From a virus, in the IMG/VR virus record IMGVR_UViG_3300036823_000156, positions 1 to 64,000 of that record: a stretch of 64,000 nt of DNA; one strand, written 5' to 3'. Below, one piece after another: positions 1 to 64,000 of the stretch. The notes below the pieces were generated by a model that searched no databases, had not been told where the DNA came from, and worked only from the letters and a program-made list of their open reading frames with translations. The first letter of the stretch is position 1; the number at the start of each line of letters is the position of its first letter. The translations under genes were made by a program, and so were the position numbers.

Positions 1-149
1 CGTGGTGGCCGGGCGGGCATCTGTGCTGGTGGGGGTGGGGAGGGCGATTGCTGGGGTTGGTGTTGGTGCTGGGGGCGAGAGGGGGCTGGTTGGTAGGATT
101 GGCCGGGGATCGGGTTTGAGGCTGTCAGAGGCGTGATGGAGGGGCGGGA

Positions 150-425
150 ATGGGCGTTCAGTACGGGATGGGTGCGGGATCGTGTCGGTGTGGGGCGGTG
201 TGGACGGGGTCTCGACGGGCGCACTGCGGTGCGGGCGGCTGCCATCGGACGTTCACCAGTGTCAGCGCGTTCGACCGGCATCGGGCCCGGGCGGAGGACG
301 GTGACATCGTGTGTGTCGATCCCCTGAGTGACGGATTGGGATTGGTGTTGCGTGAGAAAGGAATGTATGGCTATCCGAAGATGAGCGAAGAGCAACGTGC
401 TCAGGCATTTGGTAATATGGACTAA
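150..425 (+). CDS. phage FDxHR-type zinc-binding protein
   Basis: CxC...HC..C HRTFTSVSAFDRHR motif typical of actinophage FDxHR Zn-binding proteins. Confidence 0.65.
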   Translation: MGVQYGMGAGSCRCGAVWTGSRRAHCGAGGCHRTFTSVSAFDRHRARAEDGDIVCVDPLSDGLGLVLREKGMYGYPKMSEEQRAQAFGNMD

Positions 426-919
426 CAATTTTATAATATTCGATAAATGTTTATTTATGTGTCTCGAACTGGACACATGGAGCAAGGCAAGCCTCTGACC
501 TGCGGTTATGCAAGATCAAATCCCAGTTGGACGTACACTGTGGACGGTCAGAAGCACTGTTCAGAGTGGACAGTGTGCATTGTTTCGACCATTGTTTCTG
601 TCCCCAACAATGGTCGAAAGAATGGCGCAAGAATGGTCGAAGAATGTCTGTTGATCAAGCGCTAGCGCTATCGACTGTAGGGGCAAACTTCAATTGGCTA
701 TAGACAGTTGATCATGCGAGATAATGCATTGTTGATCTTGGTCGGACGACCCCGGACCACGGTCCGATTTGCAGGTGCAAATCGCGTCGCATATGTAGGG
801 AAGGTCTCGACCGGCCGCAGACGACCCGAGCGACCAGCGCGCCTCGCCACGACACGCCCGTACGCCCTGATGTGCGTGTGTCTGAGAGCCTCGATGCCGT
901 CTCCGGTACTTGGACGCCA

Positions 920-951
920 GAGAGCCCCTGTGAGACGTCACAGGGGCTCTC
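920..951. terminator. perfect 14-bp inverted repeat (hairpin)
   Basis: GAGAGCCCCTGTGA-gacg-TCACAGGGGCTCTC. Confidence 0.5.
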
Positions 952-1414
952 AGAGCTTGATCTTTTAGAGCGCGTCCAGGTCGATCGGGACGACTGCCGG
1001 CACCGATTGGTGCCCGATATCGAGCAACAATGCGATTGCCGCCGTGCTGGCCTTGCTGCGCATCGCGTGTTTGGTGGTCGTGATCATCTCATGCGAGATC
1101 GAGGTGCCGTCCCGGTCGGCCCTAATGCGGACCTGTTCGGCGACCCGTCGCGCGGCGGCCAGATTGGGCGAGACGTGCCCGTCCCGCTGAGCGTCCGCCC
1201 GCCGTGCCCGCGCACCCCGGCCCTTGCGCGGACCGGGGTGCGGGGGGAACGCCCACAGCAGCCTCACTCAGCCGCCCGTCGCGCGATTGGGACACCGTGC
1301 GGTGTGAAGCGCGTTCCGCACCCCGGGCAGTGCCACCACACGTACGTGGTGACACTGTCGGGCACCGTGGGGTTGCCGTCGTTCGGGCAGACCGGGCCGT
1401 GCTCTGACACGCGC

Positions 1415-1756
1415 TCAGCCACCCGTCGCGACGTCGTGCGCGATCGAGAGGAGCGTGCTGAGCTCCTCGCTGTCGCCGGTCTCCTGCACGTGCCACGACT
1501 GTGACGCGTCCGGCCGGGCGGAGACGGTCCAGACCTCCGTGTCGTCGCTGTAGGAGCACTCGATCAGGTTGCCCGCGTTGACGTAGGCGTCCGCCGTGTT
1601 GCGGTACAGGTCGGCGTCGTTGAGGCAGACGACCAGGCCCAACGGGCCGTGCTCATCCTCCTCGCCCGTGGTGTCGATCTGGACGACCACGTACTGTCCG
1701 TTCTCGCTGGCCGCTACGGTCGCGGTGATGTCATCGGTGAACGTGCTGTCGGTCAT
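1415..1756 (-). CDS. hypothetical protein
   Basis: Acidic ORF with GGAGG RBS inside the repeated upstream motif. Confidence 0.7.
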   Translation of the reverse strand: MTDSTFTDDITATVAASENGQYVVVQIDTTGEEDEHGPLGLVVCLNDADLYRNTADAYVNAGNLIECSYSDDTEVWTVSARPDASQSWHVQETGDSEELSTLLSIAHDVATGG

Positions 1757-1837
1757 GGCTGTGCACCTCCGGTGAGTGGGCTTGTCCTGAATGGACAGCG
1801 GAGTGCCGGAAACTTGTTCCGGCGCAACGCAATCCGG

Positions 1838-2632
1838 TCAGTCCGAGATGCGTGGCGGGTGGTCGTCGCCGTAGCCGAACCCCTCGCGGTGTACCCACGT
1901 GCCGACGTTGTCCTCCCGGTAGCAGGGCAGGCCGCACCCCTCGCACTCGCGATCGTCGTCGGCCATCGGGTAGCTGATCTCCACGGTGACGTCGTTGGGG
2001 GCCTCCGCCGTGACCTCTCCGTCGCTGTGGACCATGACGGAGACCTTGCGCGCGCTGTCAGCTTCCAACTTGTCCATGGTGCGGTTGAACATCGCTTGCA
2101 GGATCTCGCGCTCCCGAGCTTCGGCCAGCACGATGATCGGCTCCGCGACACCCATCGCGCGCAGGGCGACCAGCGCACCCGGCAACGCTTGGGGGTGGGT
2201 GTGCATGATCAGCCGGGCAGCGGACACAGCGTCCGCGTTCGGCGGCGTGGTTTCCTGCGGAACGGCCATGCCGAAGAAGTCGAACACGGTGTCGAGCGCG
2301 CGCGGGGTGAGCGTGTCCCGTGCGTCGCACAGGGCCTCATAGACCACGTTCAGCGCGGCGGAATCGGGCACGGTCACGTTCAGCGCGTCGACCTCCGTGC
2401 CGTCGCCCAACGTGCCGTGTTCGACCCCGGACAAGGTGTTCTCTCCGATCGTGTGGCCGTTGGCGGTCACTGTCGCGGTGACGTCGACGTAGCGCCACTG
2501 ATCGGACTTCCACGCGACCATGTCATCGTCGGAGTAGCAGCCGAACTCATCCGGGTGGGTGTCGGTGTCCTCCGTGAGGACAACTTTCACGGTGAAATCC
2601 CGTGAGGTGTAGACGATCTTGCTGTCGATCAC
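1838..2632 (-). CDS. hypothetical protein
   Basis: 264-aa ORF, high-GC3 codons, AGGAGG RBS. Confidence 0.7.
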   Translation of the reverse strand: MIDSKIVYTSRDFTVKVVLTEDTDTHPDEFGCYSDDDMVAWKSDQWRYVDVTATVTANGHTIGENTLSGVEHGTLGDGTEVDALNVTVPDSAALNVVYEALCDARDTLTPRALDTVFDFFGMAVPQETTPPNADAVSAARLIMHTHPQALPGALVALRAMGVAEPIIVLAEAREREILQAMFNRTMDKLEADSARKVSVMVHSDGEVTAEAPNDVTVEISYPMADDDRECEGCGLPCYREDNVGTWVHREGFGYGDDHPPRISD

Positions 2633-2659
2633 TGTGTGCCTCCTGTGAGTGGGGTGGAA

Positions 2660-2860
2660 CTAGTTGTTGTCGGAGAAGAAGCCGGGCGTGCCGCGCCACT
2701 CCACACCGACGTTGTGCGTGTCGGTGCCGATGCGGACGCCGGAGTTGAGCGAGTGGCCGCCGCCGACCCCGTAGAAGGTCAGCAGGCCGGTCAGCAGGCC
2801 GGTCAGCACGGTGCCGGCGACCAGGGCGACGGCGGAGCCGATCAGGATGCGAGTGCGCAC
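2660..2860 (-). CDS. small membrane protein
   Basis: N-terminal hydrophobic segment; GGAGG RBS. Confidence 0.6.
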   Translation of the reverse strand: MRTRILIGSAVALVAGTVLTGLLTGLLTFYGVGGGHSLNSGVRIGTDTHNVGVEWRGTPGFFSDNN

Positions 2861-2948
2861 GGAGTACCTCCGGTGAGTGGGGTTGATCTTGGTTGTTCTG
2901 AGTGGACACTACGGCCGGGGGACGTTGTCCCCCGGCCGGGGAATCCGA

Positions 2949-3674
2949 TCAGTACAAGGCTTCCGGGTCGAACGTCAGGGAGAAGGTGTAAGAGGCGCAG
3001 TCGTTGCCCTGGACGACGAACACGATCGTGTTCTCGCACTCCCGGTCGTACTCGGACAGCAGGGACTCGACCGTGGCCATGTCCGACCCGTCGCCGAAGT
3101 GGGCGCAGTCGGACGCGTCTGCCCAGTCGTGCGTGGTCTGGACGAACAGGTCGAACGCTGCTCCGTACTGGTCGGCCAAGAAATCATCCTGGTGTTCGAT
3201 CCGGCGACGGGACAGGAAGTCTCCCCACATCTCGACCACCCACGTGCCCGGGCGGCAGTTCGTGTCGGTGCAGCGGTAGAGCGCGAAGTCGTCCGGCACC
3301 TCCGCCGTGTCGAACAGGTGCTCGGTCGCCAGGAGCCACCTGGGGCCCCACTGCGGCTCATCGCGGTACAGCGGCGCGCGCCGCGAAGCGTCCGCGTCCG
3401 AGTTGCGGTGCAGTGCGGACAGCTCGGAGGCCAGCGCGTTGAGTTGCTCCGACCGGTTGTAGGCGTTGGCGGAGTCCTCCCATGCCTTCTCCGCCAACGC
3501 GTCCATGGCCTCTTCGTGCACGTGCTCGGACACCTGGTCGATCTCCCGTGCCGCGTAGTCCAGTGCGGCGGACAGGCTGTAGGAGGCGAACGGGTCGTCA
3601 TCGCCCGCGTGCCGGAGCACGTGCCAGTGCGCGTCGTACTTGTCGTCGGCCGCGTCGTCATGCGTGATCTTCAC
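2949..3674 (-). CDS. hypothetical protein
   Basis: GTG start after repeated motif; acidic ORF. Confidence 0.65.
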   Translation of the reverse strand: MKITHDDAADDKYDAHWHVLRHAGDDDPFASYSLSAALDYAAREIDQVSEHVHEEAMDALAEKAWEDSANAYNRSEQLNALASELSALHRNSDADASRRAPLYRDEPQWGPRWLLATEHLFDTAEVPDDFALYRCTDTNCRPGTWVVEMWGDFLSRRRIEHQDDFLADQYGAAFDLFVQTTHDWADASDCAHFGDGSDMATVESLLSEYDRECENTIVFVVQGNDCASYTFSLTFDPEALY

Positions 3675-3751
3675 TGTGTCTCCCTGGTGAGTGGGCTTGT
3701 CCTGAATGGACACAGCGCGGGCCCGTGGCAGTCGGGCCCGGCTGAGAGCGT

Positions 3752-4183
3752 TCAGAGCCAGCGGTGGTCGAACCGGTAGCCGCCGTCCGTGTGGGTCATG
3801 CTGCCCGCGACGCGCGGCGGGTGCGGGCGGTTGTCGTGATCGTTGCTGTGACACGTCTCGCCATCGCAACGGTGACCCTGGGGGTAGGCCACGCGGCCGA
3901 CGTTGTAGGCCAGCGCGTACCCCATGTCCATGCCGGCGCCGGTCATCTTGACACCGCCGCGCTTGTCGGTGCGCTCGCCGATGGCTCTCGCGTACAGGTG
4001 CGACAGCGACGCGGGTTGGTTGTCCAGCATGACCACCACGTCGATCACGCGCGTCATGCCGGAGGAGGAGACGTGTCGCAAGATCGTGTACAGCGTGCGG
4101 TCGGTGGCCTGATCGAGCAAGCCGCGCAACGTCGCGCGTGCCTCATCGCGCTCGGCCTGCTGGGCCTTCGTGATGCGAGCCAT
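3752..4183 (-). CDS. conserved-type phage hypothetical protein
   Basis: YTILRHVSSSGMTRVI...GAGMDMG pattern seen in phage early proteins. Confidence 0.7.
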   Translation of the reverse strand: MARITKAQQAERDEARATLRGLLDQATDRTLYTILRHVSSSGMTRVIDVVVMLDNQPASLSHLYARAIGERTDKRGGVKMTGAGMDMGYALAYNVGRVAYPQGHRCDGETCHSNDHDNRPHPPRVAGSMTHTDGGYRFDHRWL

Positions 4184-4284
4184 GGTGTGCCTCTCGGGTG
4201 GGTGGTGCGGGTGAGTGGAACGACACGAGCCTAGCGGAGGTTAGTGCACATTTTGCCTGTTGTGATGCGAACGTTATAGATCAA

Positions 4285-4533
4285 CTACACGTGGCCGATC
4301 TTCGCGTCGTTCAGGTAGGCGCGGTACTGGCCGGGCGTCACGGCGAGCGTGACCGACTGCTGGACGTCCGTGCCGGGCCCGGCCGCGTCGCGTGCCGCGT
4401 CCAGCGTGGCGAGCTCGCCCCGGTAACCCTGGTCAGCGAACGCCAGTACGCTGCCTTCGTCAGACAGGATGATGAACCCGCGTCGCGGGTTGCCGTTCGT
4501 GTCGTTCTTCGTCTCGATCTTGACTGCGATCAT
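4285..4533 (-). CDS. hypothetical protein
   Basis: NDTNGNPRR motif; GAGAGG RBS. Confidence 0.65.
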   Translation of the reverse strand: MIAVKIETKNDTNGNPRRGFIILSDEGSVLAFADQGYRGELATLDAARDAAGPGTDVQQSVTLAVTPGQYRAYLNDAKIGHV

Positions 4534-4627
4534 GGTGTGCCTCTCGGGTCGGTGGTGCGGGGGACTGACGGTCCGAGGTAGCGGCCACACGGCGGTGAGA
4601 CGTGCTGTGTGGCCGCTGCACTGACGG

Positions 4628-4933
4628 TCAGGCCGAACGGGGGAGACCGGCGAACGGATCGGCCAGCGGAGCCCCTGCGGACGACTGAGAGGCCCTTGCG
4701 ATGACCTCGAACAGGATCGGCCTGCCGTCGATCAAGGTCTCCAAGCTGAACGCGTCGCCCGGGGTGGCCGCAGCAATCGCCTCCGCCAGCGCGACGGGAG
4801 CGGAGCGCGGGAAGTCGTGCGACTGCGCCAGCATGTCGAACAGGACGCGCACGGACTCTCGCGCGGCGTGCCAGTCGGACGTGACCGACATGCGCTGGCC
4901 GTCCGCGTAGACGCTGTAGGTGCTCGTGATCAT
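4628..4933 (-). CDS. hypothetical protein
   Basis: ORF with RBS motif upstream. Confidence 0.6.
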   Translation of the reverse strand: MITSTYSVYADGQRMSVTSDWHAARESVRVLFDMLAQSHDFPRSAPVALAEAIAAATPGDAFSLETLIDGRPILFEVIARASQSSAGAPLADPFAGLPRSA

Positions 4934-5036
4934 GGTGACTCCCGGTGAGTGGGTGTGGATCCGGACTGACGGTCCGAGCGACCACCCGGGCGGACGGCGG
5001 GGGTGGAGCGTGCCCGTCCGGGTGGTCGACTGACGG

Positions 5037-5252
5037 TCAGAAGGTCGGTGTCCGCAGGGCCTCGCTGGCCTTCTCGCGCATGGTCATGGCTTGCGCGGTC
5101 CAGCGGCGAGCCTCCGAGAAGTCAGCCTCTCGGATGGCGGTGCGGGCCAGCACCTGGCAGCGGCCTGCCGCGTCCAGGTAGTAGTCGCACCAATTCTGCG
5201 GCGTGAACGTGTCGAACAACGTCGGGAACGTGTCCCGTGCCAGGGCGTTCAC
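5037..5252 (-). CDS. hypothetical protein
   Basis: 4-nt overlap with the upstream gene. Confidence 0.5.
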   Translation of the reverse strand: MNALARDTFPTLFDTFTPQNWCDYYLDAAGRCQVLARTAIREADFSEARRWTAQAMTMREKASEALRTPTF

Positions 5253-7324
5253 AGCGAGCGGAACAGCGTCGTCACCACGTGGTCGACGGCCGCGTCGTGC
5301 GCGTCGTTGACCATGCCCGAACCCTGCTCCCAGTAGAAGTAGTTCTCCTCGTACGCGTAGTACTTCTCACGGAGCAAGTCCTCCACCGACTCGCCGGCAC
5401 CCAACGGACGCGGCATGAGCGCGCTCAGCGTGTCGTCGTCGGTGTCCTCCGCGTTCAGCGTCCGGCCGACCTCGTCACGGACCGCGCTGGACAGGTAGGC
5501 GTCCCATGCCCCTTCCGCGTAGTGGTTCTCCAGCTCGGACAAGTCCTCTTCGGACAGGACGGGGTAGTCCTGGAGGGACGTGGCCAGTTCGGTGGCGACG
5601 ACGAACGGGTACGTCAGCCGGGTGTGCTCCTCGTCTTCCCACACCCTGACCAACAGGTGGTCGACCGTGCCGACCAACCAGTGTCCCATGTTGGTATCAC
5701 GCACGTACTCGTCCGGCTCGACGTCCGCGAACACGCACGCCTCCCGGATGGCGGCCAGCGCGACACGGTAGTTGGACTCCTCCACGGGGTCGCTGGCCGC
5801 CGACTGGCCGAACGTCATTCCCCACGTGTCGAACAGGTCGACGTCGCCGAAGTAGCCGAAGTCTGACGGTCGGGTGGTCGCCTCGCTGGCCGCGCCGGTC
5901 AGTGTGTCGACGTCCAGGTCGGTCCGCTCGGTCGCGGGCAGAGCGCGCCACTGCGCCATCGTGATGAGCTCGTGACGGCGGAACGTCTCCCGGGCGTACT
6001 GGGAGAGCCGTAGCGAGCTACGCCCCCACAGTTCGACCGTGACCGTGCCACTCTCGCAGGCCACCACGCGGCCACCACGGCGGACGCCCTGGCGACCGGG
6101 ACGCGGGTCGTATTCGGTGACCGACGTGCCCAGCGGCAGCGTCACGCTGCCCTGATCGTGGGTGAAGATGTGGAACTTCAGACCGTCCACTTCGGACGAC
6201 AGGACACCGTTCCCGTGGAGCCCGGTCAGGATCTTGGTCAGCCGGTCGTGCGAGTACTCCGAGAGTCCGCGTGCGCTGATCATGGCGCGCTCACGGGCGA
6301 CCTCCGCCCGGATACCCTCTAGTGCGGCCTGATAGCCCGTGTACGGCCCGAAGTTGACCCAGGCCATGGCAGCGTCGTAGTCGGTGCGCGCGACCGTGCT
6401 GGACCGCCTGCCGTACCACACAGCGTCGTCCGGCGCGGCCAGCATCCGCTCATCGTGGAGCAGGTGCATCGCGATGTCGGCCGTCCGGGTCGCGTCCGCT
6501 TCGTGGGCGAGCGTCTCCGCGTCGGCCAGGATGCGTTCCGTGCTGAGAGCCTGTAGGGCGACCCACCCGGACGCGGTCACCTGGACCACGTAGCCGTTCT
6601 GAGCGACCGCTTCACGGGAGCGCAGCGCGGCGATCGTGGTGCGGATGGTGCCACCCTTGCGAGTGTCGAACCGGCCGTGCTCCGCGACGTAGGCGAGCGC
6701 GTCCAGCATGGTCGCGGAGTACTGCGACGCGACGGACAGCTGAGCCTGTCGGCGGCCGACAGCGGCCCGCACGGCGGGGTCTACGGCGGGCGCTGCCACG
6801 GTGGTGTTGTCCCGCGTGCCGGTCTCCCACTCCGCCACCATGGCGGCCAGTTCGGCCTTGCGGAGGCTGGACAGCGGAGCGATTTCCATCCCCCTGGTGA
6901 CCTCTACGACGTGCGCGTAGAGGTCGGCCCGCGTGCGGGACAGCGCCATGTCGTAGAGGTCGCTGTCGAACGTGTAGGAGCCGTGTCCGGTGACCGCCAT
7001 CGTGAGACGCTTCACCGGAGCCACGATGGTCACGGTCGGCACGGTGGAGTTGTACTCGTCAGCATCGGCTTCCGCGTTGGCCAGGATGTGCGGCAGGTCC
7101 GAGCTGTCGCCGTGCGCGGCCAGCGCCGACCAACCCTCTGCGGTCAGCCGGGCCAGCGTGCCGCTGGGGATGGTGCCGTTGACCGTCAGCTGACCCACGA
7201 TGGCGCCTCGCGTGACCAGTGCGGTCACGGTGCTGGCACCCATGGAGGCGCTGACACGGCCGCTACGGGCCACCCATGAGAGCGCGGTGATCATGTTGTG
7301 CGAGTAGGTGGTCTTGCTGCTCAT
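5249..7324 (-). CDS. large multidomain hypothetical protein with internal repeat
   Basis: 691 aa; two related segments MITALSWVARSGR..GWSALAA and MLDALAYVAEHGR..GWVALQA; acidic C-terminal domain. Confidence 0.7.
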   Translation of the reverse strand: MSSKTTYSHNMITALSWVARSGRVSASMGASTVTALVTRGAIVGQLTVNGTIPSGTLARLTAEGWSALAAHGDSSDLPHILANAEADADEYNSTVPTVTIVAPVKRLTMAVTGHGSYTFDSDLYDMALSRTRADLYAHVVEVTRGMEIAPLSSLRKAELAAMVAEWETGTRDNTTVAAPAVDPAVRAAVGRRQAQLSVASQYSATMLDALAYVAEHGRFDTRKGGTIRTTIAALRSREAVAQNGYVVQVTASGWVALQALSTERILADAETLAHEADATRTADIAMHLLHDERMLAAPDDAVWYGRRSSTVARTDYDAAMAWVNFGPYTGYQAALEGIRAEVARERAMISARGLSEYSHDRLTKILTGLHGNGVLSSEVDGLKFHIFTHDQGSVTLPLGTSVTEYDPRPGRQGVRRGGRVVACESGTVTVELWGRSSLRLSQYARETFRRHELITMAQWRALPATERTDLDVDTLTGAASEATTRPSDFGYFGDVDLFDTWGMTFGQSAASDPVEESNYRVALAAIREACVFADVEPDEYVRDTNMGHWLVGTVDHLLVRVWEDEEHTRLTYPFVVATELATSLQDYPVLSEEDLSELENHYAEGAWDAYLSSAVRDEVGRTLNAEDTDDDTLSALMPRPLGAGESVEDLLREKYYAYEENYFYWEQGSGMVNDAHDAAVDHVVTTLFRSL

Positions 7325-7499
7325 CTGAGCTCCCGGTGAGAGGGGGTGGTGAGTGGTGGTGGGTGGTGCATGAGCCACGTTTCCCTAGCAGAGGTATCGG
7401 GTCAAGCACCGAGACCTGAACGTTATCAGTTCGTGTTCTGTTCGTTGTGATCAGTCGATGTCGATCATGGTCACCATGTGAAACCTAGTGAGTCACGAG

Positions 7500-7730
7500 T
7501 GATCAAGTCCACTGTGGAGCCTTACACTGTGGAGTGTCTAGTGTGGAGTGTCCACATGCGACCGTCCACTGTGGAGCCGTCCACTGTAGACACTCCTTTT
7601 TGGACAGCTTTGCTTCTGCAAAGGGTGGTTGTTGATCTTCGGAGGGCCGGCCGGATCAACTGTTAAAATTCTGAGCATTTTGAGGCGCCAAGGCTAAAAT
7701 TCCGAGCATTTTCCGGCACAAAGGCTATGT
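7500..7730. repeat. non-coding repeat cluster between divergent arms
   Basis: Several (GTC)CACTGTGGAG/GTGTGGAG copies at 7508-7595; direct repeat TAAAATTCYGAGCATTTT x2 at ~7664-7712. Confidence 0.6.
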
Positions 7731-7794
7731 ACAATAACCTGGAAAGTTAGTGTACACACAGGACACCACTTGACCGGTCATCTACGATGCACGC

Positions 7795-8133
7795 ATGAGT
7801 CTCGCGGCGTCGAAGGCGGCCACTGCGGCAGGCGGGCACGGCACCCTGCCGGCGAGCCTGCGCAGGTACTTCTCGCCGGCCGGAGCGGGCGGTCAGAAGA
7901 TCCAGTGGAACCGGTGCGGGGACTGGTACCGCTGCCAGGCTCTCCTGCGCAAGATCGCCGCGAAGCACCCGGGCTCGATCAAGCCGGAGGAGATCGACGG
8001 CCTGGCCGGCAACCTGCACCAGGAGTTCACCCACATGTCCACCGCCGCCCACGCCAAGCTGTGCGGGGGCCGCGACCACAAGGGCGGCACCCAGGGCACC
8101 GCGGCGTACCTGAAGGCCAACCCGGTACACTAA
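7795..8133 (+). CDS. hypothetical protein upstream of terminase
   Basis: KIQWNRCGDWYRC motif resembling small actinophage proteins near packaging/head genes. Confidence 0.6.
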   Translation: MSLAASKAATAAGGHGTLPASLRRYFSPAGAGGQKIQWNRCGDWYRCQALLRKIAAKHPGSIKPEEIDGLAGNLHQEFTHMSTAAHAKLCGGRDHKGGTQGTAAYLKANPVH

Positions 8134-8201
8134 CTTCCACCACCCGCACCCGCACGCACGAACCCGCACGCATGCGCACGCCCGCACGCTATGCTAGGGC
8201 C

Positions 8202-10187
8202 GTGACCGCGACCCCGACCAGACCCCCTGCCACAGGGAACCCCCTCCTGGTCGACGGCGGCGCGCCCACGCTCGTACTCGGGGACACCACTCTCCACAAC
8301 CCCACCCCGACACAGTTCCTGAAGGACAAGTTCGCGCTGCTGGCCGACCTGTACGCGACCGGGGCGCTGGGCACCTCGGCCGGCCGGCGGGAGGCCACCC
8401 GCTACGACGTGTTCCTCTTCGCCCTGATCTACGTGCCGCACTACCTGATCCTGGACACCACGGCCCAGACCGCCAACCAGGAGCACCCCTACGGCGGGAT
8501 CACCCTGTCCCAGTTCCATGTGGACGTGATCTCCTGCATCGAGGAGTGGGCCTTCCCCTCCACCCTGACCCGGCAGGACCGCGACGGTTTCGTCGCCCCT
8601 CGTGAATCGGGAAAAAGCTCATGGTTGTTCGGTATCGGGCCGCTGTGGGCGGGGGCGCACGGGCACCAGCGGTTCATCGTCGCGTTCTCCGACTCCGACG
8701 ACCAGGTCCAGAAGCACCTCGCGAAGTTCCACGAGAACATCGACAACAACCCGGCCCTGAAAGAGGACTTCCCCGACCTGTGCCGCCCGGCGCGGCGGGC
8801 CAACGGCAACGCGGTCAACGACAACAAGAACGAGTTCGTCTCCGAGTCGGGTTTCACCTTCTCCGCGCACACGGTCGACGGCAAGATCGTCGGCCTGATC
8901 TCGCACGAGAACGCCCGGCCGACGCTGATCATCCTCGACGACATCGAACCGTCGGAGGACAAGTACTCGCCGGCCCTGAAGGCCAAGGGCGTGCGGCGGC
9001 TGGCCGACAAGATCCTCTACCTGAACGAGCGGGCCCGGGTCGTGCTGGTCGGCACGGTGACGATGGCCGGGTCGATCATGCACGACGTGGTGCAGAGCGT
9101 GCTGAACCCCGGCGTCCGCCCGGATCCCGCCCTGCCGCCGCCGCCGGGCAACCCCTACCGGATGGGCAGCCTGGTCGCGGGGTGGATCCGGGAGCAGAAC
9201 TTCCGCGGCCACTACTACCCGGCCCTGTCGGTGGACCCGGCCACCGGGGAGCTGCAGTCCCTCTGGCCGGAGAAGTGGCCGGTCGTGGAGCTGGCGCCCC
9301 GGCTGGGCACCAACGACTTCATGAAGAACATGCAGAACAACCCGGTGGGCTCGGGGGACTTCTGGGAGATGGGCGACATCGTCTACACGGCCCCGCTGAC
9401 CGGCGTCACCCGGACCATCCTGGTGCTCGACCCGGCGGTCACCGCCACCGACACCTCCGACTACACCGGCGTGGCGGTCATCCGCTTCCAACCCGCCTCG
9501 CGGTCAGCCCTCACCCCCGCCCCGACCGAACCCCACCCCACCACCCCCGCCCCGCCCGACCGGGCGCAACTCGAACGCCAGGCCGCCCGGCGCGGGCGCC
9601 GCCTGCCCCCGAACCCCACCCCGGCCCAGGTGGACGCCTTCTACGAGGGCCTGCTGCTCCCCACCCCGACCACCCCGACCGACCCCACCTCCCCCGCTAC
9701 GTCACCCGCCGACCCGACCGACGTGTCCCGCTGCGAGATCGCCTTCGCCAACCGGGTCAAGATGAAGCCGCACCGGCTGCGGGCCTACGCCGCCCAGCTG
9801 CTCACCGACTTCCCCGAGATCGACATGATCTACATCGAGACCAACCAGGGGCAGGACTTCGTCGTCGAGCCGTTCTCCGACTTCCCCGTCCGCCTGGTGA
9901 CGGTCACCCAGTCCGAGCCCAAGGACGTGCGTATCGCGCGGCTGGCCCAGTTCTACAAGAGCCTGCGGCCTCGCGTACTCCACAGTGGACACTTCATCCC
10001 ACTGGAGGAGGAGATGTACGCCTACCCGCAGACCGCGAACGACGACACGGTCGACGCGGCGGCCTCGGGGGTCAACTACTTCCTGGACGCCGCCCGGCGC
10101 CAGCGCAAGACCAAGAAGGTCCGCAGAGGCCCCCGCCTCGCGGAGACCAACTCCTACATGCCCAGCACCCATCGGAGGGCGTCGTGA
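8202..10187 (+). CDS. terL: terminase large subunit
   Basis: Walker A APRESGKS, Walker B LIILDDIE, coupling motif VGT, nuclease VLDPA...DDTVDA; start codon uncertain (8172 or 8202). Confidence 0.9.
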   Translation: MTATPTRPPATGNPLLVDGGAPTLVLGDTTLHNPTPTQFLKDKFALLADLYATGALGTSAGRREATRYDVFLFALIYVPHYLILDTTAQTANQEHPYGGITLSQFHVDVISCIEEWAFPSTLTRQDRDGFVAPRESGKSSWLFGIGPLWAGAHGHQRFIVAFSDSDDQVQKHLAKFHENIDNNPALKEDFPDLCRPARRANGNAVNDNKNEFVSESGFTFSAHTVDGKIVGLISHENARPTLIILDDIEPSEDKYSPALKAKGVRRLADKILYLNERARVVLVGTVTMAGSIMHDVVQSVLNPGVRPDPALPPPPGNPYRMGSLVAGWIREQNFRGHYYPALSVDPATGELQSLWPEKWPVVELAPRLGTNDFMKNMQNNPVGSGDFWEMGDIVYTAPLTGVTRTILVLDPAVTATDTSDYTGVAVIRFQPASRSALTPAPTEPHPTTPAPPDRAQLERQAARRGRRLPPNPTPAQVDAFYEGLLLPTPTTPTDPTSPATSPADPTDVSRCEIAFANRVKMKPHRLRAYAAQLLTDFPEIDMIYIETNQGQDFVVEPFSDFPVRLVTVTQSEPKDVRIARLAQFYKSLRPRVLHSGHFIPLEEEMYAYPQTANDDTVDAAASGVNYFLDAARRQRKTKKVRRGPRLAETNSYMPSTHRRAS

Positions 10188-12340
10188 TCAACCCCGGCGA
10201 CATCGCCACCTACCGCCCGACGATCCAGCGGGTCATCGACCACTTCAACGAGAAGATCCCCGAGTACGAGCGCGCCGCGGACTACTACAAGGGCGCGATC
10301 GGGGAGATCTTCGCCAACGAGCGGATCGCCGAGCTGATCGAGGACACCGGGGACGACTACCTGCTCAACTTCAGCGGCAAGGTCGTGGACGCGGTGCTGG
10401 ATCGGCTCTCGATCCAGTCGGTGATCGTGACCGACCCGCAGGACAACGCCATCACCCCGATCGAGAACTCCAGCCTGGACTTCTCCCCCTCCGGCGAGAT
10501 GGGCGACTCCACCCCCGTCCTGGCTGCCGGCCCCGGCCCGGAACCGGAGACCTCCCCGGCCGACGCGCTGGCGGCCGACCGGGCCCGGCACGCGATCGTG
10601 GGGCACCCGGATGACTCCCCCGACTCCCCCGACACGCCGCCGAGCCCGTCCCAGGTGGCCACCGCGCTCAACACCACCCCGGCCCCGCACGCGGCGGCCG
10701 ACCCGAACACCGCGCCGTCCACCGAGCACGTCGACGAGCACCTGCAGCAGACCTGGGTGCGGGTCTACAAGGCCAACAACCTCGCCAACTTCTTCCCCAA
10801 GTGGATCAAGAAGGCGGAGATCTACGGCGACGGGTACGCGTTGGCCTGGGACGACGGCACGCCCAACGGGGTGCTGACCCAGGTGCTGGACACCTGCACG
10901 ACGTGCGTGCTCTACGACGAGGAGAACGAGGACGTCGTCGTGTGCGGGGCCCGCTGGTGGGAGACCACCCACTCCTCGAAGCGGATGAACCTCTACTACG
11001 ACCACTGGATCGTCAAGCTGGTCACCAAGCCCAAGGCCGACGGCGAGAAGGCCGAGGACTACATCCCCTTCTACGACCCGACCGACCTGCCCGGTCACCC
11101 GGATCTGGACGCCGAGGGCGGCGATCCCGCGGCGCACGACCGGCTGCTGGAGCTGGGTTACCCCTACATCAACGCGCTGGTGCCCAGCCTGGCCGGGGGC
11201 AACCCGCCGCTGGTGATCGCCGAGGCGCTGGCCACCTCGATGACGCTGGAGACCTCGCCCGGTCAGCCGCAGGGTCGGGCCTACAACACCTCCATCCCCG
11301 GCGCCCCCGACGCCCCGGCCGCGCACAGTGTCTGGCCGGTCCCCAATCCCTACGGCCAGCAGCCGATCCACCACCTGCGCACCGACGACGACGCCTGCTA
11401 CGGCACGCCGGAGCACCGGTCCTCCTACGGCGCGCAGAACGGGATCAACAAGCTGGCGATCACGCTGATGGCGACCACCGACGCGTCGGGCTTCCCGAGC
11501 CGGTTCGGGTTGCAGAAGTCCGGCACGATCGACGACAACGCCTTCGACGACCCCGACGACGACGAGTCCCCGCCCGACGCCCGGCAGGCCACGATCGCCG
11601 ACGAGCCGGGCACGATCAACCTGCTCAAGGACGTCGACTCGGTCATCCAGCTGGCCGCCGCGGATCCGGAGAACTTCCTGAAGCCACTGGATTCTCTGGT
11701 CAAGTACATGTCCTTCGTGACGTCCACGCCGATGAGTTTCTACGACACGCTCGGGCAGATGCCCAGTGACTCCACGCAGCGGGAGAACACCGGGCCGCTC
11801 ATCCAGAAGTGCGACAAGCGCAAGCGGATCATGACGCCGACGCTGGAGCGGTACGTCACCTTCCTGTTCCAGGTGCTCACCCGCCGGGCGGTCTCGGTGC
11901 TGGTGCAGTGGGCGCAGAGCCAGGTGGTCAACGACCTGGCCGGGCTGCAGGTCATCACCGGCAAGATGTCGGCCGGCGTGCCGTGGGAGGTGGCGATGCA
12001 GGAGGCGGGCTACACCGAGGCCCAGATCGCCTCCTGGCCCAAGCCCTCGGCCGGGTTCACCGCGCAGGTCGCGATGGCCCTGCAGATCGCGCAGGCCGCC
12101 CAGGCCCTCGCGGCAGCCGCCGCCCCGCCCCCCGGCACTGCTGCTGCCCCCACCTCGACCCCGACCACCGACCCGGTCACCGGCGAGACCACGACCCCGG
12201 CCCCCCACCAAAATGTCGCCCCCGGACAGTCCGTGCTGGACATCCAGGACGCCCGTGACATGCTCAAGGCCATGATCGAGACCTTCCGCAAAACCCCGAT
12301 CGACGCGACCAGCCAGATGAATGTGAGCTTCCGTGGATAA
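10184..12340 (+). CDS. portal protein (SPP1 gp6-like) with large insertions
   Basis: Follows terL with GTGA overlap; N-term 'DYYKG', 'NFSGKVVDAVLDRL', 'IYGDGY', 'PNPYGQQPIHH' portal-like motifs. Confidence 0.8.
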   Translation: MINPGDIATYRPTIQRVIDHFNEKIPEYERAADYYKGAIGEIFANERIAELIEDTGDDYLLNFSGKVVDAVLDRLSIQSVIVTDPQDNAITPIENSSLDFSPSGEMGDSTPVLAAGPGPEPETSPADALAADRARHAIVGHPDDSPDSPDTPPSPSQVATALNTTPAPHAAADPNTAPSTEHVDEHLQQTWVRVYKANNLANFFPKWIKKAEIYGDGYALAWDDGTPNGVLTQVLDTCTTCVLYDEENEDVVVCGARWWETTHSSKRMNLYYDHWIVKLVTKPKADGEKAEDYIPFYDPTDLPGHPDLDAEGGDPAAHDRLLELGYPYINALVPSLAGGNPPLVIAEALATSMTLETSPGQPQGRAYNTSIPGAPDAPAAHSVWPVPNPYGQQPIHHLRTDDDACYGTPEHRSSYGAQNGINKLAITLMATTDASGFPSRFGLQKSGTIDDNAFDDPDDDESPPDARQATIADEPGTINLLKDVDSVIQLAAADPENFLKPLDSLVKYMSFVTSTPMSFYDTLGQMPSDSTQRENTGPLIQKCDKRKRIMTPTLERYVTFLFQVLTRRAVSVLVQWAQSQVVNDLAGLQVITGKMSAGVPWEVAMQEAGYTEAQIASWPKPSAGFTAQVAMALQIAQAAQALAAAAAPPPGTAAAPTSTPTTDPVTGETTTPAPHQNVAPGQSVLDIQDARDMLKAMIETFRKTPIDATSQMNVSFRG

Positions 12341-12695
12341 CCAGCCCTTTGCCACCGGCGACGAGCTGGAGGCCGCACAGCACCTGGTGGACGTGTGGCG
12401 GGCCAAGGAGTACCCGGGCGATCTGCCCGGCTCCGAATCCCTGCCCAGCCAGAACCCGACCTACCTGTTCGCCCGCGACCTGGAAGTGCTCAAGGTGCGC
12501 CTGCACGACACCGCCGCCGGTGTCGGACCGGGCGGCCCGGCCCAGACCTATGCCGGGGTCGTGTGCGTTGAGGGCGAGGTGGTCGGCGGCGAGGTCGTGC
12601 GTGCTTTCGCCGATCTGATGGACTTCTCTCCCGAACACCGCGCCGCCCTGCGCTGGGCCCGCCTGCACGACCGTCCCGAGTGGAATTCGCTGTAG
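12333..12695 (+). CDS. hypothetical protein
   Basis: ORF overlapping the portal stop codon. Confidence 0.5.
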   Translation: MDNQPFATGDELEAAQHLVDVWRAKEYPGDLPGSESLPSQNPTYLFARDLEVLKVRLHDTAAGVGPGGPAQTYAGVVCVEGEVVGGEVVRAFADLMDFSPEHRAALRWARLHDRPEWNSL

Positions 12696-12753
12696 CATCC
12701 GCACAACCGCACGCGCACCATTGCACACCCGTACATCCGAGGGGACACACACC

Positions 12754-13587
12754 ATGGCCACACGCGTGATCGACCCGGACCTGGAAGACGAGGCCGACGG
12801 CAACGTCGAAACCTCCATCACCGGCACCGAGGTCGACGACGAGGAGGACGACCTCGACCTCACCGAGGACGACGAGGAGGAGGACGAGGAGGACGACGCG
12901 TCCACCAAGACCACCAAGACGGCCAAACCCACCGTGGCCGGGTTGCAGAAGCAGCTGGACGCGGCCAAGGCGCGCGAGGCCAAGGCGATCGCCGCCGCCG
13001 TCCGGGAGCGCAAGACTCGCAAGGCCGGGGGCGTCAATCGCAACGGCAAGCCGGTCACGCCCGGCGGGGCCGAGAAGAAGGACGACCCCGAGGACCGCTC
13101 GACCTGGCCCGAGGCCGCCCGCAAGGCCGTCGAGAAGGCCGAGAAGGACTCCGCCGACCGGCAGGCCGACATCGACGCGGCCAACGCCCGGGAGGTCGAC
13201 TCGGCCATCCAGAACGGCCTCGTCGCGGCCGGGCTGAAGATCCCGACCGGCGCCGACGCCGAGGCCCGCCGCAAGCTGTTCAAGCGGGTCACCCGGATCA
13301 TGGACACCGAATCGATCGAGAAGGACGGCGACGGGGACATCGTCGGCGTCGAGGACGAGATCGAGCAGGTCAAGCTGATCCTGCCCGACCTGTTCGGCGA
13401 CCCGCCGGCCAGCCCGAGCACCACCACCCTCGTGCCGGCCGACGACAAGCCCAAGCCGAAGGTCAACCTCAACGGGGGCTCCGGCGCGGGCACCGGCCGC
13501 CCGGCCAACCGTGCCCCGGGCAGCTCGGCCGACGTCCTGCTGTCCAAGGAGTACGCCAACCGCAACAAGGGCAAGCAGGCGCAGTGA
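12754..13587 (+). CDS. capsid scaffolding protein
   Basis: Acidic N-terminus, coiled coil, 'LPDLFG' motif and Gly-rich tail; upstream of capsid gene. Confidence 0.75.
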   Translation: MATRVIDPDLEDEADGNVETSITGTEVDDEEDDLDLTEDDEEEDEEDDASTKTTKTAKPTVAGLQKQLDAAKAREAKAIAAAVRERKTRKAGGVNRNGKPVTPGGAEKKDDPEDRSTWPEAARKAVEKAEKDSADRQADIDAANAREVDSAIQNGLVAAGLKIPTGADAEARRKLFKRVTRIMDTESIEKDGDGDIVGVEDEIEQVKLILPDLFGDPPASPSTTTLVPADDKPKPKVNLNGGSGAGTGRPANRAPGSSADVLLSKEYANRNKGKQAQ

Positions 13588-14207
13588 CGCCCTCGATCAC
13601 CGTCTGCATCCCGACGCTGCCCGACCGGTATTCGTTGCTGCAGCGGGCGGTCGCCTCGATCCTGCAGCAGCGGCACGCGGGCTGCTCGGTCGATCTGGCC
13701 ATCGAGGCGGACATCCCGCCCTTCCGGGGTGCGGCGGCCACCCGGCACGCGGCGCTGCTGCGGGCCGACACCGAGTGGGTGTCCTTTTTGGACGACGACG
13801 ACGAGTGGCTGCCGCACCACCTGGTCACCGTCGTGGCGACCATCGCCGACTACGGGGAGCACCTGGACTTCCTGCACACCCGGCCGGTCATCTGCCGGGA
13901 CGGGGTCGACATGCCCGAGCTCACGCCGCTGAGTCCCGGGCAGATCAGCACGACGGTGACGGTGCGCCGGGAGCTGGCCCTGGAGGTGGGCGGCTTCACC
14001 GGCATCCCGGCGCTCGCGTCCGAGCGCCAGCCGGGCATCGGGGCCGGCGAGGACGGCATCTTCGCCGCCCGTTGCCAGCAGGCCGGAGCACTGATGCTCG
14101 ACCTGGAGGAGGTCACCTGGCGCTGGCACCACCATCGGTACCCGGGCAACACCTCCGGCAACCCGGCCAACGTGCGGCCGGCACCGATCCCGACTGCTCT
14201 ACACTGA
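13584..14207 (+). CDS. glycosyltransferase family 2 (GT-A)
   Basis: ITVCIPT, GAAATRH, WVSFLDDDDEW (DxD), GEDG. Confidence 0.85.
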   Translation: MTPSITVCIPTLPDRYSLLQRAVASILQQRHAGCSVDLAIEADIPPFRGAAATRHAALLRADTEWVSFLDDDDEWLPHHLVTVVATIADYGEHLDFLHTRPVICRDGVDMPELTPLSPGQISTTVTVRRELALEVGGFTGIPALASERQPGIGAGEDGIFAARCQQAGALMLDLEEVTWRWHHHRYPGNTSGNPANVRPAPIPTALH

Positions 14208-14211
14208 CACC

Positions 14212-14310
14212 GAGGCCCGCTCCCGAGCGAGTCCGGCTGCAGAGGGCCCACCCCGAGTGAGTTCGGCTGCAGAGGGCCGCTCCCGGGCGGGTCCGGCTGC
14301 AGCAGGCCCG
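14212..14310. repeat. ~30-bp tandem repeat, 3+ copies
   Basis: GAGG(G)CC(C)RCYCCGRGYGRGTYCGGCTGCA repeated three times. Confidence 0.75.
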
Positions 14311-14530
14311 GCCACTGGCATTCCGCGCGCGGGAATGTCAGTGCCGGGCTTTCTGCGTGCTGCCTTCTGCGTGCTATTCTGCGCACAAGCAGCAGCCCGC
14401 GGGTATGCGCCCGGTTCACCCTCCACACGAACCGTACGGCTCCGGACGGAGCGTCCACATGACATTCGTCCGTTGAGCCCCGCCGGAGCATCCGGTGCCG
14501 GCCACGGCCAGAGCACAGGAGCGCACCGGA

Positions 14531-15496
14531 ATGACGGTGAACACGCCCACCACGATCGAAGGCTGGGTCCAGGAGCAGCAGGGCAGCGACGTCATCCAGG
14601 CCGTCGCCAAGTCCTCGGTCGTGGACACCTACGGTCGCCCCGAGACGATGATCTCGGACACCAAGAAGGTCCCGCGGTCCGGCGACGTGCCGGTCACCGG
14701 TGTGGACAAGAACACGGTCTACGACTTCTCCGGCGACGACAACGACTCGATCCTGCTGACCGCCCGCAAGGCCGGCACGATCATCACGCTGGCCGACGAG
14801 GACATGAAGGACTCCTCGGTCGCGACGATCTCCACCAAGCAGACCGACTGGGCGCGCGGCTGGGGCAAGTATTTCGACAACGCCACGCTGGCGGTGACCG
14901 CGGTCGGCGACGGGTCGATCACCAAGCCGTACAACTCGCTGTACTACCAGCTCAAGACCGGCGGCGACGCGGCCGTGGGCTACACGGCCGGGGACAACTA
15001 CCTGTTCACCGCCAGTGGCCACATCGGCGCCACCTACGACAACTACTCCGAGCTGTTCGCGCTGGTGGAGGACTCCGACTGGTGGGAGGACGAGAACATG
15101 CTTCTCATCGCCCACTCGAAGTTCCGGGCCAGCCTGCGTGAGGTCAAGGACGGCCAGGAACGGCCGATCTTCGTGGCCGGCGCCGGCACCATCCCCGACA
15201 CCGTCTGGGACGTGCCGATCAAGTACTCGCGCGGCACCAAGACCTCGGCCACCGCGGTCTCCAACCCCAACGGTGCCGGCGGCGCCCCGGGCGTGGCGGG
15301 CAACCCGCTGCTGTTCCTGGTCAACACGCGCCTGCTGGTCGTGGGCAAGCGCTCGGGTCCGGAGTGGAAGTTCGCCGACGCCGACTCGGGTCCCGCGTTC
15401 ACCTCCGACCAGGCGATGCTCAAGGCCAGGGCCCGCCGGGGCTTCGGCTACGGCAACCTGTTCGGCGCAGCGGTGCTGGAGCTGGCGCAGAACTGA
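14531..15496 (+). CDS. major capsid protein (HK97 fold)
   Basis: 321 aa; 'ILLTARKAGTII', 'LREVKDGQERPIF', 'DQAMLKARARRGF' are typical HK97-type motifs. Confidence 0.88.
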   Translation: MTVNTPTTIEGWVQEQQGSDVIQAVAKSSVVDTYGRPETMISDTKKVPRSGDVPVTGVDKNTVYDFSGDDNDSILLTARKAGTIITLADEDMKDSSVATISTKQTDWARGWGKYFDNATLAVTAVGDGSITKPYNSLYYQLKTGGDAAVGYTAGDNYLFTASGHIGATYDNYSELFALVEDSDWWEDENMLLIAHSKFRASLREVKDGQERPIFVAGAGTIPDTVWDVPIKYSRGTKTSATAVSNPNGAGGAPGVAGNPLLFLVNTRLLVVGKRSGPEWKFADADSGPAFTSDQAMLKARARRGFGYGNLFGAAVLELAQN

Positions 15497-15653
15497 CCGG
15501 GTGAGCTGCCGCCGTGGCCTTTCGGCTCCTTCCAACACGGCGGCGGGCACCGGCCGGTTCGCCCGGCTCAGTTCGCGGCTTCCCCTCGGGGCTGCGGAAT
15601 GGCCCCGGCCGGTGCTACCCCACCCATGACCGCACGACGTGAAAGGACCCGCG

Positions 15654-16100
15654 ATGACCGCCTGGGCCACGCCGGAGGATGTGCAGCTGCGCACCGGCAA
15701 AGTGGTGTCCGAGGCCGACATCGTGCTGGCCCAGAACATCGTGGACGACTACGCCGGCATCGACTCGGACACCGTCGAGGTGGCGCTGATCTGGGCCAAG
15801 GACGCCAAGCGCCTGCTCAAGGCGACGGTGTACCAGGCGGCGTTCATGGCCAGCCAGGTCGACATCACCGGCCGGCAGGACGTCAAGGGCGTCGCGCAGG
15901 ACGGGGTCTCGGCCACCTTCGCCTACGACGGCTCCGTCGTGCTGGCCCCGCTGGCCCGCCGGTCGATCACCCAGCTGTCCTGGAAGCGTCCGCGCCCGCT
16001 GCGCGGTCGGGGCCGGGGCGGCGCGATGGGCATCCTCGAGCTGGCCACCGCGTGGCCGCGTGACGCCGAGCGGCCGGCCGCCGGCTGGCAGGGGTTCTGA
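15654..16100 (+). CDS. head-to-tail adaptor
   Basis: Position; 'WATPEDV', 'QDGVSAT', 'LAPLARR' pattern. Confidence 0.7.
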   Translation: MTAWATPEDVQLRTGKVVSEADIVLAQNIVDDYAGIDSDTVEVALIWAKDAKRLLKATVYQAAFMASQVDITGRQDVKGVAQDGVSATFAYDGSVVLAPLARRSITQLSWKRPRPLRGRGRGGAMGILELATAWPRDAERPAAGWQGF

Positions 16101-16441
16101 TGTACGCGATGCCCAACTGCCGGGTCGACGTGCACGCCGCGCTGGTCGAGGACGCCGACGGCGACACCGTCCAGGCCACCGACGACGTCACGCCCCGCCT
16201 GCGCGCGGTGCCGATGTCCATCCTGGAACGCACCAAGCGCACCTTCTCGCCCGCCACCCTCACCCCGCAGACGATCCGGGTCACCACCGGGCGCTGCGAC
16301 CGCACCTACGACATCCACTCCGAGGACATGCTGCACGACACCACCCACGACCGCTGGTACGCGATCGTCACCCAGACCGCGGGGGACTCGGCCGTCCTGG
16401 CCGGAGAACTCGTCCTCGAACTGCAACGCACTACCCGATGA
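16100..16441 (+). CDS. head-to-tail stopper
   Basis: Synteny and size. Confidence 0.6.
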   Translation: MYAMPNCRVDVHAALVEDADGDTVQATDDVTPRLRAVPMSILERTKRTFSPATLTPQTIRVTTGRCDRTYDIHSEDMLHDTTHDRWYAIVTQTAGDSAVLAGELVLELQRTTR

Positions 16442-16499
16442 CCCGCTGACAAAGCGGCCGAACACCACCCGCCCACCGACAAGGAGGCGAGACGAGACG

Positions 16500-16820
16500 A
16501 TGGCCAACGCCGGCATGACCGACGACTGGCGCGAGCAACTCGCGGCCAGGGTCGACACCTTCTTCGACACCCGCCTGGGCCCCGACATCGTCGAGGACGC
16601 CCAGCGCAACGCACCGGTGCTCACCGGTCGGCTGCGGGAGTCGATCGACCACAGCGTCGAGGACCACGAACTGCGGGTCACCGCACACACCGAGTACGCC
16701 GCCGCCGTCGAGAACGGCCACCGCGTCGTGGTGGACGGCCAGGACACCGGCAGGTTCGTCGAGCCGGATCCCTTCCTGCGCCCCGCCCTGTACAAGAAGC
16801 GGCGGTACCCGACGCGATGA
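16500..16820 (+). CDS. HK97 gp10-like neck protein
   Basis: APVLTGRLRESI, YAAAVENG, PFLRPAL. Confidence 0.8.
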   Translation: MANAGMTDDWREQLAARVDTFFDTRLGPDIVEDAQRNAPVLTGRLRESIDHSVEDHELRVTAHTEYAAAVENGHRVVVDGQDTGRFVEPDPFLRPALYKKRRYPTR

Positions 16821-17299
16821 CCGCTCCCGCCCTCGTGCTGGGCAACGACATCGTCGCCAAGGCCTGGCTGCGCTCGATCCCCCGAATCGCCGCGCTCAAC
16901 CCGGCCAGCCCGCCGGTGGGCATGACGCTGCCGGCCGGCGACCCGCCCTCCTGGGCCGACACCGGCTTCATCACCGTCCGCACGGTCGGCGGCACGCCCC
17001 ACGCGGACTTCGCGCTGCGAGCCCCGGTGTTCATGGTGCAGGCGGTCGCGGTGAAGTCGCGGGCCACCAAGGAGCCACCTTGGAACGTGGCCAGCAGGCT
17101 GGCCCAGTACGTGTTCGACGCCTGCTACGACGAGGCGCTCGTGCACGTCGACATCTCCGTCGTCGAGGGCAGCCGGGTCTACCCCGACGCGCACATCGTC
17201 GAGATCACGGCGCCCGCCACCGAGCCGCGGCCGATCACCAACGATCCGGCCGGTTTCGCCCGGTACACCCTGGACTTCGAGATGAGGTGGGTGGCATGA
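16817..17299 (+). CDS. tail terminator
   Basis: Synteny; 'ITVRTVGG', 'DPAGFARYTLD'. Confidence 0.65.
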   Translation: MTAPALVLGNDIVAKAWLRSIPRIAALNPASPPVGMTLPAGDPPSWADTGFITVRTVGGTPHADFALRAPVFMVQAVAVKSRATKEPPWNVASRLAQYVFDACYDEALVHVDISVVEGSRVYPDAHIVEITAPATEPRPITNDPAGFARYTLDFEMRWVA

Positions 17300-17745
17300 G
17301 CGCCCTCAAGCCGTTCCTGAACTCGCACTACTGGGGTCCGAACTGGGAAGAGGTCGTCAAGGCCCACCAGGTGCCCTCCGACCGGATCGTCTCGCTCTCA
17401 CAGGCCAAGGCCGACCCGCTCACGCGCTTCGACACCGAGAACTTCGGCCTGCAGCGCGAGCAGCACATCGGCGGCGTCCCCGGCCGGATCGGCGGCTGCC
17501 CGGCGCGGGTGCTCTACGCGCTACGGGGCGAGCGCTCGGGGCAGCTGCTGACGTGGAAGGGCCACTACGTCTTCGTGCACGACCAGCGCGACGAGCTGGA
17601 GTACCTCGTCCAGGGGCAGCTGCACGCCGAGATCCTGCCGCACGGCTTCCCGCGCGAGGACACGGTGTGGATCAAGGACCACCCGGATTTCCAGTCGGTC
17701 TGCTGGCCGTTGGATCACACCGAATTCCAGGATGGGAGGAAGTAG
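17296..17745 (+). CDS. hypothetical protein
   Basis: ATGA overlap with the upstream gene. Confidence 0.6.
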   Translation: MSALKPFLNSHYWGPNWEEVVKAHQVPSDRIVSLSQAKADPLTRFDTENFGLQREQHIGGVPGRIGGCPARVLYALRGERSGQLLTWKGHYVFVHDQRDELEYLVQGQLHAEILPHGFPREDTVWIKDHPDFQSVCWPLDHTEFQDGRK

Positions 17746-17955
17746 ATGACTGACGAGGACATGCCCGTCGAGGAGCCGGCCACGCCGCAGCACATCCACA
17801 AGGTGCGGCTCTCGTTCAACCCGCTCAAGTGGGTGCACGTGACCGAGGGCGAGCTGCACGACCACCGGACGTGGGGATCGTTGGTGGAGCTGTTCACCGG
17901 CGAGAAGGAGGCCAAGCCGGCCAAGACCGCCGCTCCCGCTCCCACCAAGGAGTAA
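17746..17955 (+). CDS. hypothetical protein
   Basis: GGGAGG RBS; operon context. Confidence 0.6.
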   Translation: MTDEDMPVEEPATPQHIHKVRLSFNPLKWVHVTEGELHDHRTWGSLVELFTGEKEAKPAKTAAPAPTKE

Positions 17956-17958
17956 CCG

Positions 17959-18198
17959 ATGGCGATCTCGGCGAAGAAGCGGCGCAGCCTGCCGCGGTCA
18001 GCGTTCGGGGTGCCGTCGAAGCGGAAGTACCCGCTGGACACCAGGAAGAGGGCGCGCAACGCCCTCGCCCGGGTGTCGCAGCACGGCACGGCGGCCCAGA
18101 AGAAAGCCGTCCGGGCCAAGGTTCGCAGGAAGTACCCGTCGATCACGGTGGCGGGGACGACGAAGCGGCGCGGTACGCGTCGCAGGAAGAAGAGGTAG
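17959..18198 (+). CDS. small highly basic protein
   Basis: AAGGAG RBS; K/R-rich; 'AF..P..RKYPLDT...ARNALARV' motif. Confidence 0.7.
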   Translation: MAISAKKRRSLPRSAFGVPSKRKYPLDTRKRARNALARVSQHGTAAQKKAVRAKVRRKYPSITVAGTTKRRGTRRRKKR

Positions 18199-18204
18199 CG
18201 CGAG

Positions 18205-18525
18205 ATGCCCAGTCACGCCACTGCCCAGTTCAACAGCCACATCCGTCGCCGGCAGCTCGCCGGGGAGGACGTGCACGCCTCCGACCCGAAGTTCGTGCTG
18301 GAGGAGGGCGTGCCCTTCATCGACCCGCTGGACAACCCGGCCAGCCCGGCCGAGTTCCCGGCCACGCGCGAGCAGTACGCCCCGCCGGTGTCCCGCTTCG
18401 CCCCGCGCACCGCCGCGGAGCAGGAACAGGCCGCGGCCGAGTCCAGCGCTCGCCACGCGGCCGACGACGACGAGCAGGAGGAGGTCGCCCCCGATGGTGA
18501 CGAGGAAGAAGAAGTCGACGCGTAA
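18205..18525 (+). CDS. acidic hypothetical protein
   Basis: GAGG RBS; acidic tail. Confidence 0.6.
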   Translation: MPSHATAQFNSHIRRRQLAGEDVHASDPKFVLEEGVPFIDPLDNPASPAEFPATREQYAPPVSRFAPRTAAEQEQAAAESSARHAADDDEQEEVAPDGDEEEEVDA

Positions 18526-18616
18526 GGGCTCCAGCCCCGCGCAGAAGGCGGCCCGCGCCAAGTTCCTGAAGATGGTGCGGGCCAAGAAGAGCAAGAGCAA
18601 GAAGGGTAGCTACTGA
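18494..18616 (+). CDS. 40-aa lysine-rich protein (below ORF-track cutoff)
   Basis: MVTRKKKSTRKGSSPAQKAARAKFLKMVRAKKSKSKKGSY; GGAGG upstream. Confidence 0.55.
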   Translation: MVTRKKKSTRKGSSPAQKAARAKFLKMVRAKKSKSKKGSY

Positions 18617-18618
18617 CC

Positions 18619-18984
18619 ATGCGGAAACGGACCTTGATTGCTGTTCTGGCGATCGTGCTGGCTCTGGCCGGTGTGTTCGTCGGGACGGCATCGGCCGATC
18701 CTGTTGGTGGCACCACGCCCGACTCCGATGCGCAGATGTATCACTCGTGTTTCACGGCGAATGTCGTGGAGTACGAACGGGATGATATTGAGGCCGTGTG
18801 TACGGCGGTAATGACCCTGGGTGACACAGCTGTATGGGTGCCTCTTGTTGACGTTCCGGGACAGGGCCAGGTCGAACAATTCGGTCTCTGCGCAGTGCCT
18901 GGTGACAAGGGATTCATCGGAAGCGTCGACTATCTGTGTGTGCGAGCTTTTAACGCATACGCATTCATGCCGATAAATTACTAG
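18619..18984 (+). CDS. secreted protein (lower-GC insertion)
   Basis: Signal peptide MRKRTLIAVLAIVLALAGVFVGTASA; atypical codon usage; four Cys. Confidence 0.65.
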   Translation: MRKRTLIAVLAIVLALAGVFVGTASADPVGGTTPDSDAQMYHSCFTANVVEYERDDIEAVCTAVMTLGDTAVWVPLVDVPGQGQVEQFGLCAVPGDKGFIGSVDYLCVRAFNAYAFMPINY

Positions 18985-18994
18985 GAGGCAAACC

Positions 18995-19582
18995 ATGGCA
19001 ATCGTCGGCCAGACGATTACGGCGTTGGTCCAGGGCCCCGGAACGCTGTACAACGCGGCGTTCAACACCACCGAGCCGGCCGATTCCGCGGTCAACATCG
19101 CGCCCTCGGCGTCGGCGTCGGGCGGGTCCTGGACCAACGCAGGCTTCACCTCGGGCGGTATCCAGCTGGTCATCGACCAGACGTACTCCGAGCTGGACGC
19201 CGACCAGATCGTCGACTCGCCCGGACGACGCATCACCAAGCGCGAGATCACGGTGGGCACGCAGCTGGCCCAGCCCACGCTGGAGAACCTGGCGCTGGTC
19301 ATGAACGGCGGCACGGTCGCGACCGCGTCGGCGGTCAAGACCTTCGACCCGGCCACCGCGGTCTCGGCCACGCAGCCGCTGTACAACGCGATCATCCTGG
19401 ATGGATGGACGCCGGAGGGCAACGGTCTCAACCGGCGCTTCATCGGCCGGCGCGTGCTGTCGACGGACAAGATCACCGTCGACTACAAGAAGGACACCCA
19501 GACGTTCTTCTCGGTGCTGTGGAACCTGCACTACGTCACCAGCGTCATCCCGCTGTTTCACATGGTGGACCAGACTCCCTGA
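18995..19582 (+). CDS. major tail (tube) protein
   Basis: 'VQGPGTLY', 'GFTSGGI', 'LAQPTLENL'; AGGAGG RBS; precedes tail chaperone. Confidence 0.85.
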   Translation: MAIVGQTITALVQGPGTLYNAAFNTTEPADSAVNIAPSASASGGSWTNAGFTSGGIQLVIDQTYSELDADQIVDSPGRRITKREITVGTQLAQPTLENLALVMNGGTVATASAVKTFDPATAVSATQPLYNAIILDGWTPEGNGLNRRFIGRRVLSTDKITVDYKKDTQTFFSVLWNLHYVTSVIPLFHMVDQTP

Positions 19583-19652
19583 TCTGCCGCAACCACGCAA
19601 CACCAACGGGTGCGGCGGCGTGAGCCCCGCTCTCACCCAAGGAGAGAACGCA

Positions 19653-20108
19653 ATGCCACCGAGGACCAGAACCAACACCCGGCAGCGGCCCGGCAAGCCG
19701 GCGACCAAGACGGTCACCGTCCCGACGCCGATGCTGAGCGCCGCCGAGAACACGCACGAGATCGAGGTGCTCGACGAGGACCCGTTGGCGTTCACCACGA
19801 AGGTGGACCGTGCGGACAACCCGTTCGCCGAGCGGGAAAACGTCTTCCAGGTCGACGACACCTGGTACACCGCGCCGGTGCGGGTGCCGGCCGGCTGGGG
19901 ACTGCAGTACCTGCGCCTGAAGTCGCGAGCGGGCATCGACGCGGCCGTGGTGTGGGCGTTGGAGATCGCACTGGGCCCGGACGCGCTGGACGCGCTGGCC
20001 TCGGTTCCGGACCTGGACAGCGAACATCTGGACACGATCGCCCAACGGATCACGCAGAAGTTCGTGGACTCGACGAGCGTCCCAAAAGGAGAATTGAGGA
20101 GCGTATAA
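19653..20108 (+). CDS. tail assembly chaperone (G)
   Basis: Between tail tube and tape measure; ends in slippery site C CCA AAA. Confidence 0.8.
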   Translation: MPPRTRTNTRQRPGKPATKTVTVPTPMLSAAENTHEIEVLDEDPLAFTTKVDRADNPFAERENVFQVDDTWYTAPVRVPAGWGLQYLRLKSRAGIDAAVVWALEIALGPDALDALASVPDLDSEHLDTIAQRITQKFVDSTSVPKGELRSV

Positions 20109-20563
20109 ACGAACTCCTCTGGGTCCTGCACTACCTCGACGACATCCGCAGCGATCTGTCCGTGTACCACAGGATCGAGGATCTGGAATGGATGCCCTCG
20201 GACACCTTCTTCGTGTACGCGGAGCGGATGGGCGCCTACAAGGGCGTGCTGTACGCGCAGATGCAGATCGACGCACAGCAGGCCGGCGTCGCAGCACCAC
20301 CGCAACAGGCTGCGGCCACGCCGAAGCAGCGCTACCGCCCGCACGACGTGATCGAACGGGCGGACGACGGCACGAAGATCCTCAACGGCGTGGCGGTCGA
20401 CGAGGAGGACATTCCACTGTGGACCAAGAAGTTGCCCGGGGCCCAGGGCAAGGTCGAGGTGATCCCCGGGGACATCGGGTCCATCGGGTTCAGCGAGGCG
20501 TTCCGTGGCCAGTTCAGCTACGCACGGGTGAGCAAGCAGGAGCAGGAGGCGGTCGGTGACTAG
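20081..20563 (+). CDS. tail assembly chaperone GT extension via -1 frameshift
   Basis: -1 frame is open from CCCAAAA (20081-20087): PKRRIEERINELLWVLHYLDDIRSDLSVYHRI... Confidence 0.8.
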   Translation, partial: PKRRIEERINELLWVLHYLDDIRSDLSVYHRIEDLEWMPSDTFFVYAERMGAYKGVLYAQMQIDAQQAGVAAPPQQAAATPKQRYRPHDVIERADDGTKILNGVAVDEEDIPLWTKKLPGAQGKVEVIPGDIGSIGFSEAFRGQFSYARVSKQEQEAVGD

Positions 20564-23500
20564 CGCGGGAGGCTCCTCCTCGTTCAAGATCGCCGACGCC
20601 TACGTCCTGGTCGGCGCGAACCTGGACGAGCGCTCCGTCGAGCAGACGGTCACCTCGGCGCAGCGGCAGATCAGCCGGTCCGCGCTGAACCTCAAGGTCA
20701 CGCTGGACAAGCGCAGCCTCAACGACGCCGTCACCACGACGCGGGCGTCGGTCAAGGAACTCGGGACCGATCTCAAGGTCAAGTTGGGGATCAACCTCGA
20801 CGACAAGTCCCTGGCCGACACCGCGTTGGCCGTGGAGGCCGCGGCCGACACGATGAGTCGCACGTCCGGGGTCAACCTGCACGTGGGCCTGGACAACACC
20901 TCGGTGCTGCGCGCGGGCGCCGACCTCAAGGCCGTCACCCGCGTCATGGGCACCCAGGACGCGATCAACCTGCGGGTCAACAGCTCCGGGCTGTCCGAAG
21001 CCGACAACGAGGTGCAGTCCTTTTCCAACCGCTGGACGCGCCTGGCCAAGTTGATCACAGCCGGCGCACTGATCGGCGCCGGTCCGCTCGAAGCGGTCGG
21101 CCTGGCCACGGTCATCGCCGGGTTCGGTGCGCTGGCCATCGCGGCCGAGGCCAGCAACAAGGACGTCAAGGCCTCGTTCAAGGACATGACCGCCTCCGCC
21201 AAGCAGACGGCGGCCGAGGGGTTCTCGCCGGTCATCCCCCAGCTGGTGTCGCTGGGCGAGCAGGCCAAGACCACGATCAGCGGTCTGGAACCCGCCTTCC
21301 AGCGTGCCGGCCTGGCGATCTCGCCGATCCTGGGCACCATCGGCACCGATCTGCTGGAATCCGTGCAACGCGGCGTCGAGGGGGCCGAGCCCCAGCTGAA
21401 CAAGCTGCCGCCGCTGGCCAGCTCGATCGGCAACTCGTTCAACACCCTCGAACACGGTGTCGGCGGGTTCGTCAACAACATCGACGTCAGCAAGGCCGTA
21501 CACGGCTGGGACACGCTGACCGTCGCGGTCGGGCAGCTGCTGCCGGCCCTGTCGATCTTGCTGAACACCGCCGAGCCGGTCGGCTCCGCGCTGTTGCAGA
21601 TCGTGGGCGGCGCGGTCTCCACCCTGTTCCGCGAGATCGGCGAACTCAACCCGGAGATGCAGGCCGCCGGGGCGATCTTCTCCTTCATCGGCCCCGCCAT
21701 CTCGGTGGTCGGGCCGCCGCTGCTGGCGGTCGCCGCCGGCACGCGGCTACTGACCGGTAGCTGGACCGACTTCGCCGGGGCCGGCACCAAGCTCAAGGGC
21801 ATCGTCACCGGCATGCCCGGCATCATCGAGCAGTTGGGCCAGAAGTTCGGCTACACCACGGCCGCCGCCAACCAGGCGGCCAAGGCGTCGGCCGAGGTCG
21901 CGCTGAACACCGCGCTGGAGTCCAAAGCGGTCGACGAGGCCGTCGTCGCCGAGGCGGCCGACGCGGTGGCCCAGGAGGACAGCGCCAAGAACGCGCAGTC
22001 CCTCTCGATCGCCAAGAAGCAACTGGCCGCGTCCACGGTCGAAGCCACCGAGGCGCAGAAGGCGTTCGACGCCACCACCGAGGAGTCCACCTTCGCGATG
22101 GGACCGCTCGGCCTGGCGCTGGGTGTGGTGACGGCCGGACTGCTGCTGTTCTCCGGTCGGTCCAAGGACGCCTCCGAGCCCACCCAGGACCTGACCGCCG
22201 ACCTGGAGCGCCTGGCCGCCGCCGCGCCCGGTGCGACGCAGGGCATCCTGGCCGGCGACCCGGCGCTGCAGAAGCTGATCACGGGCGCCAAGAACGCCGG
22301 TGTCAACGTGCAGGGCCTGCTGTCGGCCTACCAAGGCGGCACCGGCCCGCTGGACGCGTTCACCAAACAGCTGCAGAACCAGCAGAAGCAGCTGGGGGAC
22401 ACGCAGGTGTCGATGTCCTCGGTGACCACCGGGATCAAGCTGGGCAACGACCCGGCCGTGAAGTTCTCCGCCTCCATCGCCCAGTTGGCGGCGGCCGGCA
22501 AGCAGCTGTCGGAGAACAACGTCAAGCTGTCACCGCAGCAGCAGGCGCAGATCGCGCAGTACCGCAACCTCCAGGCCGTCACGGCACAGCTGGGCGTGTC
22601 GCAGAAGGCCCTCGCCGGCAATCAGGCCGCGGGCGCCGCGGTCACGCAGACCACGCAGCAGACGCAGACCCAGTGGAACCACACGATGACCGAGGCCAGC
22701 TCCATCACCTCGGCCTACGGCGGCAACCTCACCAGCACCGCGCTGCAGATGCAGAACTTCGCCGCACAGCAGAAAAACGGCCAGTTCTCGATGGAGGACT
22801 TCGTCAAGGCGCAGGTCACCGCGGCCGGCGGGTTCCTGCAGGCACAGGCACAACAGCAGCAACTCAACGCCGCGGTCACCCAGACCGCCCAAGCCCAGGT
22901 GCAGGCCGGTCAGTCGGTCGCGTCGGCCAAGAACCAGGAGCAGCAGGCGATTCTGCAGGTGGCCGACGCCGAGCACAGCGCGGCACAGTCCGCCGGTGCG
23001 GTCACCGACGCCGAGCACTCCTACCAGCAGTCCATTCAGGCCGTGTCCGACGCGAAAACCGCGGTGGTCAAGGCACAGCAGCAGGAACACACCGCGCAGC
23101 TTCAGTACACACAGGACCTGGCCGCCGCACGCGCCGCCGAACTGGCGCTCTCGGCCGCCCGCAAGCAGGCGGTGCTGGACCTGCAGGCCGAGCAGCGCCA
23201 GGTGCTCGATCAGGGCGACACGGTGGCCCAGGCCGAGTTGCAACTGTTCGACGCACAGCAGGCGGTCAACAACGCCGGCCTGGCCAACAGCACACTGAAG
23301 CTGTCCGACCTGGCCAACACCAAGAACCTCAACACCGCCAACGAACAGTCCTACCAACTGCTGCTCTCGCTGTCCGAGGCGCAGCACGGACTCAACGACG
23401 CCAAGGCCCAACAGGCCCAAGTGGACAGTCAGAACGCCGCCGACCAGAAGAAGGGCGTCTCGGGCAGCCAGGACGTGCTGACCGCGCAGCAGAACATCGC

Positions 23501-25079
23501 CCAGGCGCAGAACCAGGTCCAGCAGTCGCAGCAGCAACTGGTGGACAGCAAGGATTCGGTCGTCAAGGCCAGCCAGTCGGTGGTGCAGGCCCAGTACGCG
23601 GAGAAGCAGGCGCACGACGCGGTCGCCCAGGCCCAGTACGCCGAACAGCAGGCCAACGTGGCGGTCACCCAGGCCAGTTTCGCTTCGCAGCAGGCGACCC
23701 AGGCGTTGGCCTCGGCGAATCTGCAGGCGCAGCAGGCCTCGATCGCCCACAAGACCGCGGTACAGCAGGCCAGCGGATCGATCGACATCAACACCCAGGC
23801 CGGCAACCGCAACGTCACCACCCTGCTGCAACTCTACGACAACCAGATCGCGGCCGGTAAGTCGACCGACCAGGCGCGCACCGCGGTGGAGAAGGAAGGC
23901 GTCCAGCTCGGCATCACCAAGGGCGACGTGGACAAGGTCCTGGGGTCGATCAAGAACATCCAGGGCAAGACCGCGACGTTCGGCGTGGTCGGCACGCCCT
24001 CGGTCAACCTGTCCGAGCTGATCAACGCGGCGAGCAAGCAAGGTCTCAACCCGCGCACGCTGGGCTTCACCACCTCCGAGATCGGCAACGCCCGGGCCAG
24101 CGGGTCGGGCAGCTTCCCGACGCACGGCGCGGCCACCGGTGGCCTGATCAAGGGCCCGGGCACCAGCACGTCGGACTCGATCATGGGAGTCAGCCGCGCG
24201 GGGGTGCCCACGGCCTGGGTGAGCCCGGACGAGTACGTGGTCAACGCCAAGGCCACCTCGATGTTCCTGCCGCAGCTGGAGGCCCTCAACGCCGCCGGGC
24301 TGCCGGGCCGGGCCTCCGGTGGTCTGGCCGGCGACGGCAAGGCGATCGTGTCGGCCAACCTGATGCTGACCGAGGTCGGCGCCATGATGCACTCCGCTCG
24401 CGAGGCCTTCCTCAAATCCGGCATCGCCAGTTCCCTGCCGGACTTCGCGCCCAAGAACCCGCCCGAGCCGGACTTCTCGGCGCTGGGCGCGGGCGGCGAC
24501 ACCGGGTCGCACGGCGCGGCCCAGGCCGCGGCCCAGGCCTACGCGGCGAGCGTGTTGAGTGCGCACGGATGGAGCTCCGCCCAGATGGCTCCCCTGATCA
24601 AACTGTGGAACCAGGAGTCGGGCTGGCAGTGGTGGGCGCTCAACAGCTCCAGTGGCGCCTACGGCATCCCGCAGTCCCTTCCGGCCAGCAAGATGGCGTC
24701 GGCCGGTCCGGACTGGCGCACCAACGCGCGCACGCAGATCAACTGGGGCCTGGGGTACATTCAAGATCGTTACGGCTCGCCAGCAGCGGCATGGGCGCAC
24801 GAGATCGGCTACAACTGGTACGACGAGGGCGGCGTCCTGCCCAAGGGCCTGTCGATGTCGCTGAATCAGACCGGCGCCAACGAGCACAAGGCCGTGTTCA
24901 GCACGGCGCAGTGGAACGCGCTGGGGGCCCTGGCCTCGGCGGTGCAGAGCGGCACGAGCGGCAAGACGGTCCAGATCCACAACCACTTCCTGGTGGAGTC
25001 CATGTCGGTCGCCAACGCCGTCGCGGCGCAGGCCTCGGCACAGACCAGCTGGGACCTCGCGACGAGCCTGGGGGCGTGA
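20556..25079 (+). CDS. tape measure protein with C-terminal lytic transglycosylase-like domain
   Basis: 1507 aa, Ala/Gln-rich; WNQESGW...SSGAYGIPQSLP...QINWGLGYIQDRYG motif. Confidence 0.9.
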   Translation: MTSAGGSSSFKIADAYVLVGANLDERSVEQTVTSAQRQISRSALNLKVTLDKRSLNDAVTTTRASVKELGTDLKVKLGINLDDKSLADTALAVEAAADTMSRTSGVNLHVGLDNTSVLRAGADLKAVTRVMGTQDAINLRVNSSGLSEADNEVQSFSNRWTRLAKLITAGALIGAGPLEAVGLATVIAGFGALAIAAEASNKDVKASFKDMTASAKQTAAEGFSPVIPQLVSLGEQAKTTISGLEPAFQRAGLAISPILGTIGTDLLESVQRGVEGAEPQLNKLPPLASSIGNSFNTLEHGVGGFVNNIDVSKAVHGWDTLTVAVGQLLPALSILLNTAEPVGSALLQIVGGAVSTLFREIGELNPEMQAAGAIFSFIGPAISVVGPPLLAVAAGTRLLTGSWTDFAGAGTKLKGIVTGMPGIIEQLGQKFGYTTAAANQAAKASAEVALNTALESKAVDEAVVAEAADAVAQEDSAKNAQSLSIAKKQLAASTVEATEAQKAFDATTEESTFAMGPLGLALGVVTAGLLLFSGRSKDASEPTQDLTADLERLAAAAPGATQGILAGDPALQKLITGAKNAGVNVQGLLSAYQGGTGPLDAFTKQLQNQQKQLGDTQVSMSSVTTGIKLGNDPAVKFSASIAQLAAAGKQLSENNVKLSPQQQAQIAQYRNLQAVTAQLGVSQKALAGNQAAGAAVTQTTQQTQTQWNHTMTEASSITSAYGGNLTSTALQMQNFAAQQKNGQFSMEDFVKAQVTAAGGFLQAQAQQQQLNAAVTQTAQAQVQAGQSVASAKNQEQQAILQVADAEHSAAQSAGAVTDAEHSYQQSIQAVSDAKTAVVKAQQQEHTAQLQYTQDLAAARAAELALSAARKQAVLDLQAEQRQVLDQGDTVAQAELQLFDAQQAVNNAGLANSTLKLSDLANTKNLNTANEQSYQLLLSLSEAQHGLNDAKAQQAQVDSQNAADQKKGVSGSQDVLTAQQNIAQAQNQVQQSQQQLVDSKDSVVKASQSVVQAQYAEKQAHDAVAQAQYAEQQANVAVTQASFASQQATQALASANLQAQQASIAHKTAVQQASGSIDINTQAGNRNVTTLLQLYDNQIAAGKSTDQARTAVEKEGVQLGITKGDVDKVLGSIKNIQGKTATFGVVGTPSVNLSELINAASKQGLNPRTLGFTTSEIGNARASGSGSFPTHGAATGGLIKGPGTSTSDSIMGVSRAGVPTAWVSPDEYVVNAKATSMFLPQLEALNAAGLPGRASGGLAGDGKAIVSANLMLTEVGAMMHSAREAFLKSGIASSLPDFAPKNPPEPDFSALGAGGDTGSHGAAQAAAQAYAASVLSAHGWSSAQMAPLIKLWNQESGWQWWALNSSSGAYGIPQSLPASKMASAGPDWRTNARTQINWGLGYIQDRYGSPAAAWAHEIGYNWYDEGGVLPKGLSMSLNQTGANEHKAVFSTAQWNALGALASAVQSGTSGKTVQIHNHFLVESMSVANAVAAQASAQTSWDLATSLGA

Positions 25080-25080
25080 C

Positions 25081-25989
25081 ATGGCACCTCCGACCTATCA
25101 GATCGGCAGCTGGCTGGTCGGCGGCGACGGCGGCATCACCGACGCCGCGAACATCATCTGGCGGGTCAACCCACAGGGCACCACCGGCATCTTCGACTCG
25201 GCCGACAACCGCCTCAACCAGACGGTGTTCAACGAGTACGACGGCGCCCAGCGCTCGCGCAACTACGACAACGCGTTGCCCATCACCATCGCCGGCACCG
25301 CGCAGGGTGTCGACTTCGCCTCCGTCGCGGCGGCCCGCCGGGCGTTCGTCGGCATGCTGGCCGGCGGCGGCCAGAAGACCCTGACGGTCACCGACGTCGA
25401 CGGCGCGGTGCTCACGATCACGGTGGAGAAGAACGGGAAACAGCAGGTCACACCGCAGAGCCAGGGTTGCGACTTCGATTGGCAGCTCAACTGCATCGCC
25501 GCCGACCCGCGCAAGTACCTGCCCGACCAGTCGGCCAGCATCGGGCTGCCCAGCAGTTCCGGCGGCCTGAACTGGTCGGCCGGCGGCGGTCTGAACTGGT
25601 CTTCCGGCGGCGGTCTGGACTGGGGGATCGCCGGGTCGAACGGCCTGATTCAGTTGACCAACACCGGCACCGCCGAGGCGTGGCCGGAGTTCCAGTTCTT
25701 CGCACCCACGGACGGATCCACCTTGGTCAATCCGACTGCGGTCAATCAGCTGACCGGCGAGACGCTGAAGTTCGTCGACACGCTGATCCAGGGCGACATC
25801 GTCGATATCAAGTCCTCGATCTACGAGCGGTCGGTGACCAAGAACGGCGTGCCCTACCGACGCAATCTGCAAGTGGCGCAATGGTTCTCCATCGCGCCGG
25901 GCGAGACCATGACGGTGCAGTTCCAGGGCACCGGCACCTCGTCCACCTCCCTGATGACCGCGACCCTGTCGCCCGCCGTGTACGCCTAG
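25081..25989 (+). CDS. distal tail protein (Dit-like)
   Basis: Follows tape measure; 'AADPRKY', 'NTGTAEAWP'. Confidence 0.8.
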   Translation: MAPPTYQIGSWLVGGDGGITDAANIIWRVNPQGTTGIFDSADNRLNQTVFNEYDGAQRSRNYDNALPITIAGTAQGVDFASVAAARRAFVGMLAGGGQKTLTVTDVDGAVLTITVEKNGKQQVTPQSQGCDFDWQLNCIAADPRKYLPDQSASIGLPSSSGGLNWSAGGGLNWSSGGGLDWGIAGSNGLIQLTNTGTAEAWPEFQFFAPTDGSTLVNPTAVNQLTGETLKFVDTLIQGDIVDIKSSIYERSVTKNGVPYRRNLQVAQWFSIAPGETMTVQFQGTGTSSTSLMTATLSPAVYA

Positions 25990-25999
25990 GAGAGACGCG

Positions 26000-27157
26000 A
26001 TGGCACTGACCAACCAGACGATCGGCGGCTCCGGCATCGCGGGCGGCACGTGGACGATTCAATCCACCAACACCGCGATCGTCGGCCGCTTCCACGACCT
26101 GGCCTTCCTGCAGGAGGGCAGCGCCGGGTCGCCGATGCAGAGTGCCCGCACGGGCTGCCTGCCCGGCCCGTCGCTGAGCACCGTGGCGCTGCCCGGGTGC
26201 TTCGGGGTGACGGCCGCGGGCGGCCTGTCCTGCAGCCTGGGGCGCGGATCGGCCTTCGTCGAGCGCAACACGCAGGTCGGCCCGTACAACGTGCACACCG
26301 AGGCCGTCGGCACCGTCACCTTCGGAACGGCCAACGCGACCAATCCCCGGATCGACCGGGTCGACCTCCAGGTCTTCGACGGCGTTCTCGGCGACAACGG
26401 CGGCGTGTCGCTCACCCAGTTCGTGGTGACCCAGGGCACCGCGGCCGGCGTGCCCACGCTGCCGGCCGCACCGACCAACTCGACACCCATGTTCAAGCTC
26501 ACCCTGCCGGCCAACACCGTCACCATCACCTCCGGCATGCTGACCGACATCCGCCGGTCGGCGGGCCTGCGCGGCGCCAAGCGCATGATGCTGAGCGGCG
26601 ACCTGCTCACCGACGTCGGCATCGAAGCCGGCGAACTGCGCGACACCTCGGCCATCCGCACGGTCGGCACGATCGACCGGTGGGACCCGGTCAGCGCCAC
26701 GTGGGTGATGACCGCCGATCTCAGCGCGGCCCAGACCGTGTTCTACAACCCCGCCGTCTCGGTCAATTCGATCACGGACAACACAACCTTCACCGGTTAC
26801 CGCGACACGTCCAGCAACCTGCTGGGCACCGCGTTCGTCGCCCCCGCTTCGGGCAAGGTGGACCTCTCCTTCGGCGCGTCCTTGACCATTAGCCACATCA
26901 CCACCGAGGTCCAGCTCAGTATCAACGTGAACACCGGCTCGACGATCGGTGGTGGTAGTAGCTTCCTGGCCGCGTCGGCCGGCATTTCCGCAGTCGGCAA
27001 GAACACTGACGAAACGATGGTGTCCCGTCATGTGCTAGTCACCGGCTTGACACCGGGATCGACCTACAATGCGTCCTTCACGTGGAAGATGACTTTGTCA
27101 GGAAGCACTGCGACCTCGCAGATTCCGTGGATGCTCGCCAAGCCCATCTTTGTCTGA
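26000..27157 (+). CDS. minor tail protein
   Basis: 'ANATNPRIDRV', 'PTLPAAP', 'ITSGMLTDIR' motifs of actinophage minor tails. Confidence 0.75.
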   Translation: MALTNQTIGGSGIAGGTWTIQSTNTAIVGRFHDLAFLQEGSAGSPMQSARTGCLPGPSLSTVALPGCFGVTAAGGLSCSLGRGSAFVERNTQVGPYNVHTEAVGTVTFGTANATNPRIDRVDLQVFDGVLGDNGGVSLTQFVVTQGTAAGVPTLPAAPTNSTPMFKLTLPANTVTITSGMLTDIRRSAGLRGAKRMMLSGDLLTDVGIEAGELRDTSAIRTVGTIDRWDPVSATWVMTADLSAAQTVFYNPAVSVNSITDNTTFTGYRDTSSNLLGTAFVAPASGKVDLSFGASLTISHITTEVQLSINVNTGSTIGGGSSFLAASAGISAVGKNTDETMVSRHVLVTGLTPGSTYNASFTWKMTLSGSTATSQIPWMLAKPIFV

Positions 27158-27173
27158 TCCCAGGAGTGAATTC

Positions 27174-28397
27174 GTGATTACCACACAGGCCGACCTCGAA
27201 GCCGCCCTGCTCGTCGGGGGCGACGTGATCTGCGACCCGACCGTCACCATCGCGTTGACCGACACGATGGCCGTGGCTCTGCCGACGCGGCTGCTGGGCG
27301 GCACGTTCACGATCGACGCGGGCCCGGCGTTCGAGGTGACCTCCAGCGACGTCGAGATCGGCGGACTCTCGATCGCCGGTGGCATCGGCGGGGGCTTCGA
27401 CGACACCCAGAAGTTGATCTACGTGCTGGGCACCAGCGAGGCGCCGCTGTCGCGCGTGGACATCCACGACTGCCACCTGTCCGACAGCGCGGCGGACAAC
27501 ATCTGGGTCGAGTGGTGCGTCGACTCCACGGTGCACGACAACATCATCGAGCACTACCTCTACAGCGGCATCATGGTCATCTCCGGCAGCGGGCTGACCA
27601 TCGCCGACAACGTGATCTCCGACGCCACCATCGCCGCCGGCCAGCTCAACTGCTACGGCATCGCGCTGACCGACCTCGACAACACCCTCGCGGCGCGCAC
27701 CCACAACTGCTCGGTCGTCGGCAACAGGATCAACCTGATCGACTGGGAGGGCATCGACACCCACGGCGGCACCGACCTGGTCATCACCGGCAACGTGGTG
27801 ACCGCCTGCCACCGCGGCATCGCCCTGGTCACCGGCAACGCGACCCGCGTCACCAGCCCCACCAACTGCGTCGTCTCCGGCAACGTGGTCGACGGCACCG
27901 GTGCCCGGGTGACGCCGGACATCGGCGTGTTCCTGTCCGGCATCTCCGGCCAGCCCGCGTCCGCGACCGTCACCGGCAACCAGGTCGTCGGCTACGACAG
28001 CGCACAGCCCTTCTCCGCGAACTTCTACAACCGGGGTGACACCTACATCGGCGGCAACTCCCGGCCGTTCATGCCGTGGACCGCGGTGCCGCTCGCGACC
28101 GGCTTCACCGGCAACGCCACGTTCCCGCCGATGTACATGGTCGACGGCAACACCGTCTCCTTCCGCGGCGGCGTCGTCCCGCCCGCAGGAGGCATGCCCG
28201 CCAACCCGCAGATCGGCACGCTGGCCAGCGCCGCGTGGCCCGAGCACCGCACCTTCTACGCCACCACCAAGAGCAGCAACGCGGCCGGCGGGATCGGCAC
28301 GCTCAACGTCGACATCGACGGAAAGTTCCGAGTGGACTACGCCTCGACCAGTGACACGTTCACCTGGTGGTTGACCGGAAGCTACCAGGCGATCTGA
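27174..28397 (+). CDS. right-handed beta-helix tail spike / receptor-binding protein
   Basis: Repeated 'VxGNxV/I' parallel beta-helix motifs; tail module. Confidence 0.7.
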   Translation: MITTQADLEAALLVGGDVICDPTVTIALTDTMAVALPTRLLGGTFTIDAGPAFEVTSSDVEIGGLSIAGGIGGGFDDTQKLIYVLGTSEAPLSRVDIHDCHLSDSAADNIWVEWCVDSTVHDNIIEHYLYSGIMVISGSGLTIADNVISDATIAAGQLNCYGIALTDLDNTLAARTHNCSVVGNRINLIDWEGIDTHGGTDLVITGNVVTACHRGIALVTGNATRVTSPTNCVVSGNVVDGTGARVTPDIGVFLSGISGQPASATVTGNQVVGYDSAQPFSANFYNRGDTYIGGNSRPFMPWTAVPLATGFTGNATFPPMYMVDGNTVSFRGGVVPPAGGMPANPQIGTLASAAWPEHRTFYATTKSSNAAGGIGTLNVDIDGKFRVDYASTSDTFTWWLTGSYQAI

Positions 28398-29557
28398 TGA
28401 CCAGTGCGTTCGCGAAGTTCCGGTACTACGCGCTGGTCTACTTCACCGTGACCGGCGAAGTGATCGACGAGATTCCGCTGGCCGGGGTGCCGCAGTGGAT
28501 GACCAAGATCAACGACACGGGCTCGTGGACGATCCAGACCCAGATCGGGACCGACACCTTCGACAGCGGCGGCTGTCTGTCCAAACAGCACCTGCGCGAG
28601 ATCACCGACCCCTGGCGGCATTCCGTCGCCATCTGCTGGGGGACGGGATCGCGCAGCGACTACATCGTGCAGGCCGGGCCGATCACCAGCCGGGCCAACC
28701 TGCAGTCCGGTGCCGGGCAGCCTCCGCTGCTACAGATCGGCGGCCTCGGGCCGTGGGGCGTGCTGCTCAAGACCATGCAGCTGGCCAGCTCGTGGCCCGG
28801 CGTGTCGCTCACGCAGCCCGGCGGGGCCGACACGAACTACACGGACTCGCTGTGGGGCATCGCGACCGACATCCTGACCAACGCGGTGGCGCGCAACCCG
28901 ATCCCCTTGGACATCCCGACCTTCGCCGGTGGCGGCACGAACGTCCGCAACTACTTCGGCTACGACCTCGCGACGGCGGGTCAGCGGCTGCAGGAGCTGA
29001 CCCAGGTCATCGGCGGCCCGGACGTCTATCTGAAGCCGTACTTCTTCGACAACAACCACATCCACCACAATGTCCTCATCGGACAGCCGATGCTGGTCAC
29101 GTCGGGCAATCCGATCGTGTTCGACTATCCCGGGTCGATCAAGCAGATCCTGGAGTCGCTGGACGGTAGCAACCAGGCCACCACCACGTTCGAGAAGGGC
29201 GACGGCATCGAGTACGCGATGCTGTGGGCCCAGTCGATCGACACCACGCTGACCAACGCGGGCTGGCCGAAGCTGGAGACCACCGACAACTCGCACTCCG
29301 ACGTGGTGCTGCAGGCCACCCTGCAGGAGTGGGCCGACGGGCAGCAACAGCTCAACGGCATCGGGGTCACCACCTACGCCATCACCGTCAAGATGGACGA
29401 CCCGGACACGCCCTTCGGCAGTTTCGACCCCGGCTCGCCCGGCATCTACAACGTGCGCGGTCACGCGTGGCTGCCCGACGGCGAACTCCAGCAACGTATC
29501 ATCGGGCTGCAGCAGGGACAGCAGGACTTCGAGTACGTGCACCTGGTAGGGACCTGA
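28397..29557 (+). CDS. minor tail protein (hub/Gp37-like)
   Basis: 'RLQELTQVIGGPD', 'FDYPGSI', 'GWPKLE' motifs. Confidence 0.75.
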   Translation: MTSAFAKFRYYALVYFTVTGEVIDEIPLAGVPQWMTKINDTGSWTIQTQIGTDTFDSGGCLSKQHLREITDPWRHSVAICWGTGSRSDYIVQAGPITSRANLQSGAGQPPLLQIGGLGPWGVLLKTMQLASSWPGVSLTQPGGADTNYTDSLWGIATDILTNAVARNPIPLDIPTFAGGGTNVRNYFGYDLATAGQRLQELTQVIGGPDVYLKPYFFDNNHIHHNVLIGQPMLVTSGNPIVFDYPGSIKQILESLDGSNQATTTFEKGDGIEYAMLWAQSIDTTLTNAGWPKLETTDNSHSDVVLQATLQEWADGQQQLNGIGVTTYAITVKMDDPDTPFGSFDPGSPGIYNVRGHAWLPDGELQQRIIGLQQGQQDFEYVHLVGT

Positions 29558-29558
29558 C

Positions 29559-30356
29559 ATGGTAGCGACACCGGGATTCATCCCGCACTCCAACGACAAT
29601 CCCGTGGTAAAGGCGATCCAACGCACCAACACCAAGATCGACGCGGTGGCCAGCAAGACGTTGCACTCGGTGTCGGTGGTCAACACCAACGGCGAGACCA
29701 TGTTCTCGATCGTGCCCTCGGACTTCGTGGACGAGGACGGGAACCCGATCGTGTCGTTGACGATCAACGATCCGATCTCGGGCTTCGCGATCCTGCGACA
29801 GGAACCGGCTGCCGGCCACGAGAACCCCGACGGCACCATGGAGGGCACCAACTGGTTCTGGCACATGGACGACGCGGCCGACAACCGTCTGGTGGCCACC
29901 GACGGCCTGGCCGGCAAGGGGCTGGCGCTGCCCTACTTCGACGTGTCGATGTACCGGCAGTGGACACCGACCCAGTCCGCCACGCCCAGCTCGATCGGCA
30001 ACAACTACGCCACCGTGGCCGCCAGCCTGGTCGCCGGGGCGGGCCTGCAGTACCTGATGTGGGAGGGGCGCGTCGGTTACTGTTCGCACCCCTTCATCAG
30101 CGTCAACGGCATCTGGGGCAATTCGAGCGGGGGCTCCGCGGTGCCGACCTACACCCTCGTGATGGACGGCGTCACGGTCGGCTCGTGGACGGCCAGCAGC
30201 TTCGGCGTGGTCCTGCACGAGTTCGACTGCTCCGACATCATCGGCAACATCGACATCCAGACCCAGCTGTTCATGCACTCGTCGGTCAGCAGCAGCGACC
30301 AGCTGGCCTGCGCCATGCTCGGCACGCACCTACGCCAGTCGCCAGCGGCCAGCTGA
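29559..30356 (+). CDS. minor tail protein
   Basis: Last rightward gene; 'GLALPY' motif. Confidence 0.6.
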   Translation: MVATPGFIPHSNDNPVVKAIQRTNTKIDAVASKTLHSVSVVNTNGETMFSIVPSDFVDEDGNPIVSLTINDPISGFAILRQEPAAGHENPDGTMEGTNWFWHMDDAADNRLVATDGLAGKGLALPYFDVSMYRQWTPTQSATPSSIGNNYATVAASLVAGAGLQYLMWEGRVGYCSHPFISVNGIWGNSSGGSAVPTYTLVMDGVTVGSWTASSFGVVLHEFDCSDIIGNIDIQTQLFMHSSVSSSDQLACAMLGTHLRQSPAAS

Positions 30357-30923
30357 TCACAGAACCTGGGCGAACATCACACCGCGTGGCGTGGGCAGAT
30401 AGATCGGTCGCAGCAATCCCTCCTGCGCCAGTCGCTCCACGTCGGGGCGCACGGGGTGCTGCGGTCCACAATCGTGGAAGCCGACGATCGCGTCATGAGC
30501 CATGCGAACACGCAACGTGCGGAACTCCTGCTGCCGTAGATGTGTCAATGAGTCGAACCAGGCGAAACCGATCGGTGGTGTTTCATCAGACAGGTTGGCG
30601 TGCAGAGAGCTCTTGTGCAGCACGGTCACCGGTAGTCCGCGCACCCGGTCGGCGGACAGCACGACGCGGTTAGCGTCAGTTTCGTAGGTGTACAGGCGCC
30701 CGTGGCCGTTGGCTCGCAGAGCATCACCGATGTACCAAGCGGTCTGCCCGAACGCCGTGCCGGTCTCCACCACCGTCTCGGGCTGCAGGGCGCGCACGAA
30801 GGCGCCAACCAGCTCGCTGACCTCGATCTCGGTCGAGTCGCTGTCGGTCGAGTGCCAGTATTCGGGATATGGACAGTCCGGTCGGGCCGGTGTCCATCGG
30901 GATTCGGGGACGATCGTCACCAT
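30357..30923 (-). CDS. class I SAM-dependent methyltransferase (Methyltransf_24-like)
   Basis: VVETGTAFGQT motif I, 'FAWFDS.H', 'VGFHD'. Confidence 0.8.
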   Translation of the reverse strand: MVTIVPESRWTPARPDCPYPEYWHSTDSDSTEIEVSELVGAFVRALQPETVVETGTAFGQTAWYIGDALRANGHGRLYTYETDANRVVLSADRVRGLPVTVLHKSSLHANLSDETPPIGFAWFDSLTHLRQQEFRTLRVRMAHDAIVGFHDCGPQHPVRPDVERLAQEGLLRPIYLPTPRGVMFAQVL

Positions 30924-31483
30924 GTGGGCCTTCCAGAAGTGTTCTGACCATGCACGTGCCAGATCCAGGTCCGCTCGGGCAGGTGGCTGAAGCTGGCGTG
31001 CTCGTCGAGCAGGGCCAGGTAGAAGCCCCAGTCGTCGTACAGCCCGTTCGGGCCGTGTTGGAAGCCGCCGACGGCCTGAGCCATCGCGGTGTTCACCAGC
31101 GACGGGGTGGGGATGTAGGAGTATCGGCGCAGCGCCTCGGCGCTGAACGGCACGCCGAAGTGCTGGGGACTGGGGTCGGCCATCCCGCGCATCTCCGGCC
31201 ACGGGTACACCACGTCGGCGCCGGTGCTCAGCATGTGCCCGTGGCACTGGGCCAGGTGCTGGGGCAGGAACTCGTCGTCGTCGTCCAGGAACGCCACGTA
31301 CTTCGTGGTGACCTTGGCCAGCGCCCGATTCTTGGTGCTCGCCGCGCCCAACCTCTGCACGTCGGTCTCGACGATGATCGCATCCGGCCGGAGATCCTGC
31401 CCCAACACGGACGCCACGGCCCGCCGCAGCAACTCGCGCCGCGGCGGGATCGTGGCAATGCACACCGTGATGTTCGAGGTCAT
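30917..31483 (-). CDS. glycosyltransferase family 2
   Basis: ITVCIAT, RAVASV, YVAFLDDDDE, YDDW. Confidence 0.88.
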   Translation of the reverse strand: MTSNITVCIATIPPRRELLRRAVASVLGQDLRPDAIIVETDVQRLGAASTKNRALAKVTTKYVAFLDDDDEFLPQHLAQCHGHMLSTGADVVYPWPEMRGMADPSPQHFGVPFSAEALRRYSYIPTPSLVNTAMAQAVGGFQHGPNGLYDDWGFYLALLDEHASFSHLPERTWIWHVHGQNTSGRPTW

Positions 31484-31716
31484 ACGTTGAGATCTACGAC
31501 ACCGAGCATCGTGCCGATGCGGTCGCGCAAGGCGGTCGCGTCAGCCTGGCTCACCGGTATCGGGCCCACCAGGAACTCGGCGAATTGAACGCCGAAGGTG
31601 GTGTTCGTGGTGTTCCAGGCTTCGACCTGAAAACCGCCATCGGTGTTTTCGGCGACCACAATACTGCTCATGTGATCCATATTGATGGGCTGTCCGAACT
31701 TATCCTTTATCCACAT
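31480..31716 (-). CDS. hypothetical protein
   Basis: WI...INMDH; probable paralog of 31755..31982. Confidence 0.6.
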   Translation of the reverse strand: MWIKDKFGQPINMDHMSSIVVAENTDGGFQVEAWNTTNTTFGVQFAEFLVGPIPVSQADATALRDRIGTMLGVVDLNV

Positions 31717-31754
31717 TATGCGCCTCTACCTTTCGCTCTCGAATAATGTTTTTG

Positions 31755-31982
31755 TTACGGCAAGTCGTATCCGCGAACCAATGCTTGCAATGTCGCTTCT
31801 GCCACCGCCACGTCGGTATATATGTTAGGGCTTTGGTGCGTAGTGCCCGACACATCGTCGAAGAATATTCCCCAGTTCTCAGTAGTGGGAATGGTCTTGA
31901 CGTATGCCTTGACGACATGATCCATATTCACGTAGGAAGAGTTGTTTGAGGTGTCATCGTCTGCTTCGATCCACACAGCCAT
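31755..31982 (-). CDS. hypothetical protein
   Basis: WI...VNMDH; low GC. Confidence 0.6.
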   Translation of the reverse strand: MAVWIEADDDTSNNSSYVNMDHVVKAYVKTIPTTENWGIFFDDVSGTTHQSPNIYTDVAVAEATLQALVRGYDLP

Positions 31983-31991
31983 GTGAAATAC

Positions 31992-32606
31992 TCAGCCCTT
32001 CTCATACAATTTTCTGTTGGGATTGTTTGTGCTCATGTCACGATGTTCGCCAGAATGCCACAGATCATACGCCCAAGGAAGATTGGAAGGGTGTCGAAGA
32101 AGGCGTTCTCGGCCACCGGACAGGCGACGCAGAAAGTCAGTGTCCTCGTAGCCCCATCCTTCGTAGCGTTCGTCCATTCCTCCCAACGAATCCCACACAC
32201 CGCTGCGCATGGCAACGATCCCTTGACAACTGTAATCAGAATTTTCCGGCTTAAAAGATTTTGGATTGCTGCCAGCCAGGATGCGATTGGTATCGGCCTT
32301 GCCGTAGTAGAATACGCCACTGAAAACAAAGGACCATAATGGCCAGTCAGTTGTTCTTTCGACCGCCTGCTTGATGGCATCCACGTCGGGCAAATGATCG
32401 GCGCCCAGTTTGACGTAAACATCCCCCGTCGCCTTTTTCGCTGCGCGATTTGTTGCGCGCGAACAATTGAACGGGTGTCCGTTGTCGTCGTCCTCGCCGA
32501 CGCAGATTTCGAAGGGGGTGGCTTCCCACAGCGGGTGCATGTAGTTCCAGATGCGCTCGCGCTGGCCGTGATCGGTCCGCCAGGGGATCAGGATCGAGAC
32601 CTTCAT
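31992..32606 (-). CDS. glycosyltransferase (GT2/GT7-like, galactosyltransferase-type C-terminus)
   Basis: SILIPWR, PFNCSRATN, GGMDERYEGWGYEDTD, LWH. Confidence 0.85.
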   Translation of the reverse strand: MKVSILIPWRTDHGQRERIWNYMHPLWEATPFEICVGEDDDNGHPFNCSRATNRAAKKATGDVYVKLGADHLPDVDAIKQAVERTTDWPLWSFVFSGVFYYGKADTNRILAGSNPKSFKPENSDYSCQGIVAMRSGVWDSLGGMDERYEGWGYEDTDFLRRLSGGRERLLRHPSNLPWAYDLWHSGEHRDMSTNNPNRKLYEKG

Positions 32607-32926
32607 TGGCGCAGTGCCATGGTCGAGTAGTGCAGCGCTTCGTCGGCCTTCGCGGTTTCGGAGAAAACGTTCAGGCGTCCGTCTTCGTCGAACTCGGCGG
32701 GGAAGTCCTCGGGGAATTCGCGGGCCAGCGCGGTGTACAGCTCGAAGATCCAGTCACTGTTGCCGAAGGGATGCTTGGCGCTGAACCCGTCTGTCTCGTC
32801 GAGCAGGGCACTCAGCAGCAGGACCAGGTATTCCCGGATGGTGCTGGCGCCCGCGTCGTTGCCGTGGGGGTCCATCGGGCAGGCCAACACGAGTTCGGGG
32901 GACGGGAAGATCACTGCTTCGGTCAT
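32603..32926 (-). CDS. hypothetical protein
   Basis: 'ASTIREYL...FSAKHPFGNSDW' conserved-type phage motif. Confidence 0.65.
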   Translation of the reverse strand: MTEAVIFPSPELVLACPMDPHGNDAGASTIREYLVLLLSALLDETDGFSAKHPFGNSDWIFELYTALAREFPEDFPAEFDEDGRLNVFSETAKADEALHYSTMALRQ

Positions 32927-33108
32927 GATGCCTCCTGGGGCCAGCTGATCTGCAGGGTGGGGTTGAGGGCCAGCAATTCGTTGGCGCGATCGAACTCGGC
33001 GTCACTCACGTTGCCCAACATGTCGGAGAGCGTGTCGGTGTCGGCCAGGTTGTTCAGCTGAGTCTGCAGGTCCTCGCAGATGCGCGCCTTGATCTCGTCG
33101 TCGTTCAC
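32923..33108 (-). CDS. hypothetical protein
   Basis: AGGAG RBS, overlapping starts/stops. Confidence 0.5.
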   Translation of the reverse strand: MNDDEIKARICEDLQTQLNNLADTDTLSDMLGNVSDAEFDRANELLALNPTLQISWPQEAS

Positions 33109-34172
33109 CGGGTCTCTCCTAGCAGTACGTGGGCCCATTTCCAGGCGTTCTTCTCGTAGGTGTGCGCGCGGGCGACCGCGCGGGCGTTGGCGCCCATCGT
33201 CTCGCGCAGCTCGCGGTCGTGCACGAGGGTGGTCAGGTGGGTGGCCATCTCGCCGGGGGTGCGGAACAGCAGGCCGGTCTCGCCGTGCAGCACGAAGTCG
33301 TGGTACGGGCCGTAGTCGCTGGCTACGATCGGGATGCCCAGCGCCGCGCACTCCAGCGCCTTGATCGGCGACTTGGAGAGGTTGAACGGATGCTGGCGCA
33401 GCGGGGCGACGCACACGTCGAAGTTGATCCGGCGCAGGTAGTCCTCGACGCCGTGCACCCAGCCCAGGCCGGTGACGCGCTCGGGCGGAATGGCCCGCAG
33501 GTCGGCGGTGAAGTAGTCCGTATCGCCCATGATGTGCAGCAGGGCGCTCTGCTCGCGGTCGATCCACTGCACCAGCCGGGGCAGGTAGTGCTGCCAGTCC
33601 ATGCTGTGGTTGCTGCTGCCGCCCCAGCCGACCACGGTGGCGCGACGCTTCCAGTAGCTGCGGGCCACCGAGTCGTGTTCGTCGGGGATCAGGTGCTCGT
33701 GCCGCGGTCGCCGGTGCTTCAGCAGCCACGCGGGGATGTAGTTCGGGATCACGTACACCGGGGCGTCGGTGTGCTGCCGGGCCACGTCGGCCAGGGCGCG
33801 GCGGGTCACGATCACACCGGTGGACACGGCGAGGTTGGCGTGGATGCGGCCCAGGATCGCCGAGGTGTACTCGGGGTAGGCCGGGTTGGCCCGGTCGATG
33901 CTGAACACGTCGTCGTCCATCTCGAAGAACAGCCGCTGCCCCTCGGCGGCCAGGCCCTGCCACAGTCGACTGGGCTCCTCCTCGGCGACGAACTGGCCGA
34001 GGATGGTGACGTGCTCCTTCAGGCCCGCGTCACCCCGGGCGCCGGGGTGCAGCTCGTTGGGCAGGTACCGGCTCCAGGCGCACGAGTAGCCCTGCGCGTT
34101 GAGCGCGGTCATCGGCTGCTGGACGCGGTACCAGGCTACGGCGCCGTCGTTACTGGTCCATCCAAAGAGCAT
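33105..34172 (-). CDS. glycosyltransferase, GT-B fold (GT4-like)
   Basis: YRVQQP, EMDDD, VIPNYI, GWGGS..H, FNLSKSPIKALE..ALGIPIVAS, HGETGLL. Confidence 0.88.
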   Translation of the reverse strand: MLFGWTSNDGAVAWYRVQQPMTALNAQGYSCAWSRYLPNELHPGARGDAGLKEHVTILGQFVAEEEPSRLWQGLAAEGQRLFFEMDDDVFSIDRANPAYPEYTSAILGRIHANLAVSTGVIVTRRALADVARQHTDAPVYVIPNYIPAWLLKHRRPRHEHLIPDEHDSVARSYWKRRATVVGWGGSSNHSMDWQHYLPRLVQWIDREQSALLHIMGDTDYFTADLRAIPPERVTGLGWVHGVEDYLRRINFDVCVAPLRQHPFNLSKSPIKALECAALGIPIVASDYGPYHDFVLHGETGLLFRTPGEMATHLTTLVHDRELRETMGANARAVARAHTYEKNAWKWAHVLLGETR

Positions 34173-34579
34173 GCGCCGGTCCGCAGGGCCTTCTCCACGT
34201 GCCGCGGTGGCCGGATCGCCTTCACGCCCCGCGACCTCGCCAGCGCCACCAGCTCTGTCCATGTGATCGGCTTCTCCAGTCGGTCCAGGCCCGCGCGGGC
34301 CCGTGCGTGGGTGTCGGGGGTGTAAGTGTCGCTGGCCAGCTCCCGGCGGTACAGCAGACGGGTCATCTCGCGGTGCTCGCGCACCTCGGGCAGCCACAGG
34401 GCGACGAACGCGTCCCACTGGGCGTCGTCGGGCGAGCGCACGCCGGTGGACGGCCCGAGCCGGGCGATCTCCGCCTTGTGCAGGGCGCGTGCGCGTTCGT
34501 GCGGGGTGGGGTTGTTGGCGATGTAGCGGCGGTGCGCCTCGTTGTCGAGGTGGTGGCGCCAGATGCTGAATACTCCCAT
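34136..34579 (-). CDS. hypothetical protein
   Basis: GAAAGG RBS; ORF. Confidence 0.5.
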   Translation of the reverse strand: MGVFSIWRHHLDNEAHRRYIANNPTPHERARALHKAEIARLGPSTGVRSPDDAQWDAFVALWLPEVREHREMTRLLYRRELASDTYTPDTHARARAGLDRLEKPITWTELVALARSRGVKAIRPPRHVEKALRTGACSLDGPVTTAP

Positions 34580-34641
34580 GTGTCGTAGCCCTTTCGTTGG
34601 AGAGCGGTATCCGGCCGCTCTAGCAGAGGATGGTAACACGA

Positions 34642-34684
34642 GAGCCCGGCCAGTGGTAGGGCTACCTCACCACTGACCGGGCTC
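34642..34684. terminator. hairpin downstream of resolvase
   Basis: GAGCCCGGCCAGTGGT...CACCACTGACCGGGCTC. Confidence 0.5.
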
Positions 34685-34764
34685 TCGCTACTCCGGGACC
34701 ACGCTGGCCGGCACCGGTATGCGTCGTGCCAGCGGCTGCCTGCGGAGTTCTCCCCGATCGTAGC

Positions 34765-35313
34765 CTACCCGAACAGGTGCGGCCACCATTCGGCGCGTCG
34801 CTTCGGGCCCAGTCGGAGGTCGTGTGCCTTGCGCAGCCACAGAACCGAGTGCCTGTCGGCGTCGCGGGCATGACCCAGGCCGCCCTTGCGTTCGTAAAGA
34901 TCAATCTCTTTGAGATAGTCGTCGGTGGCCGTGCCCATCGCCTCGCTGGGCTGCTGTCGGAACGTGTAGCGCGGGTCTCCGACGAAGTGCAGCGCGAAGT
35001 CCAGCTTGGCCGTCAGGCGGACCGGGGACAGCACTTCCTTGTCCTGGTTGAACATTCGGATGATGAAGTCCTCGACCAGGATGCAGGCGTCGGGATACTG
35101 ACGGCACAACCGAAGCATGTCCTCGGCGGCCACGTCCTCGTCCTTGCTGTCGATCTGACCGTGGTCCCAGAACAGCGCCGTGCCGAACATGGTGGCCACC
35201 GAAGCCTTCTTGTTCAGCATGGCTTGGCGGGATACGGTCAGCACCGACCAGCCCGTCGTGCCGCCCGGGTCGAAGGCCAGCACGGTGGGGTGCTCGGCGC
35301 TGAAGTCGGGCAT
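34765..35313 (-). CDS. RuvC-like Holliday junction resolvase
   Basis: VLAFDPGGTTG, ILVEDF, QQPS, HARDA. Confidence 0.8.
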   Translation of the reverse strand: MPDFSAEHPTVLAFDPGGTTGWSVLTVSRQAMLNKKASVATMFGTALFWDHGQIDSKDEDVAAEDMLRLCRQYPDACILVEDFIIRMFNQDKEVLSPVRLTAKLDFALHFVGDPRYTFRQQPSEAMGTATDDYLKEIDLYERKGGLGHARDADRHSVLWLRKAHDLRLGPKRRAEWWPHLFG

Positions 35314-35501
35314 TACTGCTGCTCGATGGCGATGACGTGGATCAGGTTGACGTAGTCGCCGCTGGGCAGTTCCAGGAAGCTGCACGGCGAGTCGCTCATC
35401 ACGACGTGCGACACGCGGTCGTCGAAGATGCTGGATGGGTCGCCGTACCACGTGCGCTGCGTGCCGTCACTGAGCCGCAGGGTGTAGTTGGCTTCGCTCA
35501 T
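35313..35501 (-). CDS. hypothetical protein
   Basis: Coupled small ORF. Confidence 0.55.
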   Translation of the reverse strand: MSEANYTLRLSDGTQRTWYGDPSSIFDDRVSHVVMSDSPCSFLELPSGDYVNLIHVIAIEQQ

Positions 35502-35893
35502 TCGGGATTCCTTCTCTCCCACCGGATCATGGCTTCGGCGCGGATCGCGTCCACGTCGGGGCGATAGCAGTTGAGGAACACGGCCAGCATCTCGGCCGAC
35601 CCGCGCAGGTACCCGACGGACTCAGGCGTCGAGTGATCCATCACCTCGTCCATCTTCTGATCGATCAGACTCCACATGCTCTCCAGCAGCGTCCCGCCGT
35701 GCGCGCTGATGGAAAACGTCCCACGATGTTCCGGGGCCGTAGTTCGCGGCGAGGTAGCGGCTGGCTGCGACGACCTGCTCGGCCGGGGTGCCGGCGATTC
35801 CGGCGGCGTAGTCGATGGGGGAGGGGAGGAACTGGTAGTCCGGTTTGATCCCGCGCGCCGTCGAGGGCGCGGGGTTACTACTGCCCCACTCAC
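35498..35893 (-). CDS. hypothetical protein (start uncertain)
   Basis: C-terminal half looks coding. Confidence 0.45.
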   Translation of the reverse strand: MSGAVVTPRPRRRAGSNRTTSSSPPPSTTPPESPAPRPSRSSQPAATSPRTTAPEHRGTFSISAHGGTLLESMWSLIDQKMDEVMDHSTPESVGYLRGSAEMLAVFLNCYRPDVDAIRAEAMIRWERRNPE

Positions 35894-35919
35894 TCTGCCT
35901 CCTGATGAATGCCAGTTGT

Positions 35920-38304
35920 TCAGGCGTTGGAGCCGACGAGATCGTCATCGTCATCGTCGGCCTCTTCCGGCGCCTCATCCGGTTCCAGAACGCCGAGACT
36001 GTTCGCGTAAATGCTGACACCGAAACCACTCCCTACATCCTTCTTGGTGGCCGACACGACGACCACGTCCACGTCCAGGTTGATCGCCTCGATCAGCTCG
36101 CGCATCGCCGGGAACGCCCACCGGTTGATCCGCACGTACACGTCCTCGTCGCCCTCGTCGTAGCCGAACAGCACGGCGCTGGTCAGCAGCTCGGGATCGC
36201 GCAACTGCTCCAGGATCTCGGCATCGGTGGCGTCCGGGTTGTCGCCGTACTTGCGCTGCTTCTCCAGTTCGTTGTCGAAGCGGATCTTGCGGATGAAACC
36301 GATCCACACCACCGGGTGCTCGCCCTTGGGCGGCATGTCGTTGGAGCTGTGCGTGGGGATTGGCAGGCCGGCGAAGTCGGGCAGGCCGCGTCGGATGCCC
36401 TCGCGGTACTCGTGCAGCAGGTGGCTGACCCGGTGCAGCTCGAACGGGTCCTCGGCGGTGGCGAAGCCGATCATGGTGGCGATCGTCTTGGGCCCGATCC
36501 CCTTGACCGGTTTGTAGTCCCCCCAGTCGAACGCGCCGTAGCGGCGCTGCTCGGTCAGCGACCGCTCGACGGCCTCGCGGTGGGCCAGCATGGCCAGCGC
36601 GGTCGTCTCGCCGACGTTCGGGATCTGCAGCAGCCCGGCCCGCAGCGCGCCCGCCTCGCCCTCGGCCAGCAGGGCGGGGGCGGGCTCCCAGGACAGGTCG
36701 GACACCTGCGCGTCGGGGGCCAGGATGGTGATGCCGTGGTGCAGGATGTCCTGCATCAGGCGGGGTGTCTTCTCCTTGCCGGTCTTGGGCAGCTGGCCGG
36801 CGTAGAAGGCCAGCGGGTGGTTGGTCTTCAGCCACATCGACCAGTACGCGACCATGGAGTACGAGCAGGCGTGTGCGTAGTTGAACAGGTACTTGCTGGC
36901 CGTGGTCATCCTGGCCCAGATGCGCCGGGCGTCCTCACCGGAGATGCCGTGGTTGCTGGCGGCGCCGCGCTCGAAGGCGTCGTACAACTCGTTGAACGCG
37001 GCCTCGCCCAGCTTGCCGGAGATGATCCGCCGGATCCGGCCGATCTCGGTGCCGGAGAACCCGCCGATCTGGGCCAGGATGCGGAACACCTGCTCCTGGA
37101 AGATCACCGTGCCGTAGCTGTGCCGGGTGATCTCGTCGATCACCGGATGCACCGACGGGATGGCCAGCCGCCCGTGCCGACGGGCGACGTAGGCGGTGTA
37201 CTCGCCCGATCCCAGCGGACCGGGCCGGGCCAGGGCGCTGATGTCGACGAGGTGGCGGAAGTCCTCGGGCTCGACGGCCCGGCAGACGCCGCGCTGGGTG
37301 CGTCCCTCGAACTGGAAGATGCCGGTCAGGTCGCCGTCCCGGAACGCGTCGAGCACCTTCTGGTCGTTGAGCGGGACGCGGTAGAGCTCCTCCAGCGGCA
37401 TGTCGATGATCTTCAGTGACTGGCCGATCATGCCCATCGTGGTCAGTCCCAGGAAGTCGATCTTCGTCATGCCGAGGTACTCGGCCGACTTCTTGTCCGC
37501 CGCCACGACGGAGACCTGGTGCTTGGTGGCCTTGGTCTTGCCGATCTCGCGGGTGTACGTGGCGCACACGTCGGTGATGGGTCGCGAGGAGATGACGATG
37601 CCGGCGGCGTGCACCGACATGCCGCGGTAGTCGCCCTCGAAGTTCTCGGCCTCCCGGATCTGCGGCCACTTCTGAGCGATCTCGCGGGCCTTGGGGAACA
37701 GCTCGAACACGTCGTGCACCGAGTCGTTCTGGCGCGGGTCCCCGGCCTCCCGGTCGATGATCAGGCCGGCCACCGTCTCGACCGCCCACTTCGGAATCCG
37801 GTAGACGCGGCCGATGTCCTTGATCGCCGTCTTGCCGCGGAACCGGGCGTAGTTGGCGATGTTGCCGACGCAGTCCTCGCCGTACTTGCGCTTGGCGTAC
37901 TCGACCATCTCGTGCCGGCGGTCGTCGGCGAAGTCGATGTCGATGTCGGGCATGTCGTCGCGGGTGGGGTCCAGGAACCGTTCGAACAGCATGTTGGGGT
38001 AGCGCATCGGGTTGATCTCGGTGATGCGCAGCAGATAGCACACCAGGCTGGCGGCGGCCGACCCCCGGCCTGGCCCGACGGCGATGCCGTGGTCCTTGGC
38101 GTGGCGCACCAGATCTGAAACGATCAAGAAGTAGTCGCAGAAGTCCTTGCCGACGATCGTGTCCATCTCGTAGTGGATGCGCGTGGTCACGTCGGCGGCG
38201 TGCTGCCCGAGGAACCCGTCGTGCGGTGCCCGGAACGTCCAGCCGTTGCGCAGCCAGGTCCATAGCAGCTCGGTGGAGTTGACCGGCTGGGACGCCGTGG
38301 TCAT
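35920..38304 (-). CDS. dnaE: DNA polymerase III alpha-like, catalytic (C-terminal) part
   Basis: GPGRGSAAASLVCY, FERFL, MPDIDIDF (catalytic), HAAGIV, KIDFLGL, GIFQFE, YLFNYAH. Confidence 0.92.
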   Translation of the reverse strand: MTTASQPVNSTELLWTWLRNGWTFRAPHDGFLGQHAADVTTRIHYEMDTIVGKDFCDYFLIVSDLVRHAKDHGIAVGPGRGSAAASLVCYLLRITEINPMRYPNMLFERFLDPTRDDMPDIDIDFADDRRHEMVEYAKRKYGEDCVGNIANYARFRGKTAIKDIGRVYRIPKWAVETVAGLIIDREAGDPRQNDSVHDVFELFPKAREIAQKWPQIREAENFEGDYRGMSVHAAGIVISSRPITDVCATYTREIGKTKATKHQVSVVAADKKSAEYLGMTKIDFLGLTTMGMIGQSLKIIDMPLEELYRVPLNDQKVLDAFRDGDLTGIFQFEGRTQRGVCRAVEPEDFRHLVDISALARPGPLGSGEYTAYVARRHGRLAIPSVHPVIDEITRHSYGTVIFQEQVFRILAQIGGFSGTEIGRIRRIISGKLGEAAFNELYDAFERGAASNHGISGEDARRIWARMTTASKYLFNYAHACSYSMVAYWSMWLKTNHPLAFYAGQLPKTGKEKTPRLMQDILHHGITILAPDAQVSDLSWEPAPALLAEGEAGALRAGLLQIPNVGETTALAMLAHREAVERSLTEQRRYGAFDWGDYKPVKGIGPKTIATMIGFATAEDPFELHRVSHLLHEYREGIRRGLPDFAGLPIPTHSSNDMPPKGEHPVVWIGFIRKIRFDNELEKQRKYGDNPDATDAEILEQLRDPELLTSAVLFGYDEGDEDVYVRINRWAFPAMRELIEAINLDVDVVVVSATKKDVGSGFGVSIYANSLGVLEPDEAPEEADDDDDDLVGSNA

Positions 38305-38459
38305 CGCCACCCCCAACTCCGGTCGAGGTGCCGGCGGGCCGCCGCGCGAGCGTGGATCTGTTGCCACCACATGTGATTGGCCGTCATGTCGCCGCGCAGG
38401 CGAGCCTCCTTGGCCTGGGAGCGCATGTAGTTGTACCAATTCGTGTTGACGCGAGCCAT
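38301..38459 (-). CDS. small hypothetical protein between dnaE halves
   Basis: 52 aa, translationally coupled on both sides. Confidence 0.55.
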   Translation of the reverse strand: MARVNTNWYNYMRSQAKEARLRGDMTANHMWWQQIHARAAARRHLDRSWGWR

Positions 38460-39388
38460 CACCACTCCAGGTCGTCGGTGGTGCCGGGGAAGCGCACGCG
38501 CTCGGTCTTGGGCAGCGTGACCTGGCAGCGCTGGCCGATCTCCTCGGAATTGCAGATGGCTTCCCACGCCTGTGTGCGGGTCAGGCCGGTGGCCATCAGC
38601 TGTTCGCCGATCTGCTTGTCGGACAGGGGGTAGGAGAGACGAATGTCGTATTCCCAGCCCGCGTCCTGGCTTTCCACCGTGCCGCCGCGCAGTGCCGCGT
38701 GAAGGGCCACCTGGACGCGATTCTGCTCTGGAAGGAGATAGTGAACGTCTGCGGTGGCAACGAGGGGAATGCCGAACTCGGCGGAAAGCTCAGCGTAAAT
38801 CCCGTTGAGTGTGCGACAACGTCGCAGTTCAGGGAAGCGCTGTACTTCGAGGTAGTACCCGTCGCCGTAGACGTCGAGGAACCAATTGATGACAGCTCTC
38901 GCTCGATCAAGGTCGAGATCGCTCGCCGTATCGCGTTGCTCACCAAGACTTTTGCCTCCCAGCAGGGTGCAGGCCAGCAGCGAGTCGGCGCAGCCCGAGG
39001 TGGAGATGAGGCCCTCGCCGTGCGCGGCCAGCATGTCGGAGTGGCAGGTGGGGAACTTGGAGGCCGCGGTCACGCCCAGGGTGGCCCACGACCCGGCCAT
39101 CAGCTGGCACAGGTTGCGGTACCCGGCCAGGTTCTCCGCGACCACGGTCTGGTGCCACTTGCGCTTCTCGTTCGGCGGGGCGGTGTACAGCTCGCAGCCG
39201 AACGCCGGGTGCAGCCCGACGGCGAGCAGTTCCTTCTCCCATAGCGGGTGCGCCGTGGTGTTGCCATGGTCGGTGATGGCCGCGCCGGTGTAACCCAACT
39301 CGGCCAGCCGGGCGGCGTGCTCCTTCGGCGTCTTCGCCCCGTCGCCATAGCTGTAGGTGCAGTGCGTGTGGACACTGAAGAAGCGCAT
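38459..39388 (-). CDS. dnaE: DNA polymerase III alpha-like, N-terminal PHP domain
   Basis: HTHCTYSYGDG, AITDHG, GCELY, GYRNL, TSGC, YYLEVQ, VATADVHY. Confidence 0.9.
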   Translation of the reverse strand: MRFFSVHTHCTYSYGDGAKTPKEHAARLAELGYTGAAITDHGNTTAHPLWEKELLAVGLHPAFGCELYTAPPNEKRKWHQTVVAENLAGYRNLCQLMAGSWATLGVTAASKFPTCHSDMLAAHGEGLISTSGCADSLLACTLLGGKSLGEQRDTASDLDLDRARAVINWFLDVYGDGYYLEVQRFPELRRCRTLNGIYAELSAEFGIPLVATADVHYLLPEQNRVQVALHAALRGGTVESQDAGWEYDIRLSYPLSDKQIGEQLMATGLTRTQAWEAICNSEEIGQRCQVTLPKTERVRFPGTTDDLEW

Positions 39389-39618
39389 CACGGGTGTTTC
39401 GTTTGGTACTGCAGGACGGCGGCCTCCATCTTGCGGGCCGCGTTGACGATCGAGGTGCGGGCGCCGCGCACGCGGTGATCGTCGTGGGAGGCGCCGTCGA
39501 TCAGCAGGTTGTCCAGGCGACCGTGCGCCATGGCCCACACGAAGATCGGCTTCTTCAGTTCCTCGTACAGGTCTTCGACGCGTTCGACGAGCTGCTCGTC
39601 CGGTGTTGGTGTCGACAT
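39388..39618 (-). CDS. hypothetical protein
   Basis: GAGGAG RBS. Confidence 0.55.
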   Translation of the reverse strand: MSTPTPDEQLVERVEDLYEELKKPIFVWAMAHGRLDNLLIDGASHDDHRVRGARTSIVNAARKMEAAVLQYQTKHP

Positions 39619-39629
39619 GGTCGTGCTCC

Positions 39630-40199
39630 TCACGTCTCGACGACTTCGTTGGCGCTGGCCCGGTAGGTCAGCTCCTCGGGAAGCTTCAGGGCGCCTCGGC
39701 GCAGCAGTCGGATGTCGTTGGTGGACAGTCGCAGCCGGTAGCCCCGAGGGGCGCCCTGCACGAGCTGTGGCCACAGGATGGGCATGTCGGCCGGAGTGCC
39801 CGGCCACTGCGGCGCGTACTCACGACGGGACCGGATCAGCTGGCTGCGGTGGCTGCGGTGGATGTGCAGGTCGCCCAGCCACGGCGGGTTCAGCAGCTCG
39901 TCGCCGCCGTTCTCCAGATCCGTCCCGGTGGTGGCCAGCAGATCGGTGTCCAGGTCGGGCAGTGAGTGGTTCCGGTTGGTGACCAGCTCGTTGGCCATCA
40001 TCAGGCCGTGGATGCACAGCCGCCACTGGTACGGCCCCCACATCGAGATCGCCAGAAACCGCTTGTTCGTGGGAGAGTCGGGAGGCGCGAGGAGCAGCCG
40101 CAGCACCTCGGTCGAGGTCTCCACCTGCTCGACCAGATCCTCGTCAGTCAGGGACTGGGCCGCTTTGCCCGGCTCGATATGCGGCATCCAGGTGATCAT
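39630..40199 (-). CDS. pyrimidine-dimer DNA glycosylase-like protein (MSMEG_6728-like family)
   Basis: MITWMP...A..L..., 'MWGPY', 'PPWLGD...HRSHRSQL', 'ILWP'. Confidence 0.65.
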   Translation of the reverse strand: MITWMPHIEPGKAAQSLTDEDLVEQVETSTEVLRLLLAPPDSPTNKRFLAISMWGPYQWRLCIHGLMMANELVTNRNHSLPDLDTDLLATTGTDLENGGDELLNPPWLGDLHIHRSHRSQLIRSRREYAPQWPGTPADMPILWPQLVQGAPRGYRLRLSTNDIRLLRRGALKLPEELTYRASANEVVET

Positions 40200-40370
40200 G
40201 CTTGCAGCCCATGTCCTTCCTGTGTGCTCCCGGCCGCCGCTCTCTGCGAACGACGGCCGGGACCCGTGGGTAGTGCAACTTTCAATTACCTGCAGAAGTA
40301 CAGGTAACCGGTCACCATCAGGATGGCGACGTTCAGAACAACCAACAGGACGCGCCACAGCGCCTGGTGG

Positions 40371-41330
40371 TTAGAACGGCGGCGCGCCGCCGGCAGTACG
40401 AGCACCACGCGCACGCCGAGCGGGGGGAGCCGCAGCCGGTTCGGGAGCAGGGGCGGGGGCGGCATCCTCTTCGGCTTCTTCCTCGTCGGCGTCCTCGGGC
40501 GTCACGTTCGGGAACTCGGTGGTGAGGATCATGTCGATGATGTCGTCGTCGGAGTGCCGCTTCAGGGGCTTGAGCTCCAGCGACTTGGCGATCTTCACCA
40601 GCTCGGGCCGCTTGCCCCCTTCGGCCAGCGCGTCCAGCTCCTCGGCCCGCGCGGTGTAGGCGGGGTCGACCTCGGACTCGGCCTCCTCCTCGACCTCGTC
40701 GGCTTCCTCGGCCTCCTCCTCGACCTCGTCGGCCTCGTCCTCGTCCGACTCCTCGGCCGGCGACTCGATGCCCTCTTCGGCCTCGTCCTCCTCGTCCTCC
40801 GGAGCGGCGTGGTCCTCGGTCGGGGGCACCAGGAAGGACTTGATCTCCATCTTGGCGTCGGTCGTCACACCGGTCTGCGGGTTGGTGTACGGCTTGCCCA
40901 TGTTGATCGAGACGACCAGCGCCATGCCGGCCTCGTCGACCTTCAGCGACCCGATCTTGGTGATCTTGTCGTCGCCCCGGGACGTCTTGGTCGCCGACAC
41001 CATCGGGCCGTTCGCCCAGAAGTCCTGGATGTCGGAGTCGCTGGCACCCAGGGCCACCAGGAAGCCGTTGACGAAGCGCGAGCTGTCGTCGGTGACGTTC
41101 TGGTTGTTCCAGATGGACTGGCCGTTGTACTGGGCCTTGTTCGACCCGGTCGCCTCGTCGCATTCCCACACGAAGCGCAGCATGTCGTCGTTGTTCTTGT
41201 TCTTGGACAGCGTGAGCTGCTTCAACTTTCCGCGGTACGCACCGGCCGGACCCTCGAAGGCGGTGAAACCGGTGGCCGGGGTGGACTTGGCGGAAGCGGA
41301 TGAGACTCCGCCGAGTTTCCTACGAGGCAT
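40371..41330 (-). CDS. single-stranded DNA-binding-like protein (DUF669-like) with long acidic tail
   Basis: 'PAGAYRGKLK', 'DMLRFVW', acidic tail ending PPF; adjacent to Sak4-like ATPase. Confidence 0.65.
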   Translation of the reverse strand: MPRRKLGGVSSASAKSTPATGFTAFEGPAGAYRGKLKQLTLSKNKNNDDMLRFVWECDEATGSNKAQYNGQSIWNNQNVTDDSSRFVNGFLVALGASDSDIQDFWANGPMVSATKTSRGDDKITKIGSLKVDEAGMALVVSINMGKPYTNPQTGVTTDAKMEIKSFLVPPTEDHAAPEDEEDEAEEGIESPAEESDEDEADEVEEEAEEADEVEEEAESEVDPAYTARAEELDALAEGGKRPELVKIAKSLELKPLKRHSDDDIIDMILTTEFPNVTPEDADEEEAEEDAAPAPAPEPAAAPPARRARGARTAGGAPPF

Positions 41331-41383
41331 GGAGATTGCCCTCTTTCTGTTGTACGACCCACGGGTTGGGGTGGGGGACTGTG

Positions 41384-42229
41384 TTACTTCTTCGCGCGGG
41401 CGGCCCGCCGGGCGGCGGCACCTGACAGGCCACCGGTCGCGGTCGCGGTCGCGGGCGCGGGTCGGGACTCGCCTTCCGCGTTGAACGCGCCGTTGATGCG
41501 CGCGCTGATCTGCGCCAGGGTGCGGTTGTCGGTGAACTTGCCGAGGCTGTCGGTCCAGTCCTTGGCGAAGTAGGGAGGCCGGGGCTGCCAGTAGATCCGC
41601 CGGACCTCGGTGCCCTTCTCGTTCTCCGTACCGTGTTCGATGATCTTCATGTAGCCGACGCAGGTCATCATGCCACAGACGAAGTTGCTGATCTTGCCCT
41701 TCCCGCCCTCCAGAGCGGGAAGAACGGACTCGTCACCGCCGTCGGTGTCGACGTTCATGTCCTGTGCGGTCATGATCACGTTGCGCGGGTTGTCGCACAG
41801 CTCACCGATCAACCGGCGGGTCAGGTTCTGGTACTCCAGGTGGTCCTGGATCTGCAGGACGTCGAGCTTGCGGGTGCCTTGCGCCGCCTTGCCGAACTCC
41901 CGGGACAAGATCCAGTCGATCGCCTTGGACTGGATGGAGGTGAGCGAGTCGAACAGTGTCCACTCGGGATCACCGTACTCGCCGTCCTCCCACGCCTGCT
42001 TGGCGGCCAGGAACGTCTCGAAGTCGGGACACACGATGATCTTGCCCTTGCCGCCGAGACGGCGGGCCGAGGCGCCCTTGTCCTTCTCGCAGGAGATCAC
42101 CAGATCCGCACCGCCGGCACCAGCGCCGAACACGGTCTTCCCGATGCCGGACTTCCCGTACACCAACATGTTGACCGATACTGGCGTCTCGTCCAGGGCG
42201 ACGGGGGTGGGTGCCTTGCGAGCGGGCAT
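41384..42229 (-). CDS. AAA_24 / Sak4-like ATPase
   Basis: LVYGKSGIGKT, FDSLT, FAKD. Confidence 0.8.
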   Translation of the reverse strand: MPARKAPTPVALDETPVSVNMLVYGKSGIGKTVFGAGAGGADLVISCEKDKGASARRLGGKGKIIVCPDFETFLAAKQAWEDGEYGDPEWTLFDSLTSIQSKAIDWILSREFGKAAQGTRKLDVLQIQDHLEYQNLTRRLIGELCDNPRNVIMTAQDMNVDTDGGDESVLPALEGGKGKISNFVCGMMTCVGYMKIIEHGTENEKGTEVRRIYWQPRPPYFAKDWTDSLGKFTDNRTLAQISARINGAFNAEGESRPAPATATATGGLSGAAARRAARAKK

Positions 42230-42256
42230 GGTGTAGATCCTTCCGGCCGGAGACGA

Positions 42257-42403
42257 TCAGCTTAGCCTCTGCTGGAGAGGCTGGTCAAGCAGGTCGGGCA
42301 ACGTGGCGTCGTCCGGGTGCACGGCCCGGTGCCGGTCGGAGAACATCCACACCAACTCCACCAGCGCGACCACGCATACCAGTACTGCCAACATAAAGTT
42401 CAC
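42257..42403 (-). CDS. small membrane protein
   Basis: Hydrophobic N-terminus. Confidence 0.45.
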   Translation of the reverse strand: MNFMLAVLVCVVALVELVWMFSDRHRAVHPDDATLPDLLDQPLQQRLS

Positions 42404-42690
42404 TGCATCCTCCTCTCGGTATGTTCGGCATTGATCTGATCGACCATCGCACGGGCGCCGACCAGAAAGTCCCGCCACCGGGTCGGTTCGGGCCCCGTCA
42501 TGCCGAAATGCTCGCGCAACTCGGCCACCAGCACATCGTCGCCAGGGTTGCGATCAGGATGCCCGAGAGCCTCGGAGAGTACGTCTCGGAACCTATCTGC
42601 CACGTCCGATGCAATGCGGTGCGCCGCTCGCGAATTCTCCAGCATGGCCAGTAGTCGCTGGATCTCGGCCGACGGTTCGATGTCCTTCAC
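42400..42690 (-). CDS. hypothetical protein
   Basis: GGAG RBS. Confidence 0.55.
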   Translation of the reverse strand: MKDIEPSAEIQRLLAMLENSRAAHRIASDVADRFRDVLSEALGHPDRNPGDDVLVAELREHFGMTGPEPTRWRDFLVGARAMVDQINAEHTERRMQ

Positions 42691-42831
42691 TCCTTCTCCT
42701 TCCCTTCCTCGTCTCGGCGTCGGTTCAGATCCCATGCTGTCGTGCCCTCGTAGCCGAAGTGGATGTGCGGCCCCATGTGATCAGCGGGCAGGTCGCAATG
42801 CAGGTCGCGCAACGCCTCGTAGGCCTCGCAG

Positions 42832-43434
42832 TCAGTCGGCAGCATGCTGCTTGCTCAGCCGGTTCAGGAATACCTGGTACTGCGCGCGGTGTTCGGTGAT
42901 CTCGTGGATGATCTCGGCGACGCCGTCGTCGAACGGACGCGCACGCCACCCGGCGATCTCCCGATCCTTCCACTCGATGGCGTCGACCAGCAGCGCGATC
43001 ACCGCATCGCGCGTGGCCCACCGGTCGTCGAAGACCAGCCGAGCATTGTGTTCCACGGCTTTGTATACGTATTCGCGGAGATCGGTCACTCGGCAGAACG
43101 CACGCCGGTCGTAGAACGCGGCCTTGTAGAAGATCGACACTCGACTGCGACCGAACGCGTCCGTGATCTCCGACCACATCGAATGCTCGGTCGCGCTCTT
43201 GGCCCAGCCTTCAGGTATCGTCACGTGACGAAACAACGTGTCGTGCTGGACGACATCGCCCAGCGTGAATCCGATCTCGGCCAGCTTGTCGCTGCCCTTG
43301 GTCGGCACCTGGTCGGAGTGCACCAGTTGGCGCTGCCCGTCGGCCTCCATGCCGGTGATGTAGCCGCTCTGTCCCAGGGCCAGTAGGCCCACGAAGTTGG
43401 TCGCAGGATCGCGCCCGGACGTGTCCTCGATCAT
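42832..43434 (-). CDS. hypothetical protein
   Basis: 'MEADGQRQLV', 'IFYKAAFYDRRA' conserved-type phage motif. Confidence 0.65.
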   Translation of the reverse strand: MIEDTSGRDPATNFVGLLALGQSGYITGMEADGQRQLVHSDQVPTKGSDKLAEIGFTLGDVVQHDTLFRHVTIPEGWAKSATEHSMWSEITDAFGRSRVSIFYKAAFYDRRAFCRVTDLREYVYKAVEHNARLVFDDRWATRDAVIALLVDAIEWKDREIAGWRARPFDDGVAEIIHEITEHRAQYQVFLNRLSKQHAAD

Positions 43435-43585
43435 CGCCTTCCCTTCCTCGCCAACGAGTCGGGCCGGCACCCCGTTCGAGATGCCGACCCGTACTCACTT
43501 CTGGTTGCTCAGCCGTCGCACTTCGTGCGGAAGCAGCTGGTACACACGTACCCTTCCTGGTGGCACGAACACCCGCAGGGGGTCA

Positions 43586-44440
43586 TCAGTCGTTCGGGTT
43601 GTCGTTGGCCTTCAGGCAGACCACCCACGTGCGCACAGTCTGCGTCGTGTCGGTCGTGTTCTGGAAGGTGACCAGCCAACCCTTGCCGTTCGTGCCGGTC
43701 AGTTCGTCCCTGCTCATGCTGACGTTCACACCGGTCACGCTGCCCGAGCCGTTCCCGACCGAGTAGCCACCGCCGACGGCGACGAAATCGGTGGCGGGAC
43801 CGTTGGCGGCATCCCCACCGATCGGGTAGCCGGGGTCGGTGATCAGGTTGTCATCCGCCGTACCAGCACACGTCGCGGCAACCTGGGCCTGCCCATTGGG
43901 CGGGACCGTCGAGCCGAACGAATTGTGCAGCACGTTGCCGACCGTGGGGTCGGCCGGCAGCACCGACTCGGCGTCGATCTCGACCAGGGCGTGCGTGGCT
44001 GCACCCTCTTCTTCGATCACGAACGTGCCGGCCGCGTCCAGCTTGACCCACGCGACGCCGGAGTTCTCGCTGCCCTTGGTGTAGGCCACGGTCGGGTTGC
44101 CCGGCGCGCCGGTGCCGGTCGCGTGGGCGACGAGCTGGCCGGTGCCGGTCGGGTTGAACGCGGTGACCTTGACCAGGACCGCCGTGGCGCCCGGGTCGGC
44201 CAGACCCGCAGCGGCACCGGTGGCCTGCACGGTCACGTCATGACCGTTGAACAGTGGTCCACCGTTCGGGACGCTGAAACCCGGCACGCGCACGTTGGCG
44301 GGCAGGGTGACGACGTTGGACGGGGCGCTGGCGGTACCGGGCGCCGGGGCGGCGCTGGCCGTGCCGGCCAGGCCGAGGCCGGTCAGCGCGAGGGCGCCGA
44401 CGGCGAGGCCGATGACGGCCCGCTTGCTGATCTTGAACAA
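43586..44440 (-). CDS. secreted / surface protein
   Basis: Signal peptide ending ASA; beta-rich; C-terminal 'AVGGGY...GWLV...VVC'. Confidence 0.7.
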   Translation of the reverse strand: MFKISKRAVIGLAVGALALTGLGLAGTASAAPAPGTASAPSNVVTLPANVRVPGFSVPNGGPLFNGHDVTVQATGAAAGLADPGATAVLVKVTAFNPTGTGQLVAHATGTGAPGNPTVAYTKGSENSGVAWVKLDAAGTFVIEEEGAATHALVEIDAESVLPADPTVGNVLHNSFGSTVPPNGQAQVAATCAGTADDNLITDPGYPIGGDAANGPATDFVAVGGGYSVGNGSGSVTGVNVSMSRDELTGTNGKGWLVTFQNTTDTTQTVRTWVVCLKANDNPND

Positions 44441-44509
44441 GGTGTATCCCTTCGAGTAGGTGATGGTGCGTAGCCCTGATGCTCTAGCGGAGGCTGACTC
44501 TAGCAGAGC

Positions 44510-44716
44510 CTAGTCGTCGGGCGCAACGCCCGGGGGCGCGCTTTGGTTGAACAGCGCGATCGTGATGTGGAACTGGCACAGCACGACCATGTACCGCTGG
44601 ATCTCCCCGCCGATCTCCATGGCCAGCATCTGCTGGGACGTGTCCGGCGAGCCGCACAGGTCGTAGGTGTCGGCCTCGGCGTTGTGGCCGGTGACCCGGA
44701 CGCAGGGGCCGCTCAC
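44510..44716 (-). CDS. hypothetical protein
   Basis: Coupled ORF. Confidence 0.5.
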   Translation of the reverse strand: MSGPCVRVTGHNAEADTYDLCGSPDTSQQMLAMEIGGEIQRYMVVLCQFHITIALFNQSAPPGVAPDD

Positions 44717-44946
44717 TCCGGCACGATCGGGCAGTGGCGGTACTGGTCGATGGCGGTCAGGACCGACGGCAGCCGCATCAGCACGTTGTTCATGCTCGCC
44801 GCGATCTCGGGGGCGGCGGCGTCGGACATCGTCACCGCCACGAACCGCGACACGTTCGGCTCACCCTCGAACTGGACGTCGAGGTAGATCGTGCGCGGGT
44901 TGTGCCGGCCGACCCGGAAACTCACGTGCTCGATGAACTCGCTCAC
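44713..44946 (-). CDS. hypothetical protein
   Basis: 'RVGRHNPRTIY' motif. Confidence 0.55.
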   Translation of the reverse strand: MSEFIEHVSFRVGRHNPRTIYLDVQFEGEPNVSRFVAVTMSDAAAPEIAASMNNVLMRLPSVLTAIDQYRHCPIVPE

Positions 44947-45950
44947 CAGTCCTCCCCGTCGATCGTGTCGGCCAGTACCGAGACCTCGGTCGGGCGGTAG
45001 CCGTAGTGCACCCGGTCATTGATCATCTTGGCCTCGGCCAGACTCATGGCTGTGTTGGCCCACTGCCGGCTGCGTTCACCTCGGGGCAGCGAGACGGCGA
45101 AACCGGTGACGCCGCCCCGACCACTGGGCTTGGTCGGGATGCCGGCGCCGACGGTGCTGAACTCGACCACCATGCGATCTAGCTTGGGCGTTCGTTTCGT
45201 GCGGCCCAGAAGCATCCGTTCCAGCTGCAGGTTGACCGGGTAGTCGTCCTCGGGCAGGTGCAACACGCCCGCGACCGGCTCGCCGACCTTCTCGTAGCTG
45301 TAGCGCTTCGGTCCCCAGATCCGGTCCAGCAGGCTGGTGTTCAGGGTGCCGTACTGCCACTTCGGGTCGTCGCGGCTGTGCGTGTCGCGCTTGGCCCACA
45401 GCGACCACGAGAGGAACTTGCCCTCCTGGTTGTAGCTGATGCCGGTGACGCGCGATTCGTAGCCGGTCGGGTTGAGGCGGCGCTGCAGGCCCTGACCGAA
45501 TTTCTGGGTGTGCAGGTAGAGCGCGCCGAGACGACCCAGATGCAGGTGTGCGGCCAGCGTGTGCTCCGATCCGCAGTTGCCGACCTTGAACTCGATCGAG
45601 GCCCCGCGATGCGCCTTCCACAGCACGAGCTGGCCGCCGACGTTGCCGCGCGGTGTCTCGACCAGGAAGGTGCCGGGTTGCGGACGCAGAGGCGCTCCGA
45701 TGACCCGGTCGCCATCCAGCCGCAGGTCCGACGTGCCCGGAGCACCGCCCCGGGCGCCGCACCGGTCACACACCGCCCAGGCCGCCCGGTCGGTGCCGTC
45801 CACGACGGGCCGGTGCCCGAACAGCCGGCACAGCGGGATCAGCCGGGGCAGCTCGTGCACCCAGAAGCCGACGTCGACCGCGGCCTCGACGCCGCCGTCC
45901 TTACGGTAGTCGGTGGCGAACGCGTAGATCTTCTCGCCGAAGTGCTTCAC
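44943..45950 (-). CDS. hypothetical protein
   Basis: LCRLFGH...CDRCG Zn-like motif; long ORF. Confidence 0.65.
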   Translation of the reverse strand: MKHFGEKIYAFATDYRKDGGVEAAVDVGFWVHELPRLIPLCRLFGHRPVVDGTDRAAWAVCDRCGARGGAPGTSDLRLDGDRVIGAPLRPQPGTFLVETPRGNVGGQLVLWKAHRGASIEFKVGNCGSEHTLAAHLHLGRLGALYLHTQKFGQGLQRRLNPTGYESRVTGISYNQEGKFLSWSLWAKRDTHSRDDPKWQYGTLNTSLLDRIWGPKRYSYEKVGEPVAGVLHLPEDDYPVNLQLERMLLGRTKRTPKLDRMVVEFSTVGAGIPTKPSGRGGVTGFAVSLPRGERSRQWANTAMSLAEAKMINDRVHYGYRPTEVSVLADTIDGEDW

Positions 45951-46303
45951 CGGACGCGCTCGCTCATGTGCAAGGCCTGGTGCGGGTCCTCGACCAGGGT
46001 GTAGTGCGCGCCGCCGTCGGTCGACATGGCCTTCGAGTTGCGCTTGTTCTGCCACAGCGGCGTTCCGCTGATGCCGGTCTGATCGACCCACTCGTCCGGG
46101 TCGTTCGTCAGCGGCGTCAGGTTCTCGTACTGCAGCAGCGCGTTCAGCGTCGGGATGAAGACGGACGCCGACCCTCCACTGTGGCGCATGTCGGCGAACA
46201 CCCGGATCATCTCCAGGTATCCGCGGACCATGTCCGGCTCCTCGCCCAGCAGTGCCAGCTCGCGCTGGGCGTGCTTGATCAGGTTACTGTCGCTCTCGCT
46301 CAC
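45947..46303 (-). CDS. hypothetical protein
   Basis: 'HAQREL', 'HSGGSA', 'LTPLT', 'WQNKR' conserved-type phage motif. Confidence 0.65.
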   Translation of the reverse strand: MSESDSNLIKHAQRELALLGEEPDMVRGYLEMIRVFADMRHSGGSASVFIPTLNALLQYENLTPLTNDPDEWVDQTGISGTPLWQNKRNSKAMSTDGGAHYTLVEDPHQALHMSERVR

Positions 46304-47430
46304 TTCGTGGGCTCCTTCACCTTGAGAAACTTGCTGGACACCGCGTCGACCCGGTGGTCGGCGTACGGGTCCTCCTGGTGGTAGGCGTAGTGCTGGTAGG
46401 ACTCCCAGTCGCCGCCCTGCTCGTGCAGCTCGCACATCTCGACGAACGGACAGAAGACGCACTCGCGCGTGGGGGTCTTGGTGATCGGCAACTCGCCGGT
46501 GCGCACCAGGTTCATGTGCTCGACCTCGTCCTGGATGCGGTCAAGCTGGATCTGGCGCTCCTTGGCGGTGCGCCGGATCGTGGTGCGCAGGAACAGCGGT
46601 GCCGGCTGGACCTTGCTGACCTCGCCCAGCACCTGCAGCATGAGTGCCGCCGCGATGGACTCCAGGCCGTCCTTGGACAGCTTCTTCAGGTCGGCCTCGG
46701 TCCAGCCGTCCAGCCCGGTCAGCGCCGCGATGTAGTGCGGCTTGGTCGGCTGGTTGGTGGCCAGACCCTGCTCGGTGCGCGGCCGGTCGTCGGGCATCCC
46801 CTTGCGCATGAAGTTGTACTCGATGCCGTACAGGGATTCCTTCGGGCCGATCTTGCCCTGGTGCCGCAGCTCGTGCGTGGCGACCGCCCAGTACGACCCG
46901 GCCTGGTCGTCGAGCACCAGGTGCGAGGTCGAGATGGTGGCCGCGGTCTTGTGCTCCATGAGCTTGATCTTGCCGTCAGCGTGGTCGCGGATGACGCCGT
47001 CGAACGTGCCGACGTAGTTGATCACCGGCGAGGGCCGTCCAATGAGGACATGGAAGGCGTACTCCGGTGAGATCACCTCCCACGACGGGTCGCCCCGGTA
47101 GCGCTGGACGTAGCCCTCCATCATGGCCGCGCCCAGCTTCTTCGCATCCACCCACTCGGCCTGTTCCGGATCGCCGGTGCCCCGGTTGTCCCGGATGAAG
47201 GCCAACGTGTCGCCGCAGTAGCGCTCCCACGTCTCGCGCGGGTCGGCGCCCCGGACCATGCCGGGCGGGTAGTACTCGGCCAGCGCGAGGTGGATGCCGG
47301 TGCCGAACCACAGGGCATCCGGCTTCACCGCGTTGGTCCGCAGGCCCATCCGGTAGGACCAGAACCATTGCTGGATGCAACGTTTGAACGAACCGCGCTC
47401 GCTGGTGCGCAGGTAGGGCAGATCGTTCAT
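46300..47430 (-). CDS. Cas4/RecB-like PD-(D/E)xK exonuclease
   Basis: SERGSFKRC, FGTGIH, GTFDG...MEHKT, Q..SY, C-terminal CxxCPFxxxC. Confidence 0.85.
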   Translation of the reverse strand: MNDLPYLRTSERGSFKRCIQQWFWSYRMGLRTNAVKPDALWFGTGIHLALAEYYPPGMVRGADPRETWERYCGDTLAFIRDNRGTGDPEQAEWVDAKKLGAAMMEGYVQRYRGDPSWEVISPEYAFHVLIGRPSPVINYVGTFDGVIRDHADGKIKLMEHKTAATISTSHLVLDDQAGSYWAVATHELRHQGKIGPKESLYGIEYNFMRKGMPDDRPRTEQGLATNQPTKPHYIAALTGLDGWTEADLKKLSKDGLESIAAALMLQVLGEVSKVQPAPLFLRTTIRRTAKERQIQLDRIQDEVEHMNLVRTGELPITKTPTRECVFCPFVEMCELHEQGGDWESYQHYAYHQEDPYADHRVDAVSSKFLKVKEPTK

Positions 47431-47431
47431 C

Positions 47432-47752
47432 TCAGTCTTCCGGCCGCAAGGCGGGGTCGTCGAGCACCTGGTCCTCGGGGACGCCCTTGCGAGTGGCGTA
47501 GGCGTGCCGGGCGTTGCCGCTCCTACACTTCGGGCAGCGGCAGTAGTAGTTGTTGTAGGAGTTGAGGACGCCGTGCTCCGGAGCGTCCGGTGCCCACATG
47601 AACTCCTGGTCGTGCAGCTCGGCGCGCTCGGCCTGGGTGAAGACCATGCGCTGCGCGTTCTCCAGGTCGTCCCAGCCCGGCGGCATCGAACCGGCCCGGG
47701 ACAGAACACGTGCGTCGCGTCGTTTCTCGCGTAGTTCGGCCGTGTTGGGCAT
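47432..47752 (-). CDS. hypothetical Zn-binding protein
   Basis: HG...YNNYYCRCPKC. Confidence 0.6.
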   Translation of the reverse strand: MPNTAELREKRRDARVLSRAGSMPPGWDDLENAQRMVFTQAERAELHDQEFMWAPDAPEHGVLNSYNNYYCRCPKCRSGNARHAYATRKGVPEDQVLDDPALRPED

Positions 47753-47764
47753 GGGTACGCCTCT

Positions 47765-48406
47765 CTAGAATTCGACTTCGCCCGGCTGCAGGACGCCCGC
47801 GGACCGTCCCCGCCGCTTGGTCGACCGGGTGGGGGCCGGGGTCACGCTGGCCCGCACCGCGACCGTCTCGGTCTTCGGCGCGGCGGCGCGGCGGGCGGCC
47901 CGCCGTTCGGCCAGGGTCGTCCGAGCCTTGGCGGGCGTGGACGGCGCGGCGGCCTTCGCAGCGCGCTTCGCGGCTCGCTCCTGTTTCTGCTCTTCCTGGG
48001 CCTTGTAGGCCGCGATGAACGCCTCGCGCACGTTGATCGCGATCCGGCCACGAGGGGCGACCTCGTAGCCGTGCTTGACCGCCCACTGGCGAATCGCGAT
48101 GGCCGAGAATTTGTCGGTGATCTCGGGCGAGGACGTGACCTTGCCGGGCTTTTGGGGCGCACGCTTGGGTTCGCTGGTCGCGTACTGCACGGCGCCGTTG
48201 TGCTTGTCGGTGGCGTCGGCGTACTCCTTCGAGCCGACCCACGCCTGTCGCGCGGTGCTCTGCGCGAGGTGGATGCCCAACTCGAACATGCGTCGGCCGG
48301 TCCGCGACATCTCCAGCCCGGCCTGCTGGACGAACCATTCCGCTTCGTCGGTCTCGATCGGCTTGGGACCACTTTCAATGGCCCGCAGAACCCGTTCCTC
48401 CGCCAT
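47765..48406 (-). CDS. Lsr2-like DNA-binding protein
   Basis: AIRQWAVKHGYEVAPRGRI (Lsr2 C-terminal RGR motif) plus basic tail. Confidence 0.8.
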   Translation of the reverse strand: MAEERVLRAIESGPKPIETDEAEWFVQQAGLEMSRTGRRMFELGIHLAQSTARQAWVGSKEYADATDKHNGAVQYATSEPKRAPQKPGKVTSSPEITDKFSAIAIRQWAVKHGYEVAPRGRIAINVREAFIAAYKAQEEQKQERAAKRAAKAAAPSTPAKARTTLAERRAARRAAAPKTETVAVRASVTPAPTRSTKRRGRSAGVLQPGEVEF

Positions 48407-48436
48407 GCTTTCCTCCCGTGTCGACTGTCAGCGAAG

Positions 48437-48447
48437 AATGTACACTA
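48437..48447 (-). promoter_or_regulatory. (T)TAGTGTACATT repeated motif
   Basis: AATGTACACTA on +, upstream of the lsr2-like gene. Confidence 0.6.
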
Positions 48448-49053
48448 TCGTTGCCAGGCCTCCACGGCGATGACCGCGTCGTCGTTGTCACGCAGCTGCA
48501 GCGAGTAGGTGTCGTTGTCGACTCCCAGCACGGCGTGCACGATCAGGTTTTTGCGCACAATGCCTTCGACCCAGTGACCGTCGACCGACGCCCAGACCTT
48601 CTCGAAGTACAAGCCCTGCGGGGCACGGTGTACGACCAGCCCGTTCGACACCGGCTTCGGCTTCGCCTCCAACTCGGACAGACGCTGGATCAATGGCTTG
48701 GCCCGCAGCCAGTACAGCGCGCTGGTGGCGAAGTGCTCCCGCAACATCTCGTCCGGGCTCCACGAGCGACCCCGACCGCCCAGTTCGGTGTCACGCGCGG
48801 CCACGCACAACATCGCCTCCTGCGTCTGCAGGTAGCCGGCCCGCCGCTCGAACCACGCGATCAGGTTCGCCCGATGTCCCGGCGCCAGCTGCTTGACCTT
48901 CAGCTTGCGTCCGTCGGCCGGGTACCACCACTTCTTCTGCTCCAGCAACTCCAGTGTGCTGGGACGGCCGTCGGCGTTCCAGCCGGACGTCGCGTTCTTG
49001 TAGTCCTCATCCCGGTCGAACGTCACGTCCTCGTAGTCCGTGTCGTCACCCAC
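48445..49053 (-). CDS. hypothetical protein
   Basis: GAAGGAG RBS. Confidence 0.55.
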   Translation of the reverse strand: MGDDTDYEDVTFDRDEDYKNATSGWNADGRPSTLELLEQKKWWYPADGRKLKVKQLAPGHRANLIAWFERRAGYLQTQEAMLCVAARDTELGGRGRSWSPDEMLREHFATSALYWLRAKPLIQRLSELEAKPKPVSNGLVVHRAPQGLYFEKVWASVDGHWVEGIVRKNLIVHAVLGVDNDTYSLQLRDNDDAVIAVEAWQR

Positions 49054-50813
49054 TAGATCAACTCCTTCGCTCTGCGCCCGTCGAGGGCGAACTTCTGGAC
49101 GGCATCCGCCGCGCGGTTGTCGTTGTGGATCTTGTGCTCGATCGTGCCGGTCGAGCCGAGGTACCAGATGGTGACCTGGTGCATGCGGGACACGCGGTGC
49201 GCGCGGTCCTCGACCTGCTCCTGGTCGTCGGGCACCCAGGTCTGGTCCAGGAAGATCACGTCGTCGGCCGCGTCCAGGGTCAGCGAGACGCCACCGGCCG
49301 TGGTGGTCAGCAGCATGACCTGCGGGGCGCCGTCCTCCTGGAACGAGCGCTTCGCCGTGGCCCGGCGGGCCTTGGACACGTCGCCGGTGATCTTGGTGAC
49401 CTGCACGCCCGCCTCGATCAGCGCGGTCTCGAACAGGTCGATGACCGAGCTGAACTGGCTGGCGACGATCACCTTCTGGTCGGCGTCGCGCTCGGAGAGC
49501 CAGTTGAGCAACCACTTCAGCTTGTTGGAGGGCGTTTCGGGAACGAAGTTGCCCTCGTCGTCCAGCCGACCGGCGGTGGTGGCGAACTGCTTGAGCCGGG
49601 TCAGCACGGCCAACACGCCGTCGGCCTGCAGCTCCCCGCCGTCCAGCTCGACCAGGGCGCGCTGGCGCATGTCCTTGTAGATGCGGGCCTGCTCGGGCTC
49701 CATGTCCAGCCAGATGGCGCCGTTGCCGGCGTAGAACTTCGGCGGCAGGTCGGGGGCCGCGTCCTTCTTCGTGCGGCGCAGCATCACCGAGTCCAGCTCG
49801 GCGTAGAACTCCGGCTTGCGGTGGATCTTCAGGCCGTCGATGATCCGGCCGCGGCCCGCCGCGTCGTCGTAGACCTCGAACCAGTGCTCGACCCACGTCC
49901 AGTACGAGCGGTATCGCTCGGGGTAGAGCCAGTTCAGCGTGCCCCACAGGTTCTCCAGCTTGCCGCGGAACGGCGTGCCCGACATCGCGATCCGCAGGCC
50001 ACCCTCGGCCACCTTCAGTCGACCCAGGCCCTGCCGACGGGCGGCCTGCTTGTAGATGGCACCGGTGCGGGTGATCAACATCTGGTGCGACTCGTCAGCG
50101 ATGATCGAGGCCCACTCGACGTCGTGCAGCTGGGTGTAGCCGTCCTTGAGACGGAACATCTCCGGGTTGCACACCAGCCACTTGCGGCCGGGCGCGGCCA
50201 GGAACGCGGCGATCGTCTTCTCGCGCCTGACCCGGCCGCCGCAGCAGGCGAACACCGCGTCGCCGGGGACCCACCGGTGCAGCTCGGGCTCCCAGGTGAG
50301 GTCGACCGCGGTGGCCGGGGCGATGACCAGGTTCGGCCCGTCGATCCCGCTCTCCAGTACGGCGCCGATCGACTGCAGCGTCTTGCCCAGGCCGGGCTGG
50401 TCGCCCAGCAGGCCGCAGCGCGAGGAGGCCAGCCAGGCCGCGCCGACCTGCTGGTAGGTGCGGGTGCTCATCGCCTCGGCGAGCACCGGGAAGAGGGTGC
50501 GCACGCGATCCACGTCGGCGCCCTCCTGCCCGGCGATCGCCGCGATCCGCTCGCGGCGCTGCTTCTCCTCGATCGCCCACGCGGTCAGCGCCGGGCCGAT
50601 CGAGAGCTGCGTGCCCCACACCCGACGCAGGTCGGTGCAGCTGTACCACGCCAGTGGGTAGGTCCAGGCCTTGTGCGTCTTGTTCCAGGAGTGGCCTTGC
50701 ACCGACTTGCACAGGCGCTTCATCTCCTCGAACGCCGCGTCGTCGCCGTAGGGGACGCGTGGCGTCCGGAGGTGGATCCGGCCGCTGACCAGTTCGATGG
50801 CGGGAAGCTGCAT
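49053..50813 (-). CDS. SNF2-family helicase
   Basis: DQPGLGKT, ADESH, MSGTP, MLRRTK, GGVSLTL, QVEDRAHR. Confidence 0.9.
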   Translation of the reverse strand: MQLPAIELVSGRIHLRTPRVPYGDDAAFEEMKRLCKSVQGHSWNKTHKAWTYPLAWYSCTDLRRVWGTQLSIGPALTAWAIEEKQRRERIAAIAGQEGADVDRVRTLFPVLAEAMSTRTYQQVGAAWLASSRCGLLGDQPGLGKTLQSIGAVLESGIDGPNLVIAPATAVDLTWEPELHRWVPGDAVFACCGGRVRREKTIAAFLAAPGRKWLVCNPEMFRLKDGYTQLHDVEWASIIADESHQMLITRTGAIYKQAARRQGLGRLKVAEGGLRIAMSGTPFRGKLENLWGTLNWLYPERYRSYWTWVEHWFEVYDDAAGRGRIIDGLKIHRKPEFYAELDSVMLRRTKKDAAPDLPPKFYAGNGAIWLDMEPEQARIYKDMRQRALVELDGGELQADGVLAVLTRLKQFATTAGRLDDEGNFVPETPSNKLKWLLNWLSERDADQKVIVASQFSSVIDLFETALIEAGVQVTKITGDVSKARRATAKRSFQEDGAPQVMLLTTTAGGVSLTLDAADDVIFLDQTWVPDDQEQVEDRAHRVSRMHQVTIWYLGSTGTIEHKIHNDNRAADAVQKFALDGRRAKELI

Positions 50814-50820
50814 GCCGGCC

Positions 50821-50832
50821 AATGTACACTAA
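50821..50832 (-). promoter_or_regulatory. TTAGTGTACATT repeated motif
   Basis: Directly upstream of the helicase start. Confidence 0.6.
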
Positions 50833-51080
50833 CCTTCCGCTACGGGTCCAGTCGGTTCCGGCCCGGCGTGCTCACCGAGGCTGAGATGGACGTGGGTGAG
50901 CAGCATCAGCTTCCGGGCGCCCTCCTGCACCTCCGCCAGCTCGTTGGCCGTGAGCTTCTTCAGCCCATGCGCCGCCATCGCGTTGCCCTCGGCGTTCTTG
51001 TCCATCAGACAAGTCAGGGCGGTCGCCGCCGACACCTGCGCGTCGGGCAGGGTCAGGATCTTGTGGGCGTAGGCGTCCAT
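50829..51080 (-). CDS. hypothetical protein
   Basis: GAGGAG RBS. Confidence 0.55.
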   Translation of the reverse strand: MDAYAHKILTLPDAQVSAATALTCLMDKNAEGNAMAAHGLKKLTANELAEVQEGARKLMLLTHVHLSLGEHAGPEPTGPVAEG

Positions 51081-51275
51081 TCCGCTCCTCTTCCAGTGAG
51101 ACGATCAACTGCCGGAGGGATCCGGCAATCGCTTCGAAGTCCAGCACGTACTCCGCATGCACGCGCTGGTCGCGCTTGCGGGCGATCCGCAAGATGTTCT
51201 CGCAGGTGTCCAGCGCCCGCCGGGCGAGCGTCAGATGCAGTGGGTACAAAGGTGTCCTTTCCAGACGGTTCAGAA

Positions 51276-51853
51276 CCGCACGGGCATTACTAAATGGCGT
51301 GCGCCAGCATGGTTGGCTCGTGCGGAGCGAGGTCCGCCCGGCCGGCGGGTCTACTTGGCGCACAGGAGGTCATGGCCAACCGGGCGGAGCGAGTTCCCAG
51401 CCTGCGTCCCGCTATGGGTACACGATAATCACTGGCAGACCGGGAGGTGGAGCCGCCCGGCTGGCGACCGATTTCTGGAGCGCGCTCCGTACTGGCCAGC
51501 CGGGCGGAGTAGGTGATCGAGCGGTCAATTTTGGTGTGTCGCGAAGTAATGGCTCGATCGGAAGGGGACCGCCCGGCTGGCGGGGTCGGGGTGGAGTGCG
51601 ATGTGAGCTGGCCAACCGGGCGGAGTGGTTCCGAGGCGGGACACATTTGGGGTGCGCCACGAAATGGCCTCGGTGTGTTGGGCCGCCCGGCTGGTGGCAT
51701 TAGTTGGAGTGCGACACTCTGATGACCAACCGGGCGGAGTAGATGACCGGGCATAACGATATGGAATGCGAATCGCGTTGGCCCGATCAGAAGGGACCGC
51801 CCGGCTGGCGGTTCAAGATGGGTTGTGTCGGATTTCTGGCCAGCCGGGCGGAG
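51276..51853 (-). ncRNA. stem-loop dual-spacer guide array (TIGR-like), 10 units downstream of the Nop-domain gene
   Basis: Each unit on the minus strand is stem-CCA-N8-10-(C/T)G-N4-5-CCA-N8-9-(C/T)G-stem; every second unit uses stem CCGCCCGGYTGG...CCAGCCGGGCGG. Confidence 0.85.
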
Positions 51854-51855
51854 TC

Positions 51856-52782
51856 TCAGGCCGCGTCCTGCAGGTCGGGCGGTCCGAAGCCGTGGGCGAC
51901 GTGGATGGCGCGGGACTGCCGCCACAGGTCGCGCAGGACCTCCTTGGACACGCACCGCAGGGCGCGAGCGTGGATGTGGTTCTTCGACAGCGGGGTGCCG
52001 GCGAGCGCGGGGCTGCCCGAGGGTCCGCATCGGACGCAGGCCAACTCGTGCACGGCGTCGGCGTAGAACTCCTTCTCCTGGTCGTAGACCTCGCGGTACG
52101 GGCCGCCGGACTTCATGCAGGACTCGGAAATCATCCGGCAGCGCATCCGCGCGGTGACCGACCAGTTGACCTTGGTGCCCTTGCGGCGGGCCGGAGCCAG
52201 ACCGGCGATCACGCTGTAGCCGGAGTAGCTCCACAGCTCGGCGATCGTGCGGGGGCGGCCCATCTTGACGTTCCAGTACGGATCCCCGATCGCGGCCAGC
52301 AGTCGACCGACCTGCTTGGCGCCCAGGCCCTTCTGCGCCTCGATCCAGCCGTACAGCGGGTGGTCCTGAATGGTCTTCTGCAGGTTCTTCGTCGCGTTGA
52401 CCTCGGCCCGCTGCATCGGCGGCACGATCAGGCCCATCTGCCACACCATCGGGTTCCAGCCCTTGGGCATGGTGAAGATCTTGCGGTTGGCCGCGGCCTG
52501 GATGGACAGGTGCGTCTCGACCTCGTCGAGCACGGCCTGCACGAGGTCGAAATCCTCCTCGTCCTCGGGCACGTGGATGTTCGGGGGCAGGAAGCCGAAG
52601 CCGACGTCCTTGCCGTCCTTGTTCATCCGGGGCAGCACGAGCTGGCGCAACCGGTTCTGGTTGGCGATGCGCACGCGCTCCATGTCGTCGAGCACGTCGG
52701 CGGCCATCGTCAACGTGGGCGGCGACATCAGTTCGGCGAGGGGATTCGGTACCGCTTCGACCTCTTCGATCTCTTCTGTCAT
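51856..52782 (-). CDS. Nop-domain / IS110 C-terminal-like RNA-binding protein without nuclease domain (TasA-like)
   Basis: RVRIANQNRL coiled coil, KGLGAKQVGRLLAAIGD, LWSYSG, RRKG...NWS, YREVYD..K, HARALR...K..L.DLW; no RuvC/DEDD N-terminus. Confidence 0.8.
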   Translation of the reverse strand: MTEEIEEVEAVPNPLAELMSPPTLTMAADVLDDMERVRIANQNRLRQLVLPRMNKDGKDVGFGFLPPNIHVPEDEEDFDLVQAVLDEVETHLSIQAAANRKIFTMPKGWNPMVWQMGLIVPPMQRAEVNATKNLQKTIQDHPLYGWIEAQKGLGAKQVGRLLAAIGDPYWNVKMGRPRTIAELWSYSGYSVIAGLAPARRKGTKVNWSVTARMRCRMISESCMKSGGPYREVYDQEKEFYADAVHELACVRCGPSGSPALAGTPLSKNHIHARALRCVSKEVLRDLWRQSRAIHVAHGFGPPDLQDAA

Positions 52783-52810
52783 GCACTTTCTCCTTGGGTG
52801 GGTGGGGATT

Positions 52811-53175
52811 CCGACTGACGGGGAGTGCTGGTCGCACGATCGCTGATGGTCAGTCGGAGCGGTGGTCCGCTCGGCCGGCGGGATGACTTGTGTCGTGCTT
52901 CCGTGTTGGCCGACCGAGCGGAACTCGGTCACCCGGCCGACGTCGTCAGCGTTGGTTCGCCGCGCGCTGTTGGTCGACCGGGCAAATCTCTTCGGGTGGA
53001 ACCGCCCGACTGGCGAAAGGTGTTTGGGCAGCGATCGCTCCTGGCCAGCCGGGCGGAGTCGGGCCCGTTGCCGACACGACGATTGTGAGTCGAGTCGTGC
53101 GGTGGTCGGCAACGGGAGTGGGCGTCCGGCCAACGTTCACCCGTGGGGCGCATGGGTCGAGCTGGTCGGCCGGAC
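52811..53175 (-). ncRNA. stem-loop dual-spacer guide array (TIGR-like), 6 units upstream of the Nop-domain gene
   Basis: Same CCA/CG unit grammar, e.g. CCGCCCGGCTGG-CCA-GGAGCGAT-CGCTGC-CCA-AACACCTTT-CG-CCAGTCGGGCGG. Confidence 0.82.
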
Positions 53176-53178
53176 TGA

Positions 53179-53190
53179 AATGTACACTAA
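53179..53190 (-). promoter_or_regulatory. TTAGTGTACATT motif immediately 5' of the stem-loop array
   Basis: CACCGACCTnnGTTAGTGTACATT is shared with the copy at 54904. Confidence 0.65.
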
Positions 53191-53215
53191 CACAGGTCGG
53201 TGTAGCGGTAATGAT

Positions 53216-53656
53216 CCAAGCCTCGCCTCGCCTGGCCGCGCCCTGCCCAGCCTCGCCCCGCCATGCACCGCCTTGCCTAGCACCGCATCGCCAAGCGCGT
53301 CCGGCAGCGGAGTCGAACCGCTGCTACGACCATCCGGACAACCATTCTCCCAGCCTTGCCATGCCGCGCCATGCCTCGCCGGGCACCGCCCAGCCTCGCC
53401 ACGCCGAGCGTGCTGCCCCCGGGAGTCGAACCCGAGATGCGACCATCGCAGCTACCATTCTCCTAGCCACGCCGCGCACCGCCGCGCCCTGCCGCGCCGA
53501 GCCACGCCATGCCAAGCCACGCCCTGCCGAGCGTGCTGCCCCCGGGAGTCGAACCCGAGGTACGACCATCGCAGCCACCATTCTCCTAGCCTGGCCCAGC
53601 CGCGCCCTGCCCTGCCGAGCCACGCCCTGCCCTGCCGAGCCACGCCACGCCCTGCA
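53216..53656 (-). ncRNA. array of four (GGC-NN)n pentamer tracts separated by three tRNA-like linkers
   Basis: Tracts of 14, 14, 12 and 16 pentamers; linkers GGAGAATGGT..GATGGTCG..GGTTCGACTCC with covarying stems. Confidence 0.85.
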
Positions 53657-53664
53657 TCTTCGCG

Positions 53665-54150
53665 CTAGGCGCGAAGTTTCTTGGGAGCGTTGCGCTCCAA
53701 TTCTGCCACTCGCTCGGCGAGTGACCGAGTTTCGCGGCGGCGGCGGCCGTTGATCTCGGCCTTGCGAGCTGCTACGCGTTCCTCGAAGTCCACCTCGGCC
53801 CGCCGTTCGTGTACCAGTTCGGCACGACGGCGTTGTGAGGCATTGATCTTGGCGGCGTGACGGTCGTCAGCGCGTGCAGCTTTCTTGCGTTGCCTGCCGA
53901 TCAGCGGCACGGCGGCGTTCGGCTCCAACACCAGCCACCCGATGTTCTCCTTGGTTTCGACCGTGTTCTTGCCGGCACGACCGAGTTCCAGATTGGCCTT
54001 GATCATCGCGCCTTGGACCGAGTTCCGGCTGGGCGCCTTGCAGTCCTCGATAGCCTGGGCATAGGTGATGACGCCACCCACCTCGGTCTCGCACACGATG
54101 TCGTACAGGATCCGCCAACGTGCCTTGCCGTTCGCAGGTTCGATGTTCAT
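53665..54150 (-). CDS. putative winged-HTH / coiled-coil DNA-binding accessory protein
   Basis: WRILYDIVCETEVGGVITYAQA (HTH-like), basic coiled-coil C-terminus; coupled to the RAMP-like gene. Confidence 0.55.
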   Translation of the reverse strand: MNIEPANGKARWRILYDIVCETEVGGVITYAQAIEDCKAPSRNSVQGAMIKANLELGRAGKNTVETKENIGWLVLEPNAAVPLIGRQRKKAARADDRHAAKINASQRRRAELVHERRAEVDFEERVAARKAEINGRRRRETRSLAERVAELERNAPKKLRA

Positions 54151-54722
54151 TGAGTCACCTCGACCGTGAACCTCCCGTAGAACCGGCGGAACGTGCCGAC
54201 ACCGATCATCTTGCCCGCCTTGGTCGCGATATCTTGGAAGTCCTCGGTCGACAGCACGCGGTCGTCGACGTCGATCTCGAACGCGCAGGACCACTGCGGG
54301 AAGATCGGCCGGACGCGCGGGATGCGCTTGCCCTCCACATTCACCATCAGGCGGCTGACGTACGGACTGGTCGGCCCGTCGCCCCAGAGACCGTCGACAT
54401 CGCGCGGCCCGTCATAGGACAGTGGCGCCTTCAGATCAAAAACCTGAAGAGCTTGAGCGACTTTCTTGCCCGACCGGGTGATGGACCCCGCCTCCATCAG
54501 CGCCCGGAAGATGTTGTCACCCGGCAGGTACGGACCGAGCTCGGCGTTGTGGTACAGCGCCCCGACCCAGGACAACCGGTCGATCTCGGCCCTGTCCTCG
54601 TCGGTCTTGTTGGTTCGTTTGGACGTCAGTTTCTTTACGGCCCTGGTGATCGGCTCATCGGGGTCGGCAAGTCTGATGTTGTGCATGATGAGCGGCGCGA
54701 TGCCGGTCAGCTCGATTCGCAT
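54147..54722 (-). CDS. Cas7/RAMP-like RNA-binding protein
   Basis: N-terminal strand MRIELTGIAPLIMH, 'YLPGDNIFRAL', 'RVRPIFPQWS..F', C-terminal Gly-rich loop AGKMIGVGTFRRFYGRF. Confidence 0.75.
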   Translation of the reverse strand: MRIELTGIAPLIMHNIRLADPDEPITRAVKKLTSKRTNKTDEDRAEIDRLSWVGALYHNAELGPYLPGDNIFRALMEAGSITRSGKKVAQALQVFDLKAPLSYDGPRDVDGLWGDGPTSPYVSRLMVNVEGKRIPRVRPIFPQWSCAFEIDVDDRVLSTEDFQDIATKAGKMIGVGTFRRFYGRFTVEVTQ

Positions 54723-54790
54723 GACTTTCCGTTCTGTGGTCAGTGTTTGACGGCAGTTCCGTCTCACTTCACATCGGACATTGTCCGATC

Positions 54791-54901
54791 GTGCGGGCCG
54801 AGGACTCGAACCTCGGTGTGTGCCGCTCCCGCTTCCTAGCCTGGCCCCGCCAAGCCCTGCCCTGCCGAGCCACGCCCTGCCATGCCGAGCCCTGCCTTGC
54901 A
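54791..54901 (-). ncRNA. leader (GGC-NN)13 tract plus tRNA-like element
   Basis: 13 pentamers, then GCGGG...CCGAGG-TTCGAGT-CCTCGG-CCCGC-AC. Confidence 0.82.
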
Positions 54902-54903
54902 AG

Positions 54904-54937
54904 AATGTACACTAACGTAGGTCGGTGATCGCGTCAA
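54904..54937 (-). promoter_or_regulatory. sigma70-type promoter TTGACG-N17-TAGTGT
   Basis: -35 at 54932-54937, -10 at 54909-54914; predicted start falls at the first pentamer. Confidence 0.7.
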
Positions 54938-55379
54938 GTCCGACGGAGCGGAAAGCACTGTCCGCAAAGGTCAGAACGCGGCGGCCCATGCGAGTGCTGT
55001 AGACGTGGGTGGAGCGGGCATCCTTGGGCACGGTGGCCTTCTCGCGCAGACCGGTGAACGTGTTGATCCACTCGATCTGCTTGCCGGCCAGGCATTCCGC
55101 TGCCGTGTTGTCGTCCATGGCCGCGAAGTCGTAGGTCGGCTCGCTGGTGCGCAGTGCGGTGGCCGCCGCGGCCGGGTCCAGGATCTGCTGGCGCCCCCGC
55201 ACTTCGGGCGACTCGAACCAGGACTCCGAACTGGCGAAGCGCTCGCCGCGCCAGATCAGCTCCATCCGCTCACCCTCGCCGCGCCAGAACCGCATCCGGT
55301 AGTCGCTCTCGTAGCCCAGCTCGTCGTGCTCCCAGCCCATCTTGGTGGCCCAGTGCGCCAACTCCTCGGTGCCTTTCAC
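54912..55379 (-). CDS. hypothetical protein
   Basis: GTG start with GAGAGG RBS. Confidence 0.6.
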   Translation of the reverse strand: MKGTEELAHWATKMGWEHDELGYESDYRMRFWRGEGERMELIWRGERFASSESWFESPEVRGRQQILDPAAAATALRTSEPTYDFAAMDDNTAAECLAGKQIEWINTFTGLREKATVPKDARSTHVYSTRMGRRVLTFADSAFRSVGLDAITDLR

Positions 55380-55696
55380 GCCGGATACCCTCTCTCCATC
55401 AGCTCGACCGGGCGCTCGCCGACGTAGCCCTGGCACGCGCACCGCACATCGACGTCGTGCCAGTCCACATTGGTGGCCCACTTGCGTTGTTGGTGCGTGA
55501 CCTGGCACGGCCCGCCGTGGAGCAGCTCACGCGTGCTGGTGACGAGGTGCTCGTGCGCACTGATGGGATCTCCGCACGTGCACCGGTAGCTCGGCGGCTT
55601 CGGGTCCTGGTGGTCCCGCTTGTAGTAACCGGTCACGCGGCCGACGACGAAGGCCACCACCGTCGCCGCCGCGAGAACGATGTCGAGCAGGTGCAT
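55376..55696 (-). CDS. membrane-anchored Cys/His protein
   Basis: TM segment, then CTCG..H...C...CAC..Y. Confidence 0.6.
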   Translation of the reverse strand: MHLLDIVLAAATVVAFVVGRVTGYYKRDHQDPKPPSYRCTCGDPISAHEHLVTSTRELLHGGPCQVTHQQRKWATNVDWHDVDVRCACQGYVGERPVELMERGYPA

Positions 55697-55698
55697 GG

Positions 55699-56589
55699 TC
55701 AGTTGCCGCCCACGACGACCGGCGACCCCTGCGGGATCGGGATGATCTTGACCTTGCCGTCGGTGATGGCCTGGTTGACGGCCTGCTGTTCCTGGTAGGC
55801 CTGGTAACCGGCCACGCCGCCCGGGAAGTTCTTGGCCGCCTGCTCGTCCACGGCGGCGGCCTGCTGCCGCAGCACCGCGGCCTGCTTGGCCGACAGACCG
55901 GCCTGCAGCTGGGGCTGGATGCCCGGCTTCTGCAGCAGCACCACGTCGATGTCGATCAGGTTGGTGCCCAGCGTGAGCTGGTTGAGGATGCGCGGGATGT
56001 CCTGCTGCACCTGCGTGGACCACGAGGTGGTGGCCTGCGCGGAGGTGTAGAGGTCCTGCCAGCCGAAGTTCAGCGCCTCGGTGTCACTGGCCCGGTCGAC
56101 GGCCGCGCCCAGGTAGTTCTTCAGCATCTCGTCCCAGCCGCCGGGCAGGTCCGCGTCCGCGTCGGTGGGCAGCGCGTCGTACTTCTTGCCGATCAGCTCC
56201 CAGAACGCCTGCAGGCGCCCGCCGGGCCAGGTGCGGCCGGTCGAGTCCTTCCACGGCACGCAGGAGGTGTTGAGGGTGAACTTGACCGTGCCGGTCACGC
56301 TGATCTGCTGGCCGTCCTTGGTGGCCGAGGTCAGCGCCGGGGAGTCCTCACCCTTGCCGGTGCCGAAGGACCAGTCGCGCTGGCCCAGCGGTGCGTAGTA
56401 CTCGGTGTCGTTGACGTCGCGAGCGCCGTGCGTCGAGGGACCGGTGCACTGGACGAACTTCACGCTGTCGAAGGGGCCGCCGCCGTACTGCAGGGCGACC
56501 TGGGAGGCCGTGGTGTTGACGATCGAGCAGGCCGCGACGGCGGCCAGCACGACGGGGGCGAGGACTGCTGCTCGCAGGTACCTTTTCAC
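55699..56589 (-). CDS. SPFH/band-7-like lipoprotein
   Basis: Lipobox VAAC, 'YGGGPF', 'TKDGQQISVTGTV.F.L', coiled-coil C-terminus. Confidence 0.7.
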   Translation of the reverse strand: MKRYLRAAVLAPVVLAAVAACSIVNTTASQVALQYGGGPFDSVKFVQCTGPSTHGARDVNDTEYYAPLGQRDWSFGTGKGEDSPALTSATKDGQQISVTGTVKFTLNTSCVPWKDSTGRTWPGGRLQAFWELIGKKYDALPTDADADLPGGWDEMLKNYLGAAVDRASDTEALNFGWQDLYTSAQATTSWSTQVQQDIPRILNQLTLGTNLIDIDVVLLQKPGIQPQLQAGLSAKQAAVLRQQAAAVDEQAAKNFPGGVAGYQAYQEQQAVNQAITDGKVKIIPIPQGSPVVVGGN

Positions 56590-56852
56590 AGCTGTCGTAT
56601 GTCCTTTCTGGACTTCTGGATGATCTCCTTGACCTTGCTGGCCAGGGGGTGATCGAGGTCGCTGTACTCGGCGGCGGCCATGTCGATCTCGTACAGGGCG
56701 TCCTGGCGCAGGTTGTTCTGCGCCTCGACGCGCCGCAGGTGCCGCCGGTTGATCCCGGCCCGCCGCCCGAGCAGGAAGTAGGCCGCCCACATCAGCACCG
56801 CCAGCACGGCGACCGCACCGACACTGAGCCCGGCCAGATCCGCGAGCTTCAT
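56586..56852 (-). CDS. membrane protein
   Basis: N-terminal TM helix. Confidence 0.6.
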   Translation of the reverse strand: MKLADLAGLSVGAVAVLAVLMWAAYFLLGRRAGINRRHLRRVEAQNNLRQDALYEIDMAAAEYSDLDHPLASKVKEIIQKSRKDIRQL

Positions 56853-57280
56853 TCCTCGTCCTCCGGCTGTGCCGCTGGGGCAGCACCCACAACCTCGTGC
56901 GACATGATGCGGATGCGGTGGCGGCTCGGCCCGGCAGCCTCAACGGCGTCTTGCTCCGTCGCGTAGACGGCGTACACTTCATCGTCCATTTCGCTGCTAC
57001 CAGCGAGCCAGACGACCGCCGGGGCAGCGAGCAGACCGGCGGCGGCCAGAGTGCGGGCGACTTCCTCGGCGTATTGGTGCGCGGCAGTGCGTGGCCCGTC
57101 GTAGGCGCCACCCCACATGGCGCGGAACACCGCTCGCGCTGCTCTTTCGGTGAGGTCGGTGGCGAGGTGTAACTCGGATCGGGTGAACAGCTCCTCGGCG
57201 TCGGCCGGCACGGTGTCGCGGGTGCCACCCCGGATGAGGTCCTGCGACGGGGACCACCAGAGGCGGATGCGGGTGGCCAT
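56849..57280 (-). CDS. hypothetical protein
   Basis: Coupled ORF. Confidence 0.55.
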   Translation of the reverse strand: MATRIRLWWSPSQDLIRGGTRDTVPADAEELFTRSELHLATDLTERAARAVFRAMWGGAYDGPRTAAHQYAEEVARTLAAAGLLAAPAVVWLAGSSEMDDEVYAVYATEQDAVEAAGPSRHRIRIMSHEVVGAAPAAQPEDEE

Positions 57281-57483
57281 CAGAGGTTCACCGGCGCGTG
57301 CAGGTCCCCGCTGATCTGGGTGACGGTGCCGTGCACGCCGCCGACGACCTGGTTGCCGATGTTCAGCAGCCCGGCCCGGTGCAGGTGTTCGGCCAGCTGT
57401 CGGCACTCGCGCTTGTTCAGCGGCTGCGACCACTCGTCGCTGGCCACCTCGATGTGCTGGGCCGCGATCTCCACGATGCCCAT
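57280..57483 (-). CDS. hypothetical protein
   Basis: Coupled ORF. Confidence 0.5.
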   Translation of the reverse strand: MGIVEIAAQHIEVASDEWSQPLNKRECRQLAEHLHRAGLLNIGNQVVGGVHGTVTQISGDLHAPVNL

Positions 57484-57896
57484 CAGTCGTCCTCGCTCTC
57501 TTCCTCGTCCGGGAACTCGTTGTCCAGAATGAACTCGATCAGATCCGCGTCCCGGGTGCCGGTCGTGACGTAGAGGGTGGGGTCCAGCTGTCGGGCGACG
57601 GCCTCCAGATCGGTCCGCTTCATGGTGGTGAGTTCGCCCTCCCGGGCGTTCTCGGCGTCCGCGGTCAGCAGCTCGACGTCGGGTTCGTGGCCGCCCTCGG
57701 TCATGACCTCCAGCTCGCCGGTGTACGCGACCGCGCCGCAGCTCCCGCAGGTCAGCCGCTCCTGGGCGCCCATGTCGATCGGGATGGCGACGAGACCCTT
57801 GTGTTGGAACAGGGTCAGGCACGGACCGAAGAACACGTCCTCGCCGCAGTTCTCGCACTCCAGGAACAGATAGAAGCGCCCGTCGTTCTCGTCCAT
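57483..57896 (-). CDS. Zn-ribbon protein
   Basis: CENC...CGSC; acidic. Confidence 0.6.
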   Translation of the reverse strand: MDENDGRFYLFLECENCGEDVFFGPCLTLFQHKGLVAIPIDMGAQERLTCGSCGAVAYTGELEVMTEGGHEPDVELLTADAENAREGELTTMKRTDLEAVARQLDPTLYVTTGTRDADLIEFILDNEFPDEEESEDD

Positions 57897-58246
57897 CAGC
57901 CCAACACCTCCACGTCGGCTCGGTCCAGATCGTGCATCGTCTCGGTGGTGCAGTCCTCGGGATCGGCCGGGTAGGCGAACGACACGGTGCCGGCCCCTCG
58001 GTCGACCGCGGTGATCAGGTAGACGTGTCCGGCGAGCGGGAACCGGATGCGCTTACCGACCTGGTACTTGCCGGCGGGCTCGGCCACCGGGGCCGGTGTG
58101 GCTTCACCCAGTGCCAGGGTGAGCACGCGGGTGGACTCCAGGCCGTCCTTGGCCCGGATGTTGATCGGCTTGAGCAGTTGCTTGTCCTCGCAGGTGAGGT
58201 GGACCTCGCCCTTGGCGTTGCACCAGACCTCGAACATCAGCTTCAT
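57896..58246 (-). CDS. hypothetical protein
   Basis: Coupled ORF. Confidence 0.55.
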   Translation of the reverse strand: MKLMFEVWCNAKGEVHLTCEDKQLLKPINIRAKDGLESTRVLTLALGEATPAPVAEPAGKYQVGKRIRFPLAGHVYLITAVDRGAGTVSFAYPADPEDCTTETMHDLDRADVEVLG

Positions 58247-58482
58247 GACGCGCTCCCCTCGGCCACCGGGGCCGTCGAGACCCACTGGCTGGCGCGGGCG
58301 TCCCATTCCAGCTGCTTGGCCTCGGCGAAGCTGGCGTAGCTGCCCCGGCAGGTCACGGTGGCGATCATGCTGCCGCGGAACGCGCGTTTGGCCTGGTGCT
58401 TGGCCAGCGTGCCGTTGGCCAGCAGGCGAATCGGTTGCACGCAGGCCAGGCACGTGCCGTAGTACGGTTGTGCGGTTGTCAT
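58243..58482 (-). CDS. small Zn-binding hypothetical protein
   Basis: GTCLAC...H...CRGS. Confidence 0.55.
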   Translation of the reverse strand: MTTAQPYYGTCLACVQPIRLLANGTLAKHQAKRAFRGSMIATVTCRGSYASFAEAKQLEWDARASQWVSTAPVAEGSAS

Positions 58483-59258
58483 TCGGCTCCTTCCCAGGTT
58501 GCCTCGTAGATGGTGGCCATCAGGCCGTTGGCCCAGTCGCGGTCGGGCACCGTCCGCAACGGCGACTTCTCGATCGCTTCCTGGATGTCCAGCTCCCAGT
58601 CCTCGATCATCGACAGCACCTCGTCCAGCGTGTAGACGCCGGTGCGGATGTGGTGCAGCAGGGTGCGCTGGGGCTCGGGGATCGGCAGCGTGATGCGGCC
58701 GGTGGACAGCAGCTCGTGTCCCTGGAAACCCAGGCGCACCGCGTGGTAGGCGAACTTCGTGTCGAAGCCGTACTCGGCGATCAGCTCGGGACGGTTGGTG
58801 TGCTGCGACTTCAGGCCCAGCATGCGCAGGCGCTGGTTGTGCAGGTAACCCAGGAACTTGTGCGTGATCTGCTTGGACAGGATGTGTTCGATCGCGTGGT
58901 TCGAGCGCAGCACCCGACCCCAGTGCGTGATGGTCACGGTGTCCTGCTTCGGCGCGAACAGCGGCATGATGACGGTGGGGTTGCCGTCCAGCGCCAGGCG
59001 CATCCACTTGCGCAGCCCGTAGACGTTCAGATCGAGATCGCCCGGTCCGGAACGCACGTGCTGCGGCTGGGTGCGGAACTCGTACTGGTCGAAGCGCTTC
59101 AGCCCGAGCACGTACTCCTTGGGTTCGACGCAGATGCCCATCTCGTCGCGGTCGTCGGTGTCCTCGACGGTCACCCCGTACAGGCCGGAACCGACCTGGG
59201 TCCGCAGGATCGTGAACCGGTTGGCGATGTCCTCGCGGTCCGGCGTCTGGTACTTCAT
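58479..59258 (-). CDS. DNA pol beta-superfamily nucleotidyltransferase (RlaP/YcgL-like)
   Basis: VGSGLYG...DDRDEMGI, GNPT, GFDTKFAYHAVRL, IRTG. Confidence 0.8.
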   Translation of the reverse strand: MKYQTPDREDIANRFTILRTQVGSGLYGVTVEDTDDRDEMGICVEPKEYVLGLKRFDQYEFRTQPQHVRSGPGDLDLNVYGLRKWMRLALDGNPTVIMPLFAPKQDTVTITHWGRVLRSNHAIEHILSKQITHKFLGYLHNQRLRMLGLKSQHTNRPELIAEYGFDTKFAYHAVRLGFQGHELLSTGRITLPIPEPQRTLLHHIRTGVYTLDEVLSMIEDWELDIQEAIEKSPLRTVPDRDWANGLMATIYEATWEGAE

Positions 59259-59259
59259 C

Positions 59260-59475
59260 TCAGCCACCGTTGGCCCCCTTCCAGTTCTGCTCGATGGTGC
59301 GCGCGATCTCCACGACGTCGTCGTCGGCCGACACGCCCGCATCGGCGTGCTCCAGGCCGATCCGGGCCAGCGCCAGCAAGGCCTCGCGCTGCCGGGAGGA
59401 CAGCAGATCCCGAATCAACGAGCTGGCGCTGATCTTCTTGAACTCGGTCTGCTTCGGGATGCCCTTAGTCGTCAT
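59260..59475 (-). CDS. hypothetical protein
   Basis: GGAGG RBS. Confidence 0.5.
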   Translation of the reverse strand: MTTKGIPKQTEFKKISASSLIRDLLSSRQREALLALARIGLEHADAGVSADDDVVEIARTIEQNWKGANGG

Positions 59476-59908
59476 CGGTCGTGTAGCCTCCCGCCAGATA
59501 TGCGAGCAGGCGGCGGAACGCCACGCTGTTGCTGACGCCGGGGACCGTGCGCACCTCGGGCTCGCCCAGGTCGACCGCACCCTCGAACACCGTGATCGTG
59601 GACGTGCAGATCTCGGACTCCCAGTCGTCGCCGAGGTGCACCTTCAGCACCAGGCTGGGCGCGACCTCCACGAGTCGGCGCAAGGTGTCGACCACGCTGT
59701 CGTCGCTGTAGTCGCGTTCGGACAGGTTGCCGTCGGCGTGGATCTCCTCGGCGACCCACATGCCCAGACTGCCCAGGCCCGGCCCCGACACTGGGTTGTA
59801 CGCCAAGGGGTGCCAGCGCTCGTAGTCGACCGACACGAAGTCCTCGGCCGCCGCGATATCCCGGGACGCCAGCGTGCCGCGCAGCTGTGCGTGTCGCCAG
59901 TTACCCAT
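59465..59908 (-). CDS. hypothetical protein
   Basis: Coupled ORF. Confidence 0.55.
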   Translation of the reverse strand: MGNWRHAQLRGTLASRDIAAAEDFVSVDYERWHPLAYNPVSGPGLGSLGMWVAEEIHADGNLSERDYSDDSVVDTLRRLVEVAPSLVLKVHLGDDWESEICTSTITVFEGAVDLGEPEVRTVPGVSNSVAFRRLLAYLAGGYTTDDD

Positions 59909-60149
59909 TGCTCTCACGCACCTTCCTGCCCGCGCGGATCGCACCGCGGACGGTCATGTAGCCGATACCGACACCGATGATGTGGACCTTGGGGTAGTCC
60001 TGCCAGTTGCCGGAGTACAGCGTGTAGCGAAAGAAGCGCGTCATGTTGTTGCGGGTCACGAACGCGGTGCCGGTCTCGTTGGACCACATCACGGACTCGA
60101 TGTAGTTCCCCCGGAGCGTGGCAAAGGCCCGTATCTTGGTTCTGCGCAA
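59901..60149 (-). CDS. hypothetical protein
   Basis: AAGGAGG RBS downstream of the repeated motif. Confidence 0.55.
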   Translation of the reverse strand: MRRTKIRAFATLRGNYIESVMWSNETGTAFVTRNNMTRFFRYTLYSGNWQDYPKVHIIGVGIGYMTVRGAIRAGRKVRESNG

Positions 60150-60189
60150 AGACTCCAGCCTCCTTGGCGGGTGAGTGGGTGGTAGAAGG

Positions 60190-60201
60190 AATGTACACTA
60201 A
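60190..60201 (-). promoter_or_regulatory. TTAGTGTACATT repeated motif
   Basis: TTGCAA lies 18 nt upstream of TACATT on the minus strand. Confidence 0.6.
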
Positions 60202-60464
60202 CTGGCGAGGTTCTTGCAACAGGTACCGATCCAGCCGACGTCGGACAGGCGATGGATCAGGGCGTCCTGCACGAGGGGTTCCTCGCAGGCCGCGCAGATA
60301 CCGGGGAAGCTCGCCGGCACCCAGCCGACCATCTCCTCAGCGGCGTAGCGCTCCCGGCGCTGCGACATCTCGTACTCGACCTGCTCCTCGGGCGTGCGCG
60401 TGTTCCCCTTGCAGTGCGCGCACTGCGACACCAGCAGGTCGGTGCGTTCGCAACGCTCATCCAC
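60198..60464 (-). CDS. Cys-rich hypothetical protein
   Basis: CAHC, ASFPGICAAC. Confidence 0.6.
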   Translation of the reverse strand: MDERCERTDLLVSQCAHCKGNTRTPEEQVEYEMSQRRERYAAEEMVGWVPASFPGICAACEEPLVQDALIHRLSDVGWIGTCCKNLAS

Positions 60465-60503
60465 CGGACGCCACCTCCTCGGCCAGCTCGGCGATCACGG
60501 CGT

Positions 60504-61064
60504 TCACCGCAGGGCCGCGAGCTTCGGGTAGCGGGCGTCGGCCTCGGCGGTGGAAATGACCGTGAGGTCGCGCAGCAGGGCGGTGTGCACCGAGGAGCGG
60601 CGCAGGGCCTTCGCGTGGCGCTCGACCCGGTCGCGCAGCTCGTTGAACTCGTTCATGCCGGCGAAGTGCTTCGAGTTGGCCTCGGTCAGCCAGTCGCGGA
60701 ACTTGGTCTGGCCGTGGTGGCGATGGTGGTGGGTCGCGGACATCGGCACGATCACCGGGCCCGAGTCGGTGAACCGGATGCGCACGGTGGGGCTCTCGTC
60801 GGCCGCCGGCTCGGGCGCCACGAACAGGGCGTCGGCGGTCAGCATGGTGGGCAGCTGGATGCGCACGACCGCGGTGGCCGCCGCGTCCAGGGCGGCGGTG
60901 ACCCGGGTGCCGGCGACCGCGTGCGCGGCAGCTGCCCACTCGCGGGCGGTCGCCCGCAGTCTGGGACCGGCCTCGGGGTTCATGCCGAAGTAGTAGGCCC
61001 AGCAGATCCCCACGAAACCGGCCAGCAGTGCGGGGACCTCAAAGGACTGGAAGAAGAGCGCCAT
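60504..61064 (-). CDS. membrane-anchored hypothetical protein
   Basis: N-terminal TM segment. Confidence 0.55.
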   Translation of the reverse strand: MALFFQSFEVPALLAGFVGICWAYYFGMNPEAGPRLRATAREWAAAAHAVAGTRVTAALDAAATAVVRIQLPTMLTADALFVAPEPAADESPTVRIRFTDSGPVIVPMSATHHHRHHGQTKFRDWLTEANSKHFAGMNEFNELRDRVERHAKALRRSSVHTALLRDLTVISTAEADARYPKLAALR

Positions 61065-61090
61065 GAGACTTTCCCTTCTGTGTCAGGAAA

Positions 61091-61121
61091 GCCCCGGCCC
61101 CGCACTGTGCGGGGCCGGGGC
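61091..61121 (-). terminator. intrinsic terminator after the TROVE gene
   Basis: GCCCCGGCCCCGCA-ctg-TGCGGGGCCGGGGC followed by TTT on the minus strand. Confidence 0.65.
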
Positions 61122-61134
61122 GTGAGCTGGTACG

Positions 61135-62772
61135 TCAGGCGGAATAGAACGGCCAGTTGGCGTTCTGCCCGCGCTCCAGCAGTTCGATCTGTCGGAACGC
61201 GGAGTCGGTCAGACCGCTCATCACGTGCCGGTTGGCCGCGCCCGACGGGGCGTGCCCGCGCCGGTATCCGGCCAGATTGTAGGTGTAGAGCGGGGTGCTG
61301 TCCGGCAGGGCCGAGCCGGGATCTTTGCCCCAGTAGTCGCTGGCCTGCTCGTCGGTCAGGATGACCACGCGGTCGTGCTTGTCGAAGTTCCGGGCCACCG
61401 CCTGGGTGGTTTCCGTGCCGCCCGCCAGGAAGTAGCCCGCACTCTTCCACCGGGCGATGCCACTGAGCAGCGACTCTTCCTTGCGGAACGGGAACTTCGT
61501 CGAGGCGTTGGAGAACGACACGACGGTCGGCTGATCGCACCGATGGGCCAGGGCCAGGCCGAACAGCACCGCCGCGTCCCAGCGGGCCAGCGTGCCGTCC
61601 TTGCTGAACGTCGCGTCCATCGACGCGGACGTGTCCACCAGGATCAGTGTGCGACCCTCCAGCGTCGTGATGTTGTCCAGCGAGTTCTGCAGAGCGCGTT
61701 CCAGCGCGCCCTGCCACCGGCCACCGCTGCCGACGGCGCGGGCACTGGAGAGCAGCTGCATCGGCCACTGGCGGGCGGCCACGATCTCGGCCGGGTCGGA
61801 CAGCCGCGCCACGACGTGCTTGACCGAGGCGGGAGAGATGCCGGCCTGGTCGAAGTTGCGCAGGTTCATCCGCAACGCCTGGAACCCCATCGACGGGATC
61901 AGCGCGTCCCACACCGGGCCGGTCATCTCGCCCTGCAGCCAGCCCGACACGGTCTCCCACGTCATGCCGGCCGACGCGATCTTGTTGGCCGCCTTGACCG
62001 GGTCCTTGGTGAACAGCCTGCGCCGCTTGTCCAGGTCCCACTGCTGCATCTTCCGGTTGGCCGTGATCATCTTCAACTCGGCCGGGATCACGGCGTCCTT
62101 GTGCTTGTAGTGGCGGTCCAGGATGTAGGAGAACAACGCGGACTGCTCGGCGTCACGCGGTCGCGGCCGGCACAACGCGATCACCCGGGCGAAGTCGAAC
62201 TCCCGTTCGCCGGTGTCGTACTTGAGGAACGCGCGCTGCGTGTACATCCGGGTGGCCGCCGAGGCCGCGCCCCGACGCCAGGAGATCGGCAGGGTGTCCT
62301 TGCCCGGGTGCGTGCTGCGCCAGTAGGCCAGGGCCTCGCCGGGCTCGTCCGGGCGCTGCAGGGCCGCGTCGAGGAACAGGCGGCCGGAGAACTCCTCGTG
62401 CCCTTCGTAGCGCTTGAGGCCGTCCAGCGCGTGCGCGGCGGCCACCATCGGGGCGGTGCGCAGGAATCCCTCGGTCCGCAGCCACTTGATCCACGCCATG
62501 GTCCACTGTGGATTCAGCGCGGCGACGTTGCGGGTGAGGGTGGCGAAGCGCGAGTCGCGGTCTTTGGCGGTCTCGTAGAAGGTGTCCTGCCCGACCATGT
62601 TCTGGACCGAGAGCAGGAACAGCTCGGACTGCAGGCCGCGGGCGTAGCCGGGGCCGCCCTCCTCGGTGCGTCCGGTCGGCGTCGACTCGGAGAGGATCGG
62701 GGACATGCCCGGCGCGGACGGCGGCGCCGTCCGCGCCGTGCGGGCGGAGGCCGGTGGATTGAAACGAGCCAT
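61135..62772 (-). CDS. rsr: Ro60/Rsr TROVE-domain protein with C-terminal vWA domain
   Basis: TEEGGPGY, ELFLL...QDTFYE, QRPDEPGE, FLKYD, MTWE, ALRMNLRN, vWA LVDTSASM (DxSxS), GGT, ILTDEQ. Confidence 0.92.
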   Translation of the reverse strand: MARFNPPASARTARTAPPSAPGMSPILSESTPTGRTEEGGPGYARGLQSELFLLSVQNMVGQDTFYETAKDRDSRFATLTRNVAALNPQWTMAWIKWLRTEGFLRTAPMVAAAHALDGLKRYEGHEEFSGRLFLDAALQRPDEPGEALAYWRSTHPGKDTLPISWRRGAASAATRMYTQRAFLKYDTGEREFDFARVIALCRPRPRDAEQSALFSYILDRHYKHKDAVIPAELKMITANRKMQQWDLDKRRRLFTKDPVKAANKIASAGMTWETVSGWLQGEMTGPVWDALIPSMGFQALRMNLRNFDQAGISPASVKHVVARLSDPAEIVAARQWPMQLLSSARAVGSGGRWQGALERALQNSLDNITTLEGRTLILVDTSASMDATFSKDGTLARWDAAVLFGLALAHRCDQPTVVSFSNASTKFPFRKEESLLSGIARWKSAGYFLAGGTETTQAVARNFDKHDRVVILTDEQASDYWGKDPGSALPDSTPLYTYNLAGYRRGHAPSGAANRHVMSGLTDSAFRQIELLERGQNANWPFYSA

Positions 62773-62815
62773 GAGTGCTCAACTCCTTGTCAGAGAAGGA
62801 GGAGCGGCAAGCCAA

Positions 62816-62944
62816 GAGTCCGAGAAAAGGTGGTCGAAGGTATTGTCGCGCTCTACCGCTGAGCTACCCACCGAAGTGGGGCGGGATTCGAACCCGCGAC
62901 CTCGTCCTTACAGGGGAAGTAACCCTCAACCTGACTGCGGACTC
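62816..62944 (-). ncRNA. Y RNA, YrlA-like (tRNA-like domain)
   Basis: Terminal stem GAGTCCG/CGGACTC, GGTTGAGGGT/ACCTTCGACC, T-arm GCGGGTTCGAATCCCGC, hairpin CCCACTTCGGTGGG, D-arm TAGCTCAGCGGTAGAGC in permuted order; adjacent to TROVE. Confidence 0.85.
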
Positions 62945-62955
62945 ATAAGCTTGAC

Positions 62956-63025
62956 GCTCCCGAGGAAAAGGTGGACCAGGCGTAATTTCGCCGAATGAAG
63001 TAGCCCGGTCTGAGACAGCGGGAGC
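62956..63025 (-). ncRNA. second, shorter Y RNA
   Basis: GCTCCCG/CGGGAGC and GACCGGG/CCTGGTC stems; shares TACTT and CACCTTTT with the YrlA-like RNA. Confidence 0.65.
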
Positions 63026-63132
63026 TGTCGGGAAAAGCTAGCCCGGCGGTCGGCTTGGCGTGTGGTCCCCGCCGAACCGCCGGTGGTGCAACCGTACCGG
63101 ACGCTCCAGCGGAGCGTCAAGCGGGTTTCTGA

Positions 63133-63561
63133 CTACGCTGCCGGCGGCTGGTCGGTCGCCGGGGGCACGAGGGCGGTGACGCCGTCGACCGCGGTCGAGA
63201 GGTCGGCGGTCGCGGCCTGGAGGCCGGTCACGTCGACGCCCTGAGCCTGGAGATTCGCGATCTCCGTCTGCAGTGCGCTGGTGTCGTCGGTGACCTTGGT
63301 CTTCAGGTCGGTGACCGCGGTGGTCAGGGCGTCGATGTCGGCCTGCGAAGCGGCCATCAGGTCCTCCAAGTGATCGAATCGAATGTCGAGGTCGGACTCG
63401 GAGCCTACCGCACCGCCAGCGGCGAGGAACTGTGTGAACTGGGCGGCCGTGGCCAGGATGGCCTGGGTCAGTCCGCCGACGCGGGGGCGTCGGCCGTGCC
63501 AGGCGGCGACCGCCTGGTCGAGAGCGATCTGCCGGTTGTTCAAGCTGTGTGGAGTGGTCAT
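63133..63561 (-). CDS. hypothetical coiled-coil protein
   Basis: Heptad-like Ala/Thr/Asp-rich C-terminus. Confidence 0.55.
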   Translation of the reverse strand: MTTPHSLNNRQIALDQAVAAWHGRRPRVGGLTQAILATAAQFTQFLAAGGAVGSESDLDIRFDHLEDLMAASQADIDALTTAVTDLKTKVTDDTSALQTEIANLQAQGVDVTGLQAATADLSTAVDGVTALVPPATDQPPAA

Positions 63562-64000
63562 GCCGGCAGCCTAGTGAGGCTGGACCTGCTGGGACAAACA
63601 ATGCCCGACGTGGTGGCGGGCCTGGCAGGACAGGGTGCCGTCGCACTGCACTTCCCGGCGCGGCGGTGGCGCGTTCTTCTCCTTGGCCACGGTCATCTCT
63701 CCCTCGGTGGCTTGGGCTCCTCGGGCTTACTGGGCTTGCCCGGCGGTCCCGGCTTCGTGTCGCGCCCCGGCTTCGGGGATCGCGGTTTCGGCGCGGGCTG
63801 CGGATTCGGTTTGGGCATCCTGGCGTCGATCACTTCCTTTCGTGACAAGGGGAGGAGGGGCCGACCCGGACCGCCGCTACGGTTCGGTCCGGGTCGGCGT
63901 GGGGTGGCCTGCCTTGCACAGGCCGCGAAAGACGCGGGCACGGCATGAAACCCGCTCTCCAGGTCCGGATCGCAGCGGGCCGCTTGGTCTGTGACAACGG

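Follow-up and report, generated by a model that had tools for sequence, protein, structure and literature searches.

A probable type II-like VIPR cassette with tRNA-like guide tails in the genome of a soil actinophage

Genes, guide tracts and boundaries of the locus

The locus lies in a window of 64,000 nt (the whole stretch of DNA that we analyzed) from an IMG/VR virus record whose own genome comprises 83,959 bases. Read on the minus strand, the cassette consists of one guide RNA followed by the vipr gene, a vap-like gene, and four further guide RNAs; a copy of a 23-nt direct repeat is found at either end (Table 1).

Table 1. Features of the cassette, listed in minus-strand order with the coordinates of the window.
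Feature	Positions	Strand	Remarks
Direct repeat copy 2, 23 nt	54905..54927		ATGTACACTAACGTAGGTCGGTG on the plus strand; shortly before vr1 in minus-strand reading
vr1 guide tract, 13 CNNGG units	54835..54899	-	'Leader tract' of the first-pass annotation
tRNA-like tail of vr1	54783..54834	-	Covariance model 55.9 bits, E 2.8e-11
vipr gene (P0001), 191 aa + stop	54147..54722	-	RAMP/Cas7-like protein
vap-like gene (P0002), 161 aa + stop	53665..54150	-	Winged helix, then long helix
vr2 guide tract, 14 units	53585..53654	-	vr1 paralogue; internal 20-nt repeat
tRNA-like tail of vr2	53532..53584	-	Covariance model 50.4 bits
vr3 guide tract, 14 units	53462..53531	-	One unit degenerate (CGGTG); 5-nt unit parsing
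tRNA-like tail of vr3	53409..53461	-	Covariance model 50.7 bits
vr4 guide tract, 12 units	53349..53408	-	Tract 53351-53410 of the first-pass annotation
tRNA-like tail of vr4	53296..53348	-	Covariance model 48.6 bits
vr5 tract, 16 units	53216..53295	-	Three units degenerate; no tRNA-like tail
Direct repeat copy 1, 23 nt	53180..53202		Opposite cassette boundary to copy 2

The guides are read on the minus strand in steps of 5 nt. Across the five tracts, position 1 is C and position 5 is G in 69/69 units and position 4 is G in 64/69, with 64 of the 69 units matching CNNGG exactly; entropies at the two N positions are 1.80 and 1.98 bits, close to the maximum. Tandem Repeats Finder returns rows with a period of 5 and with multiples of 5 across the tracts. 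The variable dinucleotides (NN) read AA AG TC AT AG GT TC AG AG TT GG CA TA in vr1, AG GT GT TC AG AG GT TC AG AG GC TG CA TA in vr2, and TC GT GA TG GG CC GA AT GC AT AA TG in vr4; the three dinucleotide lists that the first-pass annotation had taken from the plus strand are their exact reverse complements. The same annotation had noticed that two of the guides are related, and the statistics bear this out: aligned from the tail end, vr1 and vr2 share 8 of 13 units, and because 8 matches are reached by only about 1 in 100,000 randomizations of the order of the vr1 units (fraction 1e-05), a chance likeness is excluded. To judge from these strings, vr1 and vr2 appear to be duplicated guides that have since diverged; because they are paralogous, it is plausible that they are variants aimed at homologous targets.

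P0001 belongs to no Pfam family but matches phrog_4652 (E 1.1e-42). When its AlphaFold model (pLDDT 95.1) is compared with the PDB using Foldseek, the top-ranking structures are Csm3/Cas7 subunits from CRISPR complexes of types III and VII (56 matches reach E<=0.001; the lowest E is 5e-5, with TM about 0.5). Vipr itself is described as a minimal RAMP protein made up of an RRM core, a G-loop, and a thumb. Over its full length (190 residues), P0001 is 29% identical to a protein of Escherichia phage SUSP1 (E 3e-29), the phage with the reference VIPR system, and the gene for this homologue sits between GGTNN tracts, matching the place of P0001 in our locus; from these flanking tracts and the published description of the SUSP1 locus, we infer that the aligned SUSP1 gene is vipr. 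K30 of P0001 aligns with K33 of SUSP1 Vipr, a lysine that is reported to contact the backbone beside the skipped base and whose mutation abolished repression (10.64898/2026.04.26.720927). P0001 is the sole RAMP gene, and neighboring ORFs match other PHROG families; a Pfam search with both neighboring ORFs was negative.

Relatives of P0001 are also accompanied by tracts. At least one tract of at least 7 units occurs on the gene strand in 62 of the 72 viral loci with a P0001 relative, and at these 72 loci 248 tracts lie on the gene strand vs 3 on the opposite strand; among loci in cellular genomes, 32/36 have a gene-strand tract and none has a tract on the opposite strand. Members of the Vipr family are found in Gordonia phages Trine and MakoManhole, in Mycobacterium phage LittleE, and in prophage prophiBWHA-1; in the cultured actinophages among these, the vipr gene is annotated as hypothetical.

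The second gene, P0002, has no Pfam or PHROG family. Its model has a winged-helix topology plus a long helix, and the Foldseek matches in the PDB are to winged-helix DNA-binding domains but are weak (E 0.016-0.2; none <=0.001). Its relatives follow vipr in 20 other loci, and it weakly resembles the SUSP1 accessory protein (pairwise E 3e-4); the vap gene of VIPR systems is described as encoding a DNA-interacting protein (2026 VIPR preprints).

The 23-nt direct repeat has 2 matches in the window vs 0 expected (100 shuffles). Copy 2 marks one boundary of the cassette and may serve as a promoter or operator; a search for a sigma-70-type promoter found none. A contig from sequencing run X2 connects 53178 directly to 54904, which hints at gain or loss of the cassette as a unit between the direct repeats. 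The phage is present in two soil samples.

The locus has the arrangement of VIPR (Viral Interference Programmable Repeat) loci, which are found mostly in viruses and in which vipr and a vap gene lie between non-coding guide regions (here a vipr and a vap-like gene in a viral genome), and the SUSP1 homology, the RAMP fold, and the similar layout mark it as a homologue of the published system. In published VIPR guides, 9-16 YNNGG units stand in tandem, GGY being conserved and NN hypervariable (2026 VIPR preprints), and the five tracts described here, with 12-16 units each, fall inside this range. We conclude that the cassette at 53180-54927 of this soil actinophage is very probably a type II-like VIPR, transcribed from the minus strand.

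A highly improbable alternative is that the tracts are protein-wrapping or sponge RNAs that present a GGC every 5 nt around an oligomeric protein, with the NN positions as mere spacers. The triplets with 2-nt spacing do resemble TRAP sites; however, the partner of the tracts is a Cas7-like RAMP protein homologous to an experimentally characterized guide-binding protein, the NN positions have near-maximal entropy between invariant flanks, and one guide from a related locus is an exact match to a conserved gene motif (see below). It is the fold of P0001 and its homology to the SUSP1 protein that led us to reject the TRAP-like idea.

tRNA-like tails of the guide tracts

A covariance model places a structured 3' element after four of the five tracts; no tRNA-like tail lies 3' of vr5, which may therefore be the last guide of the array or a guide in decay. 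In the tail of vr1, a 5-bp acceptor-like stem, a loop with GG, and a T-arm with a TTCGAGT loop can be recognized; in the tails as a class, the acceptor-like stem is stacked on the T-arm, the T-loop has the form TTCGANY, and the GG loop, which is near-invariant, could mimic the D-loop/T-loop elbow. The tails have neither an anticodon arm nor a D arm; ARAGORN identifies 0 tRNA genes in the window, and Rfam over 50000-58000 (E<=10) yields no tRNA or tmRNA match.

The pairing in the tails covaries (95.1% of cells paired vs 68.0% in shuffles). This RNA-type compensatory pairing argues against the reading, which we consider exceedingly improbable, that the repeats act as DNA (as iterons, recombination elements, or curvature elements) or are translated. 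The window is GC-rich and long ORFs do run through the tracts, and the GenBank CDS of Gordonia phage Trine gp40 crosses the array; in addition to the pairing, however, the strict strand bias (248 vs 3) speaks against a role as DNA, and a 5-nt period is incompatible with a kept reading frame.

Of the 99 VIPR loci that were searched with the covariance model, 23 have matches on the strand of vipr. Five tails also occur in intergenic gaps of an early operon of Streptomyces phage phiScoe10, which is without guide tracts, as would be expected if VIPR arrays had borrowed a processing signal of general use. In the VIPR locus the tRNA-like minihelices would serve as structured 3' tails of the guides, as processing signals, or as both. 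We tentatively suggest, as a possibility that falls a little short of even, that they represent a distinct and widespread class of vrRNA 3' elements that lets host RNase P and RNase Z cut the array apart; engineered tRNA-guide arrays would then have an equivalent in nature. The text of four 2026 VIPR preprints, figures aside, does not mention tRNA-like 3' tails.

The skip rule, its proposed mechanism and the search for targets

According to the published account, VIPR vrRNAs pair through NN only, and for each unit a single base of the DNA target is passed over, in most cases at the wobble position of a codon ('1 nt skip rule'), as supported by a pangenome search with 0-3 skipped bases, in vitro binding, and GFP repression (10.64898/2026.04.26.720920). 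The vrRNAs are described as RNAs of ~100 nt that copurify with Vipr and do not target their own element (2026 VIPR preprints). The wobble-skipping guide code is thus already published for VIPR (2026), and our locus adds nothing new to the rule itself. The first-pass annotation, which worked from the sequence without database searches, had proposed NN as the specificity letters of an NNx target with the wobble base skipped; in substance this is the rule that the preprint established (10.64898/2026.04.26.720920), for a system to which our locus is homologous. Its codon translations follow arithmetically from the dinucleotide lists and represent one of two possible strand readings; its likening of the vr4 peptide to the strand before a P-loop found no support.

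On the model of the experimentally studied homologues, the Vipr protomers are predicted to polymerize along each vrRNA. In every 5-nt unit they would bury the conserved GGC, leaving the two variable bases exposed. The exposed dinucleotides would then pair with a dsDNA target, one base being skipped between dinucleotides so that 5 RNA bases correspond to 3 DNA bases; the resulting R-loop triplex would silence transcription of competing phages, satellites, or prophages. Targeting of this kind would tolerate synonymous changes, because the skipped base is usually codon position 3. By homology, the five guides of our locus (12-16 units) would act alike against competitors.

We compared 1435 ten-unit guide windows of the family with 1.65 Mb of related loci, allowing different numbers of skipped bases. 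Matches of at least 19/20 numbered 0 at skip 0, 3 at skip 1, and 0 at skip 2, with 0 for shuffled guides at skip 1; at skip 3 there were 2, both of which are unmasked guide tracts. Perfect natural matches arose with the 1-nt skip alone: the two found represent one site in an Amycolatopsis antarctica prophage, in the ILWASPECTN motif of a C5-methyltransferase-like ORF, where the match is in frame and codon position 3 is the one skipped. The phage that carries the matching guide has 30 others, and these show no convergence on the prophage. The in-family support for the 1-nt skip is one independent site, for which we estimate a chance probability of roughly 0.01 or less. With regard to the gapped patterns that the first-pass annotation had proposed to search, the perfect match within the family occurs at skip 1 only and places the gap at codon position 3; the five guides themselves gave no credible target.

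In the phage's own genome (83,959 bases), the guides match no better than shuffles at skips 0-2; the best self-matches at skip 1 (16-19 bases of 24-32) are inside the range of 100 shuffles each, and the perfect scores at skip 3 are the guides themselves. Public collections were scanned with the native guides for exact matches with a 1-nt skip. In the viral collection, 0 matches were found for vr1 units 1-11, vr2 units 3-12, vr4 units 1-10, vr5 units 5-14, and the merged vr1/vr2 units 3-13. In two samples of genomes, vr1 with up to 3 mismatches matches 0 of 5 that carry family members and 0 of 201 from the order of A. antarctica.

Units 1-10 of vr3 match exactly at 2 viral places (in a tape-measure-like ORF) and 15 metagenome places. 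We reject these as targets: the 17 places represent 7 families that are unrelated in DNA and protein (they include QueD-like and ferritin-like ORFs, as read by eye), and all share only the peptide ALA[DE]T[IM][KN]TL[DE]; the matches are in frame because the pattern spells this common 10-residue peptide. Units 11-14 of vr3 match 3/8 bases at the viral places, none of the other guides points to the two viral contigs when these are read whole, and the phage has no homologue of the tape-measure-like ORF. The vr3 matches are what chance predicts for collections of that size, and no credible target was found for the five guides in the viral collection or the own genome, or for vr3 in the metagenomes.

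The locus could also be a VIPR relative from an actinophage clade that follows another rule (a different number of skipped bases, use of only part of the tract, or RNA targets), in which case the NNx reading would not apply. In addition to the lack of a target under the 1-nt skip in our scans, its tails are unlike those of the studied type, and some VIPR types are reported to use the alternative repeat forms NNNGG, YNNNG, and NNNNG (10.64898/2026.04.26.720920). We nevertheless consider a different rule very unlikely: the repeat unit is the canonical CNNGG in 64/69 cases, P0001 is a full-length SUSP1 homologue that retains the lysine for backbone contact, and the single site that a guide of the family matches perfectly follows the 1-nt skip in wobble phase. 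An uncultured soil phage is expected to show no targets if the collections do not contain its competitors.

With the locus read as VIPR, an uncultured actinophage provides an example of the system, and the Vipr family extends to cultured actinophages. The wobble-skip rule was deduced from the raw sequence, which shows that it is legible in DNA. The tRNA-like class of tails may link the maturation of the guides to the processing of host tRNAs, and the targets of the guides, if found, would show which soil phages compete.

Comparison with known systems

The closest known systems are the type II VIPRs of SUSP1 and of a Pseudomonas fulva prophage, as described in the text of three preprints (10.64898/2026.04.26.720920, 10.64898/2026.04.26.720927, 10.64898/2026.10.15.759431). 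Our locus shares with them a lone RAMP protein, homologous to SUSP1 Vipr; a small accessory gene directly downstream of vipr (DNA-binding in the known systems); one guide upstream and an array downstream, in a viral genome and without a self-target; and guides in which 12-16 YNNGG units precede a constant 3' element. It differs in its host range (a high-GC actinophage vs Escherichia and Pseudomonas phages), in its units (GGC vs mostly GGT), in its tails (tRNA-like acceptor/T-arm minihelices vs the SUSP1 pseudoknot), and in having five guides; it is known from its sequence, whereas the known systems are known from experiments.

With the backbones of Class 1 CRISPR complexes (Cas7 in Cascade, Csm3/Cmr4 in type III, and type VII), the locus shares the RAMP fold and, as predicted here for Vipr, protomers that polymerize on a guide RNA with a thumb that displaces bases periodically. 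However, the period here is 5 nt with 3 displaced guide bases, as opposed to 6 nt with 1. No CRISPR array, other cas genes, or spacer acquisition genes are found within 50000-58500, and Tandem Repeats Finder over 50000-58000 reveals no array of identical repeats with unique spacers.

Structured elements between units are familiar from mitochondrial tRNA punctuation, the mascRNA of MALAT1, and engineered polycistronic tRNA-gRNA arrays. Like these, the tails are self-contained structured elements between guides that could define RNA ends, and they share the acceptor and T-arm geometry, the TTCGANY T-loop, and the GG loop; unlike these, they have no anticodon or D arm, and cleavage by RNase P and RNase Z is hypothetical here. 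VIPR arrays interspersed with hammerheads are also reported (10.64898/2026.04.26.720920).

The spacing of the units, finally, has a counterpart in TRAP-RNA complexes, in which triplets are likewise repeated with 2-nt spacers, although the protein fold is unrelated. TRAP binds (G/U)AG triplets, and its spacers carry no information.

Guide tracts and the cassette that carries them

The first-pass annotation had described tracts of NN dinucleotides and suggested that each dinucleotide may be read as codon positions 1 and 2 of a target. The tracts are real: its three plus-strand lists are reproduced exactly when the NN strings of vr1, vr2 and vr4, three of the five candidate guide-RNA (vrRNA) tracts on the minus strand, are reverse-complemented. 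The CNNGG form is found in 64 of the 69 units in the five tracts, and C1 and G5 are invariant in all 69; the entropies at the two N positions are 1.80 and 1.98 bits. Two guides are related, as had been proposed, that is, vr1 and vr2 have equal units at 8 of 13 positions in register, and a fraction of 1e-05 of 100,000 unit-order shuffles was as good. The likeness of the vr4 reading to a P-loop strand found no support.

Coordinates of the cassette, its neighbors and the compared loci
Feature	Source	Positions	Strand	Remarks
Whole cassette	window	54927 -> 53180	minus	elements in minus-strand order
23-nt motif, first copy	window	54905-54927
vr1	window	54899-54835	minus	13 CNNGG units, then tRNA-like element
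P0001 (vipr-like)	window	54722-54150	minus	191 codons
P0002 (vap-like)	window	54150-53668	minus	161 codons; 1-base overlap with P0001
vr2	window	53654-53585 (tract)	minus	tRNA-like element follows
vr3	window	53531-53462 (tract)	minus	tRNA-like element follows
vr4	window	53408-53349 (tract)	minus	tRNA-like element follows
vr5	window	53295-53216	minus	last tract; no tRNA-like element
23-nt motif, second copy	window	53180-53202
RT-13 RNA match	window	53118-53180	plus	Rfam, weak
phrog_4285 ORF	window	51856-53133	minus	just downstream of cassette
Minihelices	phiScoe10 (L002)	2493-2553, 3189-3250, 3876-3937, 4411-4471, 4906-4966		covariance model
gp40 CDS (gene 40)	Trine, MH271318.1 (L001)	2452-3255
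Guide	L017	10699-10748		skip 1
Its target	L008 = L080	12192-12220 = 16089-16117		Amycolatopsis antarctica prophage, two copies
Guide	L104	10558		Methylobacterium
Its own-locus match	L104	5440-5468		18/20, skip 1

The two copies of the 23-nt motif flank the entire cassette and are identical at 21 of 23 positions. In a second soil metagenome, a 36.9-kb contig (depth 20.5) joins position 53178 to 54904 and so omits 1725 bp, the exact spacing of the two copies; the cassette-bearing contigs in that sample have a depth of about 4-5. This suggests gain or loss of the whole cassette at the 23-nt repeats, although caution is needed because the short side of the joint comprises 29 letters only. The ORF just downstream matches phrog_4285, which is labelled transposase (E 9e-78, residues 122-411), and has no Pfam family. 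The RT-13 RNA match (24 bits vs a gathering score of 69.1; E 0.38) covers the hairpin just past vr5; it is probably a chance match or the terminal hairpin of the array read on the wrong strand.

The proteins and their linkage to the tracts

A Pfam search with P0001 gave no family, and none of its 83 relatives (out of 163 candidates) has a Pfam domain; P0001 belongs to phrog_4652, a family without assigned function. Its predicted model (pLDDT 95.1) resembles the Csm3/Cas7 RAMP subunits of type III and VII CRISPR complexes (56 PDB matches with E<=0.001). A search for pentanucleotide-repeat RNAs in phages led to the literature on VIPR (Viral Interference Programmable Repeat), for which Escherichia phage SUSP1 is the reference. 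In the SUSP1 genome, the gene that matches P0001 (29% identity over the full length, E 3e-29) is flanked by GGTNN tracts, one upstream and three downstream; K33 of SUSP1 Vipr, required for repression according to the preprint text (10.64898/2026.04.26.720927), aligns with K30 of P0001.

Using tblastn, P0001 identified 130 phage records, mostly SUSP1-like or Felixounavirus-like coliphages, as well as Gordonia phages Trine and MakoManhole, Mycobacterium phage LittleE and a Mycobacterium abscessus prophage. In cultured phages the Vipr homologues are annotated as "hypothetical protein" (e.g., LittleE gene 34, prophage prophiBWHA-1 gene 43, MakoManhole gene 78, those of Pseudomonas phages LESphi2 and Medea1, and those of about a hundred Felixounavirus-like coliphages and Salmonella phages).

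We counted tracts of at least seven NNNGG units, with the strand scored relative to the P0001-relative gene. At least one gene-strand tract is present in 62 of 72 viral loci, which together contain 248 gene-strand tracts vs 3 on the opposite strand; in cellular genomes from many phyla, 32 of 36 loci have gene-strand tracts and none has a tract on the opposite strand. In distant relatives the tracts are separated by unrelated sequences; what is conserved alongside the protein is therefore the repeat tract and not the separator.

No family was found for P0002 in Pfam or PHROG; its relatives follow vipr in 20 other loci. The predicted model (pLDDT 81.4) is a helix-strand-helix-helix-hairpin followed by a helix of ~80 residues, and its weak Foldseek matches (E 0.016-0.2) are nearly all winged-helix DNA-binding domains; its likeness to the SUSP1 downstream gene is faint (pairwise E 3e-4). 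The modelled fold is compatible with, and is not proof of, a relationship to the DNA-binding vap proteins that the preprint text reports for VIPR types II, VI and VII.

tRNA-like tails

In the element that follows vr1-vr4, a stem of 5-6 bp leads to a loop of 9-12 nt with a near-invariant GG and then to a second stem of 5-7 bp closed by a TTCGANY loop; the first stem's return strand comes next, and after it a purine and CG. The element is one half of a tRNA, acceptor plus T-arm, with a GG like that of the D-loop. Neither ARAGORN nor Rfam calls the tails. In an RNAalifold alignment of 36 tails (20 loci and the window), compensatory changes occur at 9 of 10 pairs. In a model-fitted alignment, in which the fitting favours structure, 95.1% of cells pair vs 68.0% in shuffles and double changes number 163 vs 39.5; when the partner columns are slid, pairing falls to 33-57%.

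With a covariance model, the 64-kb window yields exactly four strong matches, all within the cassette, and 100 other sources yield 72. Sixty-seven of the 72 are on the vipr strand and come from 23 VIPR loci out of 99 searched (L107-L115 excepted); the remaining five occupy five intergenic gaps of an early operon of Streptomyces phage phiScoe10 (OQ672742.1), whose locus has no repeat tracts, so the element is not VIPR-specific. The phiScoe10 minihelices may be general actinophage RNA-processing punctuation; the operon includes an Ocr-like antirestriction gene. The tail would either stay on the guide as its 3' cap or serve as a cleavage signal of the RNase P/RNase Z type. The texts of the VIPR preprints and the supplement PDF, figures aside, do not mention tRNA, and a literature search for vrRNA with tRNA-like found no paper. 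In Trine, the CDS of gp40, downstream of the Vipr homologue gp41, spans two guide tracts and three tRNA-like elements; its start is probably annotated too far upstream.

The skip rule, targets and the published VIPR system

The first-pass annotation had proposed to test whether gapped matches exceed shuffled controls and place the gap at codon position 3. We scanned 1.65 Mb of fetched DNA (both strands, guide tracts masked) with 1435 distinct ten-unit windows from the 305 guides of all fetched loci, leaving 0-3 target bases unpaired between successive dinucleotides (the skip) and reporting matches of at least 19/20 bases. Skips 0, 1, 2 and 3 gave 0, 3, 0 and 2 matches, respectively; shuffled guides gave 0 at skip 1. 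Both skip-3 matches are unmasked homologous guide tracts, and one skip-1 match (19/20, G+C-rich) probably arose by chance. The remaining two skip-1 matches, both perfect, are a single site in two copies of the same A. antarctica prophage, identified by a guide from L017, a 147.9-kb viral contig with 31 tracts. The site lies inside a 514-codon ORF with C5-methyltransferase motifs, begins at codon position 1 and encodes ILWASPECTN, with all skipped bases at position 3. For this one event, we estimate from the shuffled 18/20 rate that the chance of a perfect match in the family test is roughly 0.01 or less. Among the family loci, a perfect match outside the guides was obtained at skip 1 only. The other 30 L017 guides do not converge on this prophage, which has its own VIPR locus. 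The own-locus match in Methylobacterium, in wobble phase within a 923-codon ORF, could be chance or self-regulation.

With skips of 0-2, none of the window's own guides matched the phage's own genome better than shuffles did; at skip 3 the perfect scores come from the guide tracts themselves. A viral-collection scan for exact 1-nt-skip patterns of 10-11 units gave 0 for vr1, vr2, vr4, vr5 and a merged vr1/vr2 pattern. Units 1-10 of vr3 match a tape-measure-like ORF on two small viral contigs that are related to each other; the site is in wobble phase and encodes ALADTIKTLE. We rejected this target: units 11-14 agree at just 3/8 bases, the other guides do no better than shuffles on those contigs, and the identical pattern occurs at 15 metagenome places, which with the viral places fall into 7 families with no relationship in DNA or protein. 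A ten-unit pattern amounts to a peptide of ten common residues, and chance occurrence is expected in collections of this size. With up to 3 mismatches, vr1 was not found in 5 genomes with family members or in a sample of 201 genomes from one actinobacterial order.

As the preprint text describes it (bioRxiv 10.64898/2026.04.26.720920), VIPR combines a single ancestral RAMP (Vipr) with an accessory vap gene and with vrRNAs, whose 9-16 YNNGG units lead into a constant structured tail; phages are the main carriers, and competing phages, satellites and prophages are the targets. The NN dinucleotides pair with double-stranded DNA with one base skipped per unit, mostly the codon wobble position. According to the texts of this and the companion preprint (10.64898/2026.04.26.720920, 10.64898/2026.04.26.720927), Vipr coats the vrRNA as a helical filament that buries GGY and exposes NN, one base per unit is extruded from the target strand as it pairs, and the outcome is an R-loop triplex and silenced transcription; vap1 increases protection in SUSP1. 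By analogy, vr1-vr5 would form Vipr filaments, pair through NN with one base extruded and silence transcription. The wobble-skipping code first read from these tracts is thus supported as right in kind: it is the VIPR rule, already in print in 2026 and shown in homologues in the preprint text (10.64898/2026.04.26.720920). On sequence grounds, the locus is a new member of VIPR with a tRNA-like class of tail.
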